From Candidatus Australimonas brisbanensis (GTDB taxonomy: Bacteria; Chloroflexota; Dehalococcoidia; Lucifugimonadales; Australimonadaceae), in NCBI GenBank assembly GCA_038147155.1, contig JAYQTA010000002.1, positions 259,595-323,594 on the forward strand: DNA of 64,000 nucleotides. Direction: 5' to 3'. The translations under genes were made by a program, and so were the position numbers. This document shows positions 1 through 64,000 of the stretch, in pieces. Below the pieces are notes generated by a model that saw nothing but the letters and a program-made list of their open reading frames with translations, did not search any database and was not told where the DNA came from. The first letter of the stretch is position 1, and every line of letters begins with the position of its first letter.

Positions 1-266
1 ATGCCCACGCGGGAGGCCCGCTCCCGCCCGGGGCCCAGGCGCGCGGGGTCAACGCCACCCACCCGCACCGAGCCCGCGTCAGGGGCCAGCGCACCGGCAG
101 CCAGCAGCAGGGCAGTGGTCTTGCCCGCGCCGGAGGGGCCCACAAGCGCCACCGCCTCGCCGGGGGCCACTGTGATCGAAACGTTCCACAGCGCGGTGCG
201 CGCGCCGTATCGCTTCCCCACCCCGGCCAGCGTCAGGGCAGGGGGGCTAGCGGGTGATGAGGCCAA
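1..266 (-). CDS. phnC: Phosphonate-type ABC transporter ATP-binding protein, N-terminal part (continues beyond window start)
   Basis: Own minus-strand translation: (M)ASSPASPPALTLAGVGKRYGARTALWNVSITVAPGEAVALVGPSGAGKTTALLLAAGALAPDAGSVRVGGVDPARL..., with Walker A GPSGAGKT. Absent from the ORF track because there is no stop in the window. Candidate TTG start at 266-264 overlaps the phnD stop. Confidence 0.7.
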   Translation of the reverse strand, partial: MASSPASPPALTLAGVGKRYGARTALWNVSITVAPGEAVALVGPSGAGKTTALLLAAGALAPDAGSVRVGGVDPARLGPGRERASRVG

Positions 267-1131
267 GACGCTCTGCCACGGACTGGATCTGGGCGTAGTT
301 CTCGTTGGAGGTGGGGATGAACCCGTTCGTCCCGAATGCCTCGGCGATGGCGTGCGCCTCGAGACTCGAGTCGGCGATGAGCCCCAGCAGGGCGGTGCGC
401 ACCCGCTCGGCCGCCCCTGATCCCAGCCGCTCGTCCAGGTCCGGTCGCACCACCCAGTGGTAGTCGACGTAGGCGGGCGTGCGATACATCTCGGTCACGC
501 GGGACGTATCCACCTCACCCGCTCCCACCCTAGCGTCCCACACGGACTCGTTCAGCGCGCCCACCTGGTAGGCACCCGCCTCCACCAGCTTCCACGTGGC
601 ATCGTGGGAGCCGGAATAGTTGGGCGGCCCGTCCAGGTCATCCTCTGGGTCAACGCCAGCCTCCAGCAGGAAGGCGCGGGGCATCAGGTGGCCGGAGGTG
701 GAGCTCTCCGATCCGAAGGTGAGGGAGTGGCCCGCCACGTCAGCCAGAGCCGTGATGCCCAGGGCAGGATCGGCGACGAATACCGAGTGGAACGCAGCGT
801 CCTCCGGGCGCTGGGCGATGGCCTCGGCGCCCGGGGTGAGGAGGCGCGCCTGCACGCCGGTTAGTCCCCCGAACCAGGCGAGCTGGATGTCTCCGTTCCT
901 GAAGGCGGTGACCACGGCGGCGTAGTCCACCGAGGGCACGTAGCGCACCTCGTACCCGGTGCGCTCCGACAGGTAGCGCGCAAGCCCATCGAACCGCTCT
1001 TGGAGCAGGGCGAGGTCCTGGTCGGGGATGCCACCGATCACCAGGTCCAGCTCCTGCCCACCAGCGGAGCAGCCTGCCAGAGCAGCCAGGGCCAGCAGGG
1101 CGATGACCGATGAAAAGATGCGTGTGCGCAC
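247..1131 (-). CDS. phnD: Phosphonate ABC transporter substrate-binding lipoprotein (PhnD family)
   Basis: ORF 247..1356 trimmed to the GTG at 1131, which lies 7 nt after AGGAGG (1139-1144 rc). Lipobox LAALAGC. PhnD-like motifs: YVPSVDYAAVVTAFRNGDIQLAWFGG, TFGSESSTSGHLMPR. Confidence 0.85.
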   Translation of the reverse strand: MRTRIFSSVIALLALAALAGCSAGGQELDLVIGGIPDQDLALLQERFDGLARYLSERTGYEVRYVPSVDYAAVVTAFRNGDIQLAWFGGLTGVQARLLTPGAEAIAQRPEDAAFHSVFVADPALGITALADVAGHSLTFGSESSTSGHLMPRAFLLEAGVDPEDDLDGPPNYSGSHDATWKLVEAGAYQVGALNESVWDARVGAGEVDTSRVTEMYRTPAYVDYHWVVRPDLDERLGSGAAERVRTALLGLIADSSLEAHAIAEAFGTNGFIPTSNENYAQIQSVAERLGLITR

Positions 1132-1218
1132 GACGGAGCCTCCTGGATGCGCTTGCAGCATGCGGGGTGCGGCGCTAGCCTGCTGTCGGCCCTCCGACAC
1201 TGGGCCAGGAGTTAGGTG

Positions 1219-1917
1219 ATGCGCCCCAACACCCTCGCAGGAGCGACGACGAACGCCGAACGCATCGGCGCGCTGCTGGGCGTGGACGCTGCCGCCGCCG
1301 AGGCCGTCGCGACGTTGGGGCGCACCCGCGCCCTGGCGCCGGGGACTATCGCACACACGCCGGGAGCGCGGGCCGAGGGGCTATCCGTGCTCCTCAAGGG
1401 ATCGGTGCGCCTCTACCGACTGGACGCGACGGGTGCGGAGACGGTGCTGGGAGAGTTGGCACCGGGCGATGTGTTCGGCGAGGCGCACGCCGGAGTGCAC
1501 GCTTCCTTCGCCGAGGCCGCCACTCCCTCCCTGGTGTGTGCGCTCGATGCGCCTGCGCTGGAGCGGTTGACCGAGGCGCACCCGCGCGCCGCGCTGCGCT
1601 TGATGGCGGCCCTCGCTGAACGCATCGCGGGCCTCGCCGACCAGCTGGAGCGTGCCGCCCGCTGGGGCGTGCGTGAGCGACTCATCGCCCTGCTGGTGCG
1701 CCATGCGGGCCCGGATGGGCAGGTGCGCGGACTCACCCACGAGCAGATGGCCTCCGCCGTCTGGGCCACGCGCCAGACGGTGACCCAGGAGTTGAGCGCA
1801 TTGACCGCCGAGGGCCTGGTGAGTGTGGGACGCCGGCGAGTCCTGCTGCGCGATCCCATCACGCTGCGTGCGTTGGTGACCGATGGCGCGCCGCCCCGGC
1901 GGGCACGGCGACGTTGA
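1219..1917 (+). CDS. Crp/Fnr family transcriptional regulator
   Basis: ORF 1216..1917. ATG 1219 lies 7 nt after AGGAG. cNMP-binding-like N-terminus (LLKGSVRLYRLDATGAETVLGELAPGDVFGE) and C-terminal HTH (THEQMASAVWATRQTVTQELSALTAEGLV). Confidence 0.85.
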   Translation: MRPNTLAGATTNAERIGALLGVDAAAAEAVATLGRTRALAPGTIAHTPGARAEGLSVLLKGSVRLYRLDATGAETVLGELAPGDVFGEAHAGVHASFAEAATPSLVCALDAPALERLTEAHPRAALRLMAALAERIAGLADQLERAARWGVRERLIALLVRHAGPDGQVRGLTHEQMASAVWATRQTVTQELSALTAEGLVSVGRRRVLLRDPITLRALVTDGAPPRRARRR

Positions 1918-2194
1918 GGGGCCCACGGGCGCTAGGCTAGCGCCCCCAGAACGGCCCGCAAGGCCGCACCCGCGGAGGCTGTCCCCGTGCACCTGGGCCG
2001 CTACGTCGAGCCACTGGACCTGCGTTCGCTCATCGGGCACCTCGCCAGGTGCTCCGGGCACTTGCGCTGGTGCCTTCGGCGACCGGGGCCGTGGGCCTCG
2101 CCGCCCGCGCGCCGGTGAGCGCGGGTTGGTTCGCGGCACTGGCCGCGGATTCGATGGCCGTGGGCTGGTCGCTCTCGCGCCTCCGAGGCTCCAG

Positions 2195-2443
2195 ATGGCG
2201 CTCGAGAACGTGGAGCGGCTTGCGGGAGCCAGCCAGGTGCGTATCCGGCGCGAGGCGACCAGGTCTGATGAACTGACGCTGCTGGTCCAGGACAACGGAA
2301 GCGGCTTCGACCCCGCCTCGACGCCATGGCACCGGGAGCTCATGAGCATCGCCGCATGCGTCGGGATGCGTGGGGGGACATGGACCCTGCGCTCCCCCCT
2401 CGGCTCCGGTACCACCCTCACGGCGAGCGTTCCCGCCCACTAG
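2195..2443 (+). pseudogene. Orphan C-terminal HATPase_c fragment of a HisKA_3-type sensor histidine kinase (remnant)
   Basis: The tail of ORF 1883..2443 reads QMALENVERLAGASQVRIRREATRSDELTLLVQDNGSGFDP...GMRGGTWTLRSPLGSGTTLTASVP (N-box and G-boxes). No H-box or sensor domain lies upstream in the same frame. LDLRSLIGHLA is visible in another frame near 2010. Confidence 0.45.
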
Positions 2444-2464
2444 CAGCCGCACGCCTCTGGCGGG

Positions 2465-2492
2465 TTGAACCAACGCGCAAGGGCCCTACAAT
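2465..2492 (+). promoter_or_regulatory. Sigma-70/SigA-like promoter for a leaderless ABC-2 exporter mRNA
   Basis: TTGAAC (2465-2470), 16-nt spacer, TACAAT (2487-2492), then 6 nt (gcgcgc) to ATG 2499. There is no SD. Confidence 0.5.
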
Positions 2493-2498
2493 GCGCGC

Positions 2499-3407
2499 AT
2501 GCCCAGCGTCATCAGTGTCGACCGCCTCATCAAGCGCTACAACCATCTGACGGCGGTGGATGGCGTCTCCTTCACCGTGGAACGCGGCGAGGTGTTCGGC
2601 ATCCTCGGCCCCAACGGCGCGGGAAAGACCACCACGCTCGAGTGCATCGAGGGGCTGCAGCCTCCCACCAGTGGCGTCATCACCGTGTTGGGCATGGACG
2701 TGGCGCGTGATCCTCGGGGGGTCAAGGCCCGCATCGGGGTGCAGCTGCAGGCCTCCAGCTACTTCGACTACCTGACCCTCACCGAGATCCTCGAACTGTT
2801 CGGCGCCTTCTACCCCCAACGAGCCAAGCCCCTGGACCTGCTGGCGCGGATGGGTCTGGAGTCCAAGGCTGGCGCGCGGGTGAACCAGCTCTCCGGCGGG
2901 CAGAAGCAACGCTTCTCCGTGGCCGCCACCCTGGTAAGCGACCCTGAGATCGTGTTCCTCGACGAACCGACCACGGGCCTCGACCCGCAGGCACGGCGCA
3001 ACCTGTGGGAGGTGGTGCAGGGCATCCACGCCGAGGGCCGGACCGTGGTGCTCACCACCCACTACATGGAGGAGGCGCAGCTCCTGTGTGACCGTGTCGC
3101 CATCATGGACCAAGGCAAGTTGATCGCATTGGACACCCCCACCAGGCTTGCGGAGGCGCTCCCTGCTCCCTACACCGTGCGGGCCGCGACGCCAACGCCG
3201 CTGGACCCGGACTCGCTTCTGGGCCTGGACGCGGTGCTGGACGCCGAGACCGCCAATGGCACGCTGACCCTCCAATCCTCCGACGCCACCCGCACCGTGC
3301 CCGCCCTCATCGCCCTGGCGGGTGCGGGCCTGGGCCAGCTGGAGGTGCAGATGGCGACGCTGGAAGACGTGTTCCTGGCCATGACGGGCCGCAACCTGCG
3401 CGACTGA
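2499..3407 (+). CDS. ABC-2 type transporter ATP-binding protein (DrrA/CcmA-like)
   Basis: GPNGAGKTTT Walker A, LSGGQKQR signature, IVFLDEPTTGLD Walker B. Confidence 0.9.
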   Translation: MPSVISVDRLIKRYNHLTAVDGVSFTVERGEVFGILGPNGAGKTTTLECIEGLQPPTSGVITVLGMDVARDPRGVKARIGVQLQASSYFDYLTLTEILELFGAFYPQRAKPLDLLARMGLESKAGARVNQLSGGQKQRFSVAATLVSDPEIVFLDEPTTGLDPQARRNLWEVVQGIHAEGRTVVLTTHYMEEAQLLCDRVAIMDQGKLIALDTPTRLAEALPAPYTVRAATPTPLDPDSLLGLDAVLDAETANGTLTLQSSDATRTVPALIALAGAGLGQLEVQMATLEDVFLAMTGRNLRD

Positions 3408-3414
3408 GGCGGCG

Positions 3415-4494
3415 ATGCCCTTCGTTGAACTGTTCAAGGCCAACATCCGCACACTGCTGCGCAACCGGCAGGCGCTGTTCTGGTCGATGGCGTTCCCGCT
3501 CATCTTCGTGTTCGTCTTCGGCCTCTTCTTCGGCGGTGACGCGCAGCGCGCCACGCTCCTGGTGGTGGACAGGGCGGACGATGCGCTCTCCCACCAACTC
3601 GTCGCGCAACTGGAGGCGCTGGACTCGTTCACCGTTCAGCCGAGCACCGACGAGGCCGCCGCCCGCCAGGCGGTGCGGGATGGCGATGCGAGCTACCTGC
3701 TGGTGCTGCCGATGGGCATGGCGTCAACCACCGGGGCGGGTGGCACGGCGAGCGCTCTGCTGGTGTACGACCAGGGCAACGCCTCGGCCCCCGTCGTCAT
3801 CGGCGCGGTGGGACGGATGCTGGACGCCTTCAACCTGGAAGCCTCCGGCGCACCCCGGCTGCTGGCCCTGGAACCCGAGGGCGTGCAGGGCCAGGAACTG
3901 ACCTACTTCGATTTCCTGCTGCCCGGGTTCGTGTCCATGGGCATCATGACCTACTCCATCATCGGTATCGCCTCGGTCATCGCCCTCTACCGGGAGCAGA
4001 AGGTGCTCAAGCGCCTGCTGGCCTCGCCGCTGCGGGTGCGCCACTTCTTCGCTTCCATCGTGGTAGCCCACCTGCTGCTCTCCATGGTGCAGGCGGTGGT
4101 GATCGCGGGGGTCGGCATGGCGCTGTTCGGCGCGATGGTACGCGGGAACCTGGGCATGCTCTTCCTGGTGGTGGTGCTGGGGAACACGGTGTTCCTCTCC
4201 ATCGGGTTCATCATCGGGGCGCTCTCACGCACGGTGCAGGCGGCCAGTGGCCTGGGCAACGCCGTGGCGATGCCCATGATGTTCCTGTCCGGCACGTTCT
4301 TCCCCCGCGACTCACTGCCCGCCGTGCTCAAGGCGGTGGTGGACCTGCTGCCTCTCTCGGCCATGGTGGACCTGCTGCGGGGTATGGCGCTGGACGCGCG
4401 CCCGCTGTGGGACTTCCCTGGGGCGCTGGCGTTGCTGCTGGCGTGGGCGGTGGGCACGGCGCTGGTGGCCGTGCGCGTCTTCCGCTTCTCCTAG
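3415..4494 (+). CDS. ABC-2 type transporter permease
   Basis: 359 aa. One N-terminal TM, a large loop and then 5 TM segments. Lies 8 nt after the ATPase gene. Confidence 0.85.
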   Translation: MPFVELFKANIRTLLRNRQALFWSMAFPLIFVFVFGLFFGGDAQRATLLVVDRADDALSHQLVAQLEALDSFTVQPSTDEAAARQAVRDGDASYLLVLPMGMASTTGAGGTASALLVYDQGNASAPVVIGAVGRMLDAFNLEASGAPRLLALEPEGVQGQELTYFDFLLPGFVSMGIMTYSIIGIASVIALYREQKVLKRLLASPLRVRHFFASIVVAHLLLSMVQAVVIAGVGMALFGAMVRGNLGMLFLVVVLGNTVFLSIGFIIGALSRTVQAASGLGNAVAMPMMFLSGTFFPRDSLPAVLKAVVDLLPLSAMVDLLRGMALDARPLWDFPGALALLLAWAVGTALVAVRVFRFS

Positions 4495-5036
4495 CGCCGC
4501 AGCAGCAGTGCGCGCACCCCCGGAAGGGCGGCGCGGCCCACGCCGATGTCGCGCCGGTTGAAGAGCCACACCGCCCAGACCAGGGCGGCCAGCCCGATGC
4601 CCATTCTCTGCTTGTTGCCGTGGGAGAGCTCGCGGACCGGTGTGTCCAGCGCGACTCCGAGGTGCTCGCACAGCGAACGGGTTTAGGTCTGGTCGTCCGC
4701 TCCGTCTCCCACGCTGGAGCGCAGCGCCATGAGCGAGCGAGCGTTCATACCGGGGTAGAGGCTCAGGTCACCGGGCAGGTAGCCCACACGGGCCCGCACC
4801 GCCAGCGAGTCGCGTTGGGGATCCAGGCCCAGGACGGCCGCATCGCCCGCATCGGGGCGCAGCAGGTCCAGCAGGATGCGGATCGTGGTGGTCTTTCCCG
4901 CCCCGTTGTGGCCCGGGAACCCGAACACCTCGCCGGTCTCCGTCCGCAGATCCAGCCCATCCAGCGCACGCACCGCCCCGCCATAGGACTTCACCAGGCC
5001 CCGCGCCTCGATGGCCGGTGCGGTGTCCGTGGCCAC
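4491..5036 (-). pseudogene. ABC transporter ATPase relic: in-frame TAA and missing Walker B/C-terminal half
   Basis: One frame of 182 codons: MATDTAPAIEARGLVKSYGG...GHNGAGKTTT...DGADDQT-TAA(4685-4683)-TRSLCEHLGVALDTPVRELSHGNKQRMGIGLAAL...LLLRR-TAG. Walker A and the signature are present. No LLxLDEP motif and no H-loop. Confidence 0.7.
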
Positions 5037-5037
5037 C

Positions 5038-5898
5038 TCAGTCCACTCCGGCCGTGGTGATGAGCCGCTCCACGGCCAGTTCCGGCTTGCCGGTGGCCCT
5101 GGCCGATGCGGCGAGCACAGGGCCGAACTCCACCGGGCTGAGGCGCGCCACGAAGCGCCCGTTGAGGGAGCGGCAGGCGCGCTGTCCGCGCTCGGGGCTC
5201 ACCTTCCATCGCTCCTGAATGAAGGCCACCGCCTCGGGGCGTGCCTCGTCGATCCAGGCCGCGACCTCCCGGTGCGCCGCCACCAGGGCGCGCAGAGCAG
5301 GGAGGCGTTGGGCAACAAACGCCTCGGTGACCACCAGCCCGTGCACCAGCGTGTCCGGGTAGCGCTCGCACAGGTCCAGCAGGGTGTGGAAGCCGCGCGC
5401 CTCCAGCACCTCATGCTCCAGGGTGCGGGCGATGGCGGCGTCCTCGCGGGGTGAGGGCCCGTCCTCCGTCCAGCCGGGGTGCGCGCGCTCGTAGGTGAGC
5501 GTCACGTCCCTGTCCGGGTCAAGCCCACCCTCGGTGAGCCAACGGCGCACCATCAGATCGGGCTCGGAGCCGGGCTGGGCCGCCTGCACCAACCTGCCGC
5601 GCAGGTCTGCCTGCGCGGCGATGCCCTCACGCGCCATGAGCCAGTGGGGGGCGTTCCGGTGGACCATCAGCGCGACCTTGAGCGGGGCGTCCTCGGTCAT
5701 GATGGCGCGTGCCGCCGCGCCGATGGAGACGACCACGTCCAGCTTCCCGGCGGCCAGGGCGTCGGTACTCTCCTTGCCTGCCAGCGTATCGAAGGAGACC
5801 TGCAGGCCATGGGCGGCGTAGATGCCGGCCTCTTGCGCCAGCTGGAAGTCGAGCATGTTGATGGTGCGGTTGATGATGCCGATGCGCAGCGCTTCCAT
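5038..5898 (-). CDS. NMT1/THI5-like (NitT/TauT-type) substrate-binding-fold protein, no signal peptide
   Basis: ORF 5038..5898: LRIGIINRTINMLDFQLAQEAGIYAAHGLQVSFDTLAGKESTDALAAGKLDVVVS. Confidence 0.7.
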   Translation of the reverse strand: MEALRIGIINRTINMLDFQLAQEAGIYAAHGLQVSFDTLAGKESTDALAAGKLDVVVSIGAAARAIMTEDAPLKVALMVHRNAPHWLMAREGIAAQADLRGRLVQAAQPGSEPDLMVRRWLTEGGLDPDRDVTLTYERAHPGWTEDGPSPREDAAIARTLEHEVLEARGFHTLLDLCERYPDTLVHGLVVTEAFVAQRLPALRALVAAHREVAAWIDEARPEAVAFIQERWKVSPERGQRACRSLNGRFVARLSPVEFGPVLAASARATGKPELAVERLITTAGVD

Positions 5899-5926
5899 CG
5901 GGCCTCCGTGAGGTGGGGAGTGGGGG

Positions 5927-6610
5927 CTAGGTCTTGCGGACGCCCTCGGCGGCGAACTGGGCCATGCGGGCCTGGGCGGCCCCGCGCTTGTTCGCGGGGA
6001 TCTCCTTCGCCCCGCCCAGCAGGTCCGCGTTCATGATGATCTCGGCCGATTCCTCGATGACCATGTTGGCCTGGATCGCCTCGGCGATGACCTCCCCGAA
6101 GGTGAGCACGCCGTGGTTCTCCAGCAGCAGTCCACGCCCGGTGCCGGGTGCGTCGAGCACCTTGGAGATGTTCTCCACCGACTCCTGCGAGCCGCGTGGG
6201 CCGTAGCCCGCCACCGGCACGCCGTCGTTGAAGCCGAAGCGCACCAGCGGTTCATAGGACACCGGCACCGCGCGGGAGGCGACGGCGAAGGCCGTGGCGA
6301 AGGGGGAGTGGGTGTGCAGCACCGCCCCTGACCCAGGGCGCTTGCGGTAGACGATGGCGTGCATGCCCACTATCTCGGCGCTCACCGGCGCGACCGAACC
6401 GCCCAGCAGCTTCCCGTCCATGTCGAAGTGGGCGATGCCCTCGGCGGTGATCTCCCGCAGGTTGCTCACGGCGGTCAGCAGGAAGGTCTGCGTGCCCGGC
6501 ACTAGGAGGGAGATGTTGCCGTGGAAGGACTTGGTGAGGATGCCGGAGTCGGCGACCCGGTTGGCCGCCGCCACCATCTGCTGCTTGAGGGCGTCGTGGT
6601 CGCTGGGCAT
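5927..6610 (-). CDS. Class II aldolase/adducin family protein
   Basis: ORF 5927..6649 trimmed to the ATG at 6610 (GGAGG, 7 nt). Motifs: GNISLLVP, VLHTHSPFATAFA, LLLENHGVLTFG. Confidence 0.85.
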   Translation of the reverse strand: MPSDHDALKQQMVAAANRVADSGILTKSFHGNISLLVPGTQTFLLTAVSNLREITAEGIAHFDMDGKLLGGSVAPVSAEIVGMHAIVYRKRPGSGAVLHTHSPFATAFAVASRAVPVSYEPLVRFGFNDGVPVAGYGPRGSQESVENISKVLDAPGTGRGLLLENHGVLTFGEVIAEAIQANMVIEESAEIIMNADLLGGAKEIPANKRGAAQARMAQFAAEGVRKT

Positions 6611-6673
6611 CGCCTCGCCTCCTGCCGTACCCGGGGTTGCTGGCGCCATGCTACAGCCACCGTCGGTGCGAGA

Positions 6674-7246
6674 CTACCCGTGGCCCAGGAGGCGCTCCAT
6701 GAACAGCGTGCGCTGCTCCACCTGCGCGTACGGCCCCTCCGGCCGGTAGGGCGATGCTTCCGGCTCCACGTGCAACACGAGCAGGGCGGGGCCCTGTGCC
6801 GCCAGCAGTTGCGGCACCAGGCGGGCGGCCTCGTCAAGCGTGCGGGCCTCGCCCGTCCAGCCGATGCCCGCGCCCGCAGCCAGCGCGGCGAAGTCAACGC
6901 CATCCCCGCCCGGCAGCGGCGCGCCGCCACCGGTCTCGTAGCGCCCGTTGCGCCAGACCACCAGACGCAGGTTCGCAGGCGCCGCGCCCGCGATGGTGAG
7001 CAGCACGCCCAGGTTCATGGCCCACTCACCATCACCCGCGATGAGCAGTACGATCCGCTCCGGCTGGGCCAGCGCCAGTCCCAGCGCCAGGGAGGGCGAG
7101 ATGCCCATGGGGTCGGAGGCGGCGTAGGAGAGGTGTGGCGGGTCGGATTCGCGCCACGCGCGCCCCGCAGTGCCCAGGGAGGTGATGACCAGCGCGTCCG
7201 GCGCCAGCGCATCGCGCAGCAACCCAGCCGCCTCGGAGCGTCTCAT
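6674..7246 (-). CDS. TPP-dependent decarboxylase, beta subunit (sulfopyruvate/phosphonopyruvate decarboxylase family)
   Basis: Starts MRRSEAAGLLRDAL... inside ORF 6674..7552. TPP-binding motif LLIAGDGEWAMNLGVL. ATGA overlap with the alpha subunit stop. Confidence 0.8.
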   Translation of the reverse strand: MRRSEAAGLLRDALAPDALVITSLGTAGRAWRESDPPHLSYAASDPMGISPSLALGLALAQPERIVLLIAGDGEWAMNLGVLLTIAGAAPANLRLVVWRNGRYETGGGAPLPGGDGVDFAALAAGAGIGWTGEARTLDEAARLVPQLLAAQGPALLVLHVEPEASPYRPEGPYAQVEQRTLFMERLLGHG

Positions 7247-7758
7247 CGCCCCGCCTCCGGCGCATCGCGCAGCGCATCCCGGTGCGCCAGCAGCACCACG
7301 GGCCTTCGTGAGAGCCACCCCTGGCGCGCCGCGTCGGGGATTATGGACAGATCGTCCGGGGTGCGCAGTGTGTGGTGGGGCAGCCCCAGCGCGTCTAGCA
7401 CCGGCGTGATGACCCGGTGCTTGTACGTCTGGTAGTAGTAGCCGTCGTCGTGCCCGCCACGCAGCGCGGCCAGCACCAGGAAGGGCGTCTGGTGGTGCAG
7501 GGCGTACCCCGCCAGTGCGTTGGCCGAGAGGAGCAGCCCCGCGCTCTGGCACACCAGTACCGCACCCTGTCCGCCCAGGTACGCGCCCGCGCAGATGCCC
7601 ACGCCATCGTCCTCGCGGGTCACGCGCACCAGCCGTATGGCGGGTTCAGCGTCCAGCGCTCCGATCACCCCGCCCAGCCACTGGTCGGGCAGGGTGGCGG
7701 CGATGGTGATGTCCGCCTCACGCAGGAGGGCGGCTGTGCGTTGGGCAGCGGCGTCCAT
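7243..7758 (-). CDS. TPP-dependent decarboxylase, alpha subunit (sulfopyruvate/phosphonopyruvate decarboxylase family)
   Basis: ORF 7243..7758: ITIAATLPDQWLGGVIGALDAEPAIRLVRVTREDDGVGICAGAYLGG. Confidence 0.8.
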   Translation of the reverse strand: MDAAAQRTAALLREADITIAATLPDQWLGGVIGALDAEPAIRLVRVTREDDGVGICAGAYLGGQGAVLVCQSAGLLLSANALAGYALHHQTPFLVLAALRGGHDDGYYYQTYKHRVITPVLDALGLPHHTLRTPDDLSIIPDAARQGWLSRRPVVLLAHRDALRDAPEAGR

Positions 7759-8041
7759 GGCGCGGCACGGTACGGTGCGCCATGGGGCGTGTCAACGAGA
7801 GGGGGTGCGGGAGTGGGCGCGAGGGGTGGCCGCCACCCTGACCGCTGGCGGCCACCCGCTCGGGGGTAGAAGTCCTCGCGCCGTTTTTCAGTATGGCGTG
7901 TATCGCTGAAGAACGCAACCAGCATATTTCTCTGGCCTTCTGGCATGCCAGCGCCACGCGCCCCGGCGCGCCTGGCGATGTCGCCACGAAGGGGGTAGGC
8001 TAGGGCAGCGCTCCCCCTGGCGGGGGCGAAAGAATACACAG

Positions 8042-8057
8042 ACGCGCATCTGCGCGT
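8042..8057 (+). promoter_or_regulatory. Perfect 7-2-7 inverted repeat ACGCGCA-tc-TGCGCGT in the osmC leader (operator or 5' UTR hairpin)
   Basis: Read directly from the sequence. Lies 10 nt upstream of the GGGAGG SD of osmC. Confidence 0.35.
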
Positions 8058-8075
8058 TCCCACGGGAGGCTCCCC

Positions 8076-8519
8076 ATGCCCGCTGTCATCCGCGAAGCCC
8101 GCACGGTCTGGACCGGCGACCTGGCCAAGGGCTCTGGCTCGCTGTCCGCCGTCTCGTCCAAGGCCTTCTCTGACCTTGCCGTCACCTGGGCGGCCCGCAC
8201 CGAGGCCCCGCAGGGCAAGACCAGCCCTGAGGAGCTGATCGCCTCTGCCCATGCGTCCTGTTTCTCCATGGCCCTGTCCGCCGGCCTGGGCCGGGCGGGC
8301 ACGCCGCCCACCAAGCTGGAGGTGAGCGCCGCCGTCACCTTCGACAAGACCGATGCGGGGTTCCGCGTCATCTCATCGGCTCTGACGGTCAAGGGCACCG
8401 TACCCGGCATCAGCGCCGAGGACTTCGCCAAGGCCGCCGAGGGCGCCAAGGAGGGCTGCCCCATCTCCCAGGCGCTCAAGGGCAACGTCGCCCTGAGCGT
8501 CACGGCCTCGCTGGCCTAG
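8076..8519 (+). CDS. osmC: OsmC family peroxiredoxin
   Basis: SPEELIASAHASCFSMAL and EGCPISQALKG, the two conserved Cys motifs. Confidence 0.9.
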   Translation: MPAVIREARTVWTGDLAKGSGSLSAVSSKAFSDLAVTWAARTEAPQGKTSPEELIASAHASCFSMALSAGLGRAGTPPTKLEVSAAVTFDKTDAGFRVISSALTVKGTVPGISAEDFAKAAEGAKEGCPISQALKGNVALSVTASLA

Positions 8520-8526
8520 CGCGTGT

Positions 8527-8554
8527 GAGGAGGCCCGCTGGCGCGGGCCTCCTC
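8527..8554. terminator. 12-bp perfect GC hairpin between convergent osmC and bcp (no U tract on either strand)
   Basis: GAGGAGGCCCGC-tggc-GCGGGCCTCCTC. Confidence 0.45.
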
Positions 8555-8565
8555 GATACGGCTTG

Positions 8566-9036
8566 CTAGGCGCCCTGCACCACCGCCAGCACCTCCTCGG
8601 CGTGACCGGCAGGCTTCACCTTGGCCCACACGTGGGCGATGCGCCCCTGCTCGTCGATGAGGAAGGTGGAGCGGTTCATGCCCATGAAGGTGCGCCCGTA
8701 CAGCTTCTTCTCGCCCCACGCGCCGTAGGCCGTTGCCACCGCCGCGCCCTCGTCGGAGAGCAGCGGGAAGTTCAGCGACTGCTTGGCGGTGAAGTTGTCG
8801 TGGGAGCGCAGCGAGTCCGCGCTGACGCCCAGCACCACCGCGCCCGCACCGGCTAGAGCATCGTGGTTGTCCCGGAACGAGCAGGCCTCCACGGTGCAGC
8901 CGGGCGTGGAGTCCTTGGGGTAGAAGTAGAGGACTACCTTCTTACCATGCAGCCCCTTGAGGCTCACGGTCTCCCCACCGGTGGCGGGGAGGGAGAAGTC
9001 GGGAGCGGGGTCGCCGGGCTTGAGGGTGATGGGCAT
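8566..9036 (-). CDS. bcp: Thioredoxin-dependent thiol peroxidase (Bcp/PrxQ)
   Basis: GKKVVLYFYPKDSTPGCTVEACSFRD. Confidence 0.9.
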   Translation of the reverse strand: MPITLKPGDPAPDFSLPATGGETVSLKGLHGKKVVLYFYPKDSTPGCTVEACSFRDNHDALAGAGAVVLGVSADSLRSHDNFTAKQSLNFPLLSDEGAAVATAYGAWGEKKLYGRTFMGMNRSTFLIDEQGRIAHVWAKVKPAGHAEEVLAVVQGA

Positions 9037-9122
9037 GGTGCACCTCCGGGGAGCGTTGCCGCCATCATAGCCCAGCAGGCGAACTGGGTGGCAGCACGCT
9101 GGCCGGGCAGGGGTGCAGGACG

Positions 9123-9128
9123 TACAAT
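9123..9128 (+). promoter_or_regulatory. -10 box TACAAT placed 6 nt from ATG 9135 (leaderless geometry)
   Basis: cgTACAATgggtacATG. There is no SD. The -35 is weak (TGGCCG). Confidence 0.35.
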
Positions 9129-9134
9129 GGGTAC

Positions 9135-10473
9135 ATGGAACGGCGTTGGTTCGCCCACGTGTGGCGCCGCGGGGCGCTCGCCCTGACCCTGGTGCTCGCC
9201 GCCTGCGCAGGGCCCTCCGGCGTTCCGGTGGGCAGCGAGCTCACTGCACCAGGGACATTGCCGGCTCCCACTGCCACGGCTCTGACCGCTGTGGCTCCAT
9301 CGCCCACACCATCAGCTCCCACTGGCTCTCGGCCTGAGACGACGACAGCGCCAGCCCCCACGGTGACACGGGACGGGCCACCGGGGCTCAATGCAGAGTG
9401 GAGCCAGGGGAAGTGTGCGCCCTCCGGCGCTGAGCGCTTCAGCGCTGGTCCCATGCGTGTGGAGGACATCGGCGCCATCGTGCCCATGGGGCTCATGGTG
9501 GACTCCCACGTCACGCCTGTGGACCACATCTACTTCGAACCGTTGGTCTTCCGCTCAACCCCGTACCAGTACGGCGTGTTCGCTCCGGCCGATGGATGGG
9601 TGGTCTCCGTGGGGGTCCGGAACAATCACGTCAACGAGGCGGGGGGGGGTGCTGGAGGTGCCCCAGTACCGGATGGTCATCGAATACTCCTGCCACCTGT
9701 ACACCATCTACGACCTCATCACCCGTCTGGCCCCGGAGATCGAGGCGCAGATGGGCACCAACCCCGGCTACACCGTGATGCGCGTGCCGGTGCGGGCGGG
9801 GCAGGAGGTCGGCCGCATCGGCGGCCAGACGCTGGACATGAACGTGGTGGACCTGGACGTGCAGGTGGGCGGGTTCGCCGCGCCGGAGCACTACGTGCGG
9901 GAGCCCTGGAAGATCCACAGCGTGGACCCCTTCGACTACTTCGTGGAACCACTGCGCTCCCAGTTGCTGGCGCTGAACCCGCGCCAGGCGAGCCCGCGAG
10001 GCGGGCGCATCGGGTACGACGTGCCGGGGCGGCTGGTGGGCAACTGGTTCGCCGAGGGCACCAACGGGTACGCGGGGGCCGATCCCACGCGCTACTGGGC
10101 AGGCCACCTGTCCATCGTCTACGACCTGTACGACCCGTCCCAGGTGCGCGTGTCCATCGGTACCTTCGAAGGGCGCTCACGCCAGTTCGGCGTGCGGGGC
10201 AACGGCCCCGACCCGGCCCTGGTGGATGCCTCCAGTGGTCTGGTGGTCTACGAGCTGGTGGAGTGGGAGTACCTGGTCGCGGGAACGAGTGAGCGGTGGG
10301 ACCGCCTCTCCCCGCAGCCCAGCGGCATCGCCGCCCAGAACGGGGAGCAGGTGGCCGGGGTGCTGCTGGCGCAGGTGCAGGCAGACGGCACGCTGCTGGT
10401 GGAGGCGCTCCCCGGCGTCAGCGCCGCTCAGGTCAGCGGCTTCTCGTCCGCGGCCCAGCGCTACGAGCGCTGA
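9135..10473 (+). pseudogene. M23/LytM-like domain lipoprotein, frame broken at a G9 tract
   Basis: ORF 9135..10292 is sensible up to ...GVRNNHVNEAGGG (lipobox LVLAACAG; VFAPADGWVVSVG). ORF 9391..10473 is sensible from ...VLEVPQYRMVIEYSCHLYTIYDL... onward. The two frames switch at 9641-9649. The total of 1339 nt is not divisible by 3. Confidence 0.7.
9641..9649 (+). repeat. Homopolymeric G9 tract at the frameshift point
   Basis: gaggc-ggggggggg-tgctgg. G8 or G11 would give one intact 445/446-aa ORF. Confidence 0.9.
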
Positions 10474-11815
10474 CCCGCTCCGCCCACCGGCGGCGCGGGA
10501 GTTTGAGCTTGAGGGTGCGCTCGATCTCGCGCCACTTGGGGCCGTCGTCCTCGCACAGGAAGGTGACCGCCTCGCCCTGGCGGCCCATGCGCCCGGTGCG
10601 GCCCACGCGGTGGGTGAACAGTTCGGGGGAGTCGGGCAGGTCGTAGTTGATGACCCGCTCCACGCCTTCCACGTCCAGGCCGCGCGCCGCCACGTTGGTG
10701 GCGACCAGGATGGGCGTCTCACCGGTGCGGAACGATGCCATGACCCGCTCGCGAGCGTTCTGGCTCAGGTTGCCCTGGAGCGCGCCCACGGGGTAGCCGT
10801 CGGCGGCCAGCTGCTTGGCCAGCTTCTTGACCCCGTGCTTGGTCTTGCCGAAGACGATGACCGGACCGTCGCCCCGCTCGTCCAGCAGGGCGCGCAGCGC
10901 GGCGGGCTTGTCCGCCTTGGGCACCTCGTACACCAGCTGCTCGATCTCCGGCGGGCGCTCCCCGGAGGCGTCGGCCGCGACACGCACGGGCTTGCGCTGA
11001 TGGCGAGCGGCCATGCCCGCCACCCACTCCGGCATGGTTGCGGAGAAGAGCGCCGTCTGGCGCTCGTGCGGGGTGTGGGCCAGGATGGCCTCCACGTCGC
11101 GTGCAAAGCCGCGGTCGAGCATCTCGTCGGCCTCGTCCAGCACCAGCATCCGCACGCCACCCAGGCGCAGCGTACCGGAGCGCAGGTGGTCCAGCGTGCG
11201 GCCCGGCGTGCCGACCACCACGTCCAGCCCGCGCGCGATGGCCTTGCGGTCATTCACCAGCGAGCGTCCGCCGTACAGCAGCCCCACGCGCACGCCGCCC
11301 CGCGCCGTCAGTGCCTCCAGCACCCCGCCCACCTGGATGGCCAGTTCACGGGTGGGCACCAGCACCAGGGCGGCAATCTCCCGCCCGTTGGGCCGCACGC
11401 GCTCGGCCATGGGGATGCCGAAGGCGAGCGTCTTGCCGGAGCCGGTGCGGGCGAGGCCGATGACGTCCTGGCCGTCCAGCAGCACGGGGATGGCCTGGGT
11501 CTGGATGGGCGTGGGCTCGCTGATGCCCATGGCATCCAGAGCCGCAGCGGTGGCCCCGGAGATGGGCAGGCCGCCGAAGCTGCCGGGACGCGCAGGCGCG
11601 AGGGGCGCAGTTGCCACAGGGGCGGGCGGCGCGGACCCGGCCGCTGGCTCCTGCTTGGCGGGGCGCTCGGTGCGGGAGGCGAAGCAGCTCTTGCAGTAGA
11701 TGGGGCGATCGCCGGTGGGCTTGAAGGGGACGCGGGCCTCCGCGCCGCAGTTGGCGCAGGTGCCGGTGTGTCCCGCGCCGCGCCTGCGGCGGGGACGGTT
11801 GGTGGTGACGGGCAT
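10433..11815 (-). CDS. DEAD-box ATP-dependent RNA helicase with N-terminal CxxC...CxxC zinc ribbon
   Basis: ORF 10433..11890 trimmed to the ATG at 11815 (AAGGAA, 4 nt). CANCGAEARVPFKPTGDRPIYCKSCF. Q-motif PTPIQ, ARTGSGKT, VLDEADEM, SAT, ARGLD, HRVGRTGR. Confidence 0.9.
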   Translation of the reverse strand: MPVTTNRPRRRRGAGHTGTCANCGAEARVPFKPTGDRPIYCKSCFASRTERPAKQEPAAGSAPPAPVATAPLAPARPGSFGGLPISGATAAALDAMGISEPTPIQTQAIPVLLDGQDVIGLARTGSGKTLAFGIPMAERVRPNGREIAALVLVPTRELAIQVGGVLEALTARGGVRVGLLYGGRSLVNDRKAIARGLDVVVGTPGRTLDHLRSGTLRLGGVRMLVLDEADEMLDRGFARDVEAILAHTPHERQTALFSATMPEWVAGMAARHQRKPVRVAADASGERPPEIEQLVYEVPKADKPAALRALLDERGDGPVIVFGKTKHGVKKLAKQLAADGYPVGALQGNLSQNARERVMASFRTGETPILVATNVAARGLDVEGVERVINYDLPDSPELFTHRVGRTGRMGRQGEAVTFLCEDDGPKWREIERTLKLKLPRRRWAERVSARSAGPRTRSR

Positions 11816-11917
11816 GGGGTTCCTTGGGGGCGTGATGCGGCACGGCGGTGTGCCGCGCTCATCCATTGTACCAGCCCCACTCCCCGGCATATCGGAGCGG
11901 GGAGTGCGGTGTTCGGG

Positions 11918-12769
11918 CTATCCCCGCGCCAGAGAGATGAACCGGGCAACCCGCTCCATCTCCTCGTGCAATGGCCCCTCGCCCAGGTGCGCCTTGATGT
12001 GGGTTGCCCCCTGCTCACCCCACCAGGCCAGCAGCGCGCGCCAGTCGTCGGGCCCGCCCTCCGGCAGCTCCACGCGCCCCTCCATGCCGATGGCGTCCGG
12101 GTCGCGCCCCGCCTCCAGGGCGGCCTCGCGCAGCAGCGCCTTCTCCTGGGCGAGGTTGTCCACCCGTGAGGATGGGATCCACCCGTCGCCGATGCGCCCG
12201 ATGCGCCGCAGCACCGGGGCAGAGGAGCCGCCGAACCAGACCGGGATGGGCCGCTGCACGGGAGGTACGGTGAGGCTCACCCCATCCAGCTGGTGCTCCT
12301 GCCCCTGGAAGCTGACCCAGTCCTGGGTCCACAGCGCCCGCATCAGCGCCACCTGCTCCTCGATGCGCCGCCCCCGGGTGGCGAAGTCCGCGCCCAGCGC
12401 CGCGTACTCGTGGTTGTTGCGGCCCACGCCCACCCCCAGCCGCAGCCGCCCGCCGGACAGGGCGTCCACCTCCGCAGCCTGCTTGGCCGCCAGCACCGTC
12501 TGGCGCTGGGGGAGCACCAGCACCGCCGTGGAGAGGCCGATGCGCTCGGTCACCCCGGCGATGAACGCCATGGTGGTGAACACCTCCCGGTACGGTTTCT
12601 CCGCCGGGTGCGACTCACGGCCCGGCCGGGCCACGGGCGTGGTGCCCACCACGTGCTCGTACAACACGATGTAATCGAAGCCGAGCGCCTCGGCCCCCTG
12701 GGCGAAGGCACGCAGGGAGGCCGGGTCACGGCCGATGGACTCCACGGGGATCTGGATGCCGAACTGCAT
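11918..12769 (-). CDS. LLM-class (luciferase-like) F420-dependent oxidoreductase
   Basis: Starts MQFGIQIP, 4 nt after AGGAGG. Motifs: LVLPQRQTVLAAKQAAEVDALSGGRLRLGVGVG, PIPVWFGG. Paralog of 55398..56243. Confidence 0.85.
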   Translation of the reverse strand: MQFGIQIPVESIGRDPASLRAFAQGAEALGFDYIVLYEHVVGTTPVARPGRESHPAEKPYREVFTTMAFIAGVTERIGLSTAVLVLPQRQTVLAAKQAAEVDALSGGRLRLGVGVGRNNHEYAALGADFATRGRRIEEQVALMRALWTQDWVSFQGQEHQLDGVSLTVPPVQRPIPVWFGGSSAPVLRRIGRIGDGWIPSSRVDNLAQEKALLREAALEAGRDPDAIGMEGRVELPEGGPDDWRALLAWWGEQGATHIKAHLGEGPLHEEMERVARFISLARG

Positions 12770-12886
12770 GGGGCCTCCTGAGGCGGGCGTTGCCCCACGC
12801 ATATCACAGCCGTGTTCGGGCGGCCACCGTTTACCTCGCCGGACGGGTGCCCGATACTGCACGGGCCGCAACGGCCCCGGAGACCC

Positions 12887-13447
12887 ATGCTCGCCTTCTG
12901 GCAGTCCCTCGGCCTCATCTTCGTTGCCGAACTAGGCGATAAGTCCCAGCTGGTGGCGCTCGCCTTCGCCACCCGATATCGCCCGCTGGTGGTCATCGCA
13001 GGGGTGACGGCCGCGACGCTGTTGGTACACCTGGGCTCGGTTGCGCTGGGCCGCTCGCTGGATGCGGTGCTGCCCGACCCGTGGCTCGGGGCGCTGGCCG
13101 GGGCAGCGTTCATCGGCTTCGGGCTGTGGACGCTGCGCGGCGACCGGCTGGACGACGACCCCAGCAGGCAGCGCCGGCGCTGGGGGCCGTTCCTCACCGT
13201 GGCCGGCACGTTCTTCATCGCCGAACTGGGTGATAAGACCATGCTGGCGACGGTGACCCTGGCCGCGCGTGATGCCTCCTTCGCCGGCGTGTGGATCGGC
13301 TCCACCGTGGGCATGGTCGCTGCGGATGCCGTCGCCATCTGGGCGGGCATCGTCATGGGGAAGCGCCTGCCCGAGCGGGCGATCCGCTACGGGGCCGCCG
13401 CCCTGTTCCTGGTCACCGGTGTGCTCACCATCGTCACCGCCCTCTGA
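12887..13447 (+). CDS. UPF0016/GDT1 (TMEM165) family cation (Mn2+/Ca2+) transporter
   Basis: Two E-x-G-D-K-[ST] motifs (AELGDKSQ, AELGDKTM). Starts MLAFWQSL inside ORF 12812..13447. Confidence 0.85.
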   Translation: MLAFWQSLGLIFVAELGDKSQLVALAFATRYRPLVVIAGVTAATLLVHLGSVALGRSLDAVLPDPWLGALAGAAFIGFGLWTLRGDRLDDDPSRQRRRWGPFLTVAGTFFIAELGDKTMLATVTLAARDASFAGVWIGSTVGMVAADAVAIWAGIVMGKRLPERAIRYGAAALFLVTGVLTIVTAL

Positions 13448-13516
13448 CCCCGCCCCGCCCTTGACGGCGGAGGCTCGCTGTGGTCTCTTATCGCAAGCAT
13501 TCGCAGGAGCGTATAC

Positions 13517-14008
13517 TTGCAGCAGCAGTCGGCGGCGGCGGCCATACGCTCAGCGGGCAGGCGCCTCACTCCCCAGCGCATGCTGGTGCTGGAGGCCGTG
13601 GGCGCACTGGGCGGTCACGTGCCGGTGGAGCGCATCGCCGCTCACGTGCAGCAGACCGCACCTCAGGTGGACGTGGCGACGGTGTACCGCACGGTGGCGC
13701 TCCTCTCACGCCTGCACCTGCTGAATGAGGTGCAGGTGGGCGGAGTGAGCCACTACGAGGTGGCCGACCCTTCGGACCGCCACGGGCACATGGTATGCGA
13801 GCACTGCGGGGCCACCTTCCACCTGCCGCCGGGTTACCTGGACCGGCTGCGTTCCCGGCTGCTGAAGGACAAGGGTTTTGATCTGCACCCGGAGCACGTG
13901 ACGGTGAGCGGCCTGTGCACCGCCTGCCGCTCCGACGAGCAGCACTCCCACTCCGGCCACACCCACACGGGTGCCTCATCCCACTCCCACACCGGCTCGG
14001 AGGCCTAG
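13517..14008 (+). CDS. Fur family metalloregulator (Zur-like by context) with His-rich C-terminal tail
   Basis: TTG start 6 nt after AGGAG. LTPQRMLVLEAV, CEHC and CTAC pairs. Tail: SDEQHSHSGHTHTGASSHSHTGSEA. Confidence 0.85.
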   Translation: MQQQSAAAAIRSAGRRLTPQRMLVLEAVGALGGHVPVERIAAHVQQTAPQVDVATVYRTVALLSRLHLLNEVQVGGVSHYEVADPSDRHGHMVCEHCGATFHLPPGYLDRLRSRLLKDKGFDLHPEHVTVSGLCTACRSDEQHSHSGHTHTGASSHSHTGSEA

Positions 14009-14011
14009 CCC

Positions 14012-15007
14012 ATGGCCCGACTGCTTCTGGCATCGTTGTTGCTCGCCCTGCTGCTGGCCGCCTGCGCTGGAGATGACACCCCCCCTGGAGATGCACGACT
14101 GCGGGTGGTCACCACCGTCTCGCCCATCACCTCCATCGTGGAGCAGGTGGGCGGCGGGCGCATCGCCCTCACGGGTCTCGTGCCAGAGGGGGCCAACTCC
14201 CACACCTACGAGCCGCCACCCTCGGTGGCGCGCACGCTGGCTGAGGCCGACCTCATCGTGCTGAACGGCCTGTACCTGGAATCGCCCACGCTGGAGCTGG
14301 CCCAGGCCAACCGGCGCACGGGGGTGCCCATCCTGCAACTGGGCGATGCGGCCATCTCCCGTGAGGAGTGGGTGTTCGATTTCTCGTTCCCCGAATCTGA
14401 AGGCCACCCCAATCCGCACCTGTGGACCAGTCCGCGCCTGGCCGCCCGCTATGCGGAGCTGGCCGCTGATGCGCTGGCGGTGCTCGACCCGGAGAACGGT
14501 GCGTTCTACGCCGCCAACGCAGCGGCCTTCGCAGGGCGCATTGACGAGCTGGACGAGCGCATCCGGGCCGCGGTGACCACCATCCCGGAGGCTCACCGCA
14601 GACTGCTCACCTACCACGACTCCTTCCCGTTCTTCGGGAGCGACTACGGCTTCGAGATCATCGGCGCGGTGCAGCCCACCGACTTCTCCGAACCTTCGGC
14701 CCGCGAAATGGCAGCCCTTATCGAGCAGGTGCGGGCCGCAGGCGTTCCAGCCGTGTTCGGCTCCGAGGTCTTCCCCAGTCCGGTGATGGAGCAGATCGCC
14801 CAGGAGGCGGGCGCGGGATTCGTGGACACCCTGCGCGATGATGACCTGCCGGGCGAAACCGGCGCGCCGGAGCATTCGTACCTCGGCCTCATGGCCGCCA
14901 ACGTCCGCACCATCACCACCGCGCTGGGGGGCGATGCCTCGGCGCTGGACGGCTTCGACGTGAGCCCCGTGTTCGACGGCTCCTCCGATGCCGTCTACCC
15001 CCAGTAG
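14012..15007 (+). CDS. Metal ABC transporter substrate-binding lipoprotein (ZnuA/MntC/TroA cluster 9)
   Basis: Lipobox LLAACAG. Motifs: HTYEPPPS, HPNPHLW, LLTYHDSFPFF. Confidence 0.85.
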   Translation: MARLLLASLLLALLLAACAGDDTPPGDARLRVVTTVSPITSIVEQVGGGRIALTGLVPEGANSHTYEPPPSVARTLAEADLIVLNGLYLESPTLELAQANRRTGVPILQLGDAAISREEWVFDFSFPESEGHPNPHLWTSPRLAARYAELAADALAVLDPENGAFYAANAAAFAGRIDELDERIRAAVTTIPEAHRRLLTYHDSFPFFGSDYGFEIIGAVQPTDFSEPSAREMAALIEQVRAAGVPAVFGSEVFPSPVMEQIAQEAGAGFVDTLRDDDLPGETGAPEHSYLGLMAANVRTITTALGGDASALDGFDVSPVFDGSSDAVYPQ

Positions 15008-15010
15008 CCC

Positions 15011-15934
15011 ATGCTGCACCCCGGACACCCCGCACACAGCAGCGGCGCTCCCCTGGTGGAATTGACAGGCTTCGCCTGCGGGTACGACGGCGCACCGGTG
15101 CTCTCCGGCGTGAACCTGACCGTGCGCGAGGGCGAGTTCGTCGCGCTGCTGGGCCCCTCCGGCTCCGGCAAGACCACGCTGCTGCGCGCCATGCTGGGGG
15201 CCGTCCCCGCGCGTGCCGGGGCGGTGAGCGTGGCGGGTCGCCCGGCGGGCGCGCGGTCCGCGCCGGTGGGATATGTGCCGCAGTTGGCCGACATCGACTG
15301 GGACTTCCCTGTGACGGTGGAGCAGGTGGTGCTCATGGGGCTCACGGCCGATGCCCCCTGGTGGCCATGGCACCGACGGGATGCCCGTAGGCGAGCCCAC
15401 GCAGTCATGGAGCGGCTAGGCATCGAGGCCCTGGGGGGTCGGTTCATAAGGGAGTTGTCCGGCGGGCAGCAGCAACGCGCCTTCCTGGCTCGCGCCCTGG
15501 TGCGCCGCCCCTCTCTGCTGCTCCTGGACGAGCCGACCACCGGAGTGGACATCCGCACCCGCGATGAGGTGCTGCACCTGCTCCATGAGCTGAATCACGA
15601 CGGCACGGCCATCGTCATCGCCACCCATGAGATCAACGCCGTTGCTGCCCACCTGCCAAGGGTGGTGTGCATCAACGGAGCGCTCGCCGGCGCGGTGGTG
15701 GGCGACGGCTCACCCGACGAGGCGTTCACGCCCCAGGTGCTGCAACAAACCTACGGGGCCGAGTTGCACGTGGCGCGGGTGGACGGGCTGACGCTGGTGA
15801 CGGAGGCCCCGCACCGGTTCGGCCGTCACCCCGGCGAGCAGGACGGCCACGGACACGACGCCGCACACCGGCACGGTGAGCCTGCGGCCCACACGCACGA
15901 GCACGGCGAGGGGGAGCACCATCACCATGCTTGA
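15011..15934 (+). CDS. Metal ABC transporter ATP-binding protein with His-rich C-terminal extension
   Basis: GPSGSGKTT, LSGGQQQR, LLLLDEPTTGVD. Tail: HPGEQDGHGHDAAHRHGEPAAHTHEHGEGEHHHHA. Confidence 0.85.
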   Translation: MLHPGHPAHSSGAPLVELTGFACGYDGAPVLSGVNLTVREGEFVALLGPSGSGKTTLLRAMLGAVPARAGAVSVAGRPAGARSAPVGYVPQLADIDWDFPVTVEQVVLMGLTADAPWWPWHRRDARRRAHAVMERLGIEALGGRFIRELSGGQQQRAFLARALVRRPSLLLLDEPTTGVDIRTRDEVLHLLHELNHDGTAIVIATHEINAVAAHLPRVVCINGALAGAVVGDGSPDEAFTPQVLQQTYGAELHVARVDGLTLVTEAPHRFGRHPGEQDGHGHDAAHRHGEPAAHTHEHGEGEHHHHA

Positions 15935-16763
15935 ACCCTTCGACTACCCCTTCTTCGTCCGGGGCCTGCTGGCGGCAGCACTGGCGGGCGGAGTGTGCGG
16001 CCTGCTGGGCGTGTTCATCGTTCTGCGGCGCATGGCCTACATCGGCCACGGCCTCTCCCACGCCGTTTTCGGTGGCGCGGTGGTGAGCTACGTTTTCTCG
16101 GTGAACTTCCTGCTGGGCGCCAGTCTGTGGGGGTTCGTCTCGGCGCTGCTCATCAACCAGGCAACCCGGCGCCGCGGCATCGGCGCGGACGCGGCCATCG
16201 GCATCATCACCACGGCGTCCTTCGCCCTGGGCGTCGCGCTCCTCTCGCGCTACCAGGGCTTCACCCGCTCCTTCGACGCGGCGCTCTTCGGCAACATCCT
16301 GGGGGTGGACGGCACGGACCTGGCGGGCATCGCGCTGGTGGCCGCCGTCACGGGGGTTGCGGCCCTGGCCGCCTACAAGCTACTGCTCTTCGCCACCTTC
16401 GAGCCGCAGGTCGCCCGTTACTACGGCGTGCCTACCGGCTGGGTGGACGCGGCGTTCTCACTGGTGCTGGCGGCGGCCATCGTGGTGTGTCTGCGCGTTC
16501 TGGGGGTGACGATGATCGCGGCGGTCATCGTGATACCGCCGGTGACCGCGCGCCTGCTCACCCGCGGATTCGGGCGCATGATGGCCCTCTCCACGGCGCT
16601 GGGCGCGGCCTGCGGCGGGGTGGGGGTGTACGCCTCCTACTACGCCGACGTGTCGTCGGGCCCGGCCGTGGTGCTCACCGCCGCCGCCGTGTTCGTCGCC
16701 GCCTACGCCTGGACCGGTCTGCGGGCGCGCCAGCGCACCGGCGGTGGTAGCCTGCCGTCCTAA
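15927..16763 (+). CDS. Metal ABC transporter permease (ZnuB/MntD family)
   Basis: Starts MLEPFDYPFFVRGLL. 8-nt overlap with the ATPase gene. Polytopic. Confidence 0.85.
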   Translation: MLEPFDYPFFVRGLLAAALAGGVCGLLGVFIVLRRMAYIGHGLSHAVFGGAVVSYVFSVNFLLGASLWGFVSALLINQATRRRGIGADAAIGIITTASFALGVALLSRYQGFTRSFDAALFGNILGVDGTDLAGIALVAAVTGVAALAAYKLLLFATFEPQVARYYGVPTGWVDAAFSLVLAAAIVVCLRVLGVTMIAAVIVIPPVTARLLTRGFGRMMALSTALGAACGGVGVYASYYADVSSGPAVVLTAAAVFVAAYAWTGLRARQRTGGGSLPS

Positions 16764-16782
16764 CCCCGGCAGGAGGGTCCAC

Positions 16783-17952
16783 GTGCAGAGTCGTTACCGT
16801 CCCAAGGAGCGCAACGGGGCGCCCGCCCGCTTCCTGCGTGAACCGCTGGGCGGTGGCCCCGCCCGCCGGCTGGCAGAGGCGCGGGAGAACGCGGCGAGCT
16901 CCTTCGTGGGCGTGACCACGGACGGGGCACCGGTGCCCGGTCTCTTCCCGCTGTCCGGCCCCGGCCCCGCGTTCGCCCTGGACGGCCTGGCACGTGCGGG
17001 GCACGCGTGGCTGACCGGGCTCACCCCGCAGCAGCGTGAGGCAACCCGCTTCGCTGTGGACGCGCCGGAGTGGCGTCTGTGGTGCAACATCCACCCCTTC
17101 CTGGTGCGCCATGGCGTTCCGCTGGAGACGCTGGATGGGCAGGGGCGTGAGGCTGGGCTGGCGCTGGCCGGTCAGGCGTTGAGCCCCGCGGGCTTCCAGA
17201 CCGTGCGGGATGTGATGCGCTTGAACGAGACGGTTCGCGAGCTGACGGGCAAGGACGACGAGTACGGCGAGTGGCTCTACTGGCTCAGTCTGTTCGGTGA
17301 GCCGTCGGCCCGCGAACCGTGGGGCTTCCAGCTGGATGGGCACCACCTGAACCTGAACGTCATGGCCGTGGGTGGGCAGTTGGTGCTCACGCCAACCTTC
17401 CTGGGCTCGGAGCCCGTGGAGGCGGATGCAGGGGCCTATGCGGGCACGCGCGTCTTCGCGCAGGAGGAGGCGCTGGGCCTGGCGCTGATGCGTGCGCTCC
17501 CCGCTGCGTTACAGCGGCGGGCCACGGTGGCCGATGAACTGCCGGGCGACGTGCTGGGCACCGCCTTCCGCGACAACCTGGTGCTGGGGTATGCAGGGGT
17601 GCGCTACGCGGACATGCCCGCCGGTGCCCAGGCGCTGGCCCGGCGCCTCGTGGCGGTCTACACCGGCAGGGCGCGTGAGCCCCATGCCTCAGCTTGGCAA
17701 GTGCAGGTCGAGGCGCACCTGGGTGAGACGTGGTTCGCGTGGGCCGGTGGGACGGGGGAGGCTGATGCCTTCTACTACCGGCTGCACAGCCCGGTGATCC
17801 TCATCGAGTTCGACCACCAGGACGGGCTGGCACTGGAGTCGGACGGGCCGTCGCGCCACCACATCCACACGCTGGTGCGCACCCCCAACGGCAACGACTA
17901 CGGGGCCGACTTGCTGCGCCAGCACCGCGAGCGCGTCCCGCACCCGCACTAG
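16783..17952 (+). CDS. DUF3500 domain protein
   Basis: GTG 16783 lies 6 nt after AGGAGG and 20 nt after the permease stop. Motifs: WGFQLDGHHLNLN, YYRLHSPVILIEFDHQ, HIHTLVRTPNGNDYG. Confidence 0.75.
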   Translation: MQSRYRPKERNGAPARFLREPLGGGPARRLAEARENAASSFVGVTTDGAPVPGLFPLSGPGPAFALDGLARAGHAWLTGLTPQQREATRFAVDAPEWRLWCNIHPFLVRHGVPLETLDGQGREAGLALAGQALSPAGFQTVRDVMRLNETVRELTGKDDEYGEWLYWLSLFGEPSAREPWGFQLDGHHLNLNVMAVGGQLVLTPTFLGSEPVEADAGAYAGTRVFAQEEALGLALMRALPAALQRRATVADELPGDVLGTAFRDNLVLGYAGVRYADMPAGAQALARRLVAVYTGRAREPHASAWQVQVEAHLGETWFAWAGGTGEADAFYYRLHSPVILIEFDHQDGLALESDGPSRHHIHTLVRTPNGNDYGADLLRQHRERVPHPH

Positions 17953-17956
17953 CGGA

Positions 17957-18145
17957 CTAGGCGCCGTGGCACTTCTTGTACTTGCGGCCCGACCCGCAGG
18001 GGCAAGGCTCGTTGCGACCGACCTTGCGCCCGCCGCTGGCGGCCTGGAAGCGCCGGTCAGTCGCGCGCCGTGCCTCGCACTCAACGCAGGTGCAGGTCAG
18101 CGGGTGGTCGGAGTACCAGCTGGTGCGCTCCTTGCCGATGACCAT
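17957..18145 (-). CDS. Small SEC-C motif (metal-binding) protein
   Basis: ATG 18145 lies 6 nt after GGAGG. C-terminal [17 protein letters not shown]. Confidence 0.7.
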
Positions 18146-18242
18146 GCGAATCCTCCGTGATGGCGGCCTGCGATGCGCGCTGAGCTCAGAAGAGGCGTGC
18201 GCTCGCCAGGGTCGCACGGATGATAGCAGAGGGTTAGGCCGG

Positions 18243-18518
18243 TTAGGACTTGGGAGGCTGCCAGTGACCGGCGAGGGTGTCCGCGCGCTCAGCCAACGCG
18301 CTTACGTGGGCTGACAGGCCGGCGATGTCGCGTGCCATGTTGGAGAACTCGGCGGCAGCGGTCGCCTGCTGGTTCAGGTGCTCCCTGAAGAGCTTGTTCA
18401 ACGCCTCAAGCTCCCGCATCCGCACCTCCAGCTGCTCCTTGGTCTCCTGGAGCACGCGGTGGTTCTCCGCCAGTTCGTGGGCGTAGATCTCCAGCTGTTC
18501 GCGATCCAGGTCCGCCAA
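18243..18518 (-). CDS. Hypothetical coiled-coil protein
   Basis: 91 aa, E/L/Q-rich heptad-like sequence ([39 protein letters not shown]). TTG start. Lies downstream of a response regulator. Confidence 0.55.
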
Positions 18519-18574
18519 CGAGAGGGCCTTTCCCCTCTTCCTCCTGGTCGTGGGTTCAGGCTCGACGGGGTTGG

Positions 18575-18961
18575 CTAGCGTCCCCCTGGCGGAGAAGCCG
18601 CGATGATGTCCAGCAGCGCGTTGGGCTTGAAGAGCTTGACCAGGAACAGGTCGGCGCCCGCAGTCTCCGCCTCACGGCGCATGTGATCCTGGGCGAGGGC
18701 AATGAGGATGACGATCTTGATGTCTGCGGTCTGGGGCTCAGCCTTGAGTCGCTTGCAGACCTCGACGCCGTCCATGCGCGGCATGCGCACGTCCAGCAGC
18801 AGGAGGTCGGGTTGCTGCTTGCGCGCCATGCGCAGCGCCTCCTCGCCGTTGGTGGCCTCGGAGACCGCGTGCTCGCCGGTGCGCCCGATGGTGGCGTCCA
18901 GCAACGTGCGGATCGACGGTTCGTCATCCGCGATGAGCACATTGAGTGAGCGTGTGGTCAC
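18575..18961 (-). CDS. Single-domain response regulator (CheY-like receiver)
   Basis: NVLIADDEP, DLLLLDVRMPRMDG, KIVILIAL. GTG 18961 lies 9 nt after GGAGG. An alternative ATG is at 18985. Confidence 0.8.
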   Translation of the reverse strand: MTTRSLNVLIADDEPSIRTLLDATIGRTGEHAVSEATNGEEALRMARKQQPDLLLLDVRMPRMDGVEVCKRLKAEPQTADIKIVILIALAQDHMRREAETAGADLFLVKLFKPNALLDIIAASPPGGR

Positions 18962-19066
18962 GGTCTGCCGCCTCCGTCCCGGCATGCCGGGTGGCCTGCT
19001 CCGCCACTCCGCAGACATTCTCAAGCGCGGAGTGGGGGAGGCGCATCGTCCGAAAGGGCAGGCCCG

Positions 19067-20059
19067 CTACTGCTCCATGGCGGAGGCGGCGAACACCTCC
19101 TCCAGCTTCATCAGGCGGGGGGTGAGCCCCTGCTCGTAGGAGTACTGGGCCGCGGTCTCCAGCACCATGCGGTTGGCGACGATGCCATGCTCCACCAGGG
19201 GCCTGGCGACGATCTTGTTGCCATCGGGGCCCAGCAGGCCGGCTTCGACGTAGTAGTCCATATGGGCCTTGCGCCGCCGGTTGGCGACCTCGTTGGCCTT
19301 CACGTACGCCTTGAGCAGGTTCAACACCACCCACGGGTGCTGCTCCGCGATGCTGCGGCGCACCACCATGCCGTGGTTTATGGGGTAGAGGCCCGTCTTG
19401 GTGTAGTAACGCGCGCCCTCGGCCTGAGCGTCGGGGAAGAGGGGCTTGATGTCCGGGTGTGCCCACAGGTCGATGGTCGCCCGGTCCACCAGGTTGGGCT
19501 CGTTCAGGTAGAGGAGCGTGGCGTCCAGTTCCCCGGCCGCCATCATGGAGCCGATGTTCTTGTCCAGGGGGATCTGGTTGATGGTCACCCCCTCGGGCGC
19601 CTTGAAGCCGGTGGCTCCCCCGTGCGAGTGCTCCGGCGTGCGCTCCATCCAGAAGGTCATATCGCGCGGACGCACGCCGAACTCGTGCTCCAGCACCCCA
19701 CGCGTCCACAGCGCGGCCGTCTGCTGGTACTCGGGCACGCCAACCCGCTTGCCCTTCAAGTCAGCGGGCTTCTCAATGCCCGCGTCCTTGCGCACCAGCA
19801 CGCCGGTGTGGAAGAAGCGCCGGGTGGTGAAGATGGGCAGCCCCACCCAGGTGTCGTCTCCGCGGGCCGTCGCCATCATCAGGGAGGAGAAGCTCATCTC
19901 CGACACGTCGAACTCGGCGTGCTTGAGCTGACGCCAGAAGATCTCCGACCCGTGGATCACGGAGGGGATCAGGTTGATGCCGTCTGCCTTGACGGTGCCG
20001 TCGATGATGGGCCAGGTCCGGGGGTTGTCGGCAAGGGCTATGGACAGGTTCAGTTCCAC
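19067..20059 (-). CDS. 4,5-dihydroxyphthalate decarboxylase-like / SsuA-THI5-fold protein
   Basis: 330 aa. N-terminus MELNLSIALADNPRTWPIIDGTVKADGINLIP...FDVSEMSFSS is typical of this family (assigned from memory). AGGAGG SD. Confidence 0.7.
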   Translation of the reverse strand: MELNLSIALADNPRTWPIIDGTVKADGINLIPSVIHGSEIFWRQLKHAEFDVSEMSFSSLMMATARGDDTWVGLPIFTTRRFFHTGVLVRKDAGIEKPADLKGKRVGVPEYQQTAALWTRGVLEHEFGVRPRDMTFWMERTPEHSHGGATGFKAPEGVTINQIPLDKNIGSMMAAGELDATLLYLNEPNLVDRATIDLWAHPDIKPLFPDAQAEGARYYTKTGLYPINHGMVVRRSIAEQHPWVVLNLLKAYVKANEVANRRRKAHMDYYVEAGLLGPDGNKIVARPLVEHGIVANRMVLETAAQYSYEQGLTPRLMKLEEVFAASAMEQ

Positions 20060-20089
20060 GGAACGCCTCCTGGGCTGGTTGGTGTCTGC

Positions 20090-21607
20090 CTACATCACCG
20101 CGCCCTGCTGCCAGGGCACGAACTCCTCGGAGCCCACGCCGAGCTCCTCCGACTTGGTCTTCTGGCCCGAGGCGACCTCCAGGATGCGGTTGAAGATGAC
20201 CTCACCCATCTCCTCCACGCTGGCGGTCCCGTCGGCGATGACGCCGCAGTTGATGTCCATGTCGCCCTCCATGCGCTGGTAGAGCGGCGTGTTGGTGGAC
20301 AATTTGAGCGATGGCGCAGGCACGCACCCATAGGCGGAACCGCGCCCGGTGGTGAAGCAGACGATGTTAGCCCCGCCCGCCACCTGGCCCGTGATGGACA
20401 CCGGGTCGTTGCCGGGGGTGTCCATGAACACTAGGCCCTTGGCGGTGACGGGCGCGGCGTAGTCGGCCACTGCGGCAAGGTTGGTGGTTCCGCCCTTGGC
20501 CACCGCGCCCAACGACTTCTCCAGGATGGTGGTGAGCCCACCCTCCTTGTTGCCGGGGGAGGGGTTGTTATTCATAGCCCCGCCGTTGCGCGCGGTGTAC
20601 TCCTCCCACCAGGAGATCTTCTCCAGCAGGCGTGAGCCCGCCTCCTCGGAGGCGGCGCGGCGGGTGAGCAGATGCTCCGCGCCGTAGATCTCCGGCGTCT
20701 CCGAAAGGATGACGGTGCCACCCTGGGAGATGAGGATGTCGGCCGCCGCGCCCAGTGCCGGGTTGGCGGTGATGCCGGAGTAGCCGTCGCTCCCGCCGCA
20801 CTGGAGGGCCAGCACCAGTTCGGACGCGGGCACCGGCTCGCGATCCACCGCATCAGCGGCCTGAAGCAACGTGCGGATGCGCTTCTCGGCCTCCTTCACC
20901 GTGGCCGCGGTGCCGCCCGTCTCCTGGATGGTCAGGGGGAAGACGCGCTTGTCGCCCGTGAGCCCCTCCGCCTCCAGCAGCTTTGTGAGCTGGTTCGCCT
21001 CGCAGCCCAGGGCCACGATGACCACCGCGAAGAAGTTAGGGTGGCGCGCGTACCCGCCGATGGTGCGGCGCAGCAGATCCATGGGCTGCCCCTCCGAGGC
21101 CATGCCGCACCCACTGCCGTGGGTGAGGGCGACGACCCCATCCACGTTGGGGAAGCGCCGGAGCGCATCGCCTCTGAACCGGTCGGCGATCATGCGCGCC
21201 ACCGACGCCGAGCAGTTCACCGTGGTGAGCACCCCGATGTAGTTGCGGGTGGCGATGCGTCCATCGGGGCGGCGGATGCCCATCCACGCGGCACGCCGGG
21301 GCGCCATCTGCGTGGGGCGCGCCTCCGAACCGATGGCGTGGTCGCGCCCCTCAGCCGACATGCCCAGGTTGTGCAGGTGGACGTGCTCGCCGGGCGCGAT
21401 GGCAGCCGTGGCCTGCCCGATGACCTGCCCGTACTTGCGCACCAGCCCACCCTGGGCGATGGCGGCGGTGGCTATCTTGTGGCCCGGCGGGATGTTCGCC
21501 GCCGCCGTGACGCCCTCTTCCTCCACCGTGGTGCCCTGGGGGATAGCCACGCGCGCCACCACCACGTTGTCCGCACCGTTCAGACGGATGGTCAGCCGTT
21601 CACTCAC
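20090..21607 (-). CDS. UxaA family hydrolyase (altronate/galactarate dehydratase-like)
   Basis: SAF-like N-terminus (VAIPQGTTV...IPPGHKIA), then NYIGVLTTVNCSA, ALTHGSGCG, LQCGGSD. GTG 21607 lies after GGAGGGAG. An alternative ATG is at 21622. Confidence 0.85.
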   Translation of the reverse strand: MSERLTIRLNGADNVVVARVAIPQGTTVEEEGVTAAANIPPGHKIATAAIAQGGLVRKYGQVIGQATAAIAPGEHVHLHNLGMSAEGRDHAIGSEARPTQMAPRRAAWMGIRRPDGRIATRNYIGVLTTVNCSASVARMIADRFRGDALRRFPNVDGVVALTHGSGCGMASEGQPMDLLRRTIGGYARHPNFFAVVIVALGCEANQLTKLLEAEGLTGDKRVFPLTIQETGGTAATVKEAEKRIRTLLQAADAVDREPVPASELVLALQCGGSDGYSGITANPALGAAADILISQGGTVILSETPEIYGAEHLLTRRAASEEAGSRLLEKISWWEEYTARNGGAMNNNPSPGNKEGGLTTILEKSLGAVAKGGTTNLAAVADYAAPVTAKGLVFMDTPGNDPVSITGQVAGGANIVCFTTGRGSAYGCVPAPSLKLSTNTPLYQRMEGDMDINCGVIADGTASVEEMGEVIFNRILEVASGQKTKSEELGVGSEEFVPWQQGAVM

Positions 21608-21701
21608 GCCCGCTCCCTCCATGCCCTGGCCGGGCAGCGCCAAAGGTACCACCGCCAGCGTCTGCAGGGCAGGGGTATGCTGTGAGGAGCCCGTCCTGGG
21701 G

Positions 21702-22427
21702 ATGCCCATGCGTCTTGCCGTTGCCCTTGTCCTCGCCCTCTTCCTGCTCGCCGGGTGCGACGAGGACGCCCCTGCTTCCCCCACACCGAGACCCACGGAG
21801 AACCCCGCGCCGGCACATGAGGCGCGCAGCGACGCCTGGCCCGAGGTGTAGATCTCCAACGGCTTCGATGGGGCCACCTACGAGTTCAAAACCAACTGCT
21901 TCGACCCCTACGACGTACAGGAGGCGTGCCCCCTGTGGGAGGCGACCCGTGTCGCCGTCGAGGGGCCGGACGGGCGGGTCTTCGAGCTGAACAAGGACTA
22001 CAACGTCAATGCCTACTCCGACGAGGTGATCCGCCGCTGGGTGCTCTACGGTCCGGCGGGTGCTGGGCTACCCATCCTCGGTGCATACACCTTCCGCTAC
22101 TACCAGGGCGGGACGGTGATGCTGGAGCAGACGGTGGACTACCGGCCAGACACCGTGGGCTACCCCACGGATGTGGTCTGGCGGCGCGAGGGGACGGACA
22201 TGGTGGTGACGTGGACGCCGCCCCAGGGCATGCGTGCGGGCATGTGGTACAAGGTGCTTGTATTCCCCGACGAGGGAAGCCTCATCAGCCAGGTATTCGC
22301 GTGGGATGCGGCGCAGGCCTCACTTCCCGCCGTGCCGCTGGCCGACGGCCAGGGCTTCACCCTCAACGTAGCCGCCTATTTTCAGGCCGGTTACGCCTAC
22401 TCGGACTACCAGCACTTCACCTGGTAG
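21702..22427 (+). pseudogene. Lipoprotein gene interrupted by an in-frame TAG
   Basis: MPMRLAVALVLALFLLAGCDEDAP...SDAWPEV-TAG(21849-21851)-ISNGFDGATYEFKTNCFDPYDVQEACPLWEATRV...YQHFTW, all in one frame of 242 codons. The 58 codons after the TAG have high GC3 and no start codon. Confidence 0.6.
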
Positions 22428-24108
22428 CCGCGCCGTTGCGCAGCACCTTCCCCGGGTAGGCCCCGGTGTGCTCGCCGTGCTCGTACAGCACCTGGCCGTT
22501 GACCACGGTGTAGTCCACGCCCTTGGCCCTCTGGCCCAAGCGCATCAGGCCGCCGGGCAGGTCGTGCACCTCCTCCGGCTCCTCGGTGCCCACGGTCTCG
22601 GGGTCGAACACCACCACGTCCGCGGCGTAGCCCCGGCGCAGCAGGCCCCGCCCGTCCAGTCCGTACAGCGCCGCCTGCATAGAGGTGAGCTTGCGGATGG
22701 CCTCCTCCAGACTGAGCGCCTGCTCCTCACGCACCCAGTGGCTCAGCAGCAACGTGGCGTAGCCGTAGCCCGCCTCGTAGATGACGTGGGCCCCGGCATC
22801 GGACAGGCCGATGACCGAGTAGGGGCTGGCCAGCATCGCTGCCAGCGCCCCGGCATCGGACCCCGACTGGTTGTTCTCCAGGCCTGTGTTCAGGTCGTCA
22901 GCCAGCACCATGTCGAGGAACGCGTCCAGCACGTCGGCGTTCTCCTCCCGCGCCATGAGCCCCACGCTCTTGCCCCGGTAGCGGGCGTACCGCTCGGACA
23001 GAACGCGGGTGATGCGGATGCGGTCCCACTGGATCGGCAGCGCGTCCACGGGGAGATCGCGCCCCTCCACCGCCTCGGCACGCAGCGTGGCGCGCATGGC
23101 AGGGTCGGCGAGGGCCGCCTTCTTGGCCTCGTGGTCCGTGAGCATCACCTCACGCCAGGTGGGCATGCGGTCGAACACCTGGGCGTTGCGCATGGTGAAG
23201 CGCTGGGAGGCCGGGCGAGGGTTCACCACCGGGTAGACGGGCCACCCCTCGCCGATGCGCTGGGCCACCAGGTCCAGGTGCTCGCGCCACTGGTCGGGTC
23301 GCTTGGCGTTGTGCACCAGTTGGTTGTAGATCACGGGCCGCCCGCTCACCTGCGAGAGGTGGGTGGCGAAGCCCTCGCGTATCTCCAGCGGGTAGGCGCT
23401 CCCGCACTGGAGCACCCCGGCGGGCAGGTCGGACAGCGCCGAGGCCAGGGCGTAGATCTCCTCCAGCGGGGCGACGATGGCCGGAACGGGCCGCCCCTCC
23501 AGGTCCAGGTGCCCGCCGTTGCGGTCGAAGGAAAGGCCCAGCGCACCGGCGCGCATGCCGTCGCGGATGATCCCCTGCATCTGCGCCAGTTCCTCGGGGG
23601 TAGCCTCAGTGCGTTCCTGCGACTCGGCACCCATGACGTAGCGGCGGATGGCGGAGTGCCCCATGAGCACCCCGGCGTTCACCCCCAGCTTGCGGTCGAG
23701 GAAATCCAAGTACTCCGGGAACGACTCCCACTGCCAGTTCACCCCGGCGCGCAGGCTCTCCATGGGGATGGCCTCCACGCGGGAGAGCATCTTGGCCAGG
23801 GACTCGCGCTCGTCTGGGCGCGCGGGGGCCAGGGAGAGGGAGCAGTTGCCGAAGATGACGCTGGTCACCCCGTGCTGGGGCGAGAAGGTGCACAGCGGGT
23901 CCCAGGTCACCTGGGCATCGAAGTGGCAGTGGTTGTCGATGAAGCCGGGGGCCACCACGCGCCCGGAGGCATCGATGGTGCGCCTGGCCTCGCCGCTGAG
24001 GCGGCCGATGTCCACGATGACCCCATCGCGGATGCCCACGTCAGCGTTGAAGGACGGCATGCCCGACCCGTCCACTACACGGCCGTTCTTGATGAGCAGG
24101 TCGTACAT
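22417..24108 (-). CDS. N-acyl-D-amino-acid deacylase (D-aminoacylase) family amidohydrolase
   Basis: MYDLLIKNGRVVDGSG...APGFIDNHCHFD. Confidence 0.85.
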   Translation of the reverse strand: MYDLLIKNGRVVDGSGMPSFNADVGIRDGVIVDIGRLSGEARRTIDASGRVVAPGFIDNHCHFDAQVTWDPLCTFSPQHGVTSVIFGNCSLSLAPARPDERESLAKMLSRVEAIPMESLRAGVNWQWESFPEYLDFLDRKLGVNAGVLMGHSAIRRYVMGAESQERTEATPEELAQMQGIIRDGMRAGALGLSFDRNGGHLDLEGRPVPAIVAPLEEIYALASALSDLPAGVLQCGSAYPLEIREGFATHLSQVSGRPVIYNQLVHNAKRPDQWREHLDLVAQRIGEGWPVYPVVNPRPASQRFTMRNAQVFDRMPTWREVMLTDHEAKKAALADPAMRATLRAEAVEGRDLPVDALPIQWDRIRITRVLSERYARYRGKSVGLMAREENADVLDAFLDMVLADDLNTGLENNQSGSDAGALAAMLASPYSVIGLSDAGAHVIYEAGYGYATLLLSHWVREEQALSLEEAIRKLTSMQAALYGLDGRGLLRRGYAADVVVFDPETVGTEEPEEVHDLPGGLMRLGQRAKGVDYTVVNGQVLYEHGEHTGAYPGKVLRNGAATR

Positions 24109-24118
24109 CTCGCCCCCT

Positions 24119-25348
24119 TCAGCCCAGCGGGCCCGCAAAGGTCTGGTCGGCGTACACGTCTGACAACGGCTCGATGGCCTCCGGCCACTCGCTGATGGGC
24201 ACGTGCCGGTGCCCCTCGGCACGCGGGGCGCCTGCCCAGCCCACCTGCTCGAGGTAGGTGTGCAGCAGGACGCGGTGCCCCTCCGGGTCCACGGCGTAGG
24301 CCGCATGGTCCATACCGGGGTGCAGTTCCGCGGGCACGTCGGTCACCGTGACGCCCTGCTCGCGCAGGAAGGCCACCGCCTCACGCAGCTGGCGGTAGGA
24401 GCCCACGCTCACCCCGAAGGCGGCGAGCGTGGTGGTGGCGGGGATGCCCAGGCGCTCGCGCAAGCCCAGCGGCAGCAGCCCCAGAGAGTGGTGCTCGGCC
24501 CCGGCGCGCAGGAACACGCACCGCTCTCCCTCCACCGTCGTCTCGGCGGTGACGGTGAAGCCCATGAGTTCGGTGTAGAAGCGGGTCGAGGCGTCCACGT
24601 CGTCCACCAGCAGGTGCACCGGGCCAATGCGCGTGACCTTGAAGGGGCGCTCCAACAGCACCCCCTCAACGTCGTGGACGGCGGGCAAGCGCGCCGCGTC
24701 GCGGTGCCCGCTGCGCAGGTCCACCCCCTCCGCCAGCGCCCCGTCCACCTCGGCCTCCTCACCCGCCATGGGAAGGGACGGCGGCTCGACGGCGCGTCCC
24801 GCGTAGAAGGGCAGGGGTTTGGAGGTGCCCTGCCAGCCGATCTGCTCGATGCCGTAGTACAGCTCGTTGGTGTGCCGGTCGGGGTCCTGGATGTAGGTGT
24901 GCCAGTTGGAGCCAGGCATATCGCGCCCAGAGCGCTCGATGGTCACGCCGTGGCGGCCGAAGTAGCCCACCGCCTCCACTACCTCGCGCAGCGAGCCGAC
25001 CTGCCAGGTGAGCTGGTTGATGTTGGGCCCGTAGGCGTGTCCGCGTGAAGCGGCCATGCGCTGGCGCATCTCGCGCGGGAACAGCACGAAGGAGTGATGG
25101 TCGCCGCCGTAGTGGGTGAAGTACCCCTTGGTCTGGCTCACGCCCTTGAGCGCGTCGGCCAGGCGCGGATTCTTCCCGAAGTCCAGCACGTCCGAGAGGC
25201 GGAAGCCCAGCAGGTCGTGGTAGAAGCGCAGGCACTCGTCCATGCGCTCCACGTCCAGGCCGAAGTGGCCCAGGCGGCGCACCTTGAAGGGGCGCTCCAG
25301 CAGCACCCCGCCCACGTCGTAACGCTCCGTCCGGGGCTCGACCGCCAT
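24119..25348 (-). CDS. Two-module VOC (glyoxalase/extradiol dioxygenase) family protein
   Basis: Internal duplication: VLLERPFKVRRLGHFGLDV... and VLLERPFKVTRIGPVHLLV.... ATG 25348 lies 6 nt after AGGAGG. Confidence 0.8.
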   Translation of the reverse strand: MAVEPRTERYDVGGVLLERPFKVRRLGHFGLDVERMDECLRFYHDLLGFRLSDVLDFGKNPRLADALKGVSQTKGYFTHYGGDHHSFVLFPREMRQRMAASRGHAYGPNINQLTWQVGSLREVVEAVGYFGRHGVTIERSGRDMPGSNWHTYIQDPDRHTNELYYGIEQIGWQGTSKPLPFYAGRAVEPPSLPMAGEEAEVDGALAEGVDLRSGHRDAARLPAVHDVEGVLLERPFKVTRIGPVHLLVDDVDASTRFYTELMGFTVTAETTVEGERCVFLRAGAEHHSLGLLPLGLRERLGIPATTTLAAFGVSVGSYRQLREAVAFLREQGVTVTDVPAELHPGMDHAAYAVDPEGHRVLLHTYLEQVGWAGAPRAEGHRHVPISEWPEAIEPLSDVYADQTFAGPLG

Positions 25349-25400
25349 CACGCACCTCCTGTGGTGCTCGTCGTGGCCGGGAGTGTACTCCCGTGCGTCC

Positions 25401-25907
25401 TCACTCCGTCAGCGTCAGCAGCTCCCACATGGCATCGCGGGTCGCCCGCGCTGTCTGCTCGGTGATGCCCAGGTACCCCAACACCTTGGCACCGGTGGAG
25501 TCCGGGAGGCGCAGGATGCCCAGCAACAGGTGCTCGGTGCCGATGGGGTAGGTATCCGAATACAGCCCCGCCTCCTCCAGGGAGAGGGCCAACGCCTCGG
25601 CGACCAGCGCCGTGTGCGCCACCCCCTGCCAGTCCACCGTCTCCCGCTCCGGCGCGCCGGGCGCGGGGCGCGCGTGCAGGTTCATGAAGGCGCAGAGCTC
25701 GTCGGCCAGCGTCAGATCCACGCCCATGCGGCGCAGGAGCAGCCCGCCCGCGCAATCGGGTTCCATGAGCACCCCATGGAGCAGGTGCGCGGTGTTCACC
25801 CCCGGCGCCCGGCCTGGCGCCTGCGCCTGGCGCAGCACCGCGTGCTCCCACGCCAGCTTGGCGCAGCGGCCCATGCGGGCCATGTCGGGAGTGGGCAGAG
25901 CGGTCAC
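25401..25907 (-). CDS. Clp N-terminal (Clp_N repeat) domain protein
   Basis: GTG 25907 lies 6 nt after GGAGG. Motifs: TAHLLHGVLMEPDCAGGLLLRRMGVD and GTEHLLLGILRLPDSTGAKVL. Confidence 0.7.
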   Translation of the reverse strand: MTALPTPDMARMGRCAKLAWEHAVLRQAQAPGRAPGVNTAHLLHGVLMEPDCAGGLLLRRMGVDLTLADELCAFMNLHARPAPGAPERETVDWQGVAHTALVAEALALSLEEAGLYSDTYPIGTEHLLLGILRLPDSTGAKVLGYLGITEQTARATRDAMWELLTLTE

Positions 25908-26038
25908 GGCGAACCTCCGGAGCGACTCGCGGCAGTCTACCCCCTCGCGCGTGAGCGCGCGAGCGCGTCCGCTCGCACCGTCTCCCGTGCGACTTTCGGG
26001 CGGTGGCAGGGGGGTCACGCCCGCCTAGGCTGGGAGCT

Positions 26039-26431
26039 ATGGCGAAGTTGCGCGGCATGTGGGCGGCCCTGCGTTCCGAACAGCGGGGTGCGCTGCTGGC
26101 GGAGATCGTCATGGTCATCGCCACGTTCACCCTGCTGGGTACCGGCGTGCTTGCGGGCCTGCAGACCGCCTACCGCACCAAGGGGCAGGTGGAGGTGGTC
26201 GCGACCACGGAGAACATCATCCGTAACCAGTTGGCCTACGTCTTCGAGCAGGCCTACGCCTCACCCAGAGCGGACTACCTGGACATCACCCCGCCCACGG
26301 GCTTCACGCTGACCACGGACATCCTGACCTACTCCACCACCAGCACCGATGGCATCGAGCGGGTCCGCATCAGCGTGGCGTACGCCGGAGCGACGGTGCG
26401 CACCTACGAGACCGTGAGGGTCAACCAATGA
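26039..26431 (+). CDS. Small pilin-like protein (class III/prepilin-type N-terminus)
   Basis: ...RSEQRG/ALLAEIVMVIATFTLLGTGVLAG, with G at -1, E at +5 and a hydrophobic helix. The start is uncertain (26039 or 26057). Confidence 0.5.
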   Translation: MAKLRGMWAALRSEQRGALLAEIVMVIATFTLLGTGVLAGLQTAYRTKGQVEVVATTENIIRNQLAYVFEQAYASPRADYLDITPPTGFTLTTDILTYSTTSTDGIERVRISVAYAGATVRTYETVRVNQ

Positions 26432-26655
26432 GCGCGCTGCGCGGGATCCGGCGTGCGTGGGCCCGGCTGGGCAGCGGCGGCTTCACCCTGGCCGAGGCGC
26501 TGGTGGACTCCATCGTGCAGGCGGTGAACAACTCTGCGCTCATCGGCATGCTCTACGACATCGAGTCCGTCGCCTCAGACGGTTCCACCATCTGGGCGCG
26601 CGTGCTGCTCACCCCCAGCGGGGACATCGTCATCCTCTCCTGGACGGATAACTAG
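26428..26655 (+). CDS. Small pilin-like protein (prepilin-type GFTLAE motif)
   Basis: ATGA overlap with the upstream gene. LGSGG/FTLAEALVDSIV... The hydrophobic helix is atypically polar. 75 aa. Confidence 0.45.
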   Translation: MSALRGIRRAWARLGSGGFTLAEALVDSIVQAVNNSALIGMLYDIESVASDGSTIWARVLLTPSGDIVILSWTDN

Positions 26656-27158
26656 CGTCCACCGCAGGGGAGGGCGCCGGGGCACTCCAGCACCCACTCC
26701 CCGCCCTGGCGCACCAGTGCTTCCCGGCGCACGTCCAGGATCGTGCGCCCCGCGCCCTCCTGGGGAGGTGGTCCCTCCAGCGCCACGGACACCGTGGCAC
26801 GCGTGCGCGCATCCTCCAGCAGCACGCTGATGGCAACGACACCGATGAGTCCGCCACCCTCTCCTCCCAGGGGGAGCACCAAGGGAGGGGCGTCGGGCCC
26901 CGCAGCCTCCAGCGCTTCACGCGCCTGCACCGACAGGTAGTCGCGGGCCTCCTCCCACTCCCCAACGCTCGCCGACAGGTAGAAGCGGCGCACCGTCTCG
27001 TAGGCGGAGCGCTCCGGGCGCACCGCGCCCGCCAGCATCAGCAGGCCCAATACCAGGGCGCCCGCCGCCGTGCCATAGGCGGCCAGGGCAACGCACCCAT
27101 CGGCAGTGCGTGCCCAGCGCATCACACGCCGCAGGAGGCCTGAGGGGAAGGGCTGCAT
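26652..27158 (-). CDS. Hypothetical membrane-anchored protein
   Basis: Starts MQPFPSGLLRRVMRWART.... One TM (CVALAAYGTAAGALVLGLLMLAGAV). High GC3. Lies 5 nt after the oxidoreductase stop. Confidence 0.45.
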   Translation of the reverse strand: MQPFPSGLLRRVMRWARTADGCVALAAYGTAAGALVLGLLMLAGAVRPERSAYETVRRFYLSASVGEWEEARDYLSVQAREALEAAGPDAPPLVLPLGGEGGGLIGVVAISVLLEDARTRATVSVALEGPPPQEGAGRTILDVRREALVRQGGEWVLECPGALPCGGR

Positions 27159-27163
27159 GCGCG

Positions 27164-28357
27164 CTAGGCTCCGGTCAGCGGCACCTGATGCCGCAGTACG
27201 ACCTCCCGCCCTTCGCGCGCCGACTCCAGCATGGACAGGCACACCTCCATGGTGGCGGCGGCCCACCGGCCACCGTGCACCACCGGCACGCCGTCGTTGA
27301 CGGTGGCCAGCAGTTCGTCGAGAACGTTGCCGCGCCCCGGCGTCCCGCGCCAAGGGGCGGGCGGCTCCAGCCGGAAGCCCTCATCAGCGTACACGCCCAC
27401 CCCGTCGGGCAGCAGGCGCAGGTCGGCCCGCTCACAGGTGAGCAGAAAGCTGCCCAGCTCCGGCTGCAGGAGCGAGCCGGAGCCCATCTGCTGCCCCTTC
27501 GAGGCCACCGGGTGCCCACCGCCGTAGCCCGTGTCCACGCGCAGGGCCACCTCCTCGTCCGGGCTGTCCACCCCTGCGAGGGCCCGGCGCGCCGCCCCGT
27601 AGCGACCGGGCTCGCGCCCCCTGCCGGAGGCGAGTTCGGAGGAATCGAAGTGGTCATAGCCCGTGTAGGAGAGCACCGCTACCGGCCCGCCCTCGAAGGT
27701 GAGCAGCCCTGCGTAGGCCCCCTCGGTGGGGCGCGCAGGGTCCAGCACAAAGGTGGAGGCGCGCACGCTGGAGGCCATGCCACCAGCAACGTAGCGCGCA
27801 GCGTCCACCTGGTGCGGTACCTGGTTGTACATGATGCCGCCGCCCAGCTCCGTCACCAACTCCTCGGGCCGGCGGGGGCGGTAGAGGAAGTCGGTATGGG
27901 CCGTGGCGCTGATCATGGCCAGTCGCCCCACCTGCCCGGAGACCAGCAGCTCACGCATCCGCAGCACGGCCGGGTTGAAGGAGGCGGTGTGGCCCACGAT
28001 GAGCGCCACGCCGGCGGCCTCGGCAGCCTCGGTCATGGCGAGGCATTCGGCCACCGTGAGGCCCATGGGCTTCTCCACCACGATGTGTCTGCCCGCCCGC
28101 GCCGCGGCGATGACGTGGGCCTCGTGGAACTGGTGGGGCGTGGCGATGTAGACGGCGTCCACGTTGGGGCTGGCGCACAGCGCCTCCACCGTTGGGTGCG
28201 TCTCGCCCTCGAAGTCGGCTCTGAAGCGAGCCAGATGCTCTGCGTGCAGATCGGCAGCCGCCGTCACCTCGATGCCGGGGTGAACGGCCAGCGCGGCCAG
28301 CATGCCCGCGCCCGCGCGCCCCAGCCCCGCGACCCCGACCCGCAGTGGTTGTGTCAT
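27164..28357 (-). CDS. Gfo/Idh/MocA family oxidoreductase
   Basis: MTQPLRVGVAGLGRAGAG..., VVEKPM. ATG 28357 lies after GGGGGAG. Confidence 0.85.
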   Translation of the reverse strand: MTQPLRVGVAGLGRAGAGMLAALAVHPGIEVTAAADLHAEHLARFRADFEGETHPTVEALCASPNVDAVYIATPHQFHEAHVIAAARAGRHIVVEKPMGLTVAECLAMTEAAEAAGVALIVGHTASFNPAVLRMRELLVSGQVGRLAMISATAHTDFLYRPRRPEELVTELGGGIMYNQVPHQVDAARYVAGGMASSVRASTFVLDPARPTEGAYAGLLTFEGGPVAVLSYTGYDHFDSSELASGRGREPGRYGAARRALAGVDSPDEEVALRVDTGYGGGHPVASKGQQMGSGSLLQPELGSFLLTCERADLRLLPDGVGVYADEGFRLEPPAPWRGTPGRGNVLDELLATVNDGVPVVHGGRWAAATMEVCLSMLESAREGREVVLRHQVPLTGA

Positions 28358-28370
28358 CTGGTCTCCCCCA

Positions 28371-28389
28371 CGCCCTCCGGGCGCTCGAT
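28371..28389. repeat. 19-bp direct repeat copy 1 (CGCCCTCCGGGCGCTCGAT)
   Basis: Identical copy at 28486-28504, and a partial third copy (GGGCGCTCAT) near 28447. Located in a divergent promoter region. Confidence 0.8.
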
Positions 28390-28485
28390 CGAAGGGGGAC
28401 TCCCCCTTCGGGCCTGCGGCCCTACCCCCGCCTCCTCGCCCTCGACGGGCGCTCATGGCAGCGAGCGTTCCGCCAGCGCTTTCAG

Positions 28486-28504
28486 CGCCCTCCGGGCGCT
28501 CGAT
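28486..28504. repeat. 19-bp direct repeat copy 2 (CGCCCTCCGGGCGCTCGAT)
   Basis: See copy 1. The spacing between copies is 115 bp. Confidence 0.8.
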
Positions 28505-28613
28505 GGGGTGGAGCCCCGTCGAGGACGGGCGCCAGCATACGCCCGGCGCACTTCCCCGCACAGCGCCGCGGGCTTAGGATGGCCCCCACGCAGCCAGGCC
28601 CAGGAGGCGCCCC

Positions 28614-29897
28614 ATGCTGAACGCCACCGATAACGAGCTGATCTCCCGTGTCGGCCCCGGCACGGTGATGGGCGAGTACGTGCGCCGCTTCTGGGTGCCG
28701 TGCCTGCTCTCCGAGGAGATACCGGAGCCCGACTGCCCGCCGGTGCGCGTGCGCATGTACGGCGAGGACATGGTCGCCTTCCGCGACACCAGCGGCAGGC
28801 CCGTGCTGCTGGACCGCTACTGCCCGCACCGCCTCGCCAGCCTCTTCTTCGGCCGCAACGAGCAGGACGGCCTGCGCTGCGCCTACCACGGGTGGAAGTT
28901 CGACGCCACGGGCGCATGCGTGGACATGCCCTCGGAGCCTGCCGACTCCAACTTCGCCGCCAAGGTGCAGGTGCGCTCCTACCCCGCCCAGGAGGCGGGC
29001 GGCGTGGTATGGGGGTACATGGGCCCGGAGGGCACCGCCCCACCGCTGCCGCAGCTCACCTGGGCGGGGGTGCCGGCGGCGAACCGCTACGTGTCCAAGT
29101 CGCTCCAGCAGGGCAACTGGCTCCAGGCGCTGGAGGGGGGGATAGACTCCTCCCACGTTTCGTTCCTGCACTCCACCCTGGACGCCACCCAGTTCCGCTT
29201 GGGCATCCAGGAAGAATCGCTGCGCATCGAGGCGCTCACCGACCCCGCGCCCCGCTACTTCGTGGACGAGACAGGCTACGGGGCGCGCTTCGCCGCACGG
29301 CGCACCATCGCCTCGGGCGACTACTACTGGCGCATCACCCAGTGGCTGCTGCCCTTCTACCAGGTCATCCCCGCCGAGCCCGGTGCGGTGGTGACGGGCA
29401 ACTGCTACGTGCCCATGGACGATGACAACACCCTGGTCTTCCGCATCTCCTGGCACCCGGACAGACCGCTGACCGAGCGGGAGGTTGCCGAGTACCAGAA
29501 CGGCGGGTTCTTCCACGCCGCGCGCATCCCCGGCACCTACCTGCCGGTGCAGAACCGTGAGAACGATTACCTCATCGACCGCCAGGTACAGCGCAGCGAG
29601 ACCTTCTCCGGCATCCATGGCATCCAGGCGCAGGACCAGGCCATGTTGGAGAACATGAAGGGTGGGACCATCTCCGACCGGCGCTACGAGCACCTGGGCA
29701 CCTCGGACATGGCCATCATCACCGCCCGCAGGCGGCTGCTGCGCGAGGCCAGGGCGCTGGCCAAGGGGGTCGAGCCCACCGCACCGCTGGACGGGGCGGT
29801 CTACGGGGCGCGGTCGGCATCGCTGCTGCTCGCCCCGGACGTGCCGTGGGAGGAGGCGGCGGCACCGCTGCTGGCCCCCCGCTCGGAGCGGGTGTAG
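28614..29897 (+). CDS. Rieske [2Fe-2S] aromatic ring-hydroxylating oxygenase (phthalate/VanA-type alpha subunit)
   Basis: CPHRLASLFFG...CAYHGWKF Rieske motif. AGGAGG SD. Confidence 0.9.
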   Translation: MLNATDNELISRVGPGTVMGEYVRRFWVPCLLSEEIPEPDCPPVRVRMYGEDMVAFRDTSGRPVLLDRYCPHRLASLFFGRNEQDGLRCAYHGWKFDATGACVDMPSEPADSNFAAKVQVRSYPAQEAGGVVWGYMGPEGTAPPLPQLTWAGVPAANRYVSKSLQQGNWLQALEGGIDSSHVSFLHSTLDATQFRLGIQEESLRIEALTDPAPRYFVDETGYGARFAARRTIASGDYYWRITQWLLPFYQVIPAEPGAVVTGNCYVPMDDDNTLVFRISWHPDRPLTEREVAEYQNGGFFHAARIPGTYLPVQNRENDYLIDRQVQRSETFSGIHGIQAQDQAMLENMKGGTISDRRYEHLGTSDMAIITARRRLLREARALAKGVEPTAPLDGAVYGARSASLLLAPDVPWEEAAAPLLAPRSERV

Positions 29898-29936
29898 CCT
29901 TGCGGCGATGACCTCCCTCGTCCCCACCTCCCACCC

Positions 29937-30830
29937 ATGCTAGGCGCGCTTCTGGCCATCGCCTCAGCCGCCACCTTCGGCTTCAACACCGCCGTTGTTC
30001 GCCGCTCCATGCTGCGCGCCAACCCCTACGTGCTCATCATCGTCTCCATCACCGGGGCCACGCCCGTGTTCGCCCTGCTCGCCTGGCTCACCGGCCAGTG
30101 GGCCAGGGCAGGGGAGCTGAGCATCAGCGGTTACGTGCTGCTGGCGCTGGCGGGGGTGCTCAACTTCCTGGGCGGGCGCTACTCCAACTTCCGGGCCATC
30201 AAGTCCATGGGCGCCAACCTCACCGCTCCCGTGCGCACCCTTAGCGTCCTGTTCGGCGTGTTGCTGGGGGTGTTTGCTCTGGGTGAGGAGGTGGGGCTGG
30301 TGCGCTGGTTGGGCATCGCCCTGCTGGTGGCCGCACCCCTGGTCGCCTTCTCCCAGCCGAGGGCCATGCAGCGCGAGTTCGCCTCAGGCTCGGCCCTCAA
30401 ACTGGCCGAGGGGCTCCTGTTCGGTCTCATCGCGGCCATCTCCTACGCAGGAGCCACCTACCTGCTGCGCTACGTTCTGGCCGGCACCGGCCTCAGCCTG
30501 CTGGGCGCGACGGTGGCGCATGGCGGAGCGGGGGTGCTGCTGGTGGCGAGTCTCGCCTTCCGGCGCAACCGCGACGGCATGCGCGCGCTGGACGCGACGG
30601 CCTGGCGGCTGTTCGGCGTCATCACGGCGACGATGGTGCTGGCGCAGGTGTTCCGCTTCAGTGCGGTGGAGACGGCGCCCATCACCGTGGTCTCCCCGCT
30701 CATCGAGACCATGGGCTTCTTCGGCGTGGGCTTCGCCTGGCTGCTGAACCGGGGGCACGAGTCGTTCAGCCCGCTGGTTCTGGTGGGCATCGTCCTCGCC
30801 GTGGCAGGCGCAACGGCCATCACGCTTTAG
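29937..30830 (+). CDS. EamA/DMT family transporter
   Basis: 297 aa, about 10 TM, two EamA-like halves. Confidence 0.85.
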   Translation: MLGALLAIASAATFGFNTAVVRRSMLRANPYVLIIVSITGATPVFALLAWLTGQWARAGELSISGYVLLALAGVLNFLGGRYSNFRAIKSMGANLTAPVRTLSVLFGVLLGVFALGEEVGLVRWLGIALLVAAPLVAFSQPRAMQREFASGSALKLAEGLLFGLIAAISYAGATYLLRYVLAGTGLSLLGATVAHGGAGVLLVASLAFRRNRDGMRALDATAWRLFGVITATMVLAQVFRFSAVETAPITVVSPLIETMGFFGVGFAWLLNRGHESFSPLVLVGIVLAVAGATAITL

Positions 30831-32137
30831 GCGGCGTCCTCGTTGGCGTAGCCCCGGAATGCGCCCGGCGCGTCCTCGCGCAATCGCAGCAGCGTGACCA
30901 TGGGCATGATGGCCAGCACTGCCCCAAACACGCCCACCGCCATGAATCCCACGTTCTCGGCCAACAGCCCCCCCAGCAGCGGGAGGCTGATGGCAAAGGC
31001 CGAGGCCAGTGAGTCGTTGACGCCCACCGCGCGCCCGCGCACCTGAGGAGAGGAGGTGTCGGCGATGACCGCCGTCGCGGCCACGAACACCGCGCTCCAC
31101 CCAACTCCCACCAGGAAGATGCCCAGGGTGATGGGAGCGTACAGCGGCAGGGCGGGCACCAGCAGCGCACCCACCACCGAGGTGAGTAGGCCACCCCACA
31201 GCAGGGGAAGGCGGCCCACCCGGTCGGCCAGGCGGCCCAGGGGGATGGAGAAGGCGTACATGCCCAGCACATGGAGCGTCACGGCGATGGACACGCTGGT
31301 CAGGCTGTGGCCGTGGTGCTTGAGCACCAGGGGCGTGGCCGCCATGAGCATGGACATGACGCCCTGGGCGGGCGCGTAACACGCGGAGGCCGCCGTGCGG
31401 GGGTAGGAGCGCAGGTACTCGCGGAAGGACATGCGGCCTCGGCCGCGGCGGGCGGGGGCAGCGGGCTGACCGGGCCAGTAGTCGGCTAGGTTGGTGGCGA
31501 TGGTCTTGGGGTCGGGTCGCACGGCCAAGACGATGAACACCGTGGGGAGCACGGTGCCGGGCACCAGCAGCCACGGCATCGCCAGCTCCGGTACGCCGGT
31601 GACGCCGGAAATGCGCTCGGATACGGCGATGAGCACGGGGGCGATCAGTGTGCCCATCAAGGAGCCCGTCAGCAGGTAGCCCAGCGCTTCTCCCCGGCGG
31701 GTGGGCGGGTACATGTCCGCCACGGCCACGCGCAGCTGCTGCGTTGCGCCCACGCCCATGCCGAACACGAACGCCCCCAGCAGGAACACGGGAAACGACT
31801 CCAGCAGCACCGAGGTGGCCAGCAGAGGGGCGCCCGTCATGCCGCAGGCCAGGCCCGCCAGCATGGCGGGACGGCGGCCGAAGGTGTCGGCCAGCTTGCC
31901 CAGGGGGTAGGAGATGAAGATGCGGCTCAGCTGCATGGCGCTGACACCGATGCCCGTGAGCAGCGCGGAGCCCGTCAGGTCCAGCACGATCAGCGCCCCG
32001 AGGGCCACCAGCATCTGGGTGCCGGAGCCCTGGAGCGCCTGAGCGAGGGCGAAGTAGACGGTGTTGCGTCGGATGAGGGCAGGGATGCGCGCTCGCGCGG
32101 ACGCGGCGGCACCCGCGGTGACGGTCGACTCGCTCAT
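30827..32137 (-). CDS. MFS transporter
   Basis: Starts MSESTVTAG.... 12-TM pattern. GKLADTFGRRP and GRLADRVGR loop motifs. Confidence 0.85.
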   Translation of the reverse strand: MSESTVTAGAAASARARIPALIRRNTVYFALAQALQGSGTQMLVALGALIVLDLTGSALLTGIGVSAMQLSRIFISYPLGKLADTFGRRPAMLAGLACGMTGAPLLATSVLLESFPVFLLGAFVFGMGVGATQQLRVAVADMYPPTRRGEALGYLLTGSLMGTLIAPVLIAVSERISGVTGVPELAMPWLLVPGTVLPTVFIVLAVRPDPKTIATNLADYWPGQPAAPARRGRGRMSFREYLRSYPRTAASACYAPAQGVMSMLMAATPLVLKHHGHSLTSVSIAVTLHVLGMYAFSIPLGRLADRVGRLPLLWGGLLTSVVGALLVPALPLYAPITLGIFLVGVGWSAVFVAATAVIADTSSPQVRGRAVGVNDSLASAFAISLPLLGGLLAENVGFMAVGVFGAVLAIMPMVTLLRLREDAPGAFRGYANEDAA

Positions 32138-32220
32138 GGCGTGCTCACGGGGACGGGGTGTGCCCACTCTAGGCCCGCACACTCACCCGCGCAACGGCGT
32201 GGGCACGCAGTCTCCGGTGA

Positions 32221-32226
32221 TAGGCT
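32221..32226 (+). promoter_or_regulatory. -10 box TAGGCT placed 7 nt from ATG 32234 (leaderless geometry)
   Basis: gtgaTAGGCTagggcgcATG. There is no SD. Confidence 0.4.
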
Positions 32227-32233
32227 AGGGCGC

Positions 32234-32635
32234 ATGAGCGAACAGGAGTCGGGCACGCTGTTCGAGCGGGTGGGGGGGATGCCCTTCTTCACCGCACTGG
32301 TGGAGCGCTTCTACCAGGGCGTGGCCGCCGACGCGGTGCTGCGGCCCATGTACCCGCAGGACTTGGAACCCGGCAAGGCGCACCTCGCACTGTTCCTGGC
32401 TCAGTATTGGGGCGGGCCGCCCCAATACTCCATGGAACGGGGACACCCGCGCCTGCGCGCCCGGCACGCCCCGTTCCCCATCGACAGCGCCGCCGCCGCC
32501 GCCTGGGTGCGCCACATGCGCGCCGCCGTCCGCGCATCGGACGCCCGCACTGTGGACCGAGCCCGGTTGATGGCCTATTTCAAGGGTACCGCCGCGTTCC
32601 TCATCAACCACCATGCGGAGTGGAGCGCGCGCTAG
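32234..32635 (+). CDS. glbO: Group II truncated hemoglobin
   Basis: LFERVGGMPFFTALVERFYQGVAADAVLRPMYP...HLALFLAQYWGGPPQYS...GHPRLRARHAPFPI. Confidence 0.85.
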   Translation: MSEQESGTLFERVGGMPFFTALVERFYQGVAADAVLRPMYPQDLEPGKAHLALFLAQYWGGPPQYSMERGHPRLRARHAPFPIDSAAAAAWVRHMRAAVRASDARTVDRARLMAYFKGTAAFLINHHAEWSAR

Positions 32636-33573
32636 GCGATATATCCCCGCTCCCGGTAGTAGCGCTCTGCGCCGGGGTGCAGCGGGGCGCCGGTGACCGC
32701 CACGTCCCACTGACGCTCGATGGGCCCGGTGAGCGAGGACCAATAGGTCGGCCGCACCAGCGGCAGGACCGGGTCCTGCCCGTAGGAGACCTGGATGGAC
32801 GCCGTCTCCACCTCACGCTTGCCCTCGTCGATGGCGCGAGCCAGGTTGTAGGCCACCTCATCGTCGAGGCTCGCGTTGCACGAGAGGACGATGTCCGAAT
32901 CGTCCAGCGCCCGCAGCGGGGCGGTGATGCCCGGCAGGTAACCCGCCGGGGTGATGGCCCGGCGCAGTCCCCGCGCCTCCAGCGCCACCATCTGCGGCTC
33001 GCCCACGTCCAGGAACCGGTAGCCGTGCGCCGCTGCCCACACCCAGGCCGAGAAGTCGTACGCCGACCCATCGCCGAACAACGCATCCAGCCGCCCGGCC
33101 CGGGCGCGCTCGGCCGCCTCCGCCGCGGTGTGCTCCATGGGCACGGCGCTCCCGCCCCACGCCTCGATGTCCTTGTAGGTGAAGCCGTAGGCCGCCAGCA
33201 CCTCCTCGGCGGCCCGTCCGCCCACGTGCAGCTCGGGCTTGCGCTGGGCGATCTCCTCGAAGGAGGTGATGTCGGTGTGCGGGGCCACGGCGAACAGGAA
33301 CCGGTCCTCCTGGGGCAGCCAAGCGATGGTGCGCAGCCAGGAGGCGGGCTCCCTGCCCGCGAAGGCCCCCACTCCGGTGTGCCGGTGCTGGTTGTTCACC
33401 GACTTGGTGAAGCACACGTCCACGGCACCGGAGGCCAACTCCGCGTAGGAGGGACGGCCGATCACGATGGTGGCGTCGATGGGCATCAGCGCGGCTAAGT
33501 TCTTGCCCATGGCCTGCGTGAACCGCAGTTGGGTGGACCAGGACGCGCCGAACCGGATGGACGTGGGTGGCAT
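32632..33573 (-). CDS. TAXI/NMT1-like substrate-binding-fold protein, no signal peptide
   Basis: ATG 33573 lies 4 nt after GAGGTG. The type II binding-fold assignment is by overall similarity and is tentative. Confidence 0.6.
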   Translation of the reverse strand: MPPTSIRFGASWSTQLRFTQAMGKNLAALMPIDATIVIGRPSYAELASGAVDVCFTKSVNNQHRHTGVGAFAGREPASWLRTIAWLPQEDRFLFAVAPHTDITSFEEIAQRKPELHVGGRAAEEVLAAYGFTYKDIEAWGGSAVPMEHTAAEAAERARAGRLDALFGDGSAYDFSAWVWAAAHGYRFLDVGEPQMVALEARGLRRAITPAGYLPGITAPLRALDDSDIVLSCNASLDDEVAYNLARAIDEGKREVETASIQVSYGQDPVLPLVRPTYWSSLTGPIERQWDVAVTGAPLHPGAERYYRERGYIA

Positions 33574-33648
33574 GGGGCACCTCGGGTTGGTTGCTCGGGC
33601 TCGCTCGCCGCGTGGCATACTACCGCAACCCCGCACCGGAGGAAGCCC

Positions 33649-34200
33649 ATGCCCCGCATCCCGTTGCTCACCGACAAGGACGCCCTGCCTGCCGCTCAAC
33701 AGGCGGAGGGACAGGCCATCATCGATACCCTGCACTCCATCCGTGGCCCTTTCGCCATCCTGCTGCGGAGTCCTGGCCTCGCTCAAAAGGTAATGGAGGC
33801 CGGGGCGCACGTGCGGCTCCAGACCTCGCTCACAATGGCCGAGCGTGAGACGGTGATCCTCACCCTGGCCCGCGAGAAGAACGCCACCTACGAGTGGGCG
33901 GCCCACGTGGGCGTGGCGCGCAAGAACGGCGTGCGGGAGGACGCCATCGAGGTGATGCGCCACGGCGCCGATCCGGCCGGCCTCCAGGACGACGAGCGCG
34001 ACATCATCACCTACGTGCGGCAGCTGGCGCGAGAGAACCGCGTGGAGCAGGGGCTGTTCGACGCGCTGCGGGGTCGGCACGACGAGCGCTGGCTCGTGGA
34101 GATCACCGCCACCGTGGGGCAGTACTGCTACATCATGGCCATCAACGGTGCCTTCGAGGTGCAGGCCGCGCCGGACAGCCCCGACAAGCTGCCCGTCTAG
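33649..34200 (+). CDS. Carboxymuconolactone decarboxylase (AhpD-like) family protein
   Basis: ATG 33649 lies 5 nt after GGAGGA. ERETVILTLAREKNATYEWAAHVGVARKNG. Confidence 0.8.
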   Translation: MPRIPLLTDKDALPAAQQAEGQAIIDTLHSIRGPFAILLRSPGLAQKVMEAGAHVRLQTSLTMAERETVILTLAREKNATYEWAAHVGVARKNGVREDAIEVMRHGADPAGLQDDERDIITYVRQLARENRVEQGLFDALRGRHDERWLVEITATVGQYCYIMAINGAFEVQAAPDSPDKLPV

Positions 34201-34203
34201 CGG

Positions 34204-34950
34204 CTATTCGAGCAGCCACCAGCGCCGGCGTGGGCGCTGGGTATAGGAGAGACCGAACCGGCTGACGGCGGCATCCCGGATGCGGGTGACCGCCTCGGCC
34301 GGATCATCGGTGACCACCAGGTCATCCAGGTCCTCGGCGTCGATGGCGCCCTCCGCCAGGAGCCGTTCACGCAGGAACCCCACCAGCGGAGCCCAGTACT
34401 CGGTGCCCATGAGCACCACGGGGTAGTCACGGGTCTTGCGGGTCTGCACCAACGTCGCGATCTCGAACAGCTCGTCCAGGGTGCCGTAGCCGCCGGGCAG
34501 GGCGATGAACCCGTAGGAGTACTTCACCAGCATCACCTTGCGGGTGAAGAAGTAGCGGAACTCCTTGTAGGTGTCCAGGTAGGCCGAGGGGCGCTGTTCC
34601 ATGGGCAGCTTGATGCCGCACCCCACCGTCTCGCCGCCCGCCTCCTTCGCACCCCGAGTCGCCGCCTCCATGATGCCCGGCCCGCCGCCCGTCATCACCG
34701 TGAAGCCCGCCCGCGCAAGCTCCTCGCCCACCGTCATCCCCATGCGGTAGGCAGGGTGGTCCTCGGCGAAGCGGGCAGAGCCGAACACCGTGACGCACGG
34801 GCCGACGAAGTGCAGGGTACGGAACGCGGAGAGCATCTCCCCGAAGGTGCGTACCGCCTGCACCAGGCCCGTGGAGCGATTCTCGTGGGCGAAGAGCAGA
34901 CGGGTCTCAGGGGTGGGCCGGCGGGGAACATCGAGCGAACCACGGGCCAC
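34204..34950 (-). CDS. LOG family (TIGR00730) nucleotide 5'-monophosphate nucleosidase
   Basis: GTG 34950 lies 6 nt after AGGAGG. VTVFGSAR, VMTGGGPGIMEA, PGGYGTLDELFE. Confidence 0.85.
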   Translation of the reverse strand: MARGSLDVPRRPTPETRLLFAHENRSTGLVQAVRTFGEMLSAFRTLHFVGPCVTVFGSARFAEDHPAYRMGMTVGEELARAGFTVMTGGGPGIMEAATRGAKEAGGETVGCGIKLPMEQRPSAYLDTYKEFRYFFTRKVMLVKYSYGFIALPGGYGTLDELFEIATLVQTRKTRDYPVVLMGTEYWAPLVGFLRERLLAEGAIDAEDLDDLVVTDDPAEAVTRIRDAAVSRFGLSYTQRPRRRWWLLE

Positions 34951-34983
34951 GGGGCACCTCCTGGTCTGGCCTCGGTAAACGAA

Positions 34984-35010
34984 CCGCGCCGGTCGGGTTG
35001 ACCGGCGCGG
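34984..35010 (-). terminator. 11-bp perfect GC hairpin followed on the minus strand by UUCGUUUA (weak U tract)
   Basis: CCGCGCCGGTC-gggtt-GACCGGCGCGG. Lies about 30 nt upstream of the LOG SD, downstream of the aldolase operon. Confidence 0.45.
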
Positions 35011-35137
35011 CGAGAATCGCAGTGGTCGTCCCTGCGGCACGGGGAAGCAGGAAGAACGCCGTTGCGAAGGCCGGGCGCGCCTGGTACGGGTCTGCCGCTG
35101 CGGGAACCTCGCCCGTCAGCCGCCCCTGTGCGCCGCG

Positions 35138-35159
35138 TATCGTTGCGTGCGCAACGATA
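35138..35159. promoter_or_regulatory. 10-2-10 perfect inverted repeat TATCGTTGCG-tg-CGCAACGATA (candidate operator)
   Basis: Read directly from the sequence. Lies in the 268-bp gap between the aldolase stop (35219) and the LOG start (34950). Confidence 0.35.
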
Positions 35160-35218
35160 GTAGAGGCCTTCCACCAACGGCGGGTGGAGCGATGGTGACG
35201 GGTCGGTGACAGTCCGGC

Positions 35219-35959
35219 CTACGTCCAGCCTCGGTTCCACGGCTCGCCCCGGCGCAGCTTGCGCTCGTAGTAGCGCCACTCGTCGGAGTGACCCGTCTTG
35301 GGGCGGTTGAGCGCCTTGCCGCGCTCACTCACCTTGGACAGGTTCTCCGCCAGCGTCTCCCGGTGGGCCTGGCTGATGCCCTCGAACCCCGCCAGGGTGG
35401 CGGCGTGGATGATCTTGGCCGTGCGCTCCATGTAAAGCGCCGTCACCGTGGCCTCGTCGATGGAGGAGCCCGCGGTGACGATGCCGTGCCCGTTGATGGT
35501 CATGCCCGGGGCCTTGCCAATGGTTCTCACCACCTGCTGTCCGTCGGCCACGTCCGAGACGTACACGGGCACCGGCAGCACTGGCAGCCCATCGCCGAAG
35601 CGCACCGACTGCAGATGCACCGCCGATATCTTCAGCCCCGCCAGCCCCGCCACGATGCACATGGGCGCGTGGGCGTGGACGATTGCGTTCACCTCGGGCC
35701 GCGCCTTGAACAGTTCCGTGTAGATGGGCGCCTCACCCGGCACGGTGCCCTCGCCGGAGAGTTTGTTGCCCTCGAAGTCGAAGTGGGTGAGCCAATCGGC
35801 GTCGGGATTCTCCTGCGCCACGCGCAGCAACTTGACCGCGATGCCCTTGTTGTCGGGCAGGCGCACACCCACGTGGCCGATGATGTCGCCGAACTCCCAC
35901 TCCAGCATGGCCGTGGCCAGGCGTAGGTCGGCCTCCAACTGTTCGATGTCCTCAGGCAT
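35219..35959 (-). CDS. Class II aldolase/adducin family protein
   Basis: ATG 35959 lies 5 nt after AGGAGG. IVHAHAPMCIVAGL, INGHGIVTAG. Confidence 0.85.
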   Translation of the reverse strand: MPEDIEQLEADLRLATAMLEWEFGDIIGHVGVRLPDNKGIAVKLLRVAQENPDADWLTHFDFEGNKLSGEGTVPGEAPIYTELFKARPEVNAIVHAHAPMCIVAGLAGLKISAVHLQSVRFGDGLPVLPVPVYVSDVADGQQVVRTIGKAPGMTINGHGIVTAGSSIDEATVTALYMERTAKIIHAATLAGFEGISQAHRETLAENLSKVSERGKALNRPKTGHSDEWRYYERKLRRGEPWNRGWT

Positions 35960-35968
35960 CACGCCCTC

Positions 35969-36720
35969 CTAGCGCAGGTGCTTCTCGTAGAACGCCCACA
36001 CCTTGCCCCACGCGTCGGCGGCCTGCTCAGGCCGGTGGGAGGCGCGCTCCCAGGCGAAGAAGGCGTGGCCCGCACCGTCATAGCGGTGGAACTCGTAGGT
36101 CTTCCCGTGCTTCTTCAGCTCCGCCTCGATGGCGTCCACCTGGGCGGGCTCGGGGTTGGCGTCGTCGTTGCCGAACAGACCCAGCAGCGGGCAGGAGAGG
36201 TTCGCCGTCATGGAGATGACGGGCACGGGCTGCTGGTGGTTGATGCGCTCGGGCGCGGGGATGACGTTCCCGCCCCAGCAGTCCACCGCCGCGTCCACGG
36301 CGATGTTGCACCCGGCCATGTAGGCCACGCGTCCGCCGGAGCAGAAGCCGATGATGCCCACCTTGCCCGTTGCCTCCGGCAGCGCGCGCAGGTGGTCGAG
36401 CGCGCCCTGCAGGTCGCCCAGCACGGCGGCATCGTTCTGCCCGCCCTCATCACGCACCCGGGCCGAGGCCTCGGCCGGGGTGCCGGGACCTGACGGTAGT
36501 GCAGGTTGGGCGCGATGGCCAGGTAGCCATGGTGGGCGAACCGGCGCGTGACCTCCATGCACCATTCGTCCCAGCCAGGCATGTGGTGCGCCACGATGAC
36601 CGCAGGGAAGGGGCCGGATCCCTCGGGCCGGGCCTCATAGGCGTTGATGACATCGCCGTTGTGCCCGGTGATCTCGATGGTGCGGGCGCTCATGGCGGGG
36701 TGGATGAAGCGCTCAGACAT
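35969..36720 (-). pseudogene. Dienelactone hydrolase family protein, single frameshift
   Basis: ORF 36208..36765 is good up to ...HHGYLAIAPNLHYR. ORF 35969..36565 is good from GPGTPAEASARVRDEGGQND...IIGFCSGG...DGAGHAFF. The frames switch near 36481-36498. The 752 nt is one base short of a multiple of 3. Confidence 0.75.
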
Positions 36721-36779
36721 GACTCTCTCCTGCGCGTGATGCGGGTTTGAGCGGGAGCATACCACCCCCGCAGCGGCTG

Positions 36780-37610
36780 CTAATCCAGCGCCTGCCAGTA
36801 GCGCCGCCCCTCCTGCCGCACCAACCGTCCGAAACCGGGTGCGGGGAAGTGGCCCGCCGCGTACAGCGCCCCGCTGCGCTCGGCGGCCTCCAGCACGCGC
36901 TCGCGGCTCTCCTGGGCCTGGGCGGGGTCAACGTCGGCCCGCGAGCCCCAGCCGGTGCGGTGGGTCTGGGCGGGGATGTGGGTCAGGTCGCCCACGATGA
37001 CGGCGTGCTCCCCCTCCGAGACGATGCGTACGCACAGATGGCCCGCCGTGTGACCGGGGGAGGCCTCCACCCACACCTGGGGGGTGAGCGCGTCGCCCCC
37101 GTCCAGCAGGCCCAGGCGACCCAGGCGCTCCAACGGGGCCACCTGCTCCCGGAAGGGCTTGGGCTGCTCCGCCTCCGGCAGGCGCGCGCCCGTCTCGTAA
37201 TCCAGGCGCGGGGCCAGGTAGCGGGCGTTGGGGAAGGTGGGGACCGCGTCGGGGCCGGTGCCCGTCATGTTCCAGCCCACGTGGTCGGGGTGCACGTGCG
37301 TCGCCACCACCAGGTCTATCTCCTCCCGCAACCCCGCGCTGGCGCCCAGCGCCGCCGGCAGCAGGCCCGATTCGGCGCGCGGGCTGGTGCCGTGGGGGCC
37401 CAGGCCCGTGTCCACCAGGATGGTATGGCCCGCCGAGCGCACCACGAAGGAGCCGATGTTCAGGTCCACGGTACCCGCCGGGCCCAACGCGCCCGGCTCC
37501 AGCGCCCAGTCGGCGTCCGAGAGGGCAGGGAAGAACTCGTGCGGGTCGAAGTGGTAGATGCCGTCAGAGACGGCGCTGATGGTGACGTTGCCGACGCGAA
37601 CCGTATCCAT
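36780..37610 (-). CDS. MBL-fold metallo-hydrolase
   Basis: ATHVHPDHVGW motif. ATG 37610 lies 6 nt after AGGAGG. Confidence 0.85.
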   Translation of the reverse strand: MDTVRVGNVTISAVSDGIYHFDPHEFFPALSDADWALEPGALGPAGTVDLNIGSFVVRSAGHTILVDTGLGPHGTSPRAESGLLPAALGASAGLREEIDLVVATHVHPDHVGWNMTGTGPDAVPTFPNARYLAPRLDYETGARLPEAEQPKPFREQVAPLERLGRLGLLDGGDALTPQVWVEASPGHTAGHLCVRIVSEGEHAVIVGDLTHIPAQTHRTGWGSRADVDPAQAQESRERVLEAAERSGALYAAGHFPAPGFGRLVRQEGRRYWQALD

Positions 37611-37623
37611 GTGGGGCCTCCTG

Positions 37624-37992
37624 CTAGGGCTGCGGACTCGAAGCCCACTCCGGCAGGACGAACTTCCCGAAGGAGTCGCCCTCGATGGGGATGACATCGG
37701 TGACGGCCGCACGCTCGATGAACCCGTAGACGTGCGGGTAGTCCTGCCCGTGGGCCGGTTCCCACCGCAGGGGGCTGGCCAGACGCGCCGTGTCCACCAC
37801 CAGCAGCAGCAACAGCCGGTGGCCGGAGAAGTGGCGGCCCAATACCCCCGCCACCTGCGCCGGGGTGCATGCGTGATGGAACCCCTCGGCGGCGAAGTGG
37901 GCCGCCTGGTAGTGCGGCGTGTCGGCGCCGCGTGCCCAGTCGGCGGGCGTTGCCACGTGGATGATGGAGCCCGCAGGCAGCGTCGCGCCCAT
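37624..37992 (-). CDS. DUF952 family protein
   Basis: Starts MGATLPAGSIIHVATPADW.... GFHHACTPAQV, LLLLVVD, YPHVYG. TGATG overlap with the upstream gene. Confidence 0.75.
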   Translation of the reverse strand: MGATLPAGSIIHVATPADWARGADTPHYQAAHFAAEGFHHACTPAQVAGVLGRHFSGHRLLLLLVVDTARLASPLRWEPAHGQDYPHVYGFIERAAVTDVIPIEGDSFGKFVLPEWASSPQP

Positions 37993-38717
37993 CAGGCTTC
38001 CCTGAACCCGCCCACCAGCGCCCGGTCGAGGTGCTTCCAGTAGCAGTCCACCGAGGCGAATCCCGCCGCCTTGAGCCACTCCAGGTGGCACACCAAGGTT
38101 GCGTCGCGATGATGGTGCAGGGCGTCGTGGGCGCGCTGGGCGGGCGTGCGCTCCTCACCCGCAGGCCGGGCGCGGCGCGGACGGGCGGCCCGGAAGCGCT
38201 CGTGGAGGAAGTCCGTCTCCGTCGAGGCGGTGTCCAGGTTGAAGAATGCCCCGCCCGCTCGCAGGTTCCGGCAGATGTCCGCATAGAGCGCCGCCATGCC
38301 CTCGGCGGGCAGGTGGTGGATCGCCCGCGCCGAGACCACCAGGTCGTAGGGCCCCGCGGCGACGGCCTGGGGTGGCAGGGCCCCCGCCGAGAAGTCGCCC
38401 ACCATGTAGGTGAAGCGAGGGCCGAAGCGGGCCATGCGCTCTCGCCCCACAGCCATCATCGCCTCGGAGATATCCAGGCCGATGGCCGTGGCGTTGGGGA
38501 AGGCGTCTAGGCACACCGCGGCCACGGGCCCGTAGCCAGAGCCCACGTCCAGGATGCGCAGCGGCGCGGACGGGTCCGCCGTGGCCAGGCGCGTCATGAG
38601 CTGGAAGATGGGCAGCCGGTCGGCGTCCTCGTAGGCGTCCATGCGGGCGATGTAGTCGGCAACGTGCGCCTCTCCCACCCACTCGCCGCCGAAGCGCGGC
38701 TGCTCACCCATGCTCAT
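37992..38717 (-). CDS. Class I SAM-dependent methyltransferase
   Basis: ILDVGSGYG motif I. ATG 38717 lies 4 nt after AGGAGA. Confidence 0.8.
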   Translation of the reverse strand: MSMGEQPRFGGEWVGEAHVADYIARMDAYEDADRLPIFQLMTRLATADPSAPLRILDVGSGYGPVAAVCLDAFPNATAIGLDISEAMMAVGRERMARFGPRFTYMVGDFSAGALPPQAVAAGPYDLVVSARAIHHLPAEGMAALYADICRNLRAGGAFFNLDTASTETDFLHERFRAARPRRARPAGEERTPAQRAHDALHHHRDATLVCHLEWLKAAGFASVDCYWKHLDRALVGGFREA

Positions 38718-38725
38718 GCGTTCTC

Positions 38726-39883
38726 CTAAGAGAGCGAAACCTTGAACTGCTTGCGCTTGGGGAAGTAGCGACGCATGTTCGGCGTGGCCCCGTGCTTGAG
38801 GCACTCCTCCTCGAACATGTCGAGCACCAGGGGGTTCTCGTCGTCGTACTCCACCTGCATGCCGCCTTCCTTGATGGACACGTCGGCGCCGCCGCTGCCG
38901 GCGAAGGGCGCGATGACGCCCGGCATGCCGCCACCCGCCCCATACCCCAGCGCCAGGTAGCGCGCGCGGCGCGAGCCGGTGTTGAAATGCTGGTGGTAGC
39001 ACGCATCGCTCGGCACGATGACCATGGAGCCGACCTTCCAGTCGGCCTTGCGCATGTCGGACATATCGTCCTTGGTCCACGTCAGCGAGTAGCCGGCATC
39101 CCCGGACAGGATCAGCAGGTGCGCGCCCGGCCCGTGGCGGTGGCCCTTCTTGTAGGTGCCCACGGGGAATTCGGACACGTGGCCCTTCATGGCGTTGCCC
39201 GCCATCTCGAACATCACGTTGATGCCCCCCGCGCCGCGCCCCTCCCAGGAGTAGAGGGGCATGTCCGGCACGTTGGGCAGGAAGGCCGAGTCCCACACCC
39301 GCCCGGAGTAGAGCTTGCCCTGGCCGGAGAAGAAGTCGGCCTCGGCGCCGTAGCGCTTGGTGAAGGCGAAGTCGTTCTCGAAGACGAAGCGCTCGTCGTT
39401 GAACAGGCGCATCATCGGCGGGGCGGTGGTAACGGACAGGTAGCGCGCGGGCTCCGAGCCCGAGGCGTTGAACAGCTGGTAGGAGGCGTTCAGGGGAATG
39501 GCGAACATCGAGCCCTTCTTCCACTCGAAGTTCTGCTTGGGCCCATCACCCACCCAGATGGAGGTGGCCCCGCGCCCGGAGACGATGTAGACGATCTCCT
39601 CGTACAGGTGCTTCTCGGGCTCCGACTTGCCGCCCGGCGCTATCTCCACCAGGTGAGAGTCGTTGATGAGCATGGGGTAGGGGATGTTGATGACGGCGCC
39701 CTGGCCGCCCTTGCGCTCCCACGGGCCCAGCTCGACGGTGGCCAGGTCCTCGAAGGCGTACTCGTCGATGATCTTCACCCCCTCACGGGCGAGCCACGCC
39801 CGGTAGGGGTCGGTCAGGTTCAGCTCCTCCAGGGCCTCGGTGGGCTCCTTGGCTCGGACGATGTCAGCGTCGTTGGTGGTCAT
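38726..39883 (-). CDS. Bicupin protein (gentisate/hydroxynaphthoate dioxygenase-like)
   Basis: Two cupin barrels. The His cluster GTYKKGHRHGPGAH is in the C-terminal barrel. Paralog of 49075..50235. Confidence 0.8.
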   Translation of the reverse strand: MTTNDADIVRAKEPTEALEELNLTDPYRAWLAREGVKIIDEYAFEDLATVELGPWERKGGQGAVINIPYPMLINDSHLVEIAPGGKSEPEKHLYEEIVYIVSGRGATSIWVGDGPKQNFEWKKGSMFAIPLNASYQLFNASGSEPARYLSVTTAPPMMRLFNDERFVFENDFAFTKRYGAEADFFSGQGKLYSGRVWDSAFLPNVPDMPLYSWEGRGAGGINVMFEMAGNAMKGHVSEFPVGTYKKGHRHGPGAHLLILSGDAGYSLTWTKDDMSDMRKADWKVGSMVIVPSDACYHQHFNTGSRRARYLALGYGAGGGMPGVIAPFAGSGGADVSIKEGGMQVEYDDENPLVLDMFEEECLKHGATPNMRRYFPKRKQFKVSLS

Positions 39884-39910
39884 GGGTCCGTGGCTCCGTG
39901 GGGTGTGGGT

Positions 39911-40825
39911 TTACTTCTTGGTGGCGGCGGCACGCAGGGCGTCGTTCTCCGAGACCGAGGCCCCGTCCATGTCGTACCAGGCCTCAGGCTTGCCCAGGCC
40001 GTGCTCGATGTTCCAGGTCACGGTGTCGAAGCACTTGCCGGTGACGCCGGTGCTCACGTCCTGCTCGGCCAGGAACAGCGAGAGGGGGACGATGTGCTCC
40101 GGGCGCAGGGGCGGGGGGGCGTTGCGGTTCGCCAGGCCCATTTCGCGCCGGGCGATGTTCTGCTCGTCGAAGCCGGTGGTGCGGGTGTGCGCCGGCACCA
40201 GCACGTTCACCGCCACGTTCTCGTTCGCGATCTCGTCAGCCAGGTAGAACATCAGCGTCAGCAGCGCGGCCTTGGTGGACTGGTAGGGCATCTCCCGCGA
40301 GTTGGGGCGCAGCCCCATGTACGCGCCGCCCATGGAGTGGTGCAGGGCGCCGGAGGAGATGATGGACATCACGCTGCCCTTCTTCTGCGCCAGCATGGGC
40401 TTGATGAACCGGCGCGTCACCTTGAGTGCACCGAACACGTTCACCTCGAAGGAGCGGCGCCAGTCCTCATCGCTGGTCTCCAGCGTGGTGATGCGCCCCG
40501 TGGGCGGGAAGAGGATGCGCTGGCGCATGGCCGCATCGTTCATCAGCACATCGCAGGTGCCCCACTTGGCGATGGTCGCCTCGTAGGCCGCGTCGAGCTG
40601 CGCGTCGTTGGTGACGTCGGCATCCAGCACCAGCACGTCGTCCGGACGTGAACGCAGTTCCTTCAGGAACGCATCGTCCCGGTCGGAGGAGAAGCCCGAG
40701 GGCTCCCACGACAGGTCCATCGCGGCCACCTTGGCCCCCTGGGCCAGGAACGCCTGGGTGAACGCCCGACCCATGCCGCGCGCCGCGCCCGTGATGGCAA
40801 CCACCTTGCCTTCGAGCTTCGACAT
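39911..40825 (-). CDS. SDR family oxidoreductase
   Basis: TGAARGMG, NDAA, YQSTK. Confidence 0.85.
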   Translation of the reverse strand: MSKLEGKVVAITGAARGMGRAFTQAFLAQGAKVAAMDLSWEPSGFSSDRDDAFLKELRSRPDDVLVLDADVTNDAQLDAAYEATIAKWGTCDVLMNDAAMRQRILFPPTGRITTLETSDEDWRRSFEVNVFGALKVTRRFIKPMLAQKKGSVMSIISSGALHHSMGGAYMGLRPNSREMPYQSTKAALLTLMFYLADEIANENVAVNVLVPAHTRTTGFDEQNIARREMGLANRNAPPPLRPEHIVPLSLFLAEQDVSTGVTGKCFDTVTWNIEHGLGKPEAWYDMDGASVSENDALRAAATKK

Positions 40826-40917
40826 CTCGCTCTCCTCCTCCGGGCCGAGCCCGGTCAGTGATGTTCTTCGCCGGAATGCCGCCCATTATGGACATCGCCG
40901 CCCGCAGCGCAACCGTT

Positions 40918-40965
40918 GAGAACGGGAAGGGCTGCACCCCCTGGGTGCAGCCCCTTCCCGTTCTT
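40918..40965 (-). terminator. About 20-bp GC hairpin (one bulged C) just downstream of the Rieske pseudogene; no U tract
   Basis: AACGGGAAGGGCTGCACCC-cct-GGGTGCAGCCCCTTCCCGTT. Confidence 0.35.
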
Positions 40966-40974
40966 CACCCGCTG

Positions 40975-42240
40975 CTAGGCGAAGTTCGCATTCACCTTTC
41001 GAGCAAGGTCAGCCTCCACCTGCGGCTTGGTGGACCGCTTGTCTTTGAACGGGCCTCCCGTGACGTCGTAGCCAGGGTAGTAGGAGTGCTCCTGCGGCAG
41101 GGCAATGGGGCCGTTGTCCTGCCGGTGGACGTTGATGGGGTCGCCCCCGTCGGCCACAGTGCGCAACTGCTCCTCGATGACCTTTCGATAGAAGAGGATG
41201 CCCACGTCGGTGACGCCCAGGTGCTCGCTGGTGCGGTCGGTCACGGCGCCCTGGGCAATCCATGCCGTCTGGTCCTGACCCAGTACCCAGTCGGCGCGCA
41301 GGCGTCCGTTGGGCTTGTACACCGCCTCATGCACCACCGGCACCTCAGCCTGCGGTGGGATCACCTCACCCGGGTCGGGCACCCGAACACGCAGCACCAG
41401 GTGCAGGGTGTGCGTGTCGTCCATGGGCACGCGCATCTGGAAGGAGTGCTGGCGGTTCTGGCCCACCCGCAGGATGTTGGGGAAGAGCACCGGGTGGCCG
41501 ATGCGCCACCACTCGTTCTCCTCCGTGTCCCCCTCCATCAGGCGGCGCTTGATGACCCCGTACTCGAACTGGTCGAATCCCACGCGCACCTCGTGCCGCC
41601 CGCGGGCGCCCGCGCCCTGCATGCGCTGCTTCCACGCCTCGCGCTCCTCCGGCGGCTTCTCCTTCAGCAGCACGTAGGAGCCGAAGTAATTGTGGAGCCA
41701 CTCGAAGTGGACGGGGTCCAGGGAGTTATCCATGCACTGGAGCCAGTTGCAGTCCAACTCCATGCGGATGAGGAACCGCTCCACGCCCTCCCAGGTGAGC
41801 AGGTCCCACTTGGGGAGCACCGGGGTGGGCGCGGGGCCCAGGTACGCCCAGATCACCCCGCCCAGCTCCTGGACGGGGTAGGCCAGCATCTTCACCTTGT
41901 CCTTGAAGCGGGAACCCTCAGGCTCCGACGGCTGGTCCACGCACTCGCCCTTCTCGTTGAAGAGCCAGCCGTGGTAGCAGCAGCGCAACCCGTCCTTCTC
42001 CGGGATGCCGTAGGCCATGGAGGCCTTGCGGTGGGGACAGCCGGGCTCGATGAGCCCCACCATGCCGGAGGCGTCGCGGTAGAGGATCAGGTCCTCCCCA
42101 GCAGGCGCACCTCCTGGTGGGCTCCTCGTCGTTGACCCCGGCACTGCCTGCGATGGGGTGCCAGTAACGGCGCAGCAGCTCCCCCATGGGGTGCCCTTGC
42201 CGGTCTGCGTCAACCGCTTGTTCTGCTCGGCGGAGATCGT
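40975..42240 (-). pseudogene. Rieske oxygenase paralog with a lost start codon and three 1-nt frame breaks
   Basis: AAGGAG-caggac-ACG ATC TCC... reads (T)ISAEQNKRLTQTGKGTP, where the paralog has MLTSEQNRRLTQVGPGTP. MGELLRRYWHPIAGSAGVNDEEPTRR then lies in a second frame (ORF 41918..42187) and VRLLG in the third. The sequence returns to the first frame for EDLILYRDASG...CPHR...CYHGW. Confidence 0.75.
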
Positions 42241-42363
42241 GTCCTGCTCCTTTCGCCGTCCGGGGGTGCGTCGTGTCGAGAAGGCGAGGCCGTGATACAC
42301 CCTCCAGGCGTGCGGCGCAAGCACGCCTGGCATGCTACCATCGGGGCATCCCCCTCCGAGGCG

Positions 42364-43137
42364 ATGGCCGTGACCACCTGGAACCCCAACGTCTACCTGC
42401 GCTTCGCCGGGCAGCGGCTGCGCCCCGCCCTGGATCTGCTGGCCCAGGTGCCGCTGGAAGCGCCCCGCACCGTCTACGACCTGGGCTGTGGGCCGGGCAC
42501 GGCCACGGTGTTCCTGAAGCGTCGCTGGCCGGAGGCGCGCGTCGTTGGCGTCGACGGTTCTGCTCCCATGCTGGAGCGCGCTCGCCAGGAGCACGAGGAC
42601 ATCACCTGGGAGCAGGGTGACCTGCGCACCTGGACGCCACCGGAGCCGGCTGACCTGCTCTTCTCCAACGCCGCGCTGCACTGGCTGGACGAGCACGAGA
42701 GCCTCTTTCCCCGGCTGGTGGAGATGCTGGCGCCCGGCGGCGTGCTGGCGGTGCAGATGCCGCGCAATTTCGGCGAGCCCACCCACACCACCATCTTTGA
42801 GACCATGAGGGCCCACCCCTGGCGCTCGCGGCTGGAGTGCCTACTCAACGAGACGCCCACCCAGCCCCCAGCCTTCTACTACGGCGTGCTGCGCCCGCTG
42901 GTGAGTTCGCTGGACATGTGGGAAACGGTCTACCTGCAGGTGATGGAGGGCGAGAACCCGGTGGTGGAGTTCACCAAGGGCAGCTTCCTGCGCCCCATCC
43001 TGGACACGCTGAACGAGGCCGAGGCCGCCGAGTTCCTGCGCGAGTACGCCGACCGGGTGCGCCCACACTACCCCCGCAGGGACGATGGGATGACCCTGGT
43101 GCCCTTCCGGCGTTCGTTCCTCATCGCTACGAAGTAG
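42364..43137 (+). CDS. tam: Trans-aconitate 2-methyltransferase-like SAM-dependent methyltransferase
   Basis: WNPNVYLRFAGQRLRPALDLL...VYDLGCGPG...LLFSNAALHWL. Confidence 0.8.
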   Translation: MAVTTWNPNVYLRFAGQRLRPALDLLAQVPLEAPRTVYDLGCGPGTATVFLKRRWPEARVVGVDGSAPMLERARQEHEDITWEQGDLRTWTPPEPADLLFSNAALHWLDEHESLFPRLVEMLAPGGVLAVQMPRNFGEPTHTTIFETMRAHPWRSRLECLLNETPTQPPAFYYGVLRPLVSSLDMWETVYLQVMEGENPVVEFTKGSFLRPILDTLNEAEAAEFLREYADRVRPHYPRRDDGMTLVPFRRSFLIATK

Positions 43138-43881
43138 ATGGACCTCTCCCCCTTGCAGATGGCGCTGGCCGCGGGCGTGCTCCTGGTGGCGGGCCTGATC
43201 CGGGGCCTCACCGGGTTCGGCCTAGCCCTGGTGGCGGTGCCGTTCCTATCCATGCTCATCTCGCCCAAGATCGTGGTGCCGGTCATCATCCTTCAGACCG
43301 TGGCCACCAACATCCCTTTGGTCTACCGGGCGCGGGCCCACGTGCAGCCCCGGCGCATCTGGCCACTGGTGGCGGGGGCAGTGGTGGGCCTGCCCTTCGG
43401 TTCGGCGCTGCTGATCTGGGCCTCGGCAGACACGCTGCGGTTGCTGATCGGCTCCGTGGTGACGGTGTTCGCTCTGGCGCTGATGGCCGGGCTGCGGGTG
43501 AGGGTGCGCAACGAGCGGCTGGCCTTCCTGCCTGTGGGGTTCGCCAGCGGGGTGCTGAACGGGTCGTCGTCGCTGGCGGGCCCGCCGGTGATCCTCTTCT
43601 TCGCCAATCAGGACGTGCCGCCCCGTATCTTCCGGGCGAACATCATCGCCTACTTCTTCCTCACCAACCTGTTCGCCGTTGCCCTGTTCTGGGCAAGCGG
43701 GCTGTTCACCCGTCCCGTGGTGCTCACCGCGCTCGCCCTGTTCCCCGCGCTGGCCGTGGGCACGGCGGCGGGTGACCTGCTCTCCCACCGCATCAACCCG
43801 GCTGCGTTCCGGGCCATCACGCTGGGTGTGGTTCTGGCGGCGGGTCTGGCTGCCGTGGCCTCGGGTGCGGGGCTACTGTGA
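43138..43881 (+). CDS. TauE/SafE (TSUP) family sulfite/anion exporter
   Basis: 247 aa, about 8 TM. GLIRGLTGFGLALVAVP. Confidence 0.85.
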   Translation: MDLSPLQMALAAGVLLVAGLIRGLTGFGLALVAVPFLSMLISPKIVVPVIILQTVATNIPLVYRARAHVQPRRIWPLVAGAVVGLPFGSALLIWASADTLRLLIGSVVTVFALALMAGLRVRVRNERLAFLPVGFASGVLNGSSSLAGPPVILFFANQDVPPRIFRANIIAYFFLTNLFAVALFWASGLFTRPVVLTALALFPALAVGTAAGDLLSHRINPAAFRAITLGVVLAAGLAAVASGAGLL

Positions 43882-43899
43882 GCCCCGCGACGCGTCCGG

Positions 43900-43905
43900 T
43901 AGGCT
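43900..43905 (+). promoter_or_regulatory. -10 box TAGGCT placed 6 nt from GTG 43912 (leaderless geometry)
   Basis: ccggTAGGCTaggggaGTGagc. This is the same TAGGCTAGGG decamer as at 32221 and 7996. Confidence 0.4.
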
Positions 43906-43911
43906 AGGGGA

Positions 43912-44967
43912 GTGAGCGCACCCCTCGTGCTAGCCATTGACCCCGCCGCGCCGGACCGGGCGACCATCGACCGCGCCGCCGAGGCGCTGCGGGCCGGGCT
44001 GCTGGTGGCCTTCCCCACGGAGACCGTGTACGGGCTGGGAGCGAACGCCCTGGACCCGGTCGCTGCGGGGCGTATCTTCGCCGCCAAGGGCCGCCCGGCC
44101 GACAACCCTCTCATCGTCCACGTTCCTTCCCTCGCCGCCGCGGAGGCGCTGGTGGGGTTGCTCGCCCCGGTGGCGCGCACGCTGGCCTCCCGGTTCTGGC
44201 CGGGGCCGCTCTCCCTGGTGGTGCGCCACCGGGGCGATATCCCCGCCATCGTCACCGGTGGCCTGCCCACGGTGGCGCTGCGGGTGCCCAACCACACCGT
44301 GGCCCGTGCGCTGCTGGAGGCGGCGGGGGTACCCGTGGCCGCCCCGTCGGCCAACCGTTCCGGCGCGCCCAGCCCCACCACGGCCCAGCACGTGCTTGCC
44401 GACCTGGGGGAGCACGTCGCCGTAGTGCTGGACGGGGGGGCGTGCGGTGTGGGGGTGGAGTCCACCGTACTCGACGCGACCGGCCCCGCGCCGGTACTCT
44501 TACGGCCCGGTGGCCTCGGCATCGAGCAGCTGGAGGCGGTGACGGGCGGCATCGTGCTACCCGGCCCGGACGCGGAGGGCGAGGCGCTGCGCGCCCGTTC
44601 GCCCGGCACCCGCTACCGCCACTACGCGCCCCGCGCGCGGGTGGTGCTGGCAGAGCCGGTGGACGTGGGCCCGGTGGCCCGGCAGTGGACAGGGCGAGGC
44701 GAGCGCGTGGGCACCCTCTCCCCCGGCCCGGTGAGCCCGCTGGGCACCGGTGCTCCTCATCAGGACGCCGGGGACGGTGCGGAGGGCTACGCCCGGGTGG
44801 TGTACGCGGGGCTGCGCGCGCTGGACGCAGTGGGCTGCACACTCATCGTGGCGGCCACGGTGCCGGAAGCGGGCCTGGGACGGGCGGTGATGGACCGGCT
44901 GCGACGGGCGGCCTCGGCGGGCGAGACGGACACGAGCGCTGGGATGGACCAAGGAGAGAGCCGATGA
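43912..44967 (+). CDS. tsaC: L-threonylcarbamoyladenylate synthase (Sua5/YwlC long form)
   Basis: [26 protein letters not shown], plus a C-terminal Sua5 domain. Confidence 0.9.
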
Positions 44968-45476
44968 GCGCGAAGAACACGCCCCCCCAGGTGGCCGTCA
45001 TCATGGGCAGCCGCTCGGACATGGAGACGATGCAGGCCGCCGTGGACGTGCTGATGGAGATGGGCGTGCCCCACGAGGTCGCCATCGTCTCCGCCCACCG
45101 CACGCCGGACTGGCTCTTCGAGTTCGCGTCATCTGCCAGGGAGCGCGGGGTGAAGGTCATCATCGCGGGCGCGGGCGGCGCTGCCCACCTGCCGGGCATG
45201 ACCGCGGCCAAGACGGTGCTGCCGGTGATCGGCGTGCCCGTGCAGTCGGCGGCCCTCTCCGGCATGGACTCACTGCTGTCCATCGTGCAGATGCCCCGCG
45301 GCATCCCCGTGGGCACCGTAGCCATCGGCAAGGCGGGGGCGGCCAACGCGGGTCTGCTGGCCTGCGCCATCCTGGGCCTGGGTGACCCGGCGCTCCAGGA
45401 GCGGCTCTCAGCCTTCAGGCAGGCCCAGACCGACGCCGTGCTGGGCGAGCAGGTGACCCGGTGGCCTCAGGCGTGA
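44964..45476 (+). CDS. purE: 5-(carboxyamino)imidazole ribonucleotide mutase
   Basis: [35 protein letters not shown] overlap with tsaC. AAGGAGAGAG SD. Confidence 0.95.
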
Positions 45477-46621
45477 GCTGGCCCCTGCCAACGGGCTCCT
45501 GGCTGGGCGTGGTGGGCGGCGGCCAGCTGGGCCGCATGTTCGCCGTGGAGGCACAGCGGATGGGCTACCGCGTGGGGGTCCTGGACCCGGACCCCACCTG
45601 TCCGGCGGGGCAGGTGGCCGACCGGCACGTCGCGGAGCCCTACGCCGACCCCGAGGCCCAGTGTGCGTTCGCCCAGGGCCTCTCGGCGCTCACTCTGGAG
45701 TTCGAGCACGTGGACCCGGCGGCCATCACCGGCACCGACGCCCACTGCCCCATGACGCCCAGCCCCGCCGTTGCGCTGATGAAGCGCGACCGGCTGACCG
45801 AGAAGCAGACGCTCTCCGCCCACGGCTTCCCCCTGGCCGACTTCGCGCCTGCGGGCGATGTGGCGAAGCTGCACGCTGCCGTGGCCACCATCGGCCTGCC
45901 CGCGGTGCTCAAGTCCACCACCGAGGGGTACGACGGCAAGGGCCAGCGGGTGCTGCGTACGCCGCAGGATGCCGCCGACGCCGAGGCGCTGGTAGCGGGC
46001 GAGGGCTCCCTGCGCTACGTGTTGGAACGGTTCGTTCCCTTCACCAAGGAGCTGTCGGTGATCTGCGCGCGCGGACGCGACGGTCAGACCCGCTGCTTCC
46101 CGCTGGTGGAGAACGTCCACGTGAACGGCATCCTGGACACCACCCTGGCCCCCGCGCCCGTGCCTGCTGCCGTGGCAGAGGCGGCCGCAGCGCTGGCCAC
46201 GGCGCTGGCCGAGCGGCTGGACGTGGTCGGGCTGGTGGCGGCCGAGCTGTTCCTGCTGCCCGATGGTGGCCTGCTCATCAACGAACTGGCGTTCCGCCCG
46301 CACAACTCCGGTCACTACACCATCGAGGGGTGCGCCACCTCCCAGTTCGAGCAGCTCGTGCGGGTGCTGGCGGGGCTGCCCCTGGGCTCCACCGAACTGG
46401 TGCGCGCCACGGCCATGGCCAACCTGCTGGGCGACCTGTGGCCCGCGGGCGGGGAGCCGGACTTCGCCCAGGCGCTCACGGTGGAGGGGGTGCGCCTGCA
46501 CCTGTACGGCAAGGCCGAGGCCCGGCCCGGCCGCAAGATGGGCCACCTCACCGCCACCGCTCCCACGCCCGAGCAGGCGTTGGAGCGAGTGCTGCAGGCG
46601 CGCCGGCGGCTCACCCCCTAG
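45461..46621 (+). CDS. purK: 5-(carboxyamino)imidazole ribonucleotide synthase
   Basis: [15 protein letters not shown]-grasp motifs, AFRPHNSGH. An alternative GTG at 45473 overlaps the purE stop (GTGA). Confidence 0.9.
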
Positions 46622-46938
46622 GCCTTCACGCCGCCTGCACAACGGCTGCACGCGCCCCGCACATCGGCCTGCACCCACATCACCGGCCCATCACGCACGG
46701 GGGCTACGGTAAGGGTGGATCGGAAGGGTAGGGGGTGAGCCCCCTCTACCAGGGGATCCAGACCAGAGAGCGCGGTGAGGAGGTGCCGATGTGTAATGTA
46801 CGAGGGCAGACCACAAGCCTCCAGGGCCCCGCGAACACGACCCAGGCGCAGTGAAGAACCTCGTCGGTGAGGGCGCGCCATCCGGCTCTCAAGCCGGGAG
46901 CGGCAACGGGGCCCTGGGGCATGACAGAGCATCAGCGA

Positions 46939-46980
46939 AGAGCCCGGACGAGTCATCGTCCGGGCTCTTTTTCGTCTTTT
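46939..46980 (+). terminator. Rho-independent terminator, plus strand
   Basis: AGAGCCCGGACG-agtcat-CGTCCGGGCTCT (12-bp perfect stem) followed by TTTTcgtcTTTT. Lies 318 nt after the purK stop. Confidence 0.8.
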
Positions 46981-47341
46981 CGCCCTGCCCGAAAGTCGCA
47001 GAGGACACCAGCCCGCCACGCCTGCCACCTGCGGGTGGTCGCAGGGAACGTGCGCCATCCGTCCTAGGCCGGACGCCGTAAGCAGTGCGGGTGAGACCTC
47101 GCGCCGAGAATCACCCGCACGGCTGAGGTGCCATCCCCCAACGGGGGGCACGATGGATGCGTCGAGCCCGTGGGGCGTTGAGCCTCACATATGGAGAACG
47201 CAGCCATGTCCACCGCGTTAGCACTGACCCGCCGCCTGCCCCTCTTCAGCCTGCTGCTGGGCGCCAGGCCCGCCCCCGTGCTGGCCCGGCCCATCGCCGT
47301 CCCCGTGCGGGATGAATTCGGCCTTAGCGGTTCGATGCGCG

Positions 47342-48124
47342 TCACCTGGTAGAGCGGAACAGCCCATCCAGCAGGCGGCCCCACGCACCCGGGCGCGGGG
47401 CCTGACCCAGCGCACGCAGCAGGCCCCAGGCGAGGGCCACGTCGCCGGAGACGACGGGCACGCCCGCCTCACGTTCGGCCTCCGCCGTCTGACCCAGCAG
47501 GCGCAGCCCGCCGCCCATCACCGCCACGGCGTCCACACCCGGCGTGCGCCGCGCCGCCGCCACCGCAGCACGCCGAGCAGCCCTGATGCCCTCTGGTGAG
47601 TCGGGGTGCCAGGCCAGGCGGTCCGACTCGGCCACCGAGCCCACCACACCCTGCGTGACCCAATCCTCCAGTGAGGCGACCTTCACCCCCTGGGCGCTGA
47701 AGGCGTCCGTTGCCATCTGCCTCCACGCGGGCGTGGTGTAGTACCCGGCGGCCACCGCTATGCGCCGGGCCCCCAGGGTCGTCAACGCCTCCAGCATGGC
47801 CGCGCCCATCATCACCACGGGCACCCCGGCCGCCCCGCTCAGGCGCTCCTGCACGGTCAGCGCATCCGCTCCGTGGGACAGGGAGTAGGGAAAGCCCAAT
47901 TGGCCCACGGCGTCGGCACCGGCCTGGGAGAAGGCGAGCGCGGCGCGCTCCAGCGCGGGAGCGGCTCCCCGGATGGCCTCCAGCGGCAGCGCGGCCATGG
48001 TGCGCTGCGGCAGGTCGATGGGGATGAACGACTGCGCCACCTGGGTGCCCTGGGGGGCAACGGCGAGGAACTCGGTGGGCATGGTGTCGAAGTAGGCTGG
48101 TGGGGAGAGGAAGGCGACGCGCAA
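47342..48124 (-). CDS. Asp/Glu racemase superfamily protein (maleate isomerase/arylmalonate decarboxylase-like)
   Basis: TTG 48124 lies 6 nt after GGAG: (M)RVAFLSPPAYFDT.... The family fold is recognisable. The positions of the usual Cys pair read GQLGFPYS and VMGGGLRLL. Confidence 0.7.
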   Translation of the reverse strand: MRVAFLSPPAYFDTMPTEFLAVAPQGTQVAQSFIPIDLPQRTMAALPLEAIRGAAPALERAALAFSQAGADAVGQLGFPYSLSHGADALTVQERLSGAAGVPVVMMGAAMLEALTTLGARRIAVAAGYYTTPAWRQMATDAFSAQGVKVASLEDWVTQGVVGSVAESDRLAWHPDSPEGIRAARRAAVAAARRTPGVDAVAVMGGGLRLLGQTAEAEREAGVPVVSGDVALAWGLLRALGQAPRPGAWGRLLDGLFRSTR

Positions 48125-48144
48125 GGTCTGCTCCAGGGAGGGGC

Positions 48145-48957
48145 TCAGTCGAGGGCGTAGACCCGGACGGGTTCGGCGAACCCCTTCACGGTGTGCAGGC
48201 CCATGTCCGAGAGCGTCGGCTCCCCCTCCCCCGCCGCCTCCCGCACCGACTCGGGGGCCAGCACCGGAGCCGGGGCGGCCAGCGCGCACAGGCGCGAGGC
48301 CAGCTGCACGCTGGCCCCAAACAACTCACAGTCCTCCTCGATGGGCTCCCCCGCCGCAAGGCCGATGCGCACCGTCATGGCCTGACCCTGTGCGGCGTGC
48401 GCCGCCTGGTCGGCGAAGGCGCGCTGGATGTCGACAGCGGCCCGCAGCGCGCCCTGCACGGAGGCGATGTAGGCCATGATGCCGTCGCCCGTGTGGTTCA
48501 CCTCGCGCCCGCCGTGGGCCGCCAGCGCCTCGCGCATCAGCGCGTTGTGGGTGCGCAACAAGCCCATGGCCGCCGCATCCCCCAACAGTGAGATGAGCGC
48601 GGTGAAGTCCGCCAGGTCCGGGAACATGATGGCCCGGAACCCCGGTTCCGGCTGGGCAGCCCCGGTCTGGCCGCCGTCGGGGCCGGAGACCACGCCCAGG
48701 AACGCGGCCACCGCCTGGGGTTCCACCTCTACCACCTCGGAGGGGATGTCGCCGTGGGCGTGCTCGTGCAGACCCACCAGGGCTTCCTTGGAGTCGGCCT
48801 CGGCCAGGCAGAAGGCGGTGTGCCGGTCCTCTTCGAACCAGCACGTCACCATCCTGACCCCGTACTCGTCCTGGAGGGCCATGTCCTTCTCGTGGGCCGT
48901 CTCCAGCGTGCGCCACGTGGAACCGTCCACGAAGTGCCGGTCCATGAAAAGGGGCAT
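48145..48957 (-). CDS. DUF4242 (SCO4226-like) domain fused to a class III adenylate/guanylate cyclase domain
   Basis: MPLFMDRHFVDG...VTCWFEEDRHTAFCLAEADSKEALVGLHEHAHG, then RAIMFPDLADFTAL, HTGDGIMAY, RIGLAAGEPIEEDCELFGASVQLASRL. GGAGAGAGAG SD. Confidence 0.75.
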   Translation of the reverse strand: MPLFMDRHFVDGSTWRTLETAHEKDMALQDEYGVRMVTCWFEEDRHTAFCLAEADSKEALVGLHEHAHGDIPSEVVEVEPQAVAAFLGVVSGPDGGQTGAAQPEPGFRAIMFPDLADFTALISLLGDAAAMGLLRTHNALMREALAAHGGREVNHTGDGIMAYIASVQGALRAAVDIQRAFADQAAHAAQGQAMTVRIGLAAGEPIEEDCELFGASVQLASRLCALAAPAPVLAPESVREAAGEGEPTLSDMGLHTVKGFAEPVRVYALD

Positions 48958-49010
48958 CGCTCTCTCTCCGTGCGCGTGCGGCGCCCGCCCAGGGTACACC
49001 AGGGAACGCA

Positions 49011-49038
49011 GCGGGCCCGTCCAGATGGACGGGCCCGC
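49011..49038 (-). terminator. 13-bp perfect GC hairpin downstream of the bicupin gene (poor U tract)
   Basis: GCGGGCCCGTCCA-ga-TGGACGGGCCCGC. Confidence 0.35.
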
Positions 49039-49074
49039 ACGGATAGCGACGTTGCGGGGCGTTGCCCTCGGAGG

Positions 49075-50235
49075 CTAGGTGTAGCGCTCCTCGGTCACAC
49101 CGGCCTTGCCGGTGCAGTAGGGGATGAACGCCTTCATGTTGCACTGGGCGCCGGTCTTCTTGAGCTCGGCTTCGAAGATCTCGTGGATCTCGCGGGCCTC
49201 GTCCTCGTACTCGACCTGGATGCCGCCGTCCTTGAGGGAGACGTCGGCCTGCTGGCGTTGGTTGGGGACGTGGAAGCCGCCCTTGCCGTCGCGCAGGGCC
49301 ATGTAGCGGGCGCGCTTGGTGCCCGTGTTGAAGTGCTGGTGGAAGGTGCCCTCGCCCGGGATGATGACGATGGAGCCGACCTGCCAGTCGCACTTGACCA
49401 TGTCGGAGCGGTCGGGCTTGGTCCACAGCAGGGAGAAGCCGGCGTCACCGGACAGCAGCACCAGGTGCGCGCCGGGGCCGTGGCGGTGGGCCTTCTTGTA
49501 GGTGCCCACGGGGAACTCCGAGATGTGGTTCCCCATGTCGTTGCCGCCCATCTGCAGCATGGCGTTGATGCCGCCAGCGCCGCGGTCCTTCCAGCCGTAG
49601 AGGGCCATGTCGGGCGCGTTGGGGATGAAGTTCGTCTCCCAGATGCGCTTGTTGTACAGGGTGCCCTTGCCGGAGAAGAAGCCCTCGTCACCGGTGTAGC
49701 GGGAGTGGAACATGAACGGGTTGTCGAAGATGAAGTCCCGGTCACGGAAGAAGCGCATCATCTGCGGGGCGTTGGTGGTGGCGATGTAGCGCACCTTCTC
49801 CGAGCCGGAGCCGTTGAAATGCTGGTAGTAGGCGTTCAGCGGCACCGTGAACAGCGCGCCCTCCTTCCACTCGAAGGTCTGCTTGTTCTTCTCGTCGTCC
49901 ATCCACACGGTGGTGGCCCCACGGCCCTCCACGATGTAGAAGTTGATCTCGTACATGTGCTTCTCGGGCTCGGACTTGCCGCCCGGCACGATGTCCACCA
50001 CGTGCATGTCGTTGGGGACGACGGGGCTGTTGGGGATGCACACCACCGCCCCGTAGCCGCCCTTGCGCTTCCAGGGCGCGACCTCGATCTCCTTCATCTG
50101 CGGGATGTAGTACGTCCGGTGGACGAGCACACCCTCATCGGCCAGCCAGTCCTCGTACGCGTCGGGGATGCGGAAGTCCTTCAGCCCCTCCTTGGGGGTG
50201 TCGGCCACCTTCATGTCCGTACCCTTCATCACCAT
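49075..50235 (-). CDS. Bicupin protein (paralog of 38726..39883)
   Basis: ATG 50235 lies 7 nt after GAGGAGGA. Long collinear identity with the other bicupin (…GGKSEPEKH.YE….GRGAT…FEWK.G…GTYKK.HRHGPGAH…). Confidence 0.8.
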   Translation of the reverse strand: MVMKGTDMKVADTPKEGLKDFRIPDAYEDWLADEGVLVHRTYYIPQMKEIEVAPWKRKGGYGAVVCIPNSPVVPNDMHVVDIVPGGKSEPEKHMYEINFYIVEGRGATTVWMDDEKNKQTFEWKEGALFTVPLNAYYQHFNGSGSEKVRYIATTNAPQMMRFFRDRDFIFDNPFMFHSRYTGDEGFFSGKGTLYNKRIWETNFIPNAPDMALYGWKDRGAGGINAMLQMGGNDMGNHISEFPVGTYKKAHRHGPGAHLVLLSGDAGFSLLWTKPDRSDMVKCDWQVGSIVIIPGEGTFHQHFNTGTKRARYMALRDGKGGFHVPNQRQQADVSLKDGGIQVEYEDEAREIHEIFEAELKKTGAQCNMKAFIPYCTGKAGVTEERYT

Positions 50236-50392
50236 AAGCGGGTCCTCCTCAGACCATTGCGATGGCGCGCAGGGTAGCGCATCACCCGTCCCCGCACAAT
50301 CGACGCCTGCGGCGTCTGCACGCGGGCGCGTGAGGCGGGTGCGCGGGACGAAGCGGCGTATAGTGGGCGCCAACACGCCCCCGGAGGCAGCC

Positions 50393-51493
50393 ATGGCCAC
50401 CCAGGCCCGCACCAAGCGCATCGATGCCGACACCCACTTCTTCGTGACGGTGGACTACGCCCTGCTCCGCGACGCGCTATCCGGCGTGCAACAGGCGCAG
50501 CTGCGGGAGATGATGGCCCACGATGCGCTGCGGGTGGTGGACCCGGACGGGCTGCGCGCGGCGCTCACCGGCGCCCCACTGCGAGACAAGAACGGTGACC
50601 CGGAGTGGGACATCCAAGCGCGTCTCGCGGAGATGGACCGGCTGGGCTTCGACACCCAGGTGCTCAACGTGCAGCGCGCCATGCCCACCCCGCTCAAGAC
50701 CCAGGGCGATGAGCCGCTGTGGCTCCGGCGGGCCCTGGCCCCCCTATACAACGACGCATCGGCCCGCATCCAGACCGAGCACCCCGGCCGGTTCATCGGC
50801 CAGATCACCGTGCCGTGGGACGACATCGAGGCCTCGGTGCGCGAACTGGAGCGCGCCGCCGGACTGGGACTGAAGGCCGTGGCCATCTGCGGAAGCTGGA
50901 TGGACCGCAACCTGGATGCCTATGAGCTCTACCCCTTCTGGGAGGCGGTTGAGGCGCTGGGGCTGGCGTGCATGGTGCACAACCACACCCAGGGGCACCG
51001 GGGGACGATGTACGACCACCAGACCGAGTACCCCATGGTGGGCACGGAGCGTTACCACCGCCTCCACATTGGCACCTATCTGGGCTTCGGCATCGACTAC
51101 ACCGTGGCCTGCGCCGCACTCACGCTGGGCGGGGTACTCGACCGCTTCCCCGGCCTGCGGTTCGCCTTCTTCGAGGCCGGGGCCACCTGGTGGGCCTACG
51201 CCATGGCGGGAGCGGACCGCTCCTTCTACATCGAGCGCGCGTGCTCGCGCACCAACACGCCGCCGTCCGAGCTCATGAGGCGCCACACCCTAACCACCGT
51301 GGAGAACGTGGAGCCCCTGGAGCAGCTGGTGGCGGCGTACGGTGCGGACAACTTCGTCATCGGCACCGACTTCCCGCACCCGGAGTTCCAGCGCCTGCCC
51401 AACGGCCACGCCGACATCACCCAGGCGGCCATCTCCCCGGAGGACCAGGCGAAGATACTGGGCGGGAACATCGCACGGTTCCTGGAGCTCTAG
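50393..51493 (+). CDS. Amidohydrolase_2 family protein (ACMSD-type decarboxylase/hydratase)
   Basis: ATG 50393 lies 5 nt after GGAGG. RIDADTHFF, MVHNH, GTDFPH. Confidence 0.85.
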   Translation: MATQARTKRIDADTHFFVTVDYALLRDALSGVQQAQLREMMAHDALRVVDPDGLRAALTGAPLRDKNGDPEWDIQARLAEMDRLGFDTQVLNVQRAMPTPLKTQGDEPLWLRRALAPLYNDASARIQTEHPGRFIGQITVPWDDIEASVRELERAAGLGLKAVAICGSWMDRNLDAYELYPFWEAVEALGLACMVHNHTQGHRGTMYDHQTEYPMVGTERYHRLHIGTYLGFGIDYTVACAALTLGGVLDRFPGLRFAFFEAGATWWAYAMAGADRSFYIERACSRTNTPPSELMRRHTLTTVENVEPLEQLVAAYGADNFVIGTDFPHPEFQRLPNGHADITQAAISPEDQAKILGGNIARFLEL

Positions 51494-51528
51494 CCAACCC
51501 GGTTTGCCCCTCGACTCCGGCGCCCGCT

Positions 51529-51897
51529 ATGGTGGGCGACGCACTCTTCGGTATCACGACACAGGAGGCGCGCCAATTGCTGCACGCCGTGTTCGCCACA
51601 CACCTGCCCGACACCTGCCCCGCCGGCCACGCCGCACCGCGCAAGACCGCGCTGGAGGGCCTCACCCGCCTGATGGAGGAGCTGCCCTCGCGCGGCATGA
51701 ACCTGGTGGGTGGCTGGGCCAACCAGTCCGCCCACGGCCTCTACCTCATCATCGAGGCACCCAACGCGCACGACGTGAACAGGGCGGTGATGGAGTTCGG
51801 CCTGGGCCGATGGAACACGCTGAACATCAACCCGGTCATCACCGTGGAGCAGTTGCGTGGGGCGCTGGAGCGGGCCATCATCGACGACCCGGTCTAG
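51529..51897 (+). CDS. Hypothetical small alpha/beta protein (DUF3303-like, tentative)
   Basis: 122-aa tail of ORF 50968..51897 with good GC3. No clear SD. Confidence 0.5.
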   Translation: MVGDALFGITTQEARQLLHAVFATHLPDTCPAGHAAPRKTALEGLTRLMEELPSRGMNLVGGWANQSAHGLYLIIEAPNAHDVNRAVMEFGLGRWNTLNINPVITVEQLRGALERAIIDDPV

Positions 51898-51995
51898 GCA
51901 CGGCGCGGCCCGCTCCGTTCCCTCGGGTTGAATGGGCCTGCCTGCTGCCGTAGCCTCTGCGGAACGCCCGCGCGCTCGCGGCACAGGAGGCCCTC

Positions 51996-53576
51996 ATGGC
52001 GGAACGCACCCAAGTAATCATCGTCGGCGGCGGCCCGGTGGGGGTGGGCCTCGGCATCGAGCTGGGCATGCGCGGGGTGAACTGCACGGTGGTGGAGCGG
52101 CGCACCGAGCTCCAGCACATCCCCAAGGGGCAGGGACTCTCCCAGCGCACGCTGGAGCACTTCCACTTCTGGGGCATCGAGCAGGAGCTGCGTGAGGCGC
52201 GCATGCTGCCCAAGGGCTACCCCATCGAGGGCGTCACAGCCTACAAGGACCTGATGTCCGAGTACTGGTACCAGCCCCCCGGGCGCGGGTCGATCCGCCC
52301 CTTCTACTACATGGCCAACGAACGGTTGCCGCAGTACGAGACGGAGAAGGTGCTGCGGGCCAAGGTCGCGACGCTTCCCAACGTCCGCGTGCTCATGGGG
52401 CGCACCGCCCGTGCGGTGGAGCAGGACGCCGATGGCGTGCGCGTCACGGTGGAGAGCGCAGAGTGGCCGTACGACGAGGAGGTGCTGGAGGGTGACTACG
52501 TGGTGGGATGCGACGGGGCCCACTCGCTAATCCGCGAGAAGACCGGCATCAAGCGCCGCGGGGCCGACTTCGACCAGAAGATGGCGCTGGTGGTGTTCCG
52601 CTCCCAGGCTTTCCACGAGGCGCTGGAGCGCTTCCCGCACTCCACCACCTACCGGGCCATGGATCCTGCCCTTCAGGGCTACTGGATGTTCTTCGGCCGG
52701 GTAGACGTGGGCCAGGAGTTCTTCTTCCACGCCCCCGTGCCCCTGGACGCCCAGGCTGACACCTACGACTTCCAGTCCCTGCTCAACCGGGCCGCTGGGT
52801 TCGAATTCGAAGCCGAGTTCCTCCACAGGGGCTTCTGGGACCTGAAGGTGGCCGTAGCCGATGAGTACCAGAAGGGGCGCGTCCTCATCGCGGGCGATGC
52901 CGCCCACTCCCACCCGCCCTACGGCGGGTTCGGGCTGAACAACGGGCTGGAGGACGTGGCGAACCTGGGCTGGAAGCTCACTGCCTTGCTGGAAGGCTGG
53001 GGCACCCAGGCGCTGCTGGACTCCTACGGGGAGGAGCGCCGTCCCATCTTCTGGGAGACGGGCCAGGACTTCATCGCCCACTGGATCGAGAAGGACCGCG
53101 ACTTCCTGAACACCTACAGTCCGGAGAAGGACGAGCCGGAGTTCGCGCGCCAGTGGAAGGCCCAAGGGGAGACGAGCCACCTGGCCGTGTACGAGCCCCA
53201 CTACGAGGGGTCGTCGGTGCTGTGGGGCCCCGAGGGTGGCGTGTGTTCAGCCCACGGCTCCCACACCCTCACGGCACGCGCCGGTCACCATCTGCCCCCG
53301 GCCACCCTCTCGGACGGGCGGGGCGTCCACGAGGCCTTCGGCCCCTGGTTCACCCTGCTGGCGCTGGACGCCACCGATGCGGAGGTGGCGGCGTTCGAGC
53401 AGGCAGCCCAAGCGGAGGGCGTGCCGCTGACGCTGGTGCGGGATGCGGTGAAGGGCGGGCGCGAGGCCTACGAGGCGCGTCTCATCCTGGTGCGGCCCGA
53501 CCAGTACGTGGCCTGGCTGGGCGATGCCGCGCCCGCCGACGCCGCGGCGGTGCTGCGCCGCACGGTGGGGCGCTAG
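51996..53576 (+). CDS. FAD-dependent aromatic-ring monooxygenase (PheA/TfdB family)
   Basis: VIIVGGGPVGVGLG, GCDGAHS, IAGDAAHSHPPYGGFGLNNGLED. Confidence 0.9.
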   Translation: MAERTQVIIVGGGPVGVGLGIELGMRGVNCTVVERRTELQHIPKGQGLSQRTLEHFHFWGIEQELREARMLPKGYPIEGVTAYKDLMSEYWYQPPGRGSIRPFYYMANERLPQYETEKVLRAKVATLPNVRVLMGRTARAVEQDADGVRVTVESAEWPYDEEVLEGDYVVGCDGAHSLIREKTGIKRRGADFDQKMALVVFRSQAFHEALERFPHSTTYRAMDPALQGYWMFFGRVDVGQEFFFHAPVPLDAQADTYDFQSLLNRAAGFEFEAEFLHRGFWDLKVAVADEYQKGRVLIAGDAAHSHPPYGGFGLNNGLEDVANLGWKLTALLEGWGTQALLDSYGEERRPIFWETGQDFIAHWIEKDRDFLNTYSPEKDEPEFARQWKAQGETSHLAVYEPHYEGSSVLWGPEGGVCSAHGSHTLTARAGHHLPPATLSDGRGVHEAFGPWFTLLALDATDAEVAAFEQAAQAEGVPLTLVRDAVKGGREAYEARLILVRPDQYVAWLGDAAPADAAAVLRRTVGR

Positions 53577-53580
53577 GCCG

Positions 53581-54285
53581 GTGCGCCTGGCGGGCCAACG
53601 CGCCGTGGTCACCGGCGGGAGCCGGGGCATCGGCCTGGAGATAGCGCGCCTGTTCCGGGAGGAGGGCGCGCAGGTACTGGCCGTCTCGCGGATGCAGAAG
53701 AGCCTGGACGCCGCCGCCGCTCAGGTGCCGGGGCTCCACACGCTGGCCGCAGACGTATCGGACCTGGCGGGCACCGAGGCCGTGTCGGCGTGGGTGGGTG
53801 AGCACTGGGGCGCGCTGGATATCCTCATCAACAACGCGGGCATCTGGGCCGGGCCCGGCGCAGACGTGCTCAGCGGTCGGGATGAGGATTTCACCCGTGT
53901 CCTCGCGGTCAACGTGGTGGGGCCCTACCGGTGCGTCCGTGCGCTGCTGCCCTGGCTCGAACGCACGAGGAGCCCCCGCATCATAAACGTGGGCTCACGT
54001 TCCGGCCTCTTCACACCGAACCTGACCAGCGCCTACGGGGTGTCCAAGGCGGCGCTGCATGCCCTCACCATCGCCACGGCCAACGAACTGCGCGGGCGGG
54101 TCGCGGTCAACGCCCTCTCGCCGGGGTGGGTGAAGACCGACATGGCGCCCGACGGCCCTGGCGACCCGCGCTGGAGCGCTGCGTGCGCGCTGCACCTGGC
54201 CACGCGGCCTGCCCACGTCACGGGACTGCTGTTCCACGACAAGCGCGTGCTGTCCTGGTCCTCTCGCACCGACCCCAACGCCTAG
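53581..54285 (+). CDS. SDR family oxidoreductase
   Basis: GTG 53581. TGGSRGIG, NNAG, YGVSK. Confidence 0.85.
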   Translation: MRLAGQRAVVTGGSRGIGLEIARLFREEGAQVLAVSRMQKSLDAAAAQVPGLHTLAADVSDLAGTEAVSAWVGEHWGALDILINNAGIWAGPGADVLSGRDEDFTRVLAVNVVGPYRCVRALLPWLERTRSPRIINVGSRSGLFTPNLTSAYGVSKAALHALTIATANELRGRVAVNALSPGWVKTDMAPDGPGDPRWSAACALHLATRPAHVTGLLFHDKRVLSWSSRTDPNA

Positions 54286-54376
54286 CCCCAAAGAAACCAG
54301 GGTACGCATTCGCCGGTAACGTACCCTTCCCGTGCACGGCTCCCATCCTTCACCGCACCGAGGGCACCCGCACAAC

Positions 54377-55321
54377 GTGGACTCATTCACCAACCCCGTC
54401 ATCCTCTTCTTCATCTTCGGCATCGTGGCCGGGCTGGTTAGGAGCAATCTGGACATCCCGCCCCAGATCGCCAAGTTCCTCAGCCTCTACCTGCTGATGG
54501 CCATCGGGCTCAAGGGTGGCTTCGCCCTGGCTGAATCCGGCCTGACCACCGGAGTCGTCCTGGTGATGGTGATCGCGGTGGGCATGGCCATCGCGGTGCC
54601 ACTGGTCTCCTACCGGTTCCTGCGCCTGTTCCTCGATGGCTTCAACGCCGCCGCCGTCGCCGCCACTTACGGCTCCATCAGCGCGGTGACCTTCGTCACC
54701 GCCAGCCAGTTCCTCTCCAGGGGCGGCATCGGGTTCGATGAATACCTGAGCGCCGCGATGGCCCTCATGGAGGCCCCGGCAATCATCATCGGCGTGCTCC
54801 TCGCGAGCCGCCTGCGACAGGGGAGTCATACCACCGTCGGCACCGTGTTCCGGGAGAGCTTCACCGAGGGGGCCAACCTGCTGCTGCTCGCCGCACTGGT
54901 CATCGGCATCATCGCCGGGCCCACCGGCGCAGAGCTCATGAAGCCCTTCACTGGCGACCTATTCACAGGGCTCCTGGCCTTCTTCCTGCTGGACATGGGC
55001 CTGCAGGTCGCCAGGAACGTCCCGCAGGTTAGGGGCAAGAGCCCCGCACTCCTGGGTTACGCCATCGGAGCACCGCTGCTGCACGCGGGCACGGTGCTGG
55101 GCATCTGTGCCCTGCTGGGGGTGGAACTGGGGAACACCGTGCTGCTGATGGTGCTCTCCGCGAGCGCCTCCTACATCGCCGTGCCCGCGGCGCTGCGCCA
55201 GAGCATCCCGGAGGCATCACCCAGCCTGTACCTCGGGCTGAGTCTCGGCGTCACCTTCCCCTTCAACGTCATAATCGGCATCCCGCTCTACCACGCGGTG
55301 GCGCGCCTGGTCCTCGGGTAG
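54377..55321 (+). CDS. SbtA-like (DUF897) sodium-dependent bicarbonate transporter family permease
   Basis: VDSFTNPVILFFIFGIVAGL..., about 10 TM. No sbtB-like gene follows. Confidence 0.75.
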   Translation: MDSFTNPVILFFIFGIVAGLVRSNLDIPPQIAKFLSLYLLMAIGLKGGFALAESGLTTGVVLVMVIAVGMAIAVPLVSYRFLRLFLDGFNAAAVAATYGSISAVTFVTASQFLSRGGIGFDEYLSAAMALMEAPAIIIGVLLASRLRQGSHTTVGTVFRESFTEGANLLLLAALVIGIIAGPTGAELMKPFTGDLFTGLLAFFLLDMGLQVARNVPQVRGKSPALLGYAIGAPLLHAGTVLGICALLGVELGNTVLLMVLSASASYIAVPAALRQSIPEASPSLYLGLSLGVTFPFNVIIGIPLYHAVARLVLG

Positions 55322-55397
55322 AACCGGCAACGCGCACCGCGCCGCCTTGATGCGCTAGGCTGGGCATCCCAGAACCCCACGCCCAGGAGGCGCGCCC

Positions 55398-56243
55398 ATG
55401 CACGTCGGCATCCAATTCCCCTCGCAGACCATCGGCAACGACCCGGCGGCGGTGCGCGGGTTCGCCGTGGCGGCAGAGCAGGCCGGTTTCCACCATCTCT
55501 CCTACGGGGAACACATCGTCTGGGCCGTCCCTGGTGAGGGTGACGCACGCTCCACCAACACCCACCACGACGTGCTGACCACCGCCGCCTACCACGCGGC
55601 GGTCACCACCCGCATCCAGCTCTTCCCCGCGCTGTTGGTGCTTCCCCAGCGCCAGGCGCAGCTGGCCGCCAAGCAGTGCGCCGAGGTGGACCTGCTCTCC
55701 GGCGGGCGGCTGCGCGTGGGCGTGGGCGTGGGAAGCCTGGTGCCGGAGTACGCCGCCATGGGCGCGGATTTCCGCACGCGCGGGCGATTCATCGAGGAGC
55801 AGATAGCCGTGATGCGCGCGCTCTGGTCCAGCGATTGGGCCACCTTCGCGGGCGAGTACCACCACATCGAGGGAGCGAGCCTGGGCATCACTCCCGTGCA
55901 GCGGCCCATCCCCGTGTGGCTGGGCGGCGGGAGCGATGCGGTGCTGGAGCGCATCGGCCGCATGGGTGATGGGTGGATAGCCACCGCGCGCCCCGGCGAC
56001 ATCGGCGCGCGCGTCGGACGCATCCGCGCTGCCGCCGAGCAGGCCGGGCGCGACCCCGCGTCCATCGGCATCCAAGGGCGCATCTTCCTGGAGAACAAGT
56101 CCCCGGCCCAGTGGCGCGAGGAGGTGGACGCCTGGCGGGCGGTCGGCGCGAGCCACATCGACGTACGCGACGGGGGCCTGGAGCCCGATGCGCACATCGC
56201 CCAGGCCGTGGCGTTCATGCGGGAGACCGGCCTGGGTGGGTAG
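55398..56243 (+). CDS. LLM-class F420-dependent oxidoreductase (paralog of 11918..12769)
   Basis: LVLPQRQAQLAAKQCAEVDLLSGGRLRVGVGVG, PIPVWLGG. AGGAGG SD. Confidence 0.85.
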   Translation: MHVGIQFPSQTIGNDPAAVRGFAVAAEQAGFHHLSYGEHIVWAVPGEGDARSTNTHHDVLTTAAYHAAVTTRIQLFPALLVLPQRQAQLAAKQCAEVDLLSGGRLRVGVGVGSLVPEYAAMGADFRTRGRFIEEQIAVMRALWSSDWATFAGEYHHIEGASLGITPVQRPIPVWLGGGSDAVLERIGRMGDGWIATARPGDIGARVGRIRAAAEQAGRDPASIGIQGRIFLENKSPAQWREEVDAWRAVGASHIDVRDGGLEPDAHIAQAVAFMRETGLGG

Positions 56244-56249
56244 GGGGCA

Positions 56250-57005
56250 TCAGGCCGCCTGGGCCTGGGTCATCAGGTAGGCGACCACCACGCTGACTCG
56301 AGGGTGCCCCTCGCCAGTGTGCTCCGGTAGCTTGGTGTAGATGCCGTTGATGTGCCGCTCCACGGTCTTCAACTCGAGGCACAGCCGCGTGGCGGTACCC
56401 CCGTTGGTGAGCCCGCAGGCCATCAGGCCCAGCACCTCACGCTCACGCGGGGAGAGCCGGGTGCCGAAGGTGCCCTGTGGCTCGGCGCCACCGTCCACCA
56501 GTTGGCCCAGCATCAGCGGGGCCAGCACCACGCGCCCGCCGCGCACGTCCTCAACGGTGCGCACCAGGTCGATGGCAGACCGGATGGTCGCGCGGGTCAG
56601 GGCCGCCACCCCACCACCGGGGTGCGGTGCCAATTCACGAATCGCCCGCATGGCCGAGGGCTCGATCTGCCCCGCGATCACCACCAGCGCCGCCTCGGGC
56701 CAGGCCTCCCGCACCGTCGCGACCAGTTCGGCCGCAGGGCCGGAGAAGCTCGGCGCCTCCACCACAACCACATCACGCGGCTCCAGCCGCATGGCGCCCA
56801 TGACCGTGCGCCAGGTGGCCAGCCCCGCGGCGTGAGCCACCGTCAGCCGCTCGGAGCCCCGCAGGGCCAGCGCGCAACCGGCGCGGAAGATCTCGTCGTC
56901 GGAGAAGAGGACGACACCGGCGCGCCCCACCGCCTCATCGGCGGCCCTCTCCAGCAGTGCTGCGAATACATCGTCAGAACGCAGAGAAGCGTTGAGCGTC
57001 ACCAT
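56250..57005 (-). CDS. LuxR-family regulator with a pseudo-receiver N-terminal domain
   Basis: C-terminal LSPREREVLGLMACGLTNGGTATRLCLELKTVERHINGIYTKL. The receiver-like N-terminus has VVVVEAP where the phospho-Asp is expected. Confidence 0.8.
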   Translation of the reverse strand: MVTLNASLRSDDVFAALLERAADEAVGRAGVVLFSDDEIFRAGCALALRGSERLTVAHAAGLATWRTVMGAMRLEPRDVVVVEAPSFSGPAAELVATVREAWPEAALVVIAGQIEPSAMRAIRELAPHPGGGVAALTRATIRSAIDLVRTVEDVRGGRVVLAPLMLGQLVDGGAEPQGTFGTRLSPREREVLGLMACGLTNGGTATRLCLELKTVERHINGIYTKLPEHTGEGHPRVSVVVAYLMTQAQAA

Positions 57006-57178
57006 GTCATCCCCCCCAGGCTGACTGGTCTACCGGTTGGGTGCTGTCCCCACAGCGTTCCCCCCGGCACAGACAACAATAGCCGGGTACTGGGTGGCAT
57101 GCGTTAAGGAACGGTGAACGTTGCGGATGCAAAAGGTAAAAATACGATTTTCGTCAACGCGGGCGGGGTGCCGGAGGG

Positions 57179-57616
57179 TCAAGCGACGGGTTCGGCCAGG
57201 AACACCGGGATGAGGCGCTCGGTGCGGGTCTGGTACTCGGCATAGGGCGGGTAGGCCTTCACGGCGACCTCCCACAGCCGCTGGCGCTCCGGGCCCTGGG
57301 GCACCTCGCGCACCCGGTAGGCGCGCACCTCGGCCTTATCGCGTATCTCGACGCTGGGGTCGGCCTTCAGGTTGTGGTACCAGACCGGGTGCTTGGGGGC
57401 GCCTCCCTGGGAGGCCACCAGCACGTAGGACTTGCCGTCCTTCACCCGCATCAGCGGTGTCTTGCGAACCGCGCCGGTCCGATTGCCCCGGTTGGTGACG
57501 ATGATGACGGGCAGCCCGGTATCGCGCAGGGTGTTCGCCTCCGCGCCGTTGCTCGCCTCATAGCGCTCCACCTGGGTGGAGACCCACTCCTTGGGGCTGG
57601 GGATGTACTCACTCAT
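57179..57616 (-). CDS. Deazaflavin (F420H2)-dependent nitroreductase family protein (DDN-like)
   Basis: PVIIVTNRGNRTGAVRKTPLM, GGAPKHPVWYHNLKA. Confidence 0.85.
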   Translation of the reverse strand: MSEYIPSPKEWVSTQVERYEASNGAEANTLRDTGLPVIIVTNRGNRTGAVRKTPLMRVKDGKSYVLVASQGGAPKHPVWYHNLKADPSVEIRDKAEVRAYRVREVPQGPERQRLWEVAVKAYPPYAEYQTRTERLIPVFLAEPVA

Positions 57617-57716
57617 GGCGCTCTCCTCTGAAGGGTTGCTGCATTCTAGCGCCGTGGCTCGGCGCGCGCCGCTGGCCTATAGTGAGGGCGCCCGCACCAG
57701 GGCCAGGGAGCGCACG

Positions 57717-58988
57717 ATGCTGACGTCCGAGCAGAACCGCCGACTCACCCAGGTGGGCCCCGGCACGCCCATGGGCGAGTTGCTGCGCCGCTACTGGCAC
57801 CCCTTCGCCGCCGTGGGCGAGCTTGACGCGCGACCAACCAAGGCCGTCACGCTGTTGGGCGAGGAGCTGGTGGCCTATCGTGACGCTTCGGGCACCTACG
57901 GGCTCATCGACCGCTACTGCCCGCACCGGCGCGTGGACCTCTCCTACGGCATCCCGGAGCAGGCGGGCCTGCGCTGCATGTACCACGGCTGGCTGTTCGA
58001 CGAGGCAGGCACGTGCACCGAGCAACCCTTCGAGGAGACCGTCCATCCGGACGGGCGCTTCAAGGAGAAGACGGGGGTCCGGGCCTACCCGGTGCAGACG
58101 TTGGGCGGACTGCTGTTCACCTACATGGGCCCTGAGCCCGCCCCGCTGCTGCCCAACTACGACATGCTGGCCCAACCGGAGCGGGTGTGGCGCGAGCTGT
58201 TCATCACCGAACTGCCATGCTCGTGGCTCCAGTGCCAGGAGAACTCCGTGGACCCGGTGCACCTGGAGTGGCTGCACGGTGTGTTCGGCGCGCACGAGGC
58301 GCGATTGCGCGGGCACCGTGACCCGCTGGCCGAGGCGTTGGCGGAGTACGGGCGGCACAGGGAGATCGGGTTCGACCGGTTCGAGCGCGGCATCATCAAG
58401 CGGCGCGTGTACGGCTCCAGCACTCGGCAGGACCCCAAGTGGTCGGTGGGGCACCCGCTCCTCTTCCCCAACGTGCTTCAGGGCGGCGGCGGCGGGCGCT
58501 ACTTCATGCAGTTCCGCGTCCCCATGGACGATGAACGCACCTGGCACGTGGAACTGACCAGCTACTGGTTCCCTGACGATGTTGACGTGCCCGGGCAGAC
58601 CAGCGTGCCGTATCACCACGTGACGCTCGCCCACCCCGACGGGCGCTTGCGCGGCGACGACACCATGGCCCAGGACAGCACGGCCTGGGTGCTCCAGGGG
58701 CCCATCGTTGACCGCTCGCTCGAGATGCTGGGCGAGTCAGACCGGGGGCTCATCCTCTTCCGGCAGATGCTGGAGGAGCAGATGCGCATCGTCGCCGAGG
58801 GCGGCGAGCCCATGAACCTGGTGCGCGACCCCGCCGCCAACCACCTAATCCACAACGACCAGGAGGGGTGGGGGAGGCTGGGCCACGACTCGGACATCGA
58901 GGAGATCGCTCGCTACGGCAGCGTGCTGCGTGACGGTATCGCGGCCCTGCTGAAGGGCACGGTCAATAGGGGCGCGCACACCGCCTAG
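57717..58988 (+). CDS. Rieske [2Fe-2S] oxygenase (intact paralog of 40975..42240)
   Basis: ATG 57717 lies after GGGAG. CPHRRVDLSYG...CMYHGWLF. Confidence 0.9.
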   Translation: MLTSEQNRRLTQVGPGTPMGELLRRYWHPFAAVGELDARPTKAVTLLGEELVAYRDASGTYGLIDRYCPHRRVDLSYGIPEQAGLRCMYHGWLFDEAGTCTEQPFEETVHPDGRFKEKTGVRAYPVQTLGGLLFTYMGPEPAPLLPNYDMLAQPERVWRELFITELPCSWLQCQENSVDPVHLEWLHGVFGAHEARLRGHRDPLAEALAEYGRHREIGFDRFERGIIKRRVYGSSTRQDPKWSVGHPLLFPNVLQGGGGGRYFMQFRVPMDDERTWHVELTSYWFPDDVDVPGQTSVPYHHVTLAHPDGRLRGDDTMAQDSTAWVLQGPIVDRSLEMLGESDRGLILFRQMLEEQMRIVAEGGEPMNLVRDPAANHLIHNDQEGWGRLGHDSDIEEIARYGSVLRDGIAALLKGTVNRGAHTA

Positions 58989-58994
58989 CCATCG

Positions 58995-59834
58995 CTAGGG
59001 CAGGGTGCTCACCGCGGCGAGCCCGGCGGCGATGGGCGCGGCGACGCCCACCTCCAGCGTCCAGGGCCGCGCAGAGACGGTGCGGTAGCCCATCTTCCCG
59101 CTGGGCTCCTCGGCCGCGATGCGCGCGGCCTCCTGCGCGCTCACGGCGAACACGCCAAGCCCGCCGCCCCAGATGCCGGGGGCCAGCGGTGCGAGTGGCT
59201 CCAGGGGCCCGCAGGACATGAGGCGGGCCGCCATCTCGTTGCTCCGCAGCCATACGAAGTGGTCGAGGCCCGTCTGCGCGTCCTCCTTGGGCCGCGGCGT
59301 GTTCGTCGGCTCCAGGTCCACCAGCATGAGCCGCGCGCCCACCGCCCGCCCCGCCAGTTCATCGCGCGTGAGGCTCACCTGGCCAGGGTTGGGGCTGAAG
59401 CGCGCGCCCGAGGCCTCCAACCGGCGCGAGAGCGCACGACCCACGTAGCAGGCGACGCCCTCGTTCATGGTGTGCGGGCGCACGCTCACCGTTCGCAGGC
59501 GTGCCTGGACGTAGGGATCGGCGGCTGCCGTGGCCTCGGCGTCAACCAGAGAGGAGGCAGCGATGATGCCCAGCGCCGGGACGTTGGCCATGGGCCCCTC
59601 ACCCCCATGCCCCAGCGGGCCATAGCCATACAGGCGCCCCTGCTGTTCCAACTGGTACAGGTGCGCCAGCAGTGCGTGCTCCTGCGCCGGGGTTGGCGCG
59701 GACGCATCGGCCACCGGCTGCGCCTGGAGCAGGTAGAGCTGCGCACGGGCCACGCGAGCGCGCAGCTGCTCACCGGTCAACTCCGTCAGCGGCACATCGT
59801 TGGTGAGCATCCGGGGTGCGTTGGGGCTGGTCAT
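58995..59834 (-). CDS. Tandem YCII-like domain protein
   Basis: Two YciI-like halves (…LAHLYQLEQQGRLYGYGPL… and …HFVWLRSNEMAARLMSCGPLEP…). Its SD (TAGGAGG) contains the stop codon of the upstream MerB-like gene. Confidence 0.7.
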   Translation of the reverse strand: MTSPNAPRMLTNDVPLTELTGEQLRARVARAQLYLLQAQPVADASAPTPAQEHALLAHLYQLEQQGRLYGYGPLGHGGEGPMANVPALGIIAASSLVDAEATAAADPYVQARLRTVSVRPHTMNEGVACYVGRALSRRLEASGARFSPNPGQVSLTRDELAGRAVGARLMLVDLEPTNTPRPKEDAQTGLDHFVWLRSNEMAARLMSCGPLEPLAPLAPGIWGGGLGVFAVSAQEAARIAAEEPSGKMGYRTVSARPWTLEVGVAAPIAAGLAAVSTLP

Positions 59835-59844
59835 GGCAGGCCTC

Positions 59845-60495
59845 CTAAACGGCTTTGAAGTCGCCCCTCGCCCGGCGCGTCATGTACTGGGGGCTGGAGC
59901 GGGCCCTGAATCGCTCTCCGCCGAAGCGCTTGAGCCAGGTGGCCAGCGGCAAAAGGTTCTTCTCGAAGGCGGGGTCGAACCCCTCCCACCGGCGTGCGTG
60001 CTCTTCAGACCTGAAGAGGTTCATGCGCGCTCACTTGTAGGCGAAGTCGCCCGGCGTGCCCAGCTCGGAGTCTGCGTAGCCCACGATCGTCGCGGGCTCC
60101 TGCTCGACCGACTCACCGTCGCGCACCGCGACGTGGATCGGCTCGCCACAGCACAAGCACGCGGTGTCGATGTGGACGGTCTTACCGGGGAAGAGCCAGC
60201 ACACGGCCAGCGCTTCGAGCCCTCACTGGGCGAACCAGCGCTGGTTGCCGTCGATGCTCACCCGATAGGCGTTGGGCAGTGAGGAGAAGGGGGCCAGGGA
60301 GACCAGCACGTCCTGCCCCGGCTCCATCCACCCCGGCAGGCCGGACTCGACCAACTCGTGCAGCAGGCCACGCGCCTGCTCCAGCGGCACGCCCAGCGTG
60401 GAGGCGAGCTCCGTGTAGTGCGGCGCGCGGCCGGTCTCGACGAACGAGCTCATCACCGCGTAGTAGGTCCTATCCAGCAGGTCCAGTTCGCTCAT
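59845..60495 (-). CDS. MerB-like (alkylmercury lyase family) protein with two in-frame UGA codons at the catalytic Cys positions; candidate selenoprotein
   Basis: Single 217-codon frame. ATG 60495 lies 5 nt after GGAGC. TGA at 60225-60223 and 60033-60031. Terminal TAG at 59847-59845. See findings for the alignment to MerB C96/D99/C159. Confidence 0.65.
60001..60018 (-). other. SECIS-like stem-loop 2 (after the second UGA)
   Basis: RNA CUCUUCAG-GU-CUGAAGAG, a perfect 8-nt inverted repeat. Apex CAGGUCUG. The GU lies at +24/+25 from the U of UGA. Confidence 0.6.
60190..60216 (-). other. SECIS-like stem-loop 1 (after the first UGA)
   Basis: RNA GAAGCGCUGGC-CGUGU-GCUGGCUCUUC: 10 pairs (2 G-U) and one C/U mismatch. 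The loop GU lies at +22/+23 counted from the U of UGA. Confidence 0.45.
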
Positions 60496-60572
60496 GACAG
60501 GCTCCGTTCGCGGGGATGCGGCGGGCCGATGGTAAAGCGCCCGTCCGTGGGGCGCAATCGAGAGCGGATGGG

Positions 60573-60612
60573 TTGACAATCGTGTGCGCAGGCTATTTAT
60601 AACCTTCAGGTT
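60573..60612 (+). promoter_or_regulatory. Candidate arsR promoter (TTGACA ... TATTTAT) with a downstream palindrome AACCTtcAGGTT
   Basis: TTGACA at 60573-60578. AT-rich -10 region at 60594-60602. 5-2-5 palindrome at 60601-60612, about 20 nt before GTG 60631. Confidence 0.4.
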
Positions 60613-60630
60613 GATTACCAGGGGTCTCAC

Positions 60631-60981
60631 GTGCCCGCCGACCAACTCTCGCGCACCCTCTCCGCACTGGCCGACCCGACGCGCCGGGCCATGCTGGCGC
60701 GCCTGTCGGCGGGGGAAGCGACGGTGGGCGAACTCGCGGAGCCCTTCTCCATCTCCCAGCCCGCCGTCTCGAAGCACCTGCGGGTGCTGGAGCACGCGGG
60801 GCTGGTCGAACAGGGCAGGCGAGCGCAGTGGCGTCCCTGCCGTCTGCGGGCGGAACCCCTGCGGGAACTTGCCGGTTACCTGGAGCGCTACCGGGCGTTC
60901 TGGGAAGGGAGCCTCGATACGCTCGATGACTATCTCAAGAGCATCGGCGGCGAGGCCCGCCCAGGAGGCAGCGATGAGTGA
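60631..60981 (+). CDS. ArsR/SmtB family transcriptional regulator
   Basis: LSALADPTRRAMLARLSAGEATVGELAEPFSISQPAVSKHLRVLEHAGLV. Confidence 0.85.
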   Translation: MPADQLSRTLSALADPTRRAMLARLSAGEATVGELAEPFSISQPAVSKHLRVLEHAGLVEQGRRAQWRPCRLRAEPLRELAGYLERYRAFWEGSLDTLDDYLKSIGGEARPGGSDE

Positions 60982-61456
60982 GCAGCACACCGGGGAGATC
61001 GTCATCGAGCGCATCTTCGACGCACCGGCAAAGGCCCTCTGGCGGGCCTGGACCGTCCCCGAGGAGTTCGCGCGTTGGTACGGGCCCCAGGGGTTCAGCG
61101 TCCCGGAGTGCCGCATGGACCTGCGCGTGGGCGGCGAGCGCATCTGCTGCATGGCCGCGCCCAACGGCTTCCGCATGTGGATCGGCGGGCTCCTCCAGGA
61201 GGTCACTCCCCACGAGCAGCTGGTGTTCACCGACCAGCCATGCGATGAACACGGGAACCCGGTGCCCCCCTCCCACTACGGCATGCCGGTAGAGGAGTTG
61301 ATGCAGACGTTGGTGGCCATCACATTCGCGCAGAGCGGCGGGCGCACGGCACTAACAGTCCGCCAAAGCGGGTTCACCCCGGAACAGGTCGCCGACGAAC
61401 GAGCGGGCATGGGTTGGAACCAGTCATTGGACAAACTGGCGGCGCTGGTGGGGTGA
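60974..61456 (+). CDS. SRPBCC (AHSA1/START-like) domain protein
   Basis: ATG 60974 lies 5 nt after AGGAGG and overlaps arsR by 8 nt. IVIERIFDAPAKALWRAWTVPEEFARWYGP. Confidence 0.85.
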   Translation: MSEQHTGEIVIERIFDAPAKALWRAWTVPEEFARWYGPQGFSVPECRMDLRVGGERICCMAAPNGFRMWIGGLLQEVTPHEQLVFTDQPCDEHGNPVPPSHYGMPVEELMQTLVAITFAQSGGRTALTVRQSGFTPEQVADERAGMGWNQSLDKLAALVG

Positions 61457-61466
61457 CGGGCTCCCG

Positions 61467-62459
61467 CTAGGTGTCCAGCGTGTCGGCGGGGAAGACCTCC
61501 TCCAGCGAGTAGCGCCGGCTGGTCTGCCCCTGCTCCGCGTACATGTCGAAGGTCAGTTCCCACAGCTCCCGGTTGGCGGCGACTCCGTGGTTCCACACAT
61601 CGCCCAGCTCCGCCCGCTGGTCACGGAACAGCTCACGCGCGTCCAGCACCAGGTTGTAGGAGGAGCCGTCGCCGCGCGCGTCGTTGATGGCGATCTCGCG
61701 GGAGCGCTCGAAGGCATCGTAGATGCGCCGGGAGAGGCCGGGGTTGGCGCGGTGCAGCTTGCCACCCATGACCATGATGTGGGTGGGCGTGACGAACCCG
61801 TGCTCTTTGCGCAGGTCACGGTGCATCTGCCGATAGTTGGGGAAGAGGCGCTTGACGATGTTCGGGCTGCCCTCCAGGACATCCCAGGCGTCCGGATCGA
61901 TGATGTCGCCCGAACAGGCGTCAACCTCACCGTCCAGGAGGCGCTTCCACTGGGGCTTGCCGTCGGTGCGGTACTCCACGTCCACGGGCTTGTGCAGCGG
62001 CCAGGGGCCGTCCACGTTGGCGATCCACTTGAAGGTGCTGATGTCCACGTCGTGGAAGCGTGCGAGCATGCCCCGCGCGTAGGTGGTCACCACACCCCAC
62101 ATGGAGGTGGCCCACGTCTTGCCTTCCAGGTCCTTGGGTGTCTCGATGCCCCGGTCGGCCCGCACCCAGATGAGGTTGTAGATGGGCTTGCGCTTGATGA
62201 GGATGGGCAGCGCCACCATGTCCCAGCCGTTATCGATGGCGGGGAGCACGTCGCCGATATTGGTGTCCAGCAGGCCGAAGTCCCCGTTCTTGAACCGGGG
62301 GTTCTCCATCTGCCCCGCCGTCTCCATGGCCCCGGCGAAGGTGAACTCCACCCCCTCCACCGGTGCTCGCCCCTGCACGAAGGGCTGCATGATGTCGTAG
62401 CGGAAGTTGGGCTTGGCCGCCTGGGCCTCCACGTGGATACGCAACGGCTCGGTGGGCAT
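61467..62459 (-). CDS. SsuA/THI5-fold, dihydroxyphthalate decarboxylase-like protein (distant paralog of 19067..20059)
   Basis: ATG 62459 lies 6 nt after AGGAGG. 330 aa, the same length as the paralog. Confidence 0.7.
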   Translation of the reverse strand: MPTEPLRIHVEAQAAKPNFRYDIMQPFVQGRAPVEGVEFTFAGAMETAGQMENPRFKNGDFGLLDTNIGDVLPAIDNGWDMVALPILIKRKPIYNLIWVRADRGIETPKDLEGKTWATSMWGVVTTYARGMLARFHDVDISTFKWIANVDGPWPLHKPVDVEYRTDGKPQWKRLLDGEVDACSGDIIDPDAWDVLEGSPNIVKRLFPNYRQMHRDLRKEHGFVTPTHIMVMGGKLHRANPGLSRRIYDAFERSREIAINDARGDGSSYNLVLDARELFRDQRAELGDVWNHGVAANRELWELTFDMYAEQGQTSRRYSLEEVFPADTLDT

Positions 62460-62556
62460 GACGCGCCTCCTCTCGCCCGCTCCAGCGGACGGCGCGAACA
62501 TGATAGCGCGAATAGGGAGCGGCCCGTTAGACGGGCCGCTCCTCGCCCGCAAGCGC

Positions 62557-63225
62557 CTACTTACCCGCGCTGGGGTCGTCCACCTTACGCAGGTAGGGCT
62601 TCACCGTCTCCCAGCCCTGGGGGAAGAGTTGCTTTGCTGCCTCGTTGTCCACGGCGGGCAGGATCACGACCTTGTCGCCCTTGCGCCAGTTGGCGGGGGT
62701 GCCCACCTTGTTCACGGCGGTCAGCTGGGCGGAGTCGATGACCCGCATCAACTCGTCGAAGTTGCGCCCCGTGCTCATGGGGTAGGTCATGGACATCTTC
62801 ACCTTCTTGTCCGGGCCGATCAGGTAGACGGTGCGGACCGTCTGGTTGTCAGCGGCGGTGCGCCCCTCGGAGCTGGCACCCGCGTCGGCGGGGAGCATGT
62901 CGTAGGCCTTGGCCACCGCTAGGTCGTCGTCAGCGATAATGAGGAAGTTGAGCGGCGTGCCCGCCAGGTCCGCGATGTCCTGGGCCCAGCGCTCGTGGTC
63001 GGCCACCTTGTCCACGCTCAGGCCGATGACCTTCACCCCGCGCTTGTCGAACTCCGGCTTGATCCGGGCCACGTGCGAGAGCTCCGTGGCGCAGATGGGG
63101 GTGAAGCCCTTGGGGTGCGAGAAGAGCATCGCCCAGGAATCCCCGAGCCACTGGTGGAACTAAATCTCACCCTCGCTGGTCTTGGCCTTGAAGTCGGGTG
63201 CGGTGTCGTTGATACGGAAGCTCAT
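62557..63225 (-). pseudogene. 1-Cys peroxiredoxin (Prx6-type) with an in-frame TAG at codon 22
   Basis: MSFRINDTAPDFKAKTSEGEI-TAG(63162-63160)-FHQWLGDSWAMLFSHPKGFTPICATEL..., one frame of 223 codons. ATG 63225 lies 5 nt after AAGGAGAA. Confidence 0.75.
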
Positions 63226-63277
63226 GTCGTTTCTCCTTCTCGTGCTTCGAGGTCGGGTTGGGCCGGTATGCGATGGC

Positions 63278-63310
63278 AACAAAAAAGGCAGGCTGCCGGA
63301 GCAGTCTGCC
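63278..63310 (-). terminator. Rho-independent terminator, minus strand, between the polyCys mini-ORF and the peroxiredoxin
   Basis: RNA GGCAGACUGC-uccg-GCAGCCUGCC-UUUUUUGUU (10-bp stem with one A/C mismatch). Confidence 0.75.
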
Positions 63311-63353
63311 TTCAGGTTCCGCGGCCTGGGCCGCTGTATCTGCGCGTGTGGGG

Positions 63354-63413
63354 CTAGCCCTGCTCCTCGAGCGGGTTCACACAGCAACAGTTACAGCAGA
63401 TCCGGTTCGCCAT
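63354..63413 (-). CDS. 19-codon polycysteine mini-ORF (MANRICCNCCCVNPLEEQG)
   Basis: ATG 63413-63411 lies 10 nt after a -10 box. 5 of the 6 codons at positions 6-11 are Cys. TAG at 63356-63354. Below the ORF-track length cut-off. Confidence 0.45.
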   Translation of the reverse strand: MANRICCNCCCVNPLEEQG

Positions 63414-63423
63414 CGGGGGGACG

Positions 63424-63452
63424 AGCCTACGGCGGGGCAGGGGAGGTGTCAA
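63424..63452 (-). promoter_or_regulatory. Near-consensus promoter TTGACA-17 nt-TAGGCT driving the polyCys mini-ORF
   Basis: Minus strand: ggTTGACAcctcccctgccccgccgTAGGCTcgtccccccgATG. It starts 9 nt after the aldolase stop. Confidence 0.55.
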
Positions 63453-63460
63453 CCAGCGCC

Positions 63461-64000
63461 TTAATCTTTATAGGAGGGGTCGAGCCGGTCCAGCGTGCGC
63501 AGCAGCCACCCCCACTCCACGGACTGGTAGCGCAGGTTGCGCGCCGACGAGGCCTTCTCCATCACGGCGGGCGGCGGCAGGTGAACGGGCTCGCCTGTTG
63601 AACGGGCCAGCACCTGCACCTGGCACGCGCGCTCCAGCTGCCACATGGCCACCCACGCCTGGGGCACGGTGGCGCCCATGGTGAGCAGGCCGTGGTTCTT
63701 GAGGATCATGGCGTTCTTCTCGCCCAGGTCCGTCACCAGCCGTTCCCGCTCGTCCAGGTTGGTGGCCTGGCCCTCGAAGGCGTGGTAGGCGATCCGGTCG
63801 TGGAACTGGAAAGCGTCCTGCTGGAGGGGCGTGAGGCCCTCTTCCAAGGCCGAGACCGCCATGCCGCAGAGGGTGTGGGTGTGCATGACGCAGCCCACAT
63901 CGTGACGAGCGCCGTGGACGGCTGAGTGGATGACGTAGCCGGGGAAGTTGATGCGGTGCTCTCCGGGTTCCAGCACGTTGCCCTGCAGGTCTATCTTCAC
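63461..64000 (-). CDS. Class II aldolase/adducin family protein, C-terminal part (N-terminus beyond window end)
   Basis: GYVIHSAVHGARHDVGCVMHTHT, ILKNHGLLTMG. TAA stop at 63461-63463. Confidence 0.85.
   Translation of the reverse strand: MKIDLQGNVLEPGEHRINFPGYVIHSAVHGARHDVGCVMHTHTLCGMAVSALEEGLTPLQQDAFQFHDRIAYHAFEGQATNLDERERLVTDLGEKNAMILKNHGLLTMGATVPQAWVAMWQLERACQVQVLARSTGEPVHLPPPAVMEKASSARNLRYQSVEWGWLLRTLDRLDPSYKD

What the first reader, a model, noticed from the sequence alone, without database searches (positions are those of the whole stretch)
63226..63452. Promoter, polycysteine mini-ORF and intrinsic terminator in front of a peroxiredoxin: candidate cysteine-sensing attenuator
Seen in sequence (minus strand), in order:
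- TTGACA, 17 nt, TAGGCT, then 10 nt.
- ATG GCG AAC CGG ATC TGC TGT AAC TGT TGC TGT GTG AAC CCG CTC GAG GAG CAG GGC TAG, encoding MANRICCNCCCVNPLEEQG. Five of the six codons at positions 6-11 are Cys.
- A 43-nt spacer containing the hairpin GCGGCC-ca-GGCCGC.
- The terminator GGCAGACUGC-uccg-GCAGCCUGCC-UUUUUUGUU.
- 46 nt later, AAGGAGAA and the ATG of the 1-Cys peroxiredoxin.
- The Cys-codon stretch (UGUUGCUGUGUG) can pair with CACACG just after the mini-ORF stop.

Established knowledge: amino-acid-rich leader peptides coupled to terminators are classic attenuators. Leaderless polycysteine short ORFs acting as Cys-responsive attenuators have been reported in mycobacteria.

Inference: ribosome stalling at Cys codons, when Cys-tRNA is low or thiols are oxidised, could relieve termination and induce the thiol peroxidase. 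I am not aware of a described link between a polyCys leader and a peroxiredoxin.
Basis: partly seen in the sequence, partly recalled or inferred. Interest (0 to 1): 0.72.

Follow-up and report, generated by a model that had tools for sequence, protein, structure and literature searches.

The report
Cysteine-codon transcription attenuator before a peroxiredoxin
A 19-codon mini-gene with five cysteine codons, followed by a transcription stop signal, sits in front of an antioxidant enzyme gene in an uncultured Chloroflexota bacterium and is most likely a switch that turns the enzyme on when cysteine runs short; no such cysteine switch acting by transcription termination turned up in my literature searches.

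Summary
On the minus strand lie TTGACA-17-TAGGCT, then 10 nt, then the mini-ORF MANRICCNCCCVNPLEEQG. A 43-nt spacer with a hairpin follows, then a hairpin plus U-run terminator, then the SD and ATG of a Prx6/LsfA-type 1-Cys peroxiredoxin (Prx).

The whole leader recurs in two other sequence variants, both next to Prx genes ≥93% identical: MANHLCCCTCCCKNPLEEQG and MANRTCCCTCSCENPLEEQG. Across them, Cys codons are kept through TGT/TGC swaps, an indel stays in frame, and non-Cys residues vary.

The ORF's last codons, its stop and the next 2 nt (GGAGCAGGGCUAGCC) pair with the terminator's 5' arm and loop. Ribosome-masked folding predicts it forms only when the ribosome sits on the Cys block. It does not form at the stop codon or without translation.

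No -10-like element lies between the terminator and the Prx start.

Best reading: a trp/his-style attenuator with Cys as the regulatory codon (confidence about 0.6).

Caveats:
- There are only three close variants and no covariation.
- The start is near-leaderless, not strictly leaderless.
- There are no expression data.
- Prx in this window carries a premature TAG.

Novelty: a new variant of a known kind.

The parts
63447..63452 (-). -35 hexamer TTGACA
   Evidence: Perfect consensus. It is invariant in all 3 leader variants while flanking bases vary.
63424..63429 (-). -10-like hexamer TAGGCT (TANNNT type), 17 nt after the -35 and 10 nt before the AUG
   Evidence: It is TAGGCT in the L163 group and TATGCC in L001, which lacks the final T. 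It falls below the threshold of the generic scan.
63354..63413 (-). Leader mini-ORF, 19 codons plus TAG: MANRICCNCCCVNPLEEQG. There is no Shine-Dalgarno sequence.
   Evidence: Orthologous ORFs are present in L001 and L161/163/164/165. The indel is in frame, and Cys codons are kept through TGT/TGC swaps.
63381..63398 (-). Regulatory Cys-codon block: codons 6-11, TGC TGT AAC TGT TGC TGT
   Evidence: Sequestration of the terminator's 5' arm rises when the A-site enters this block and is highest at codons 8-12.
63352..63366 (-). Antiterminator 5' strand GGAGCAGGGCUAGCC. It covers the last base of codon 15, codons 16-19, the stop codon and 2 nt beyond.
   Evidence: It is the best upstream partner of the terminator's 5' arm, at -19.7 kcal/mol. 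It lies in a 27-nt block with 26 of 27 columns invariant. It forms in the MFE only when the ribosome sits on codons about 5-13.
63331..63350 (-). Post-stop segment that pairs with the Cys-codon tract (anti-antiterminator 3' strand)
   Evidence: MFE of the untranslated leader in all 3 variants.
63321..63334 (-). Middle hairpin GCGGC-ccag-GCCGC, enclosed by the antiterminator
   Evidence: The stem is kept in 3 variants with one compatible one-sided change, and the loop varies (helix 2).
63278..63312 (-). Intrinsic terminator: AAGGCAGaCUGC-uccg-GCAGcCUGCCUU plus U-run. Its 5' arm and loop (63310-63298) form the 3' strand of the antiterminator.
   Evidence: Energy -17.8 kcal/mol. All 26 stem-loop columns are invariant. 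It carries the longest T-run in the window.
63249..63279 (-). Conserved post-terminator block. UUGCCAUCG (63279-63271) is complementary to the mini-ORF start region CGAUGGCGA (63415-63407). Function unknown.
   Evidence: MFE, helix 1, (19 of 23 columns invariant).
62557..63238 (-). Regulated gene: SD AAGGAGAA plus a Prx6/LsfA-type 1-Cys peroxiredoxin. In this window it is interrupted by TAG at 63162-63160.
   Evidence: Pfam PF00578 and PF10417. Closest PDB chains are 6p0w_A and 7kuu_A. The TAG is also present in L177. Orthologues have CAG there.

Best explanation
This is a ribosome-mediated transcription attenuator of the trp/his type, with cysteine as the regulatory codon. It controls read-through into a Prx6/LsfA-type 1-Cys peroxiredoxin gene.

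Proposed mechanism:
1. Transcription starts at the TTGACA-17-TAGGCT promoter, a few nucleotides before the AUG.
2. A ribosome translates the 19-20-codon leader ORF.
3. If Cys-tRNA is plentiful, the ribosome runs to the UAG. There it covers GGAGCAGGGCUAGCC, so the terminator hairpin forms and transcription stops at the U-run.
4. If Cys-tRNA is scarce, the ribosome stalls on the Cys block at codons 6-12. This breaks the pairing of the Cys tract with the post-stop segment and leaves GGAGCAGGGCUAGCC free.
5. The freed segment pairs with GGCAGACUGCUCC, the terminator's 5' arm and loop, before the 3' arm is made. RNA polymerase then reads through into the peroxiredoxin gene.
6. Without translation, the Cys tract pairs with the post-stop segment, GGAGCAG sits in a local hairpin, and termination occurs.

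Shown: the sequence anatomy, its conservation, and the predicted alternative folds.
Inferred: the transcription start, translation of the ORF, stalling, and the response to cysteine.

Likely physiological sense (inferred): sulfur or cysteine limitation induces a peroxidase that needs only one Cys, as in Pseudomonas.
For: (1) Anatomy confirmed.

(2) Conservation of the ORF. Three distinct leader variants sit upstream of Prx genes 93-96% identical to the window's: the window itself (with L177), L001 (with L166), and L161/163/164/165. All share promoter, ATG, Cys block, stop and terminator.
- Three Cys columns carry TGT/TGC swaps.
- The only indel inside the ORF is 3 nt.
- The indel just upstream of the ATG is 1 nt.
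- Non-Cys residues at positions 4, 5, 9 and 13 of the 20-codon alignment vary.

(3) Mosaic conservation. In the antiterminator-strand and terminator blocks, 52 of 53 columns are invariant. In the other non-coding leader segments, 32 of 88 are. Fisher P = 4e-15.

(4) The antiterminator. The best upstream partner of the terminator's 5' arm is exactly the segment spanning the ORF's stop codon, at -19.7 kcal/mol; 3-4% of shuffles do as well.

(5) Ribosome-masked folding of the nascent transcript.
- All 12 antiterminator pairs form when the A-site is on codons about 5-13. None form at codons 14-15 or later, at the stop, or without a ribosome. In L001 and L163 they also form at codons 1-5. The result is robust to footprint edges from A+9 to A+15.
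- Sequestration of the terminator's 5' arm peaks at 8.4-11.5 kcal/mol over the Cys block, against 3.1-4.5 kcal/mol otherwise.
- The switch margin is 4.1, 3.7 and 6.2 kcal/mol in the three variants. Shuffles give -0.6 ± 1.9. The observed value is reached in 1/200, 1/200 and 0/200 shuffles.

(6) No separate Prx promoter. No TANNNT lies between the terminator and the Prx ATG in any variant (sequences). Prx must therefore be transcribed through the terminator.

(7) The genome does use hairpin plus T-run terminators. Of the 4 runs of five or more T, one other also follows a strong GC hairpin, at the end of a + strand ORF.

(8) Precedents.
- PolyCys leader ORFs act as Cys-responsive attenuators in mycobacteria (10.1101/834739).
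- The Prx6-type LsfA is induced more than 45-fold by sulfur starvation (PMC12581299).
Against: - Only three closely related variants exist (Prx nucleotide identity 90-94%).
- Both strands of the antiterminator and the terminator are invariant, so there is no compensatory covariation.
- At equilibrium on the full leader, the terminator still dominates. P(terminator) falls only to 0.45-0.77 in L163 and 0.68 in the window, and stays at 0.94 or higher in L001. The model therefore needs kinetic, co-transcriptional control, as the trp attenuator does.
- The duplex energy alone is only modestly unusual, at about 3.5% of shuffles.
- The switch statistic was defined after I had seen the folds.
- The -10 is weak, and in L001 (TATGCC) it lacks the conserved final T.
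- The hexamer ends 9-10 nt before the AUG, against 6-7 nt for typical leaderless genes (PMC3160421). There is no SD, so efficient translation of the ORF is not assured.
- Synonymous-site conservation of NPLEEQG is not significant on its own (P = 0.44).
- The target is not a Cys biosynthesis gene.
- 148 other Prx6 loci from many phyla, plus closer Dehalococcoidia orthologues, lack the leader.
- Prx is a probable pseudogene in this window.
Confidence: 0.6

Rival explanations
1. The mini-ORF is a stand-alone small-protein gene. It would encode a Cys-rich peptide with a conserved acidic tail NPLEEQG, with its own promoter and terminator. Possible roles are metal binding, redox buffering, or serving as the thiol partner that a 1-Cys peroxiredoxin lacks. 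Prx would be expressed only by leaky read-through.
For: - Promoter, ORF and terminator form a complete transcription unit.
- The N-terminal MAN and C-terminal NPLEEQG are invariant in three variants.
- The ORF is adjacent to a 1-Cys Prx that needs an external reductant.
Against: - Residues between and around the cysteines vary freely, and one Cys becomes Ser.
- The invariant block runs 3 nt past the stop codon and matches, base for base, a partner in the terminator.
- Prx has no promoter of its own downstream of the terminator, so the terminator sits in the Prx 5' UTR.
- No modifying, export or partner genes are nearby.
- This rival is not exclusive with attenuation.
Confidence: 0.15
2. The hairpin plus U-run is simply the terminator of the upstream class II aldolase-family gene. 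The Cys-rich ORF and the promoter-like hexamers in the 150-nt gap would then be fortuitous. Prx would be expressed from unregulated read-through or an unrecognised promoter.
For: - The terminator lies about 150 nt after the aldolase stop, on the same strand.
- No other terminator follows that gene.
- The generic promoter scan found nothing.
- The ORF has no SD.
Against: - A perfect TTGACA and the ATG...TAG frame are conserved in three variants, while surrounding intergenic bases are only 11-55% invariant.
- The indel stays in frame, and Cys is kept through synonymous changes.
- Five Cys in six codons has P of about 4e-10.
- The ribosome-position-dependent switch is reached by at most 1 of 200 shuffles.
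- A dual role, terminating aldolase transcripts as well, remains possible.
Confidence: 0.1
3. The leader works as a translational or mRNA-stability switch, not by regulated termination. This would resemble the mycobacterial polyCys sORFs. For example, the helix between the 5' start region and the post-terminator block, or Rho acting on the untranslated leader, could set Prx expression.
For: - The only experimentally dissected polyCys sORF acts on translation (10.1101/834739).
- A conserved 9-10-bp pairing links the mini-ORF start region to the block just after the U-run.
- At equilibrium the terminator is hard to outcompete.
Against: - The Prx SD AAGGAG is not paired with the Cys tract or with any conserved partner in the predicted folds.
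- A canonical stem plus U-run terminator is present and 100% conserved.
- Its 5' arm has a conserved, ribosome-gated alternative partner.
Confidence: 0.1

Closest known systems
Classical leader-peptide transcription attenuators (E. coli trpL, Salmonella hisL, and the leu, thr, ilv and phe leaders)
   Same: - A short leader ORF is enriched in one amino acid's codons.
- The stop codon lies beside or within region 2.
- The logic is anti-antiterminator, antiterminator, terminator, followed by a U-run.
- Termination is predicted both when translation is fast and when it is absent.
   Different: - The regulatory codon is Cys. The Canestrari et al. preprint (10.1101/834739) stated that uORF-mediated attenuation for cysteine had not been described.
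- The controlled gene is an antioxidant enzyme, not a biosynthetic operon for the sensed amino acid.
- The host is Chloroflexota.
- The ORF has no SD and starts 9-10 nt after the -10.
- No Rfam leader family matches.
Mycobacterial polycysteine leaderless short ORFs (Ms5788A, Rv2334A and others; the 'Cys ribulon', Canestrari et al. 2020, 10.1101/834739)
   Same: - An unannotated short ORF carries consecutive Cys codons as the first cistron.
- It lacks an SD, and its promoter is directly adjacent.
- The Cys tract pairs with downstream RNA.
- Stalling at Cys codons is proposed to relieve repression.
   Different: - The dissected mycobacterial case sequesters the SD of the next gene (translational control) and has no intrinsic terminator. 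Here there is a canonical terminator and antiterminator, and the SD is not sequestered.
- The mycobacterial targets are cysteine, sulfur or mycothiol metabolism genes.
- The phylum differs, and no sequence homology is evident.
- The Cys tract here is mid-ORF rather than C-terminal.
Candidate Cys leader peptides upstream of cys/cbs operons in Actinobacteria (Seliverstov et al. 2005, PMC1262725)
   Same: Short ORFs with runs of Cys codons lie upstream of regulated genes.
   Different: Those were reported as having no obvious terminators, and Rho dependence was proposed. They precede Cys biosynthesis genes.
Sulfur-starvation induction of the Prx6-type 1-Cys peroxiredoxin LsfA in Pseudomonas (PMC4199769, PMC12581299)
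   Same: - The enzyme subfamily is the same. Closest solved chains are 6p0w_A and 7kuu_A, E about 1e-70. A Pseudomonas locus is 62% identical.
- The physiological logic is the same: low sulfur or cysteine leads to more 1-Cys Prx.
   Different: In Pseudomonas, lsfA is up-regulated in low-sulfate medium together with an organosulfur-uptake (ABC transporter) gene cluster (PMC4199769). No leader-peptide mechanism is described for it in the papers I read.

Membership tests
Classical ribosome-mediated transcription attenuator (trp/his type) | A short translated leader ORF lies upstream of the regulated gene. | tested here: inconclusive
   The ORF, its ATG and its stop are conserved in 3 variants, with an in-frame indel. 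Translation itself cannot be tested. There is no SD, and the predicted 5' UTR is about 2-4 nt.
Classical ribosome-mediated transcription attenuator (trp/his type) | A cluster of codons for one amino acid sits in the leader ORF. | tested here: met
   There are 5 Cys in 6 codons (5-6 Cys in the other variants), against 0.93% Cys in the background.
Classical ribosome-mediated transcription attenuator (trp/his type) | An intrinsic terminator (GC-rich stem plus U-run) lies between the leader ORF and the structural gene, with no promoter after it. | tested here: met
   The stem is -17.8 kcal/mol and is followed by U6GUU. No TANNNT lies between the terminator and the Prx ATG in any of the 3 variants.
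Classical ribosome-mediated transcription attenuator (trp/his type) | An antiterminator is mutually exclusive with the terminator, and its formation depends on where the ribosome is. | tested here: met
   The test was in silico only. It rests on the 12-bp alternative helix, ribosome-masked folds, and shuffle controls. No covariation is available.
Classical ribosome-mediated transcription attenuator (trp/his type) | The regulated genes make or charge the sensed amino acid. | tested here: not met
   The downstream gene is a Prx6-type peroxiredoxin. The next gene resembles 4,5-dihydroxyphthalate decarboxylase.
Classical ribosome-mediated transcription attenuator (trp/his type) | Read-through responds to the level of charged tRNA. 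| not testable with these tools
   This needs term-seq, a reporter, or in vitro coupled transcription-translation.
Mycobacterial polyCys leaderless sORF attenuators (Cys ribulon) | The transcript begins at the AUG or GUG of the sORF (truly leaderless). | tested here: inconclusive
   The -10 hexamer ends 10 nt (window, L163) or 9 nt (L001) before the AUG. The typical leaderless spacing is about 6 nt, since the first T of TANNNT lies about 12 nt upstream of the start site (PMC3160421).
Mycobacterial polyCys leaderless sORF attenuators (Cys ribulon) | The sORF has at least two consecutive Cys codons. | tested here: met
   CC and CCC in the window; CCC in L001 and L163.
Mycobacterial polyCys leaderless sORF attenuators (Cys ribulon) | The Cys tract base-pairs with and sequesters the SD of the downstream gene (translational attenuation). 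| tested here: not met
   In the predicted folds the Cys tract pairs with the post-stop segment. The Prx SD is not in that helix, and a terminator intervenes.
Mycobacterial polyCys leaderless sORF attenuators (Cys ribulon) | The downstream operon functions in cysteine or sulfur metabolism. | tested here: not met
   The downstream gene is Prx6. The flanking genes are aldolase-II and decarboxylase-like.
Rfam amino-acid leader families and other curated cis-regulatory RNAs | A match to a curated covariance model. | tested here: not met
   cmscan of 62000-64000 at E ≤ 10 returned only sub-threshold chance hits. The best in the leader is Atu_C4 at 17.3 bits, against a gathering score of 80.
Prx6 / 1-Cys peroxiredoxin (the regulated gene) | An AhpC-TSA domain plus the 1-cysPrx_C domain, a single peroxidatic Cys in a PxxxTPxC motif, and an intact ORF. 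| tested here: inconclusive
   PF00578 (E = 4.9e-27) and PF10417 (E = 6.1e-08) both match. There is one Cys, in HPKGFTPIC. The ORF has TAG at codon 22 in the window and in L177, and is intact in L001 and L163.

The most novel reading that the evidence does not exclude
The leader uses Cys-tRNA charging as a proxy for the cell's thiol and sulfur status to control an antioxidant enzyme. This is not feedback control of cysteine synthesis. Depletion or oxidation of the cysteine pool would stall the ribosome and switch on a peroxidase that needs only one cysteine. If so, this would be the first cysteine attenuator acting through an intrinsic terminator that I could find described. It would also be the first leader-peptide attenuator I could find reported for Chloroflexota, and the first attached to a stress-defence gene rather than a biosynthetic one.
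Probability: 0.3. Interest if true: 0.75.

Novelty: new variant of a known kind. Interest (0 to 1): 0.6.

Why it matters
Leader-peptide attenuation is a textbook mechanism, but three things here would extend it.

- **Cysteine and termination.** For cysteine, only translational (SD-sequestering) or terminator-less candidates have been described, all in Actinobacteria.
- **A new kind of target.** A Cys-codon attenuator with a full terminator/antiterminator switch in Chloroflexota, wired to a Prx6 peroxiredoxin, would show that amino-acid-sensing leaders can control stress-defence genes.
- **Convergent logic.** It would be an independent, RNA-based route to the same outcome that Pseudomonas shows: sulfur starvation induces a 1-Cys peroxiredoxin.

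It also gives a compact element of about 135 nt that can be tested in vitro. The clade is narrow and uncultured, and the target gene is broken in this particular genome. This limits the immediate impact.

Tried and rejected
- **Rfam.** cmscan of the region found nothing above threshold.
- **Generic promoter/terminator scan.** It missed both signals because of its fixed thresholds.
- **Genome-contig scan with Prx.** It returned 80 loci, and only L001 carries the leader. The 80%-identical Dehalococcoidia orthologues L002-L007 have a pfkB gene and a TATAAT promoter upstream instead.
- **Metagenome-contig scan with Prx.** None has a Cys-rich leader.
- **Nearest Prx outgroups.** P0002, P0006, P0012 and P0024 have no leader.
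- **Viral contigs pattern scan for the conserved block.** No hits.
- **L014 (Rhodospirillaceae).** The frame CCGCC upstream of Prx has no start codon and no terminator, so I treated it as noise.
- **Other Cys-rich windows in the 64 kb.** All lie in off-frames of larger genes or have no start.
- **Idea that the downstream 330-aa NMT1/THI5-like gene is a sulfonate-binding protein.** Not supported. It has no NCBIfam hit, and its closest solved relative is a 4,5-dihydroxyphthalate decarboxylase.
- **Idea that the upstream aldolase is MtnB.** Not supported. It matches NF005451 (aldolase II superfamily), and the mtnB models score far below their cut-offs.
- **First two switch statistics.** Counting any pairing of the 5' arm and taking the minimum over Cys codons were both uninformative. 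Weak local hairpins count as pairing, and the first Cys codons lie at the edge of the effective zone. I replaced them with the per-codon profile and the mean over Cys codons.
- **Covariation test.** No compensatory changes were found.
- **Not spent.** I did not run a protein-database search with the 19-aa peptide or with the aldolase. Gene callers did not call the mini-ORF in the JGI contigs I retrieved, so the expected yield was low.
Full report
**1. What is in the sequence**

- TTGACA lies at 63452-63447, followed by a 17-nt spacer.
- TAGGCT lies at 63429-63424, followed by 10 nt with no Shine-Dalgarno.
- The mini-ORF runs from ATG at 63413 through TAG at 63356-63354 and encodes MANRICCNCCCVNPLEEQG.
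- A 43-nt spacer follows (63353-63311), containing a small GC hairpin.
- The terminator is GGCAGACUGC-uccg-GCAGCCUGCC (63310-63287) plus UUUUUUGUU (63286-63278).
- AAGGAGAA lies at 63238-63231, and the ATG of the next gene at 63225.

That gene has the AhpC-TSA and 1-cysPrx_C domains. Its closest solved relatives are Prx6-type bacterial enzymes, 6p0w_A and 7kuu_A, at E about 1e-70. It has a single cysteine.

- The U-run is 39 nt from the SD, and 52 nt from the ATG, not 46.
- The peroxiredoxin frame contains an in-frame TAG at 63162-63160.

The generic scan listed neither signal. The -10 matches TATAAT at only 3 of 6 positions, and the terminator stem has an A·C mismatch. Rfam has nothing here.

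**2. More than chance**

- The window is 69.8% G+C.
- In 38 likely coding frames, Cys is 0.93% of codons and TGT is 17% of Cys codons.
- Five Cys in six codons then has a per-position probability of about 4e-10.
- This is the only such stretch in six frames of the window. The other weaker Cys-rich stretches lie in off-frames of large genes or have no start.
- Only four runs of five or more T exist on both strands of the 64 kb.
- Two of these directly follow strong GC hairpins. One is a canonical terminator after a + strand ORF near 46930-46972. The other is this one, which has the longest T-run.
- The leader folds better than shuffles, z = -2.55.

**3. Whose genome, and who else has it**

A scan of one genome per species with the peroxiredoxin returned Chloroflexota/Dehalococcoidia MAGs as the closest relatives.

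L001 (JAYNIL010000002.1, Prx 93% identical) has the same neighbours: a class II aldolase-family gene upstream and a 330-aa gene downstream. It has the same leader, encoding MANHLCCCTCCCKNPLEEQG.

A protein search plus contig look-ups found one 90% cluster around the query. It yielded a third variant, identical in four JGI contigs (L161, L163-L165). This variant encodes MANRTCCCTCSCENPLEEQG. It also yielded partial Logan copies of the L001 type.

Everything further away lacks the leader:
- Six Dehalococcoidia orthologues at 80% identity have a pfkB-like kinase and a TATAAT promoter directly upstream.
- Outgroups P0002, P0006, P0012 and P0024 show other contexts.
- Among the 149 Prx6 loci from many phyla with at least 150 nt upstream, only L001 shows a comparable mini-ORF.

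The leader is therefore a young, lineage-specific acquisition in a narrow clade.

**4. Is the mini-ORF an ORF?**

Across the three variants:
- The ATG, the first three codons, the stop and the last seven codons are invariant.
- The middle varies. R/H/R, I/L/T, N/T/T and V/K/E occur at the non-Cys positions.
- Cysteines are kept through TGT/TGC swaps in three columns. One Cys becomes Ser.
- One Cys codon is gained or lost as a clean 3-nt indel.
- The indel just upstream of the ATG is 1 nt, so no longer upstream frame is conserved.

This is the pattern expected if what matters is 'several Cys codons read in this frame'. It is not the pattern expected of a folded peptide.

The number of sequences is small. 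In addition, UGY repeats also pair with the RCA-rich post-stop segment, so RNA-level selection contributes.

**5. The missing piece: an antiterminator**

I asked which upstream segment best pairs with the terminator's 5' arm. The answer in all three variants is GGAGCAGGGCUAGCC (63366-63352). This segment covers the last base of codon 15, the last four codons, the UAG and two more bases. It pairs with GGCAGACUGCUCC as 7+2+3 base pairs, at -19.7 kcal/mol. Only 3-4% of dinucleotide shuffles do as well.

I then folded the nascent transcript up to the terminator loop, with a ribosome footprint masked at each codon.
- All 12 pairs form when the A-site is on codons about 5-13.
- None form at codons 14-15 or later, or at the stop.
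- In the window, none form without a ribosome or with the ribosome on codons 1-4.
- In the untranslated state, the Cys tract pairs with the post-stop segment and GGAGCAG is held in a local hairpin with CCCGCUC. This acts as an anti-antiterminator.
- The result holds for footprint 3' edges from A+9 to A+15.

The free-energy cost of freeing the terminator's 5' arm was computed per codon:

| Variant | Codons measured | Over the Cys block (kcal/mol) | No ribosome or ribosome at the stop (kcal/mol) |
|---|---|---|---|
| window | 8-12 | 8.4-10.4 | 3.1-3.2 |
| L001 | 8-12 | 8.2-9.4 | 3.6-4.1 |
| L163 | 6-11 | 10.7-11.5 | 4.4-4.5 |

The resulting 'switch margin' is 4.1, 3.7 and 6.2 kcal/mol. Shuffles of the upstream part give -0.6 ± 1.9. 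The observed value is reached in 1/200, 1/200 and 0/200 shuffles.

Caveats on this statistic:
- I chose it after two cruder ones proved uninformative.
- The three leaders are not independent.

**6. Conservation is mosaic and fits the model**

Invariant columns in the three-way alignment:

| Segment | Invariant columns |
|---|---|
| Block containing the antiterminator 5' strand | 26/27 |
| Terminator stem-loop | 26/26 |
| Before the -35 | 2/19 |
| Between the -10 and the ATG | 2/9 |
| Cys/variable part of the ORF | 17/31 |
| Post-stop spacer | 22/42 |
| Between the post-terminator block and the SD | 6/18 |

Comparing 52/53 with 32/88 gives Fisher P = 4e-15.

Because both strands are invariant, there is no compensatory covariation. 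Synonymous-site conservation of NPLEEQG alone is not significant at this low divergence (P = 0.44).

**7. The terminator sits in the peroxiredoxin's own 5' UTR**

No TANNNT occurs between the U-run and the Prx ATG in any variant. L001 has no TA dinucleotide there at all (sequences). Prx therefore has to be transcribed through the terminator. This argues against the view that the hairpin is merely the 3' end of the aldolase gene or of an independent small gene.

**8. Weak points**

- At equilibrium on the complete leader, the terminator remains favoured. P is 0.45-0.77 on some Cys codons in L163, 0.68 at one codon in the window, and 0.94 or higher throughout in L001. The switch must therefore be kinetic, as in the trp attenuator.
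- The promoter is inferred. The -35 is perfect and conserved, but the -10 is TAGGCT or TATGCC.
- The -10 ends 9-10 nt before the AUG. In predicted leaderless genes the first T of TANNNT lies about 12 nt upstream of the start site, which puts the hexamer's end about 6 nt away. Chloroflexi were scored as having few leaderless genes (PMC3160421).
- I therefore predict a 5' UTR of about 2-4 nt without an SD. Translation of such an mRNA is plausible but unproven.
- There are no expression data.

**9. Comparison with what is known**

The architecture and logic are those of classical leader-peptide attenuators.

The only experimentally studied cysteine case is the mycobacterial polyCys leaderless sORFs.
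- The dissected example sequesters the next gene's SD and acts on translation.
- The authors noted that uORF-mediated attenuation for cysteine had not been described before (10.1101/834739).
- An earlier comparative study found Cys leader peptides in Actinobacteria 'without obvious terminators' (PMC1262725).
- My searches found no leader-peptide attenuator reported for Chloroflexi and none linked to a peroxiredoxin.

The link between cysteine and this enzyme does have a physiological precedent. Pseudomonas LsfA belongs to the same Prx6 subfamily. It was named for its induction in low-sulfate medium and rises more than 45-fold on sulfur starvation (PMC4199769, PMC12581299).

I therefore file this as a new variant of a known kind. 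It works like a trp/his attenuator. It fails the 'regulates its own amino acid's biosynthesis' criterion. It is not a member of the mycobacterial translational class.

**10. The broken target**

In this window the peroxiredoxin has TAG where L001 and L163 have CAG (Gln22).
- The same TAG occurs in an independently assembled metagenome contig, L177. That contig differs from the window at 9 mismatches and 2 gaps over 3.1 kb.
- It is therefore a real allele and not a random read error.
- Public annotation calls only the 190-aa remainder (P0122).
- The leader itself is intact here. At 99.6% identity between these two copies, there has been no time for decay.

**11. Verdict**

- Mechanism confidence is about 0.6.
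- Novelty: a new variant of a known kind.
- Interest: 0.6.

Noticed in passing
window 63160-63162 (minus strand); L177 around position 780: The peroxiredoxin ORF has an in-frame TAG at codon 22, where orthologues have CAG (Gln). The same TAG is present in an independent JGI metagenome contig that is 99.58% identical to the window. Public annotation keeps only a 190-aa remainder (P0122). This is a likely recent pseudogene or a population polymorphism.
   Followed up: partly
window 63407-63415 and 63271-63279 (minus strand): The mini-ORF start region CGAUGGCGA is complementary to UUGCCAUCG immediately after the terminator U-run. The pairing is 9-10 bp in all three variants, with two one-sided compatible changes. 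In read-through transcripts it would bury the leader AUG. Its function is unknown.
   Followed up: partly
window 63249-63277 (minus strand): The post-terminator block GCCATCGCAYNCCGGCCCAACC has 19 of 23 columns invariant among the variants. The following 18 nt have only 6 of 18 invariant. It could be an operator, an RNA element, or part of the helix above.
   Followed up: no
window 62516-62542 (minus strand): A strong 11-bp GC hairpin, GGAGCGGCCCG-tctaa-CGGGCCGCTCC, lies between the Prx stop and the next gene. It has no U-run. It accounts for the spurious miRNA-like Rfam hits at 62505-62549.
   Followed up: no
window about 46930-46972 (+ strand): A canonical intrinsic terminator, GAGCCCGGACGA-gtca-TCGTCCGGGCTC plus TTTTT, follows a + strand ORF. 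It is one of only four runs of five or more T in the whole window. This shows the organism uses hairpin plus U-run terminators sparingly.
   Followed up: partly
window 61467-62459 (minus strand); 63461-64000 (minus strand): The leader-Prx unit is flanked by a 330-aa NMT1/THI5-like protein, closest to 4,5-dihydroxyphthalate decarboxylase 9jp7_A (E = 1e-15). On the other side is an aldolase-II superfamily protein (NF005451) that also weakly matches 3,4-dihydroxyphthalate decarboxylase. The pair is syntenic in L001 and L163 and hints at aromatic-acid decarboxylation chemistry rather than sulfur metabolism.
   Followed up: partly
L002-L007 positions about 3900-4000; L168, L169: The 80-82% identical Dehalococcoidia Prx orthologues sit directly after a pfkB-family kinase gene, behind a near-consensus TATAAT or TATACT box. 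They have no leader ORF and no terminator. The same enzyme is therefore wired differently in the sister lineages.
   Followed up: partly
window 63381-63398 and orthologous leaders: The leader Cys codons use the rare TGT more often than the genome background: 7 of 16 across variants, against a 17% background. Binomial P is about 0.01, but the sequences are not independent. This could slow decoding.
   Followed up: partly
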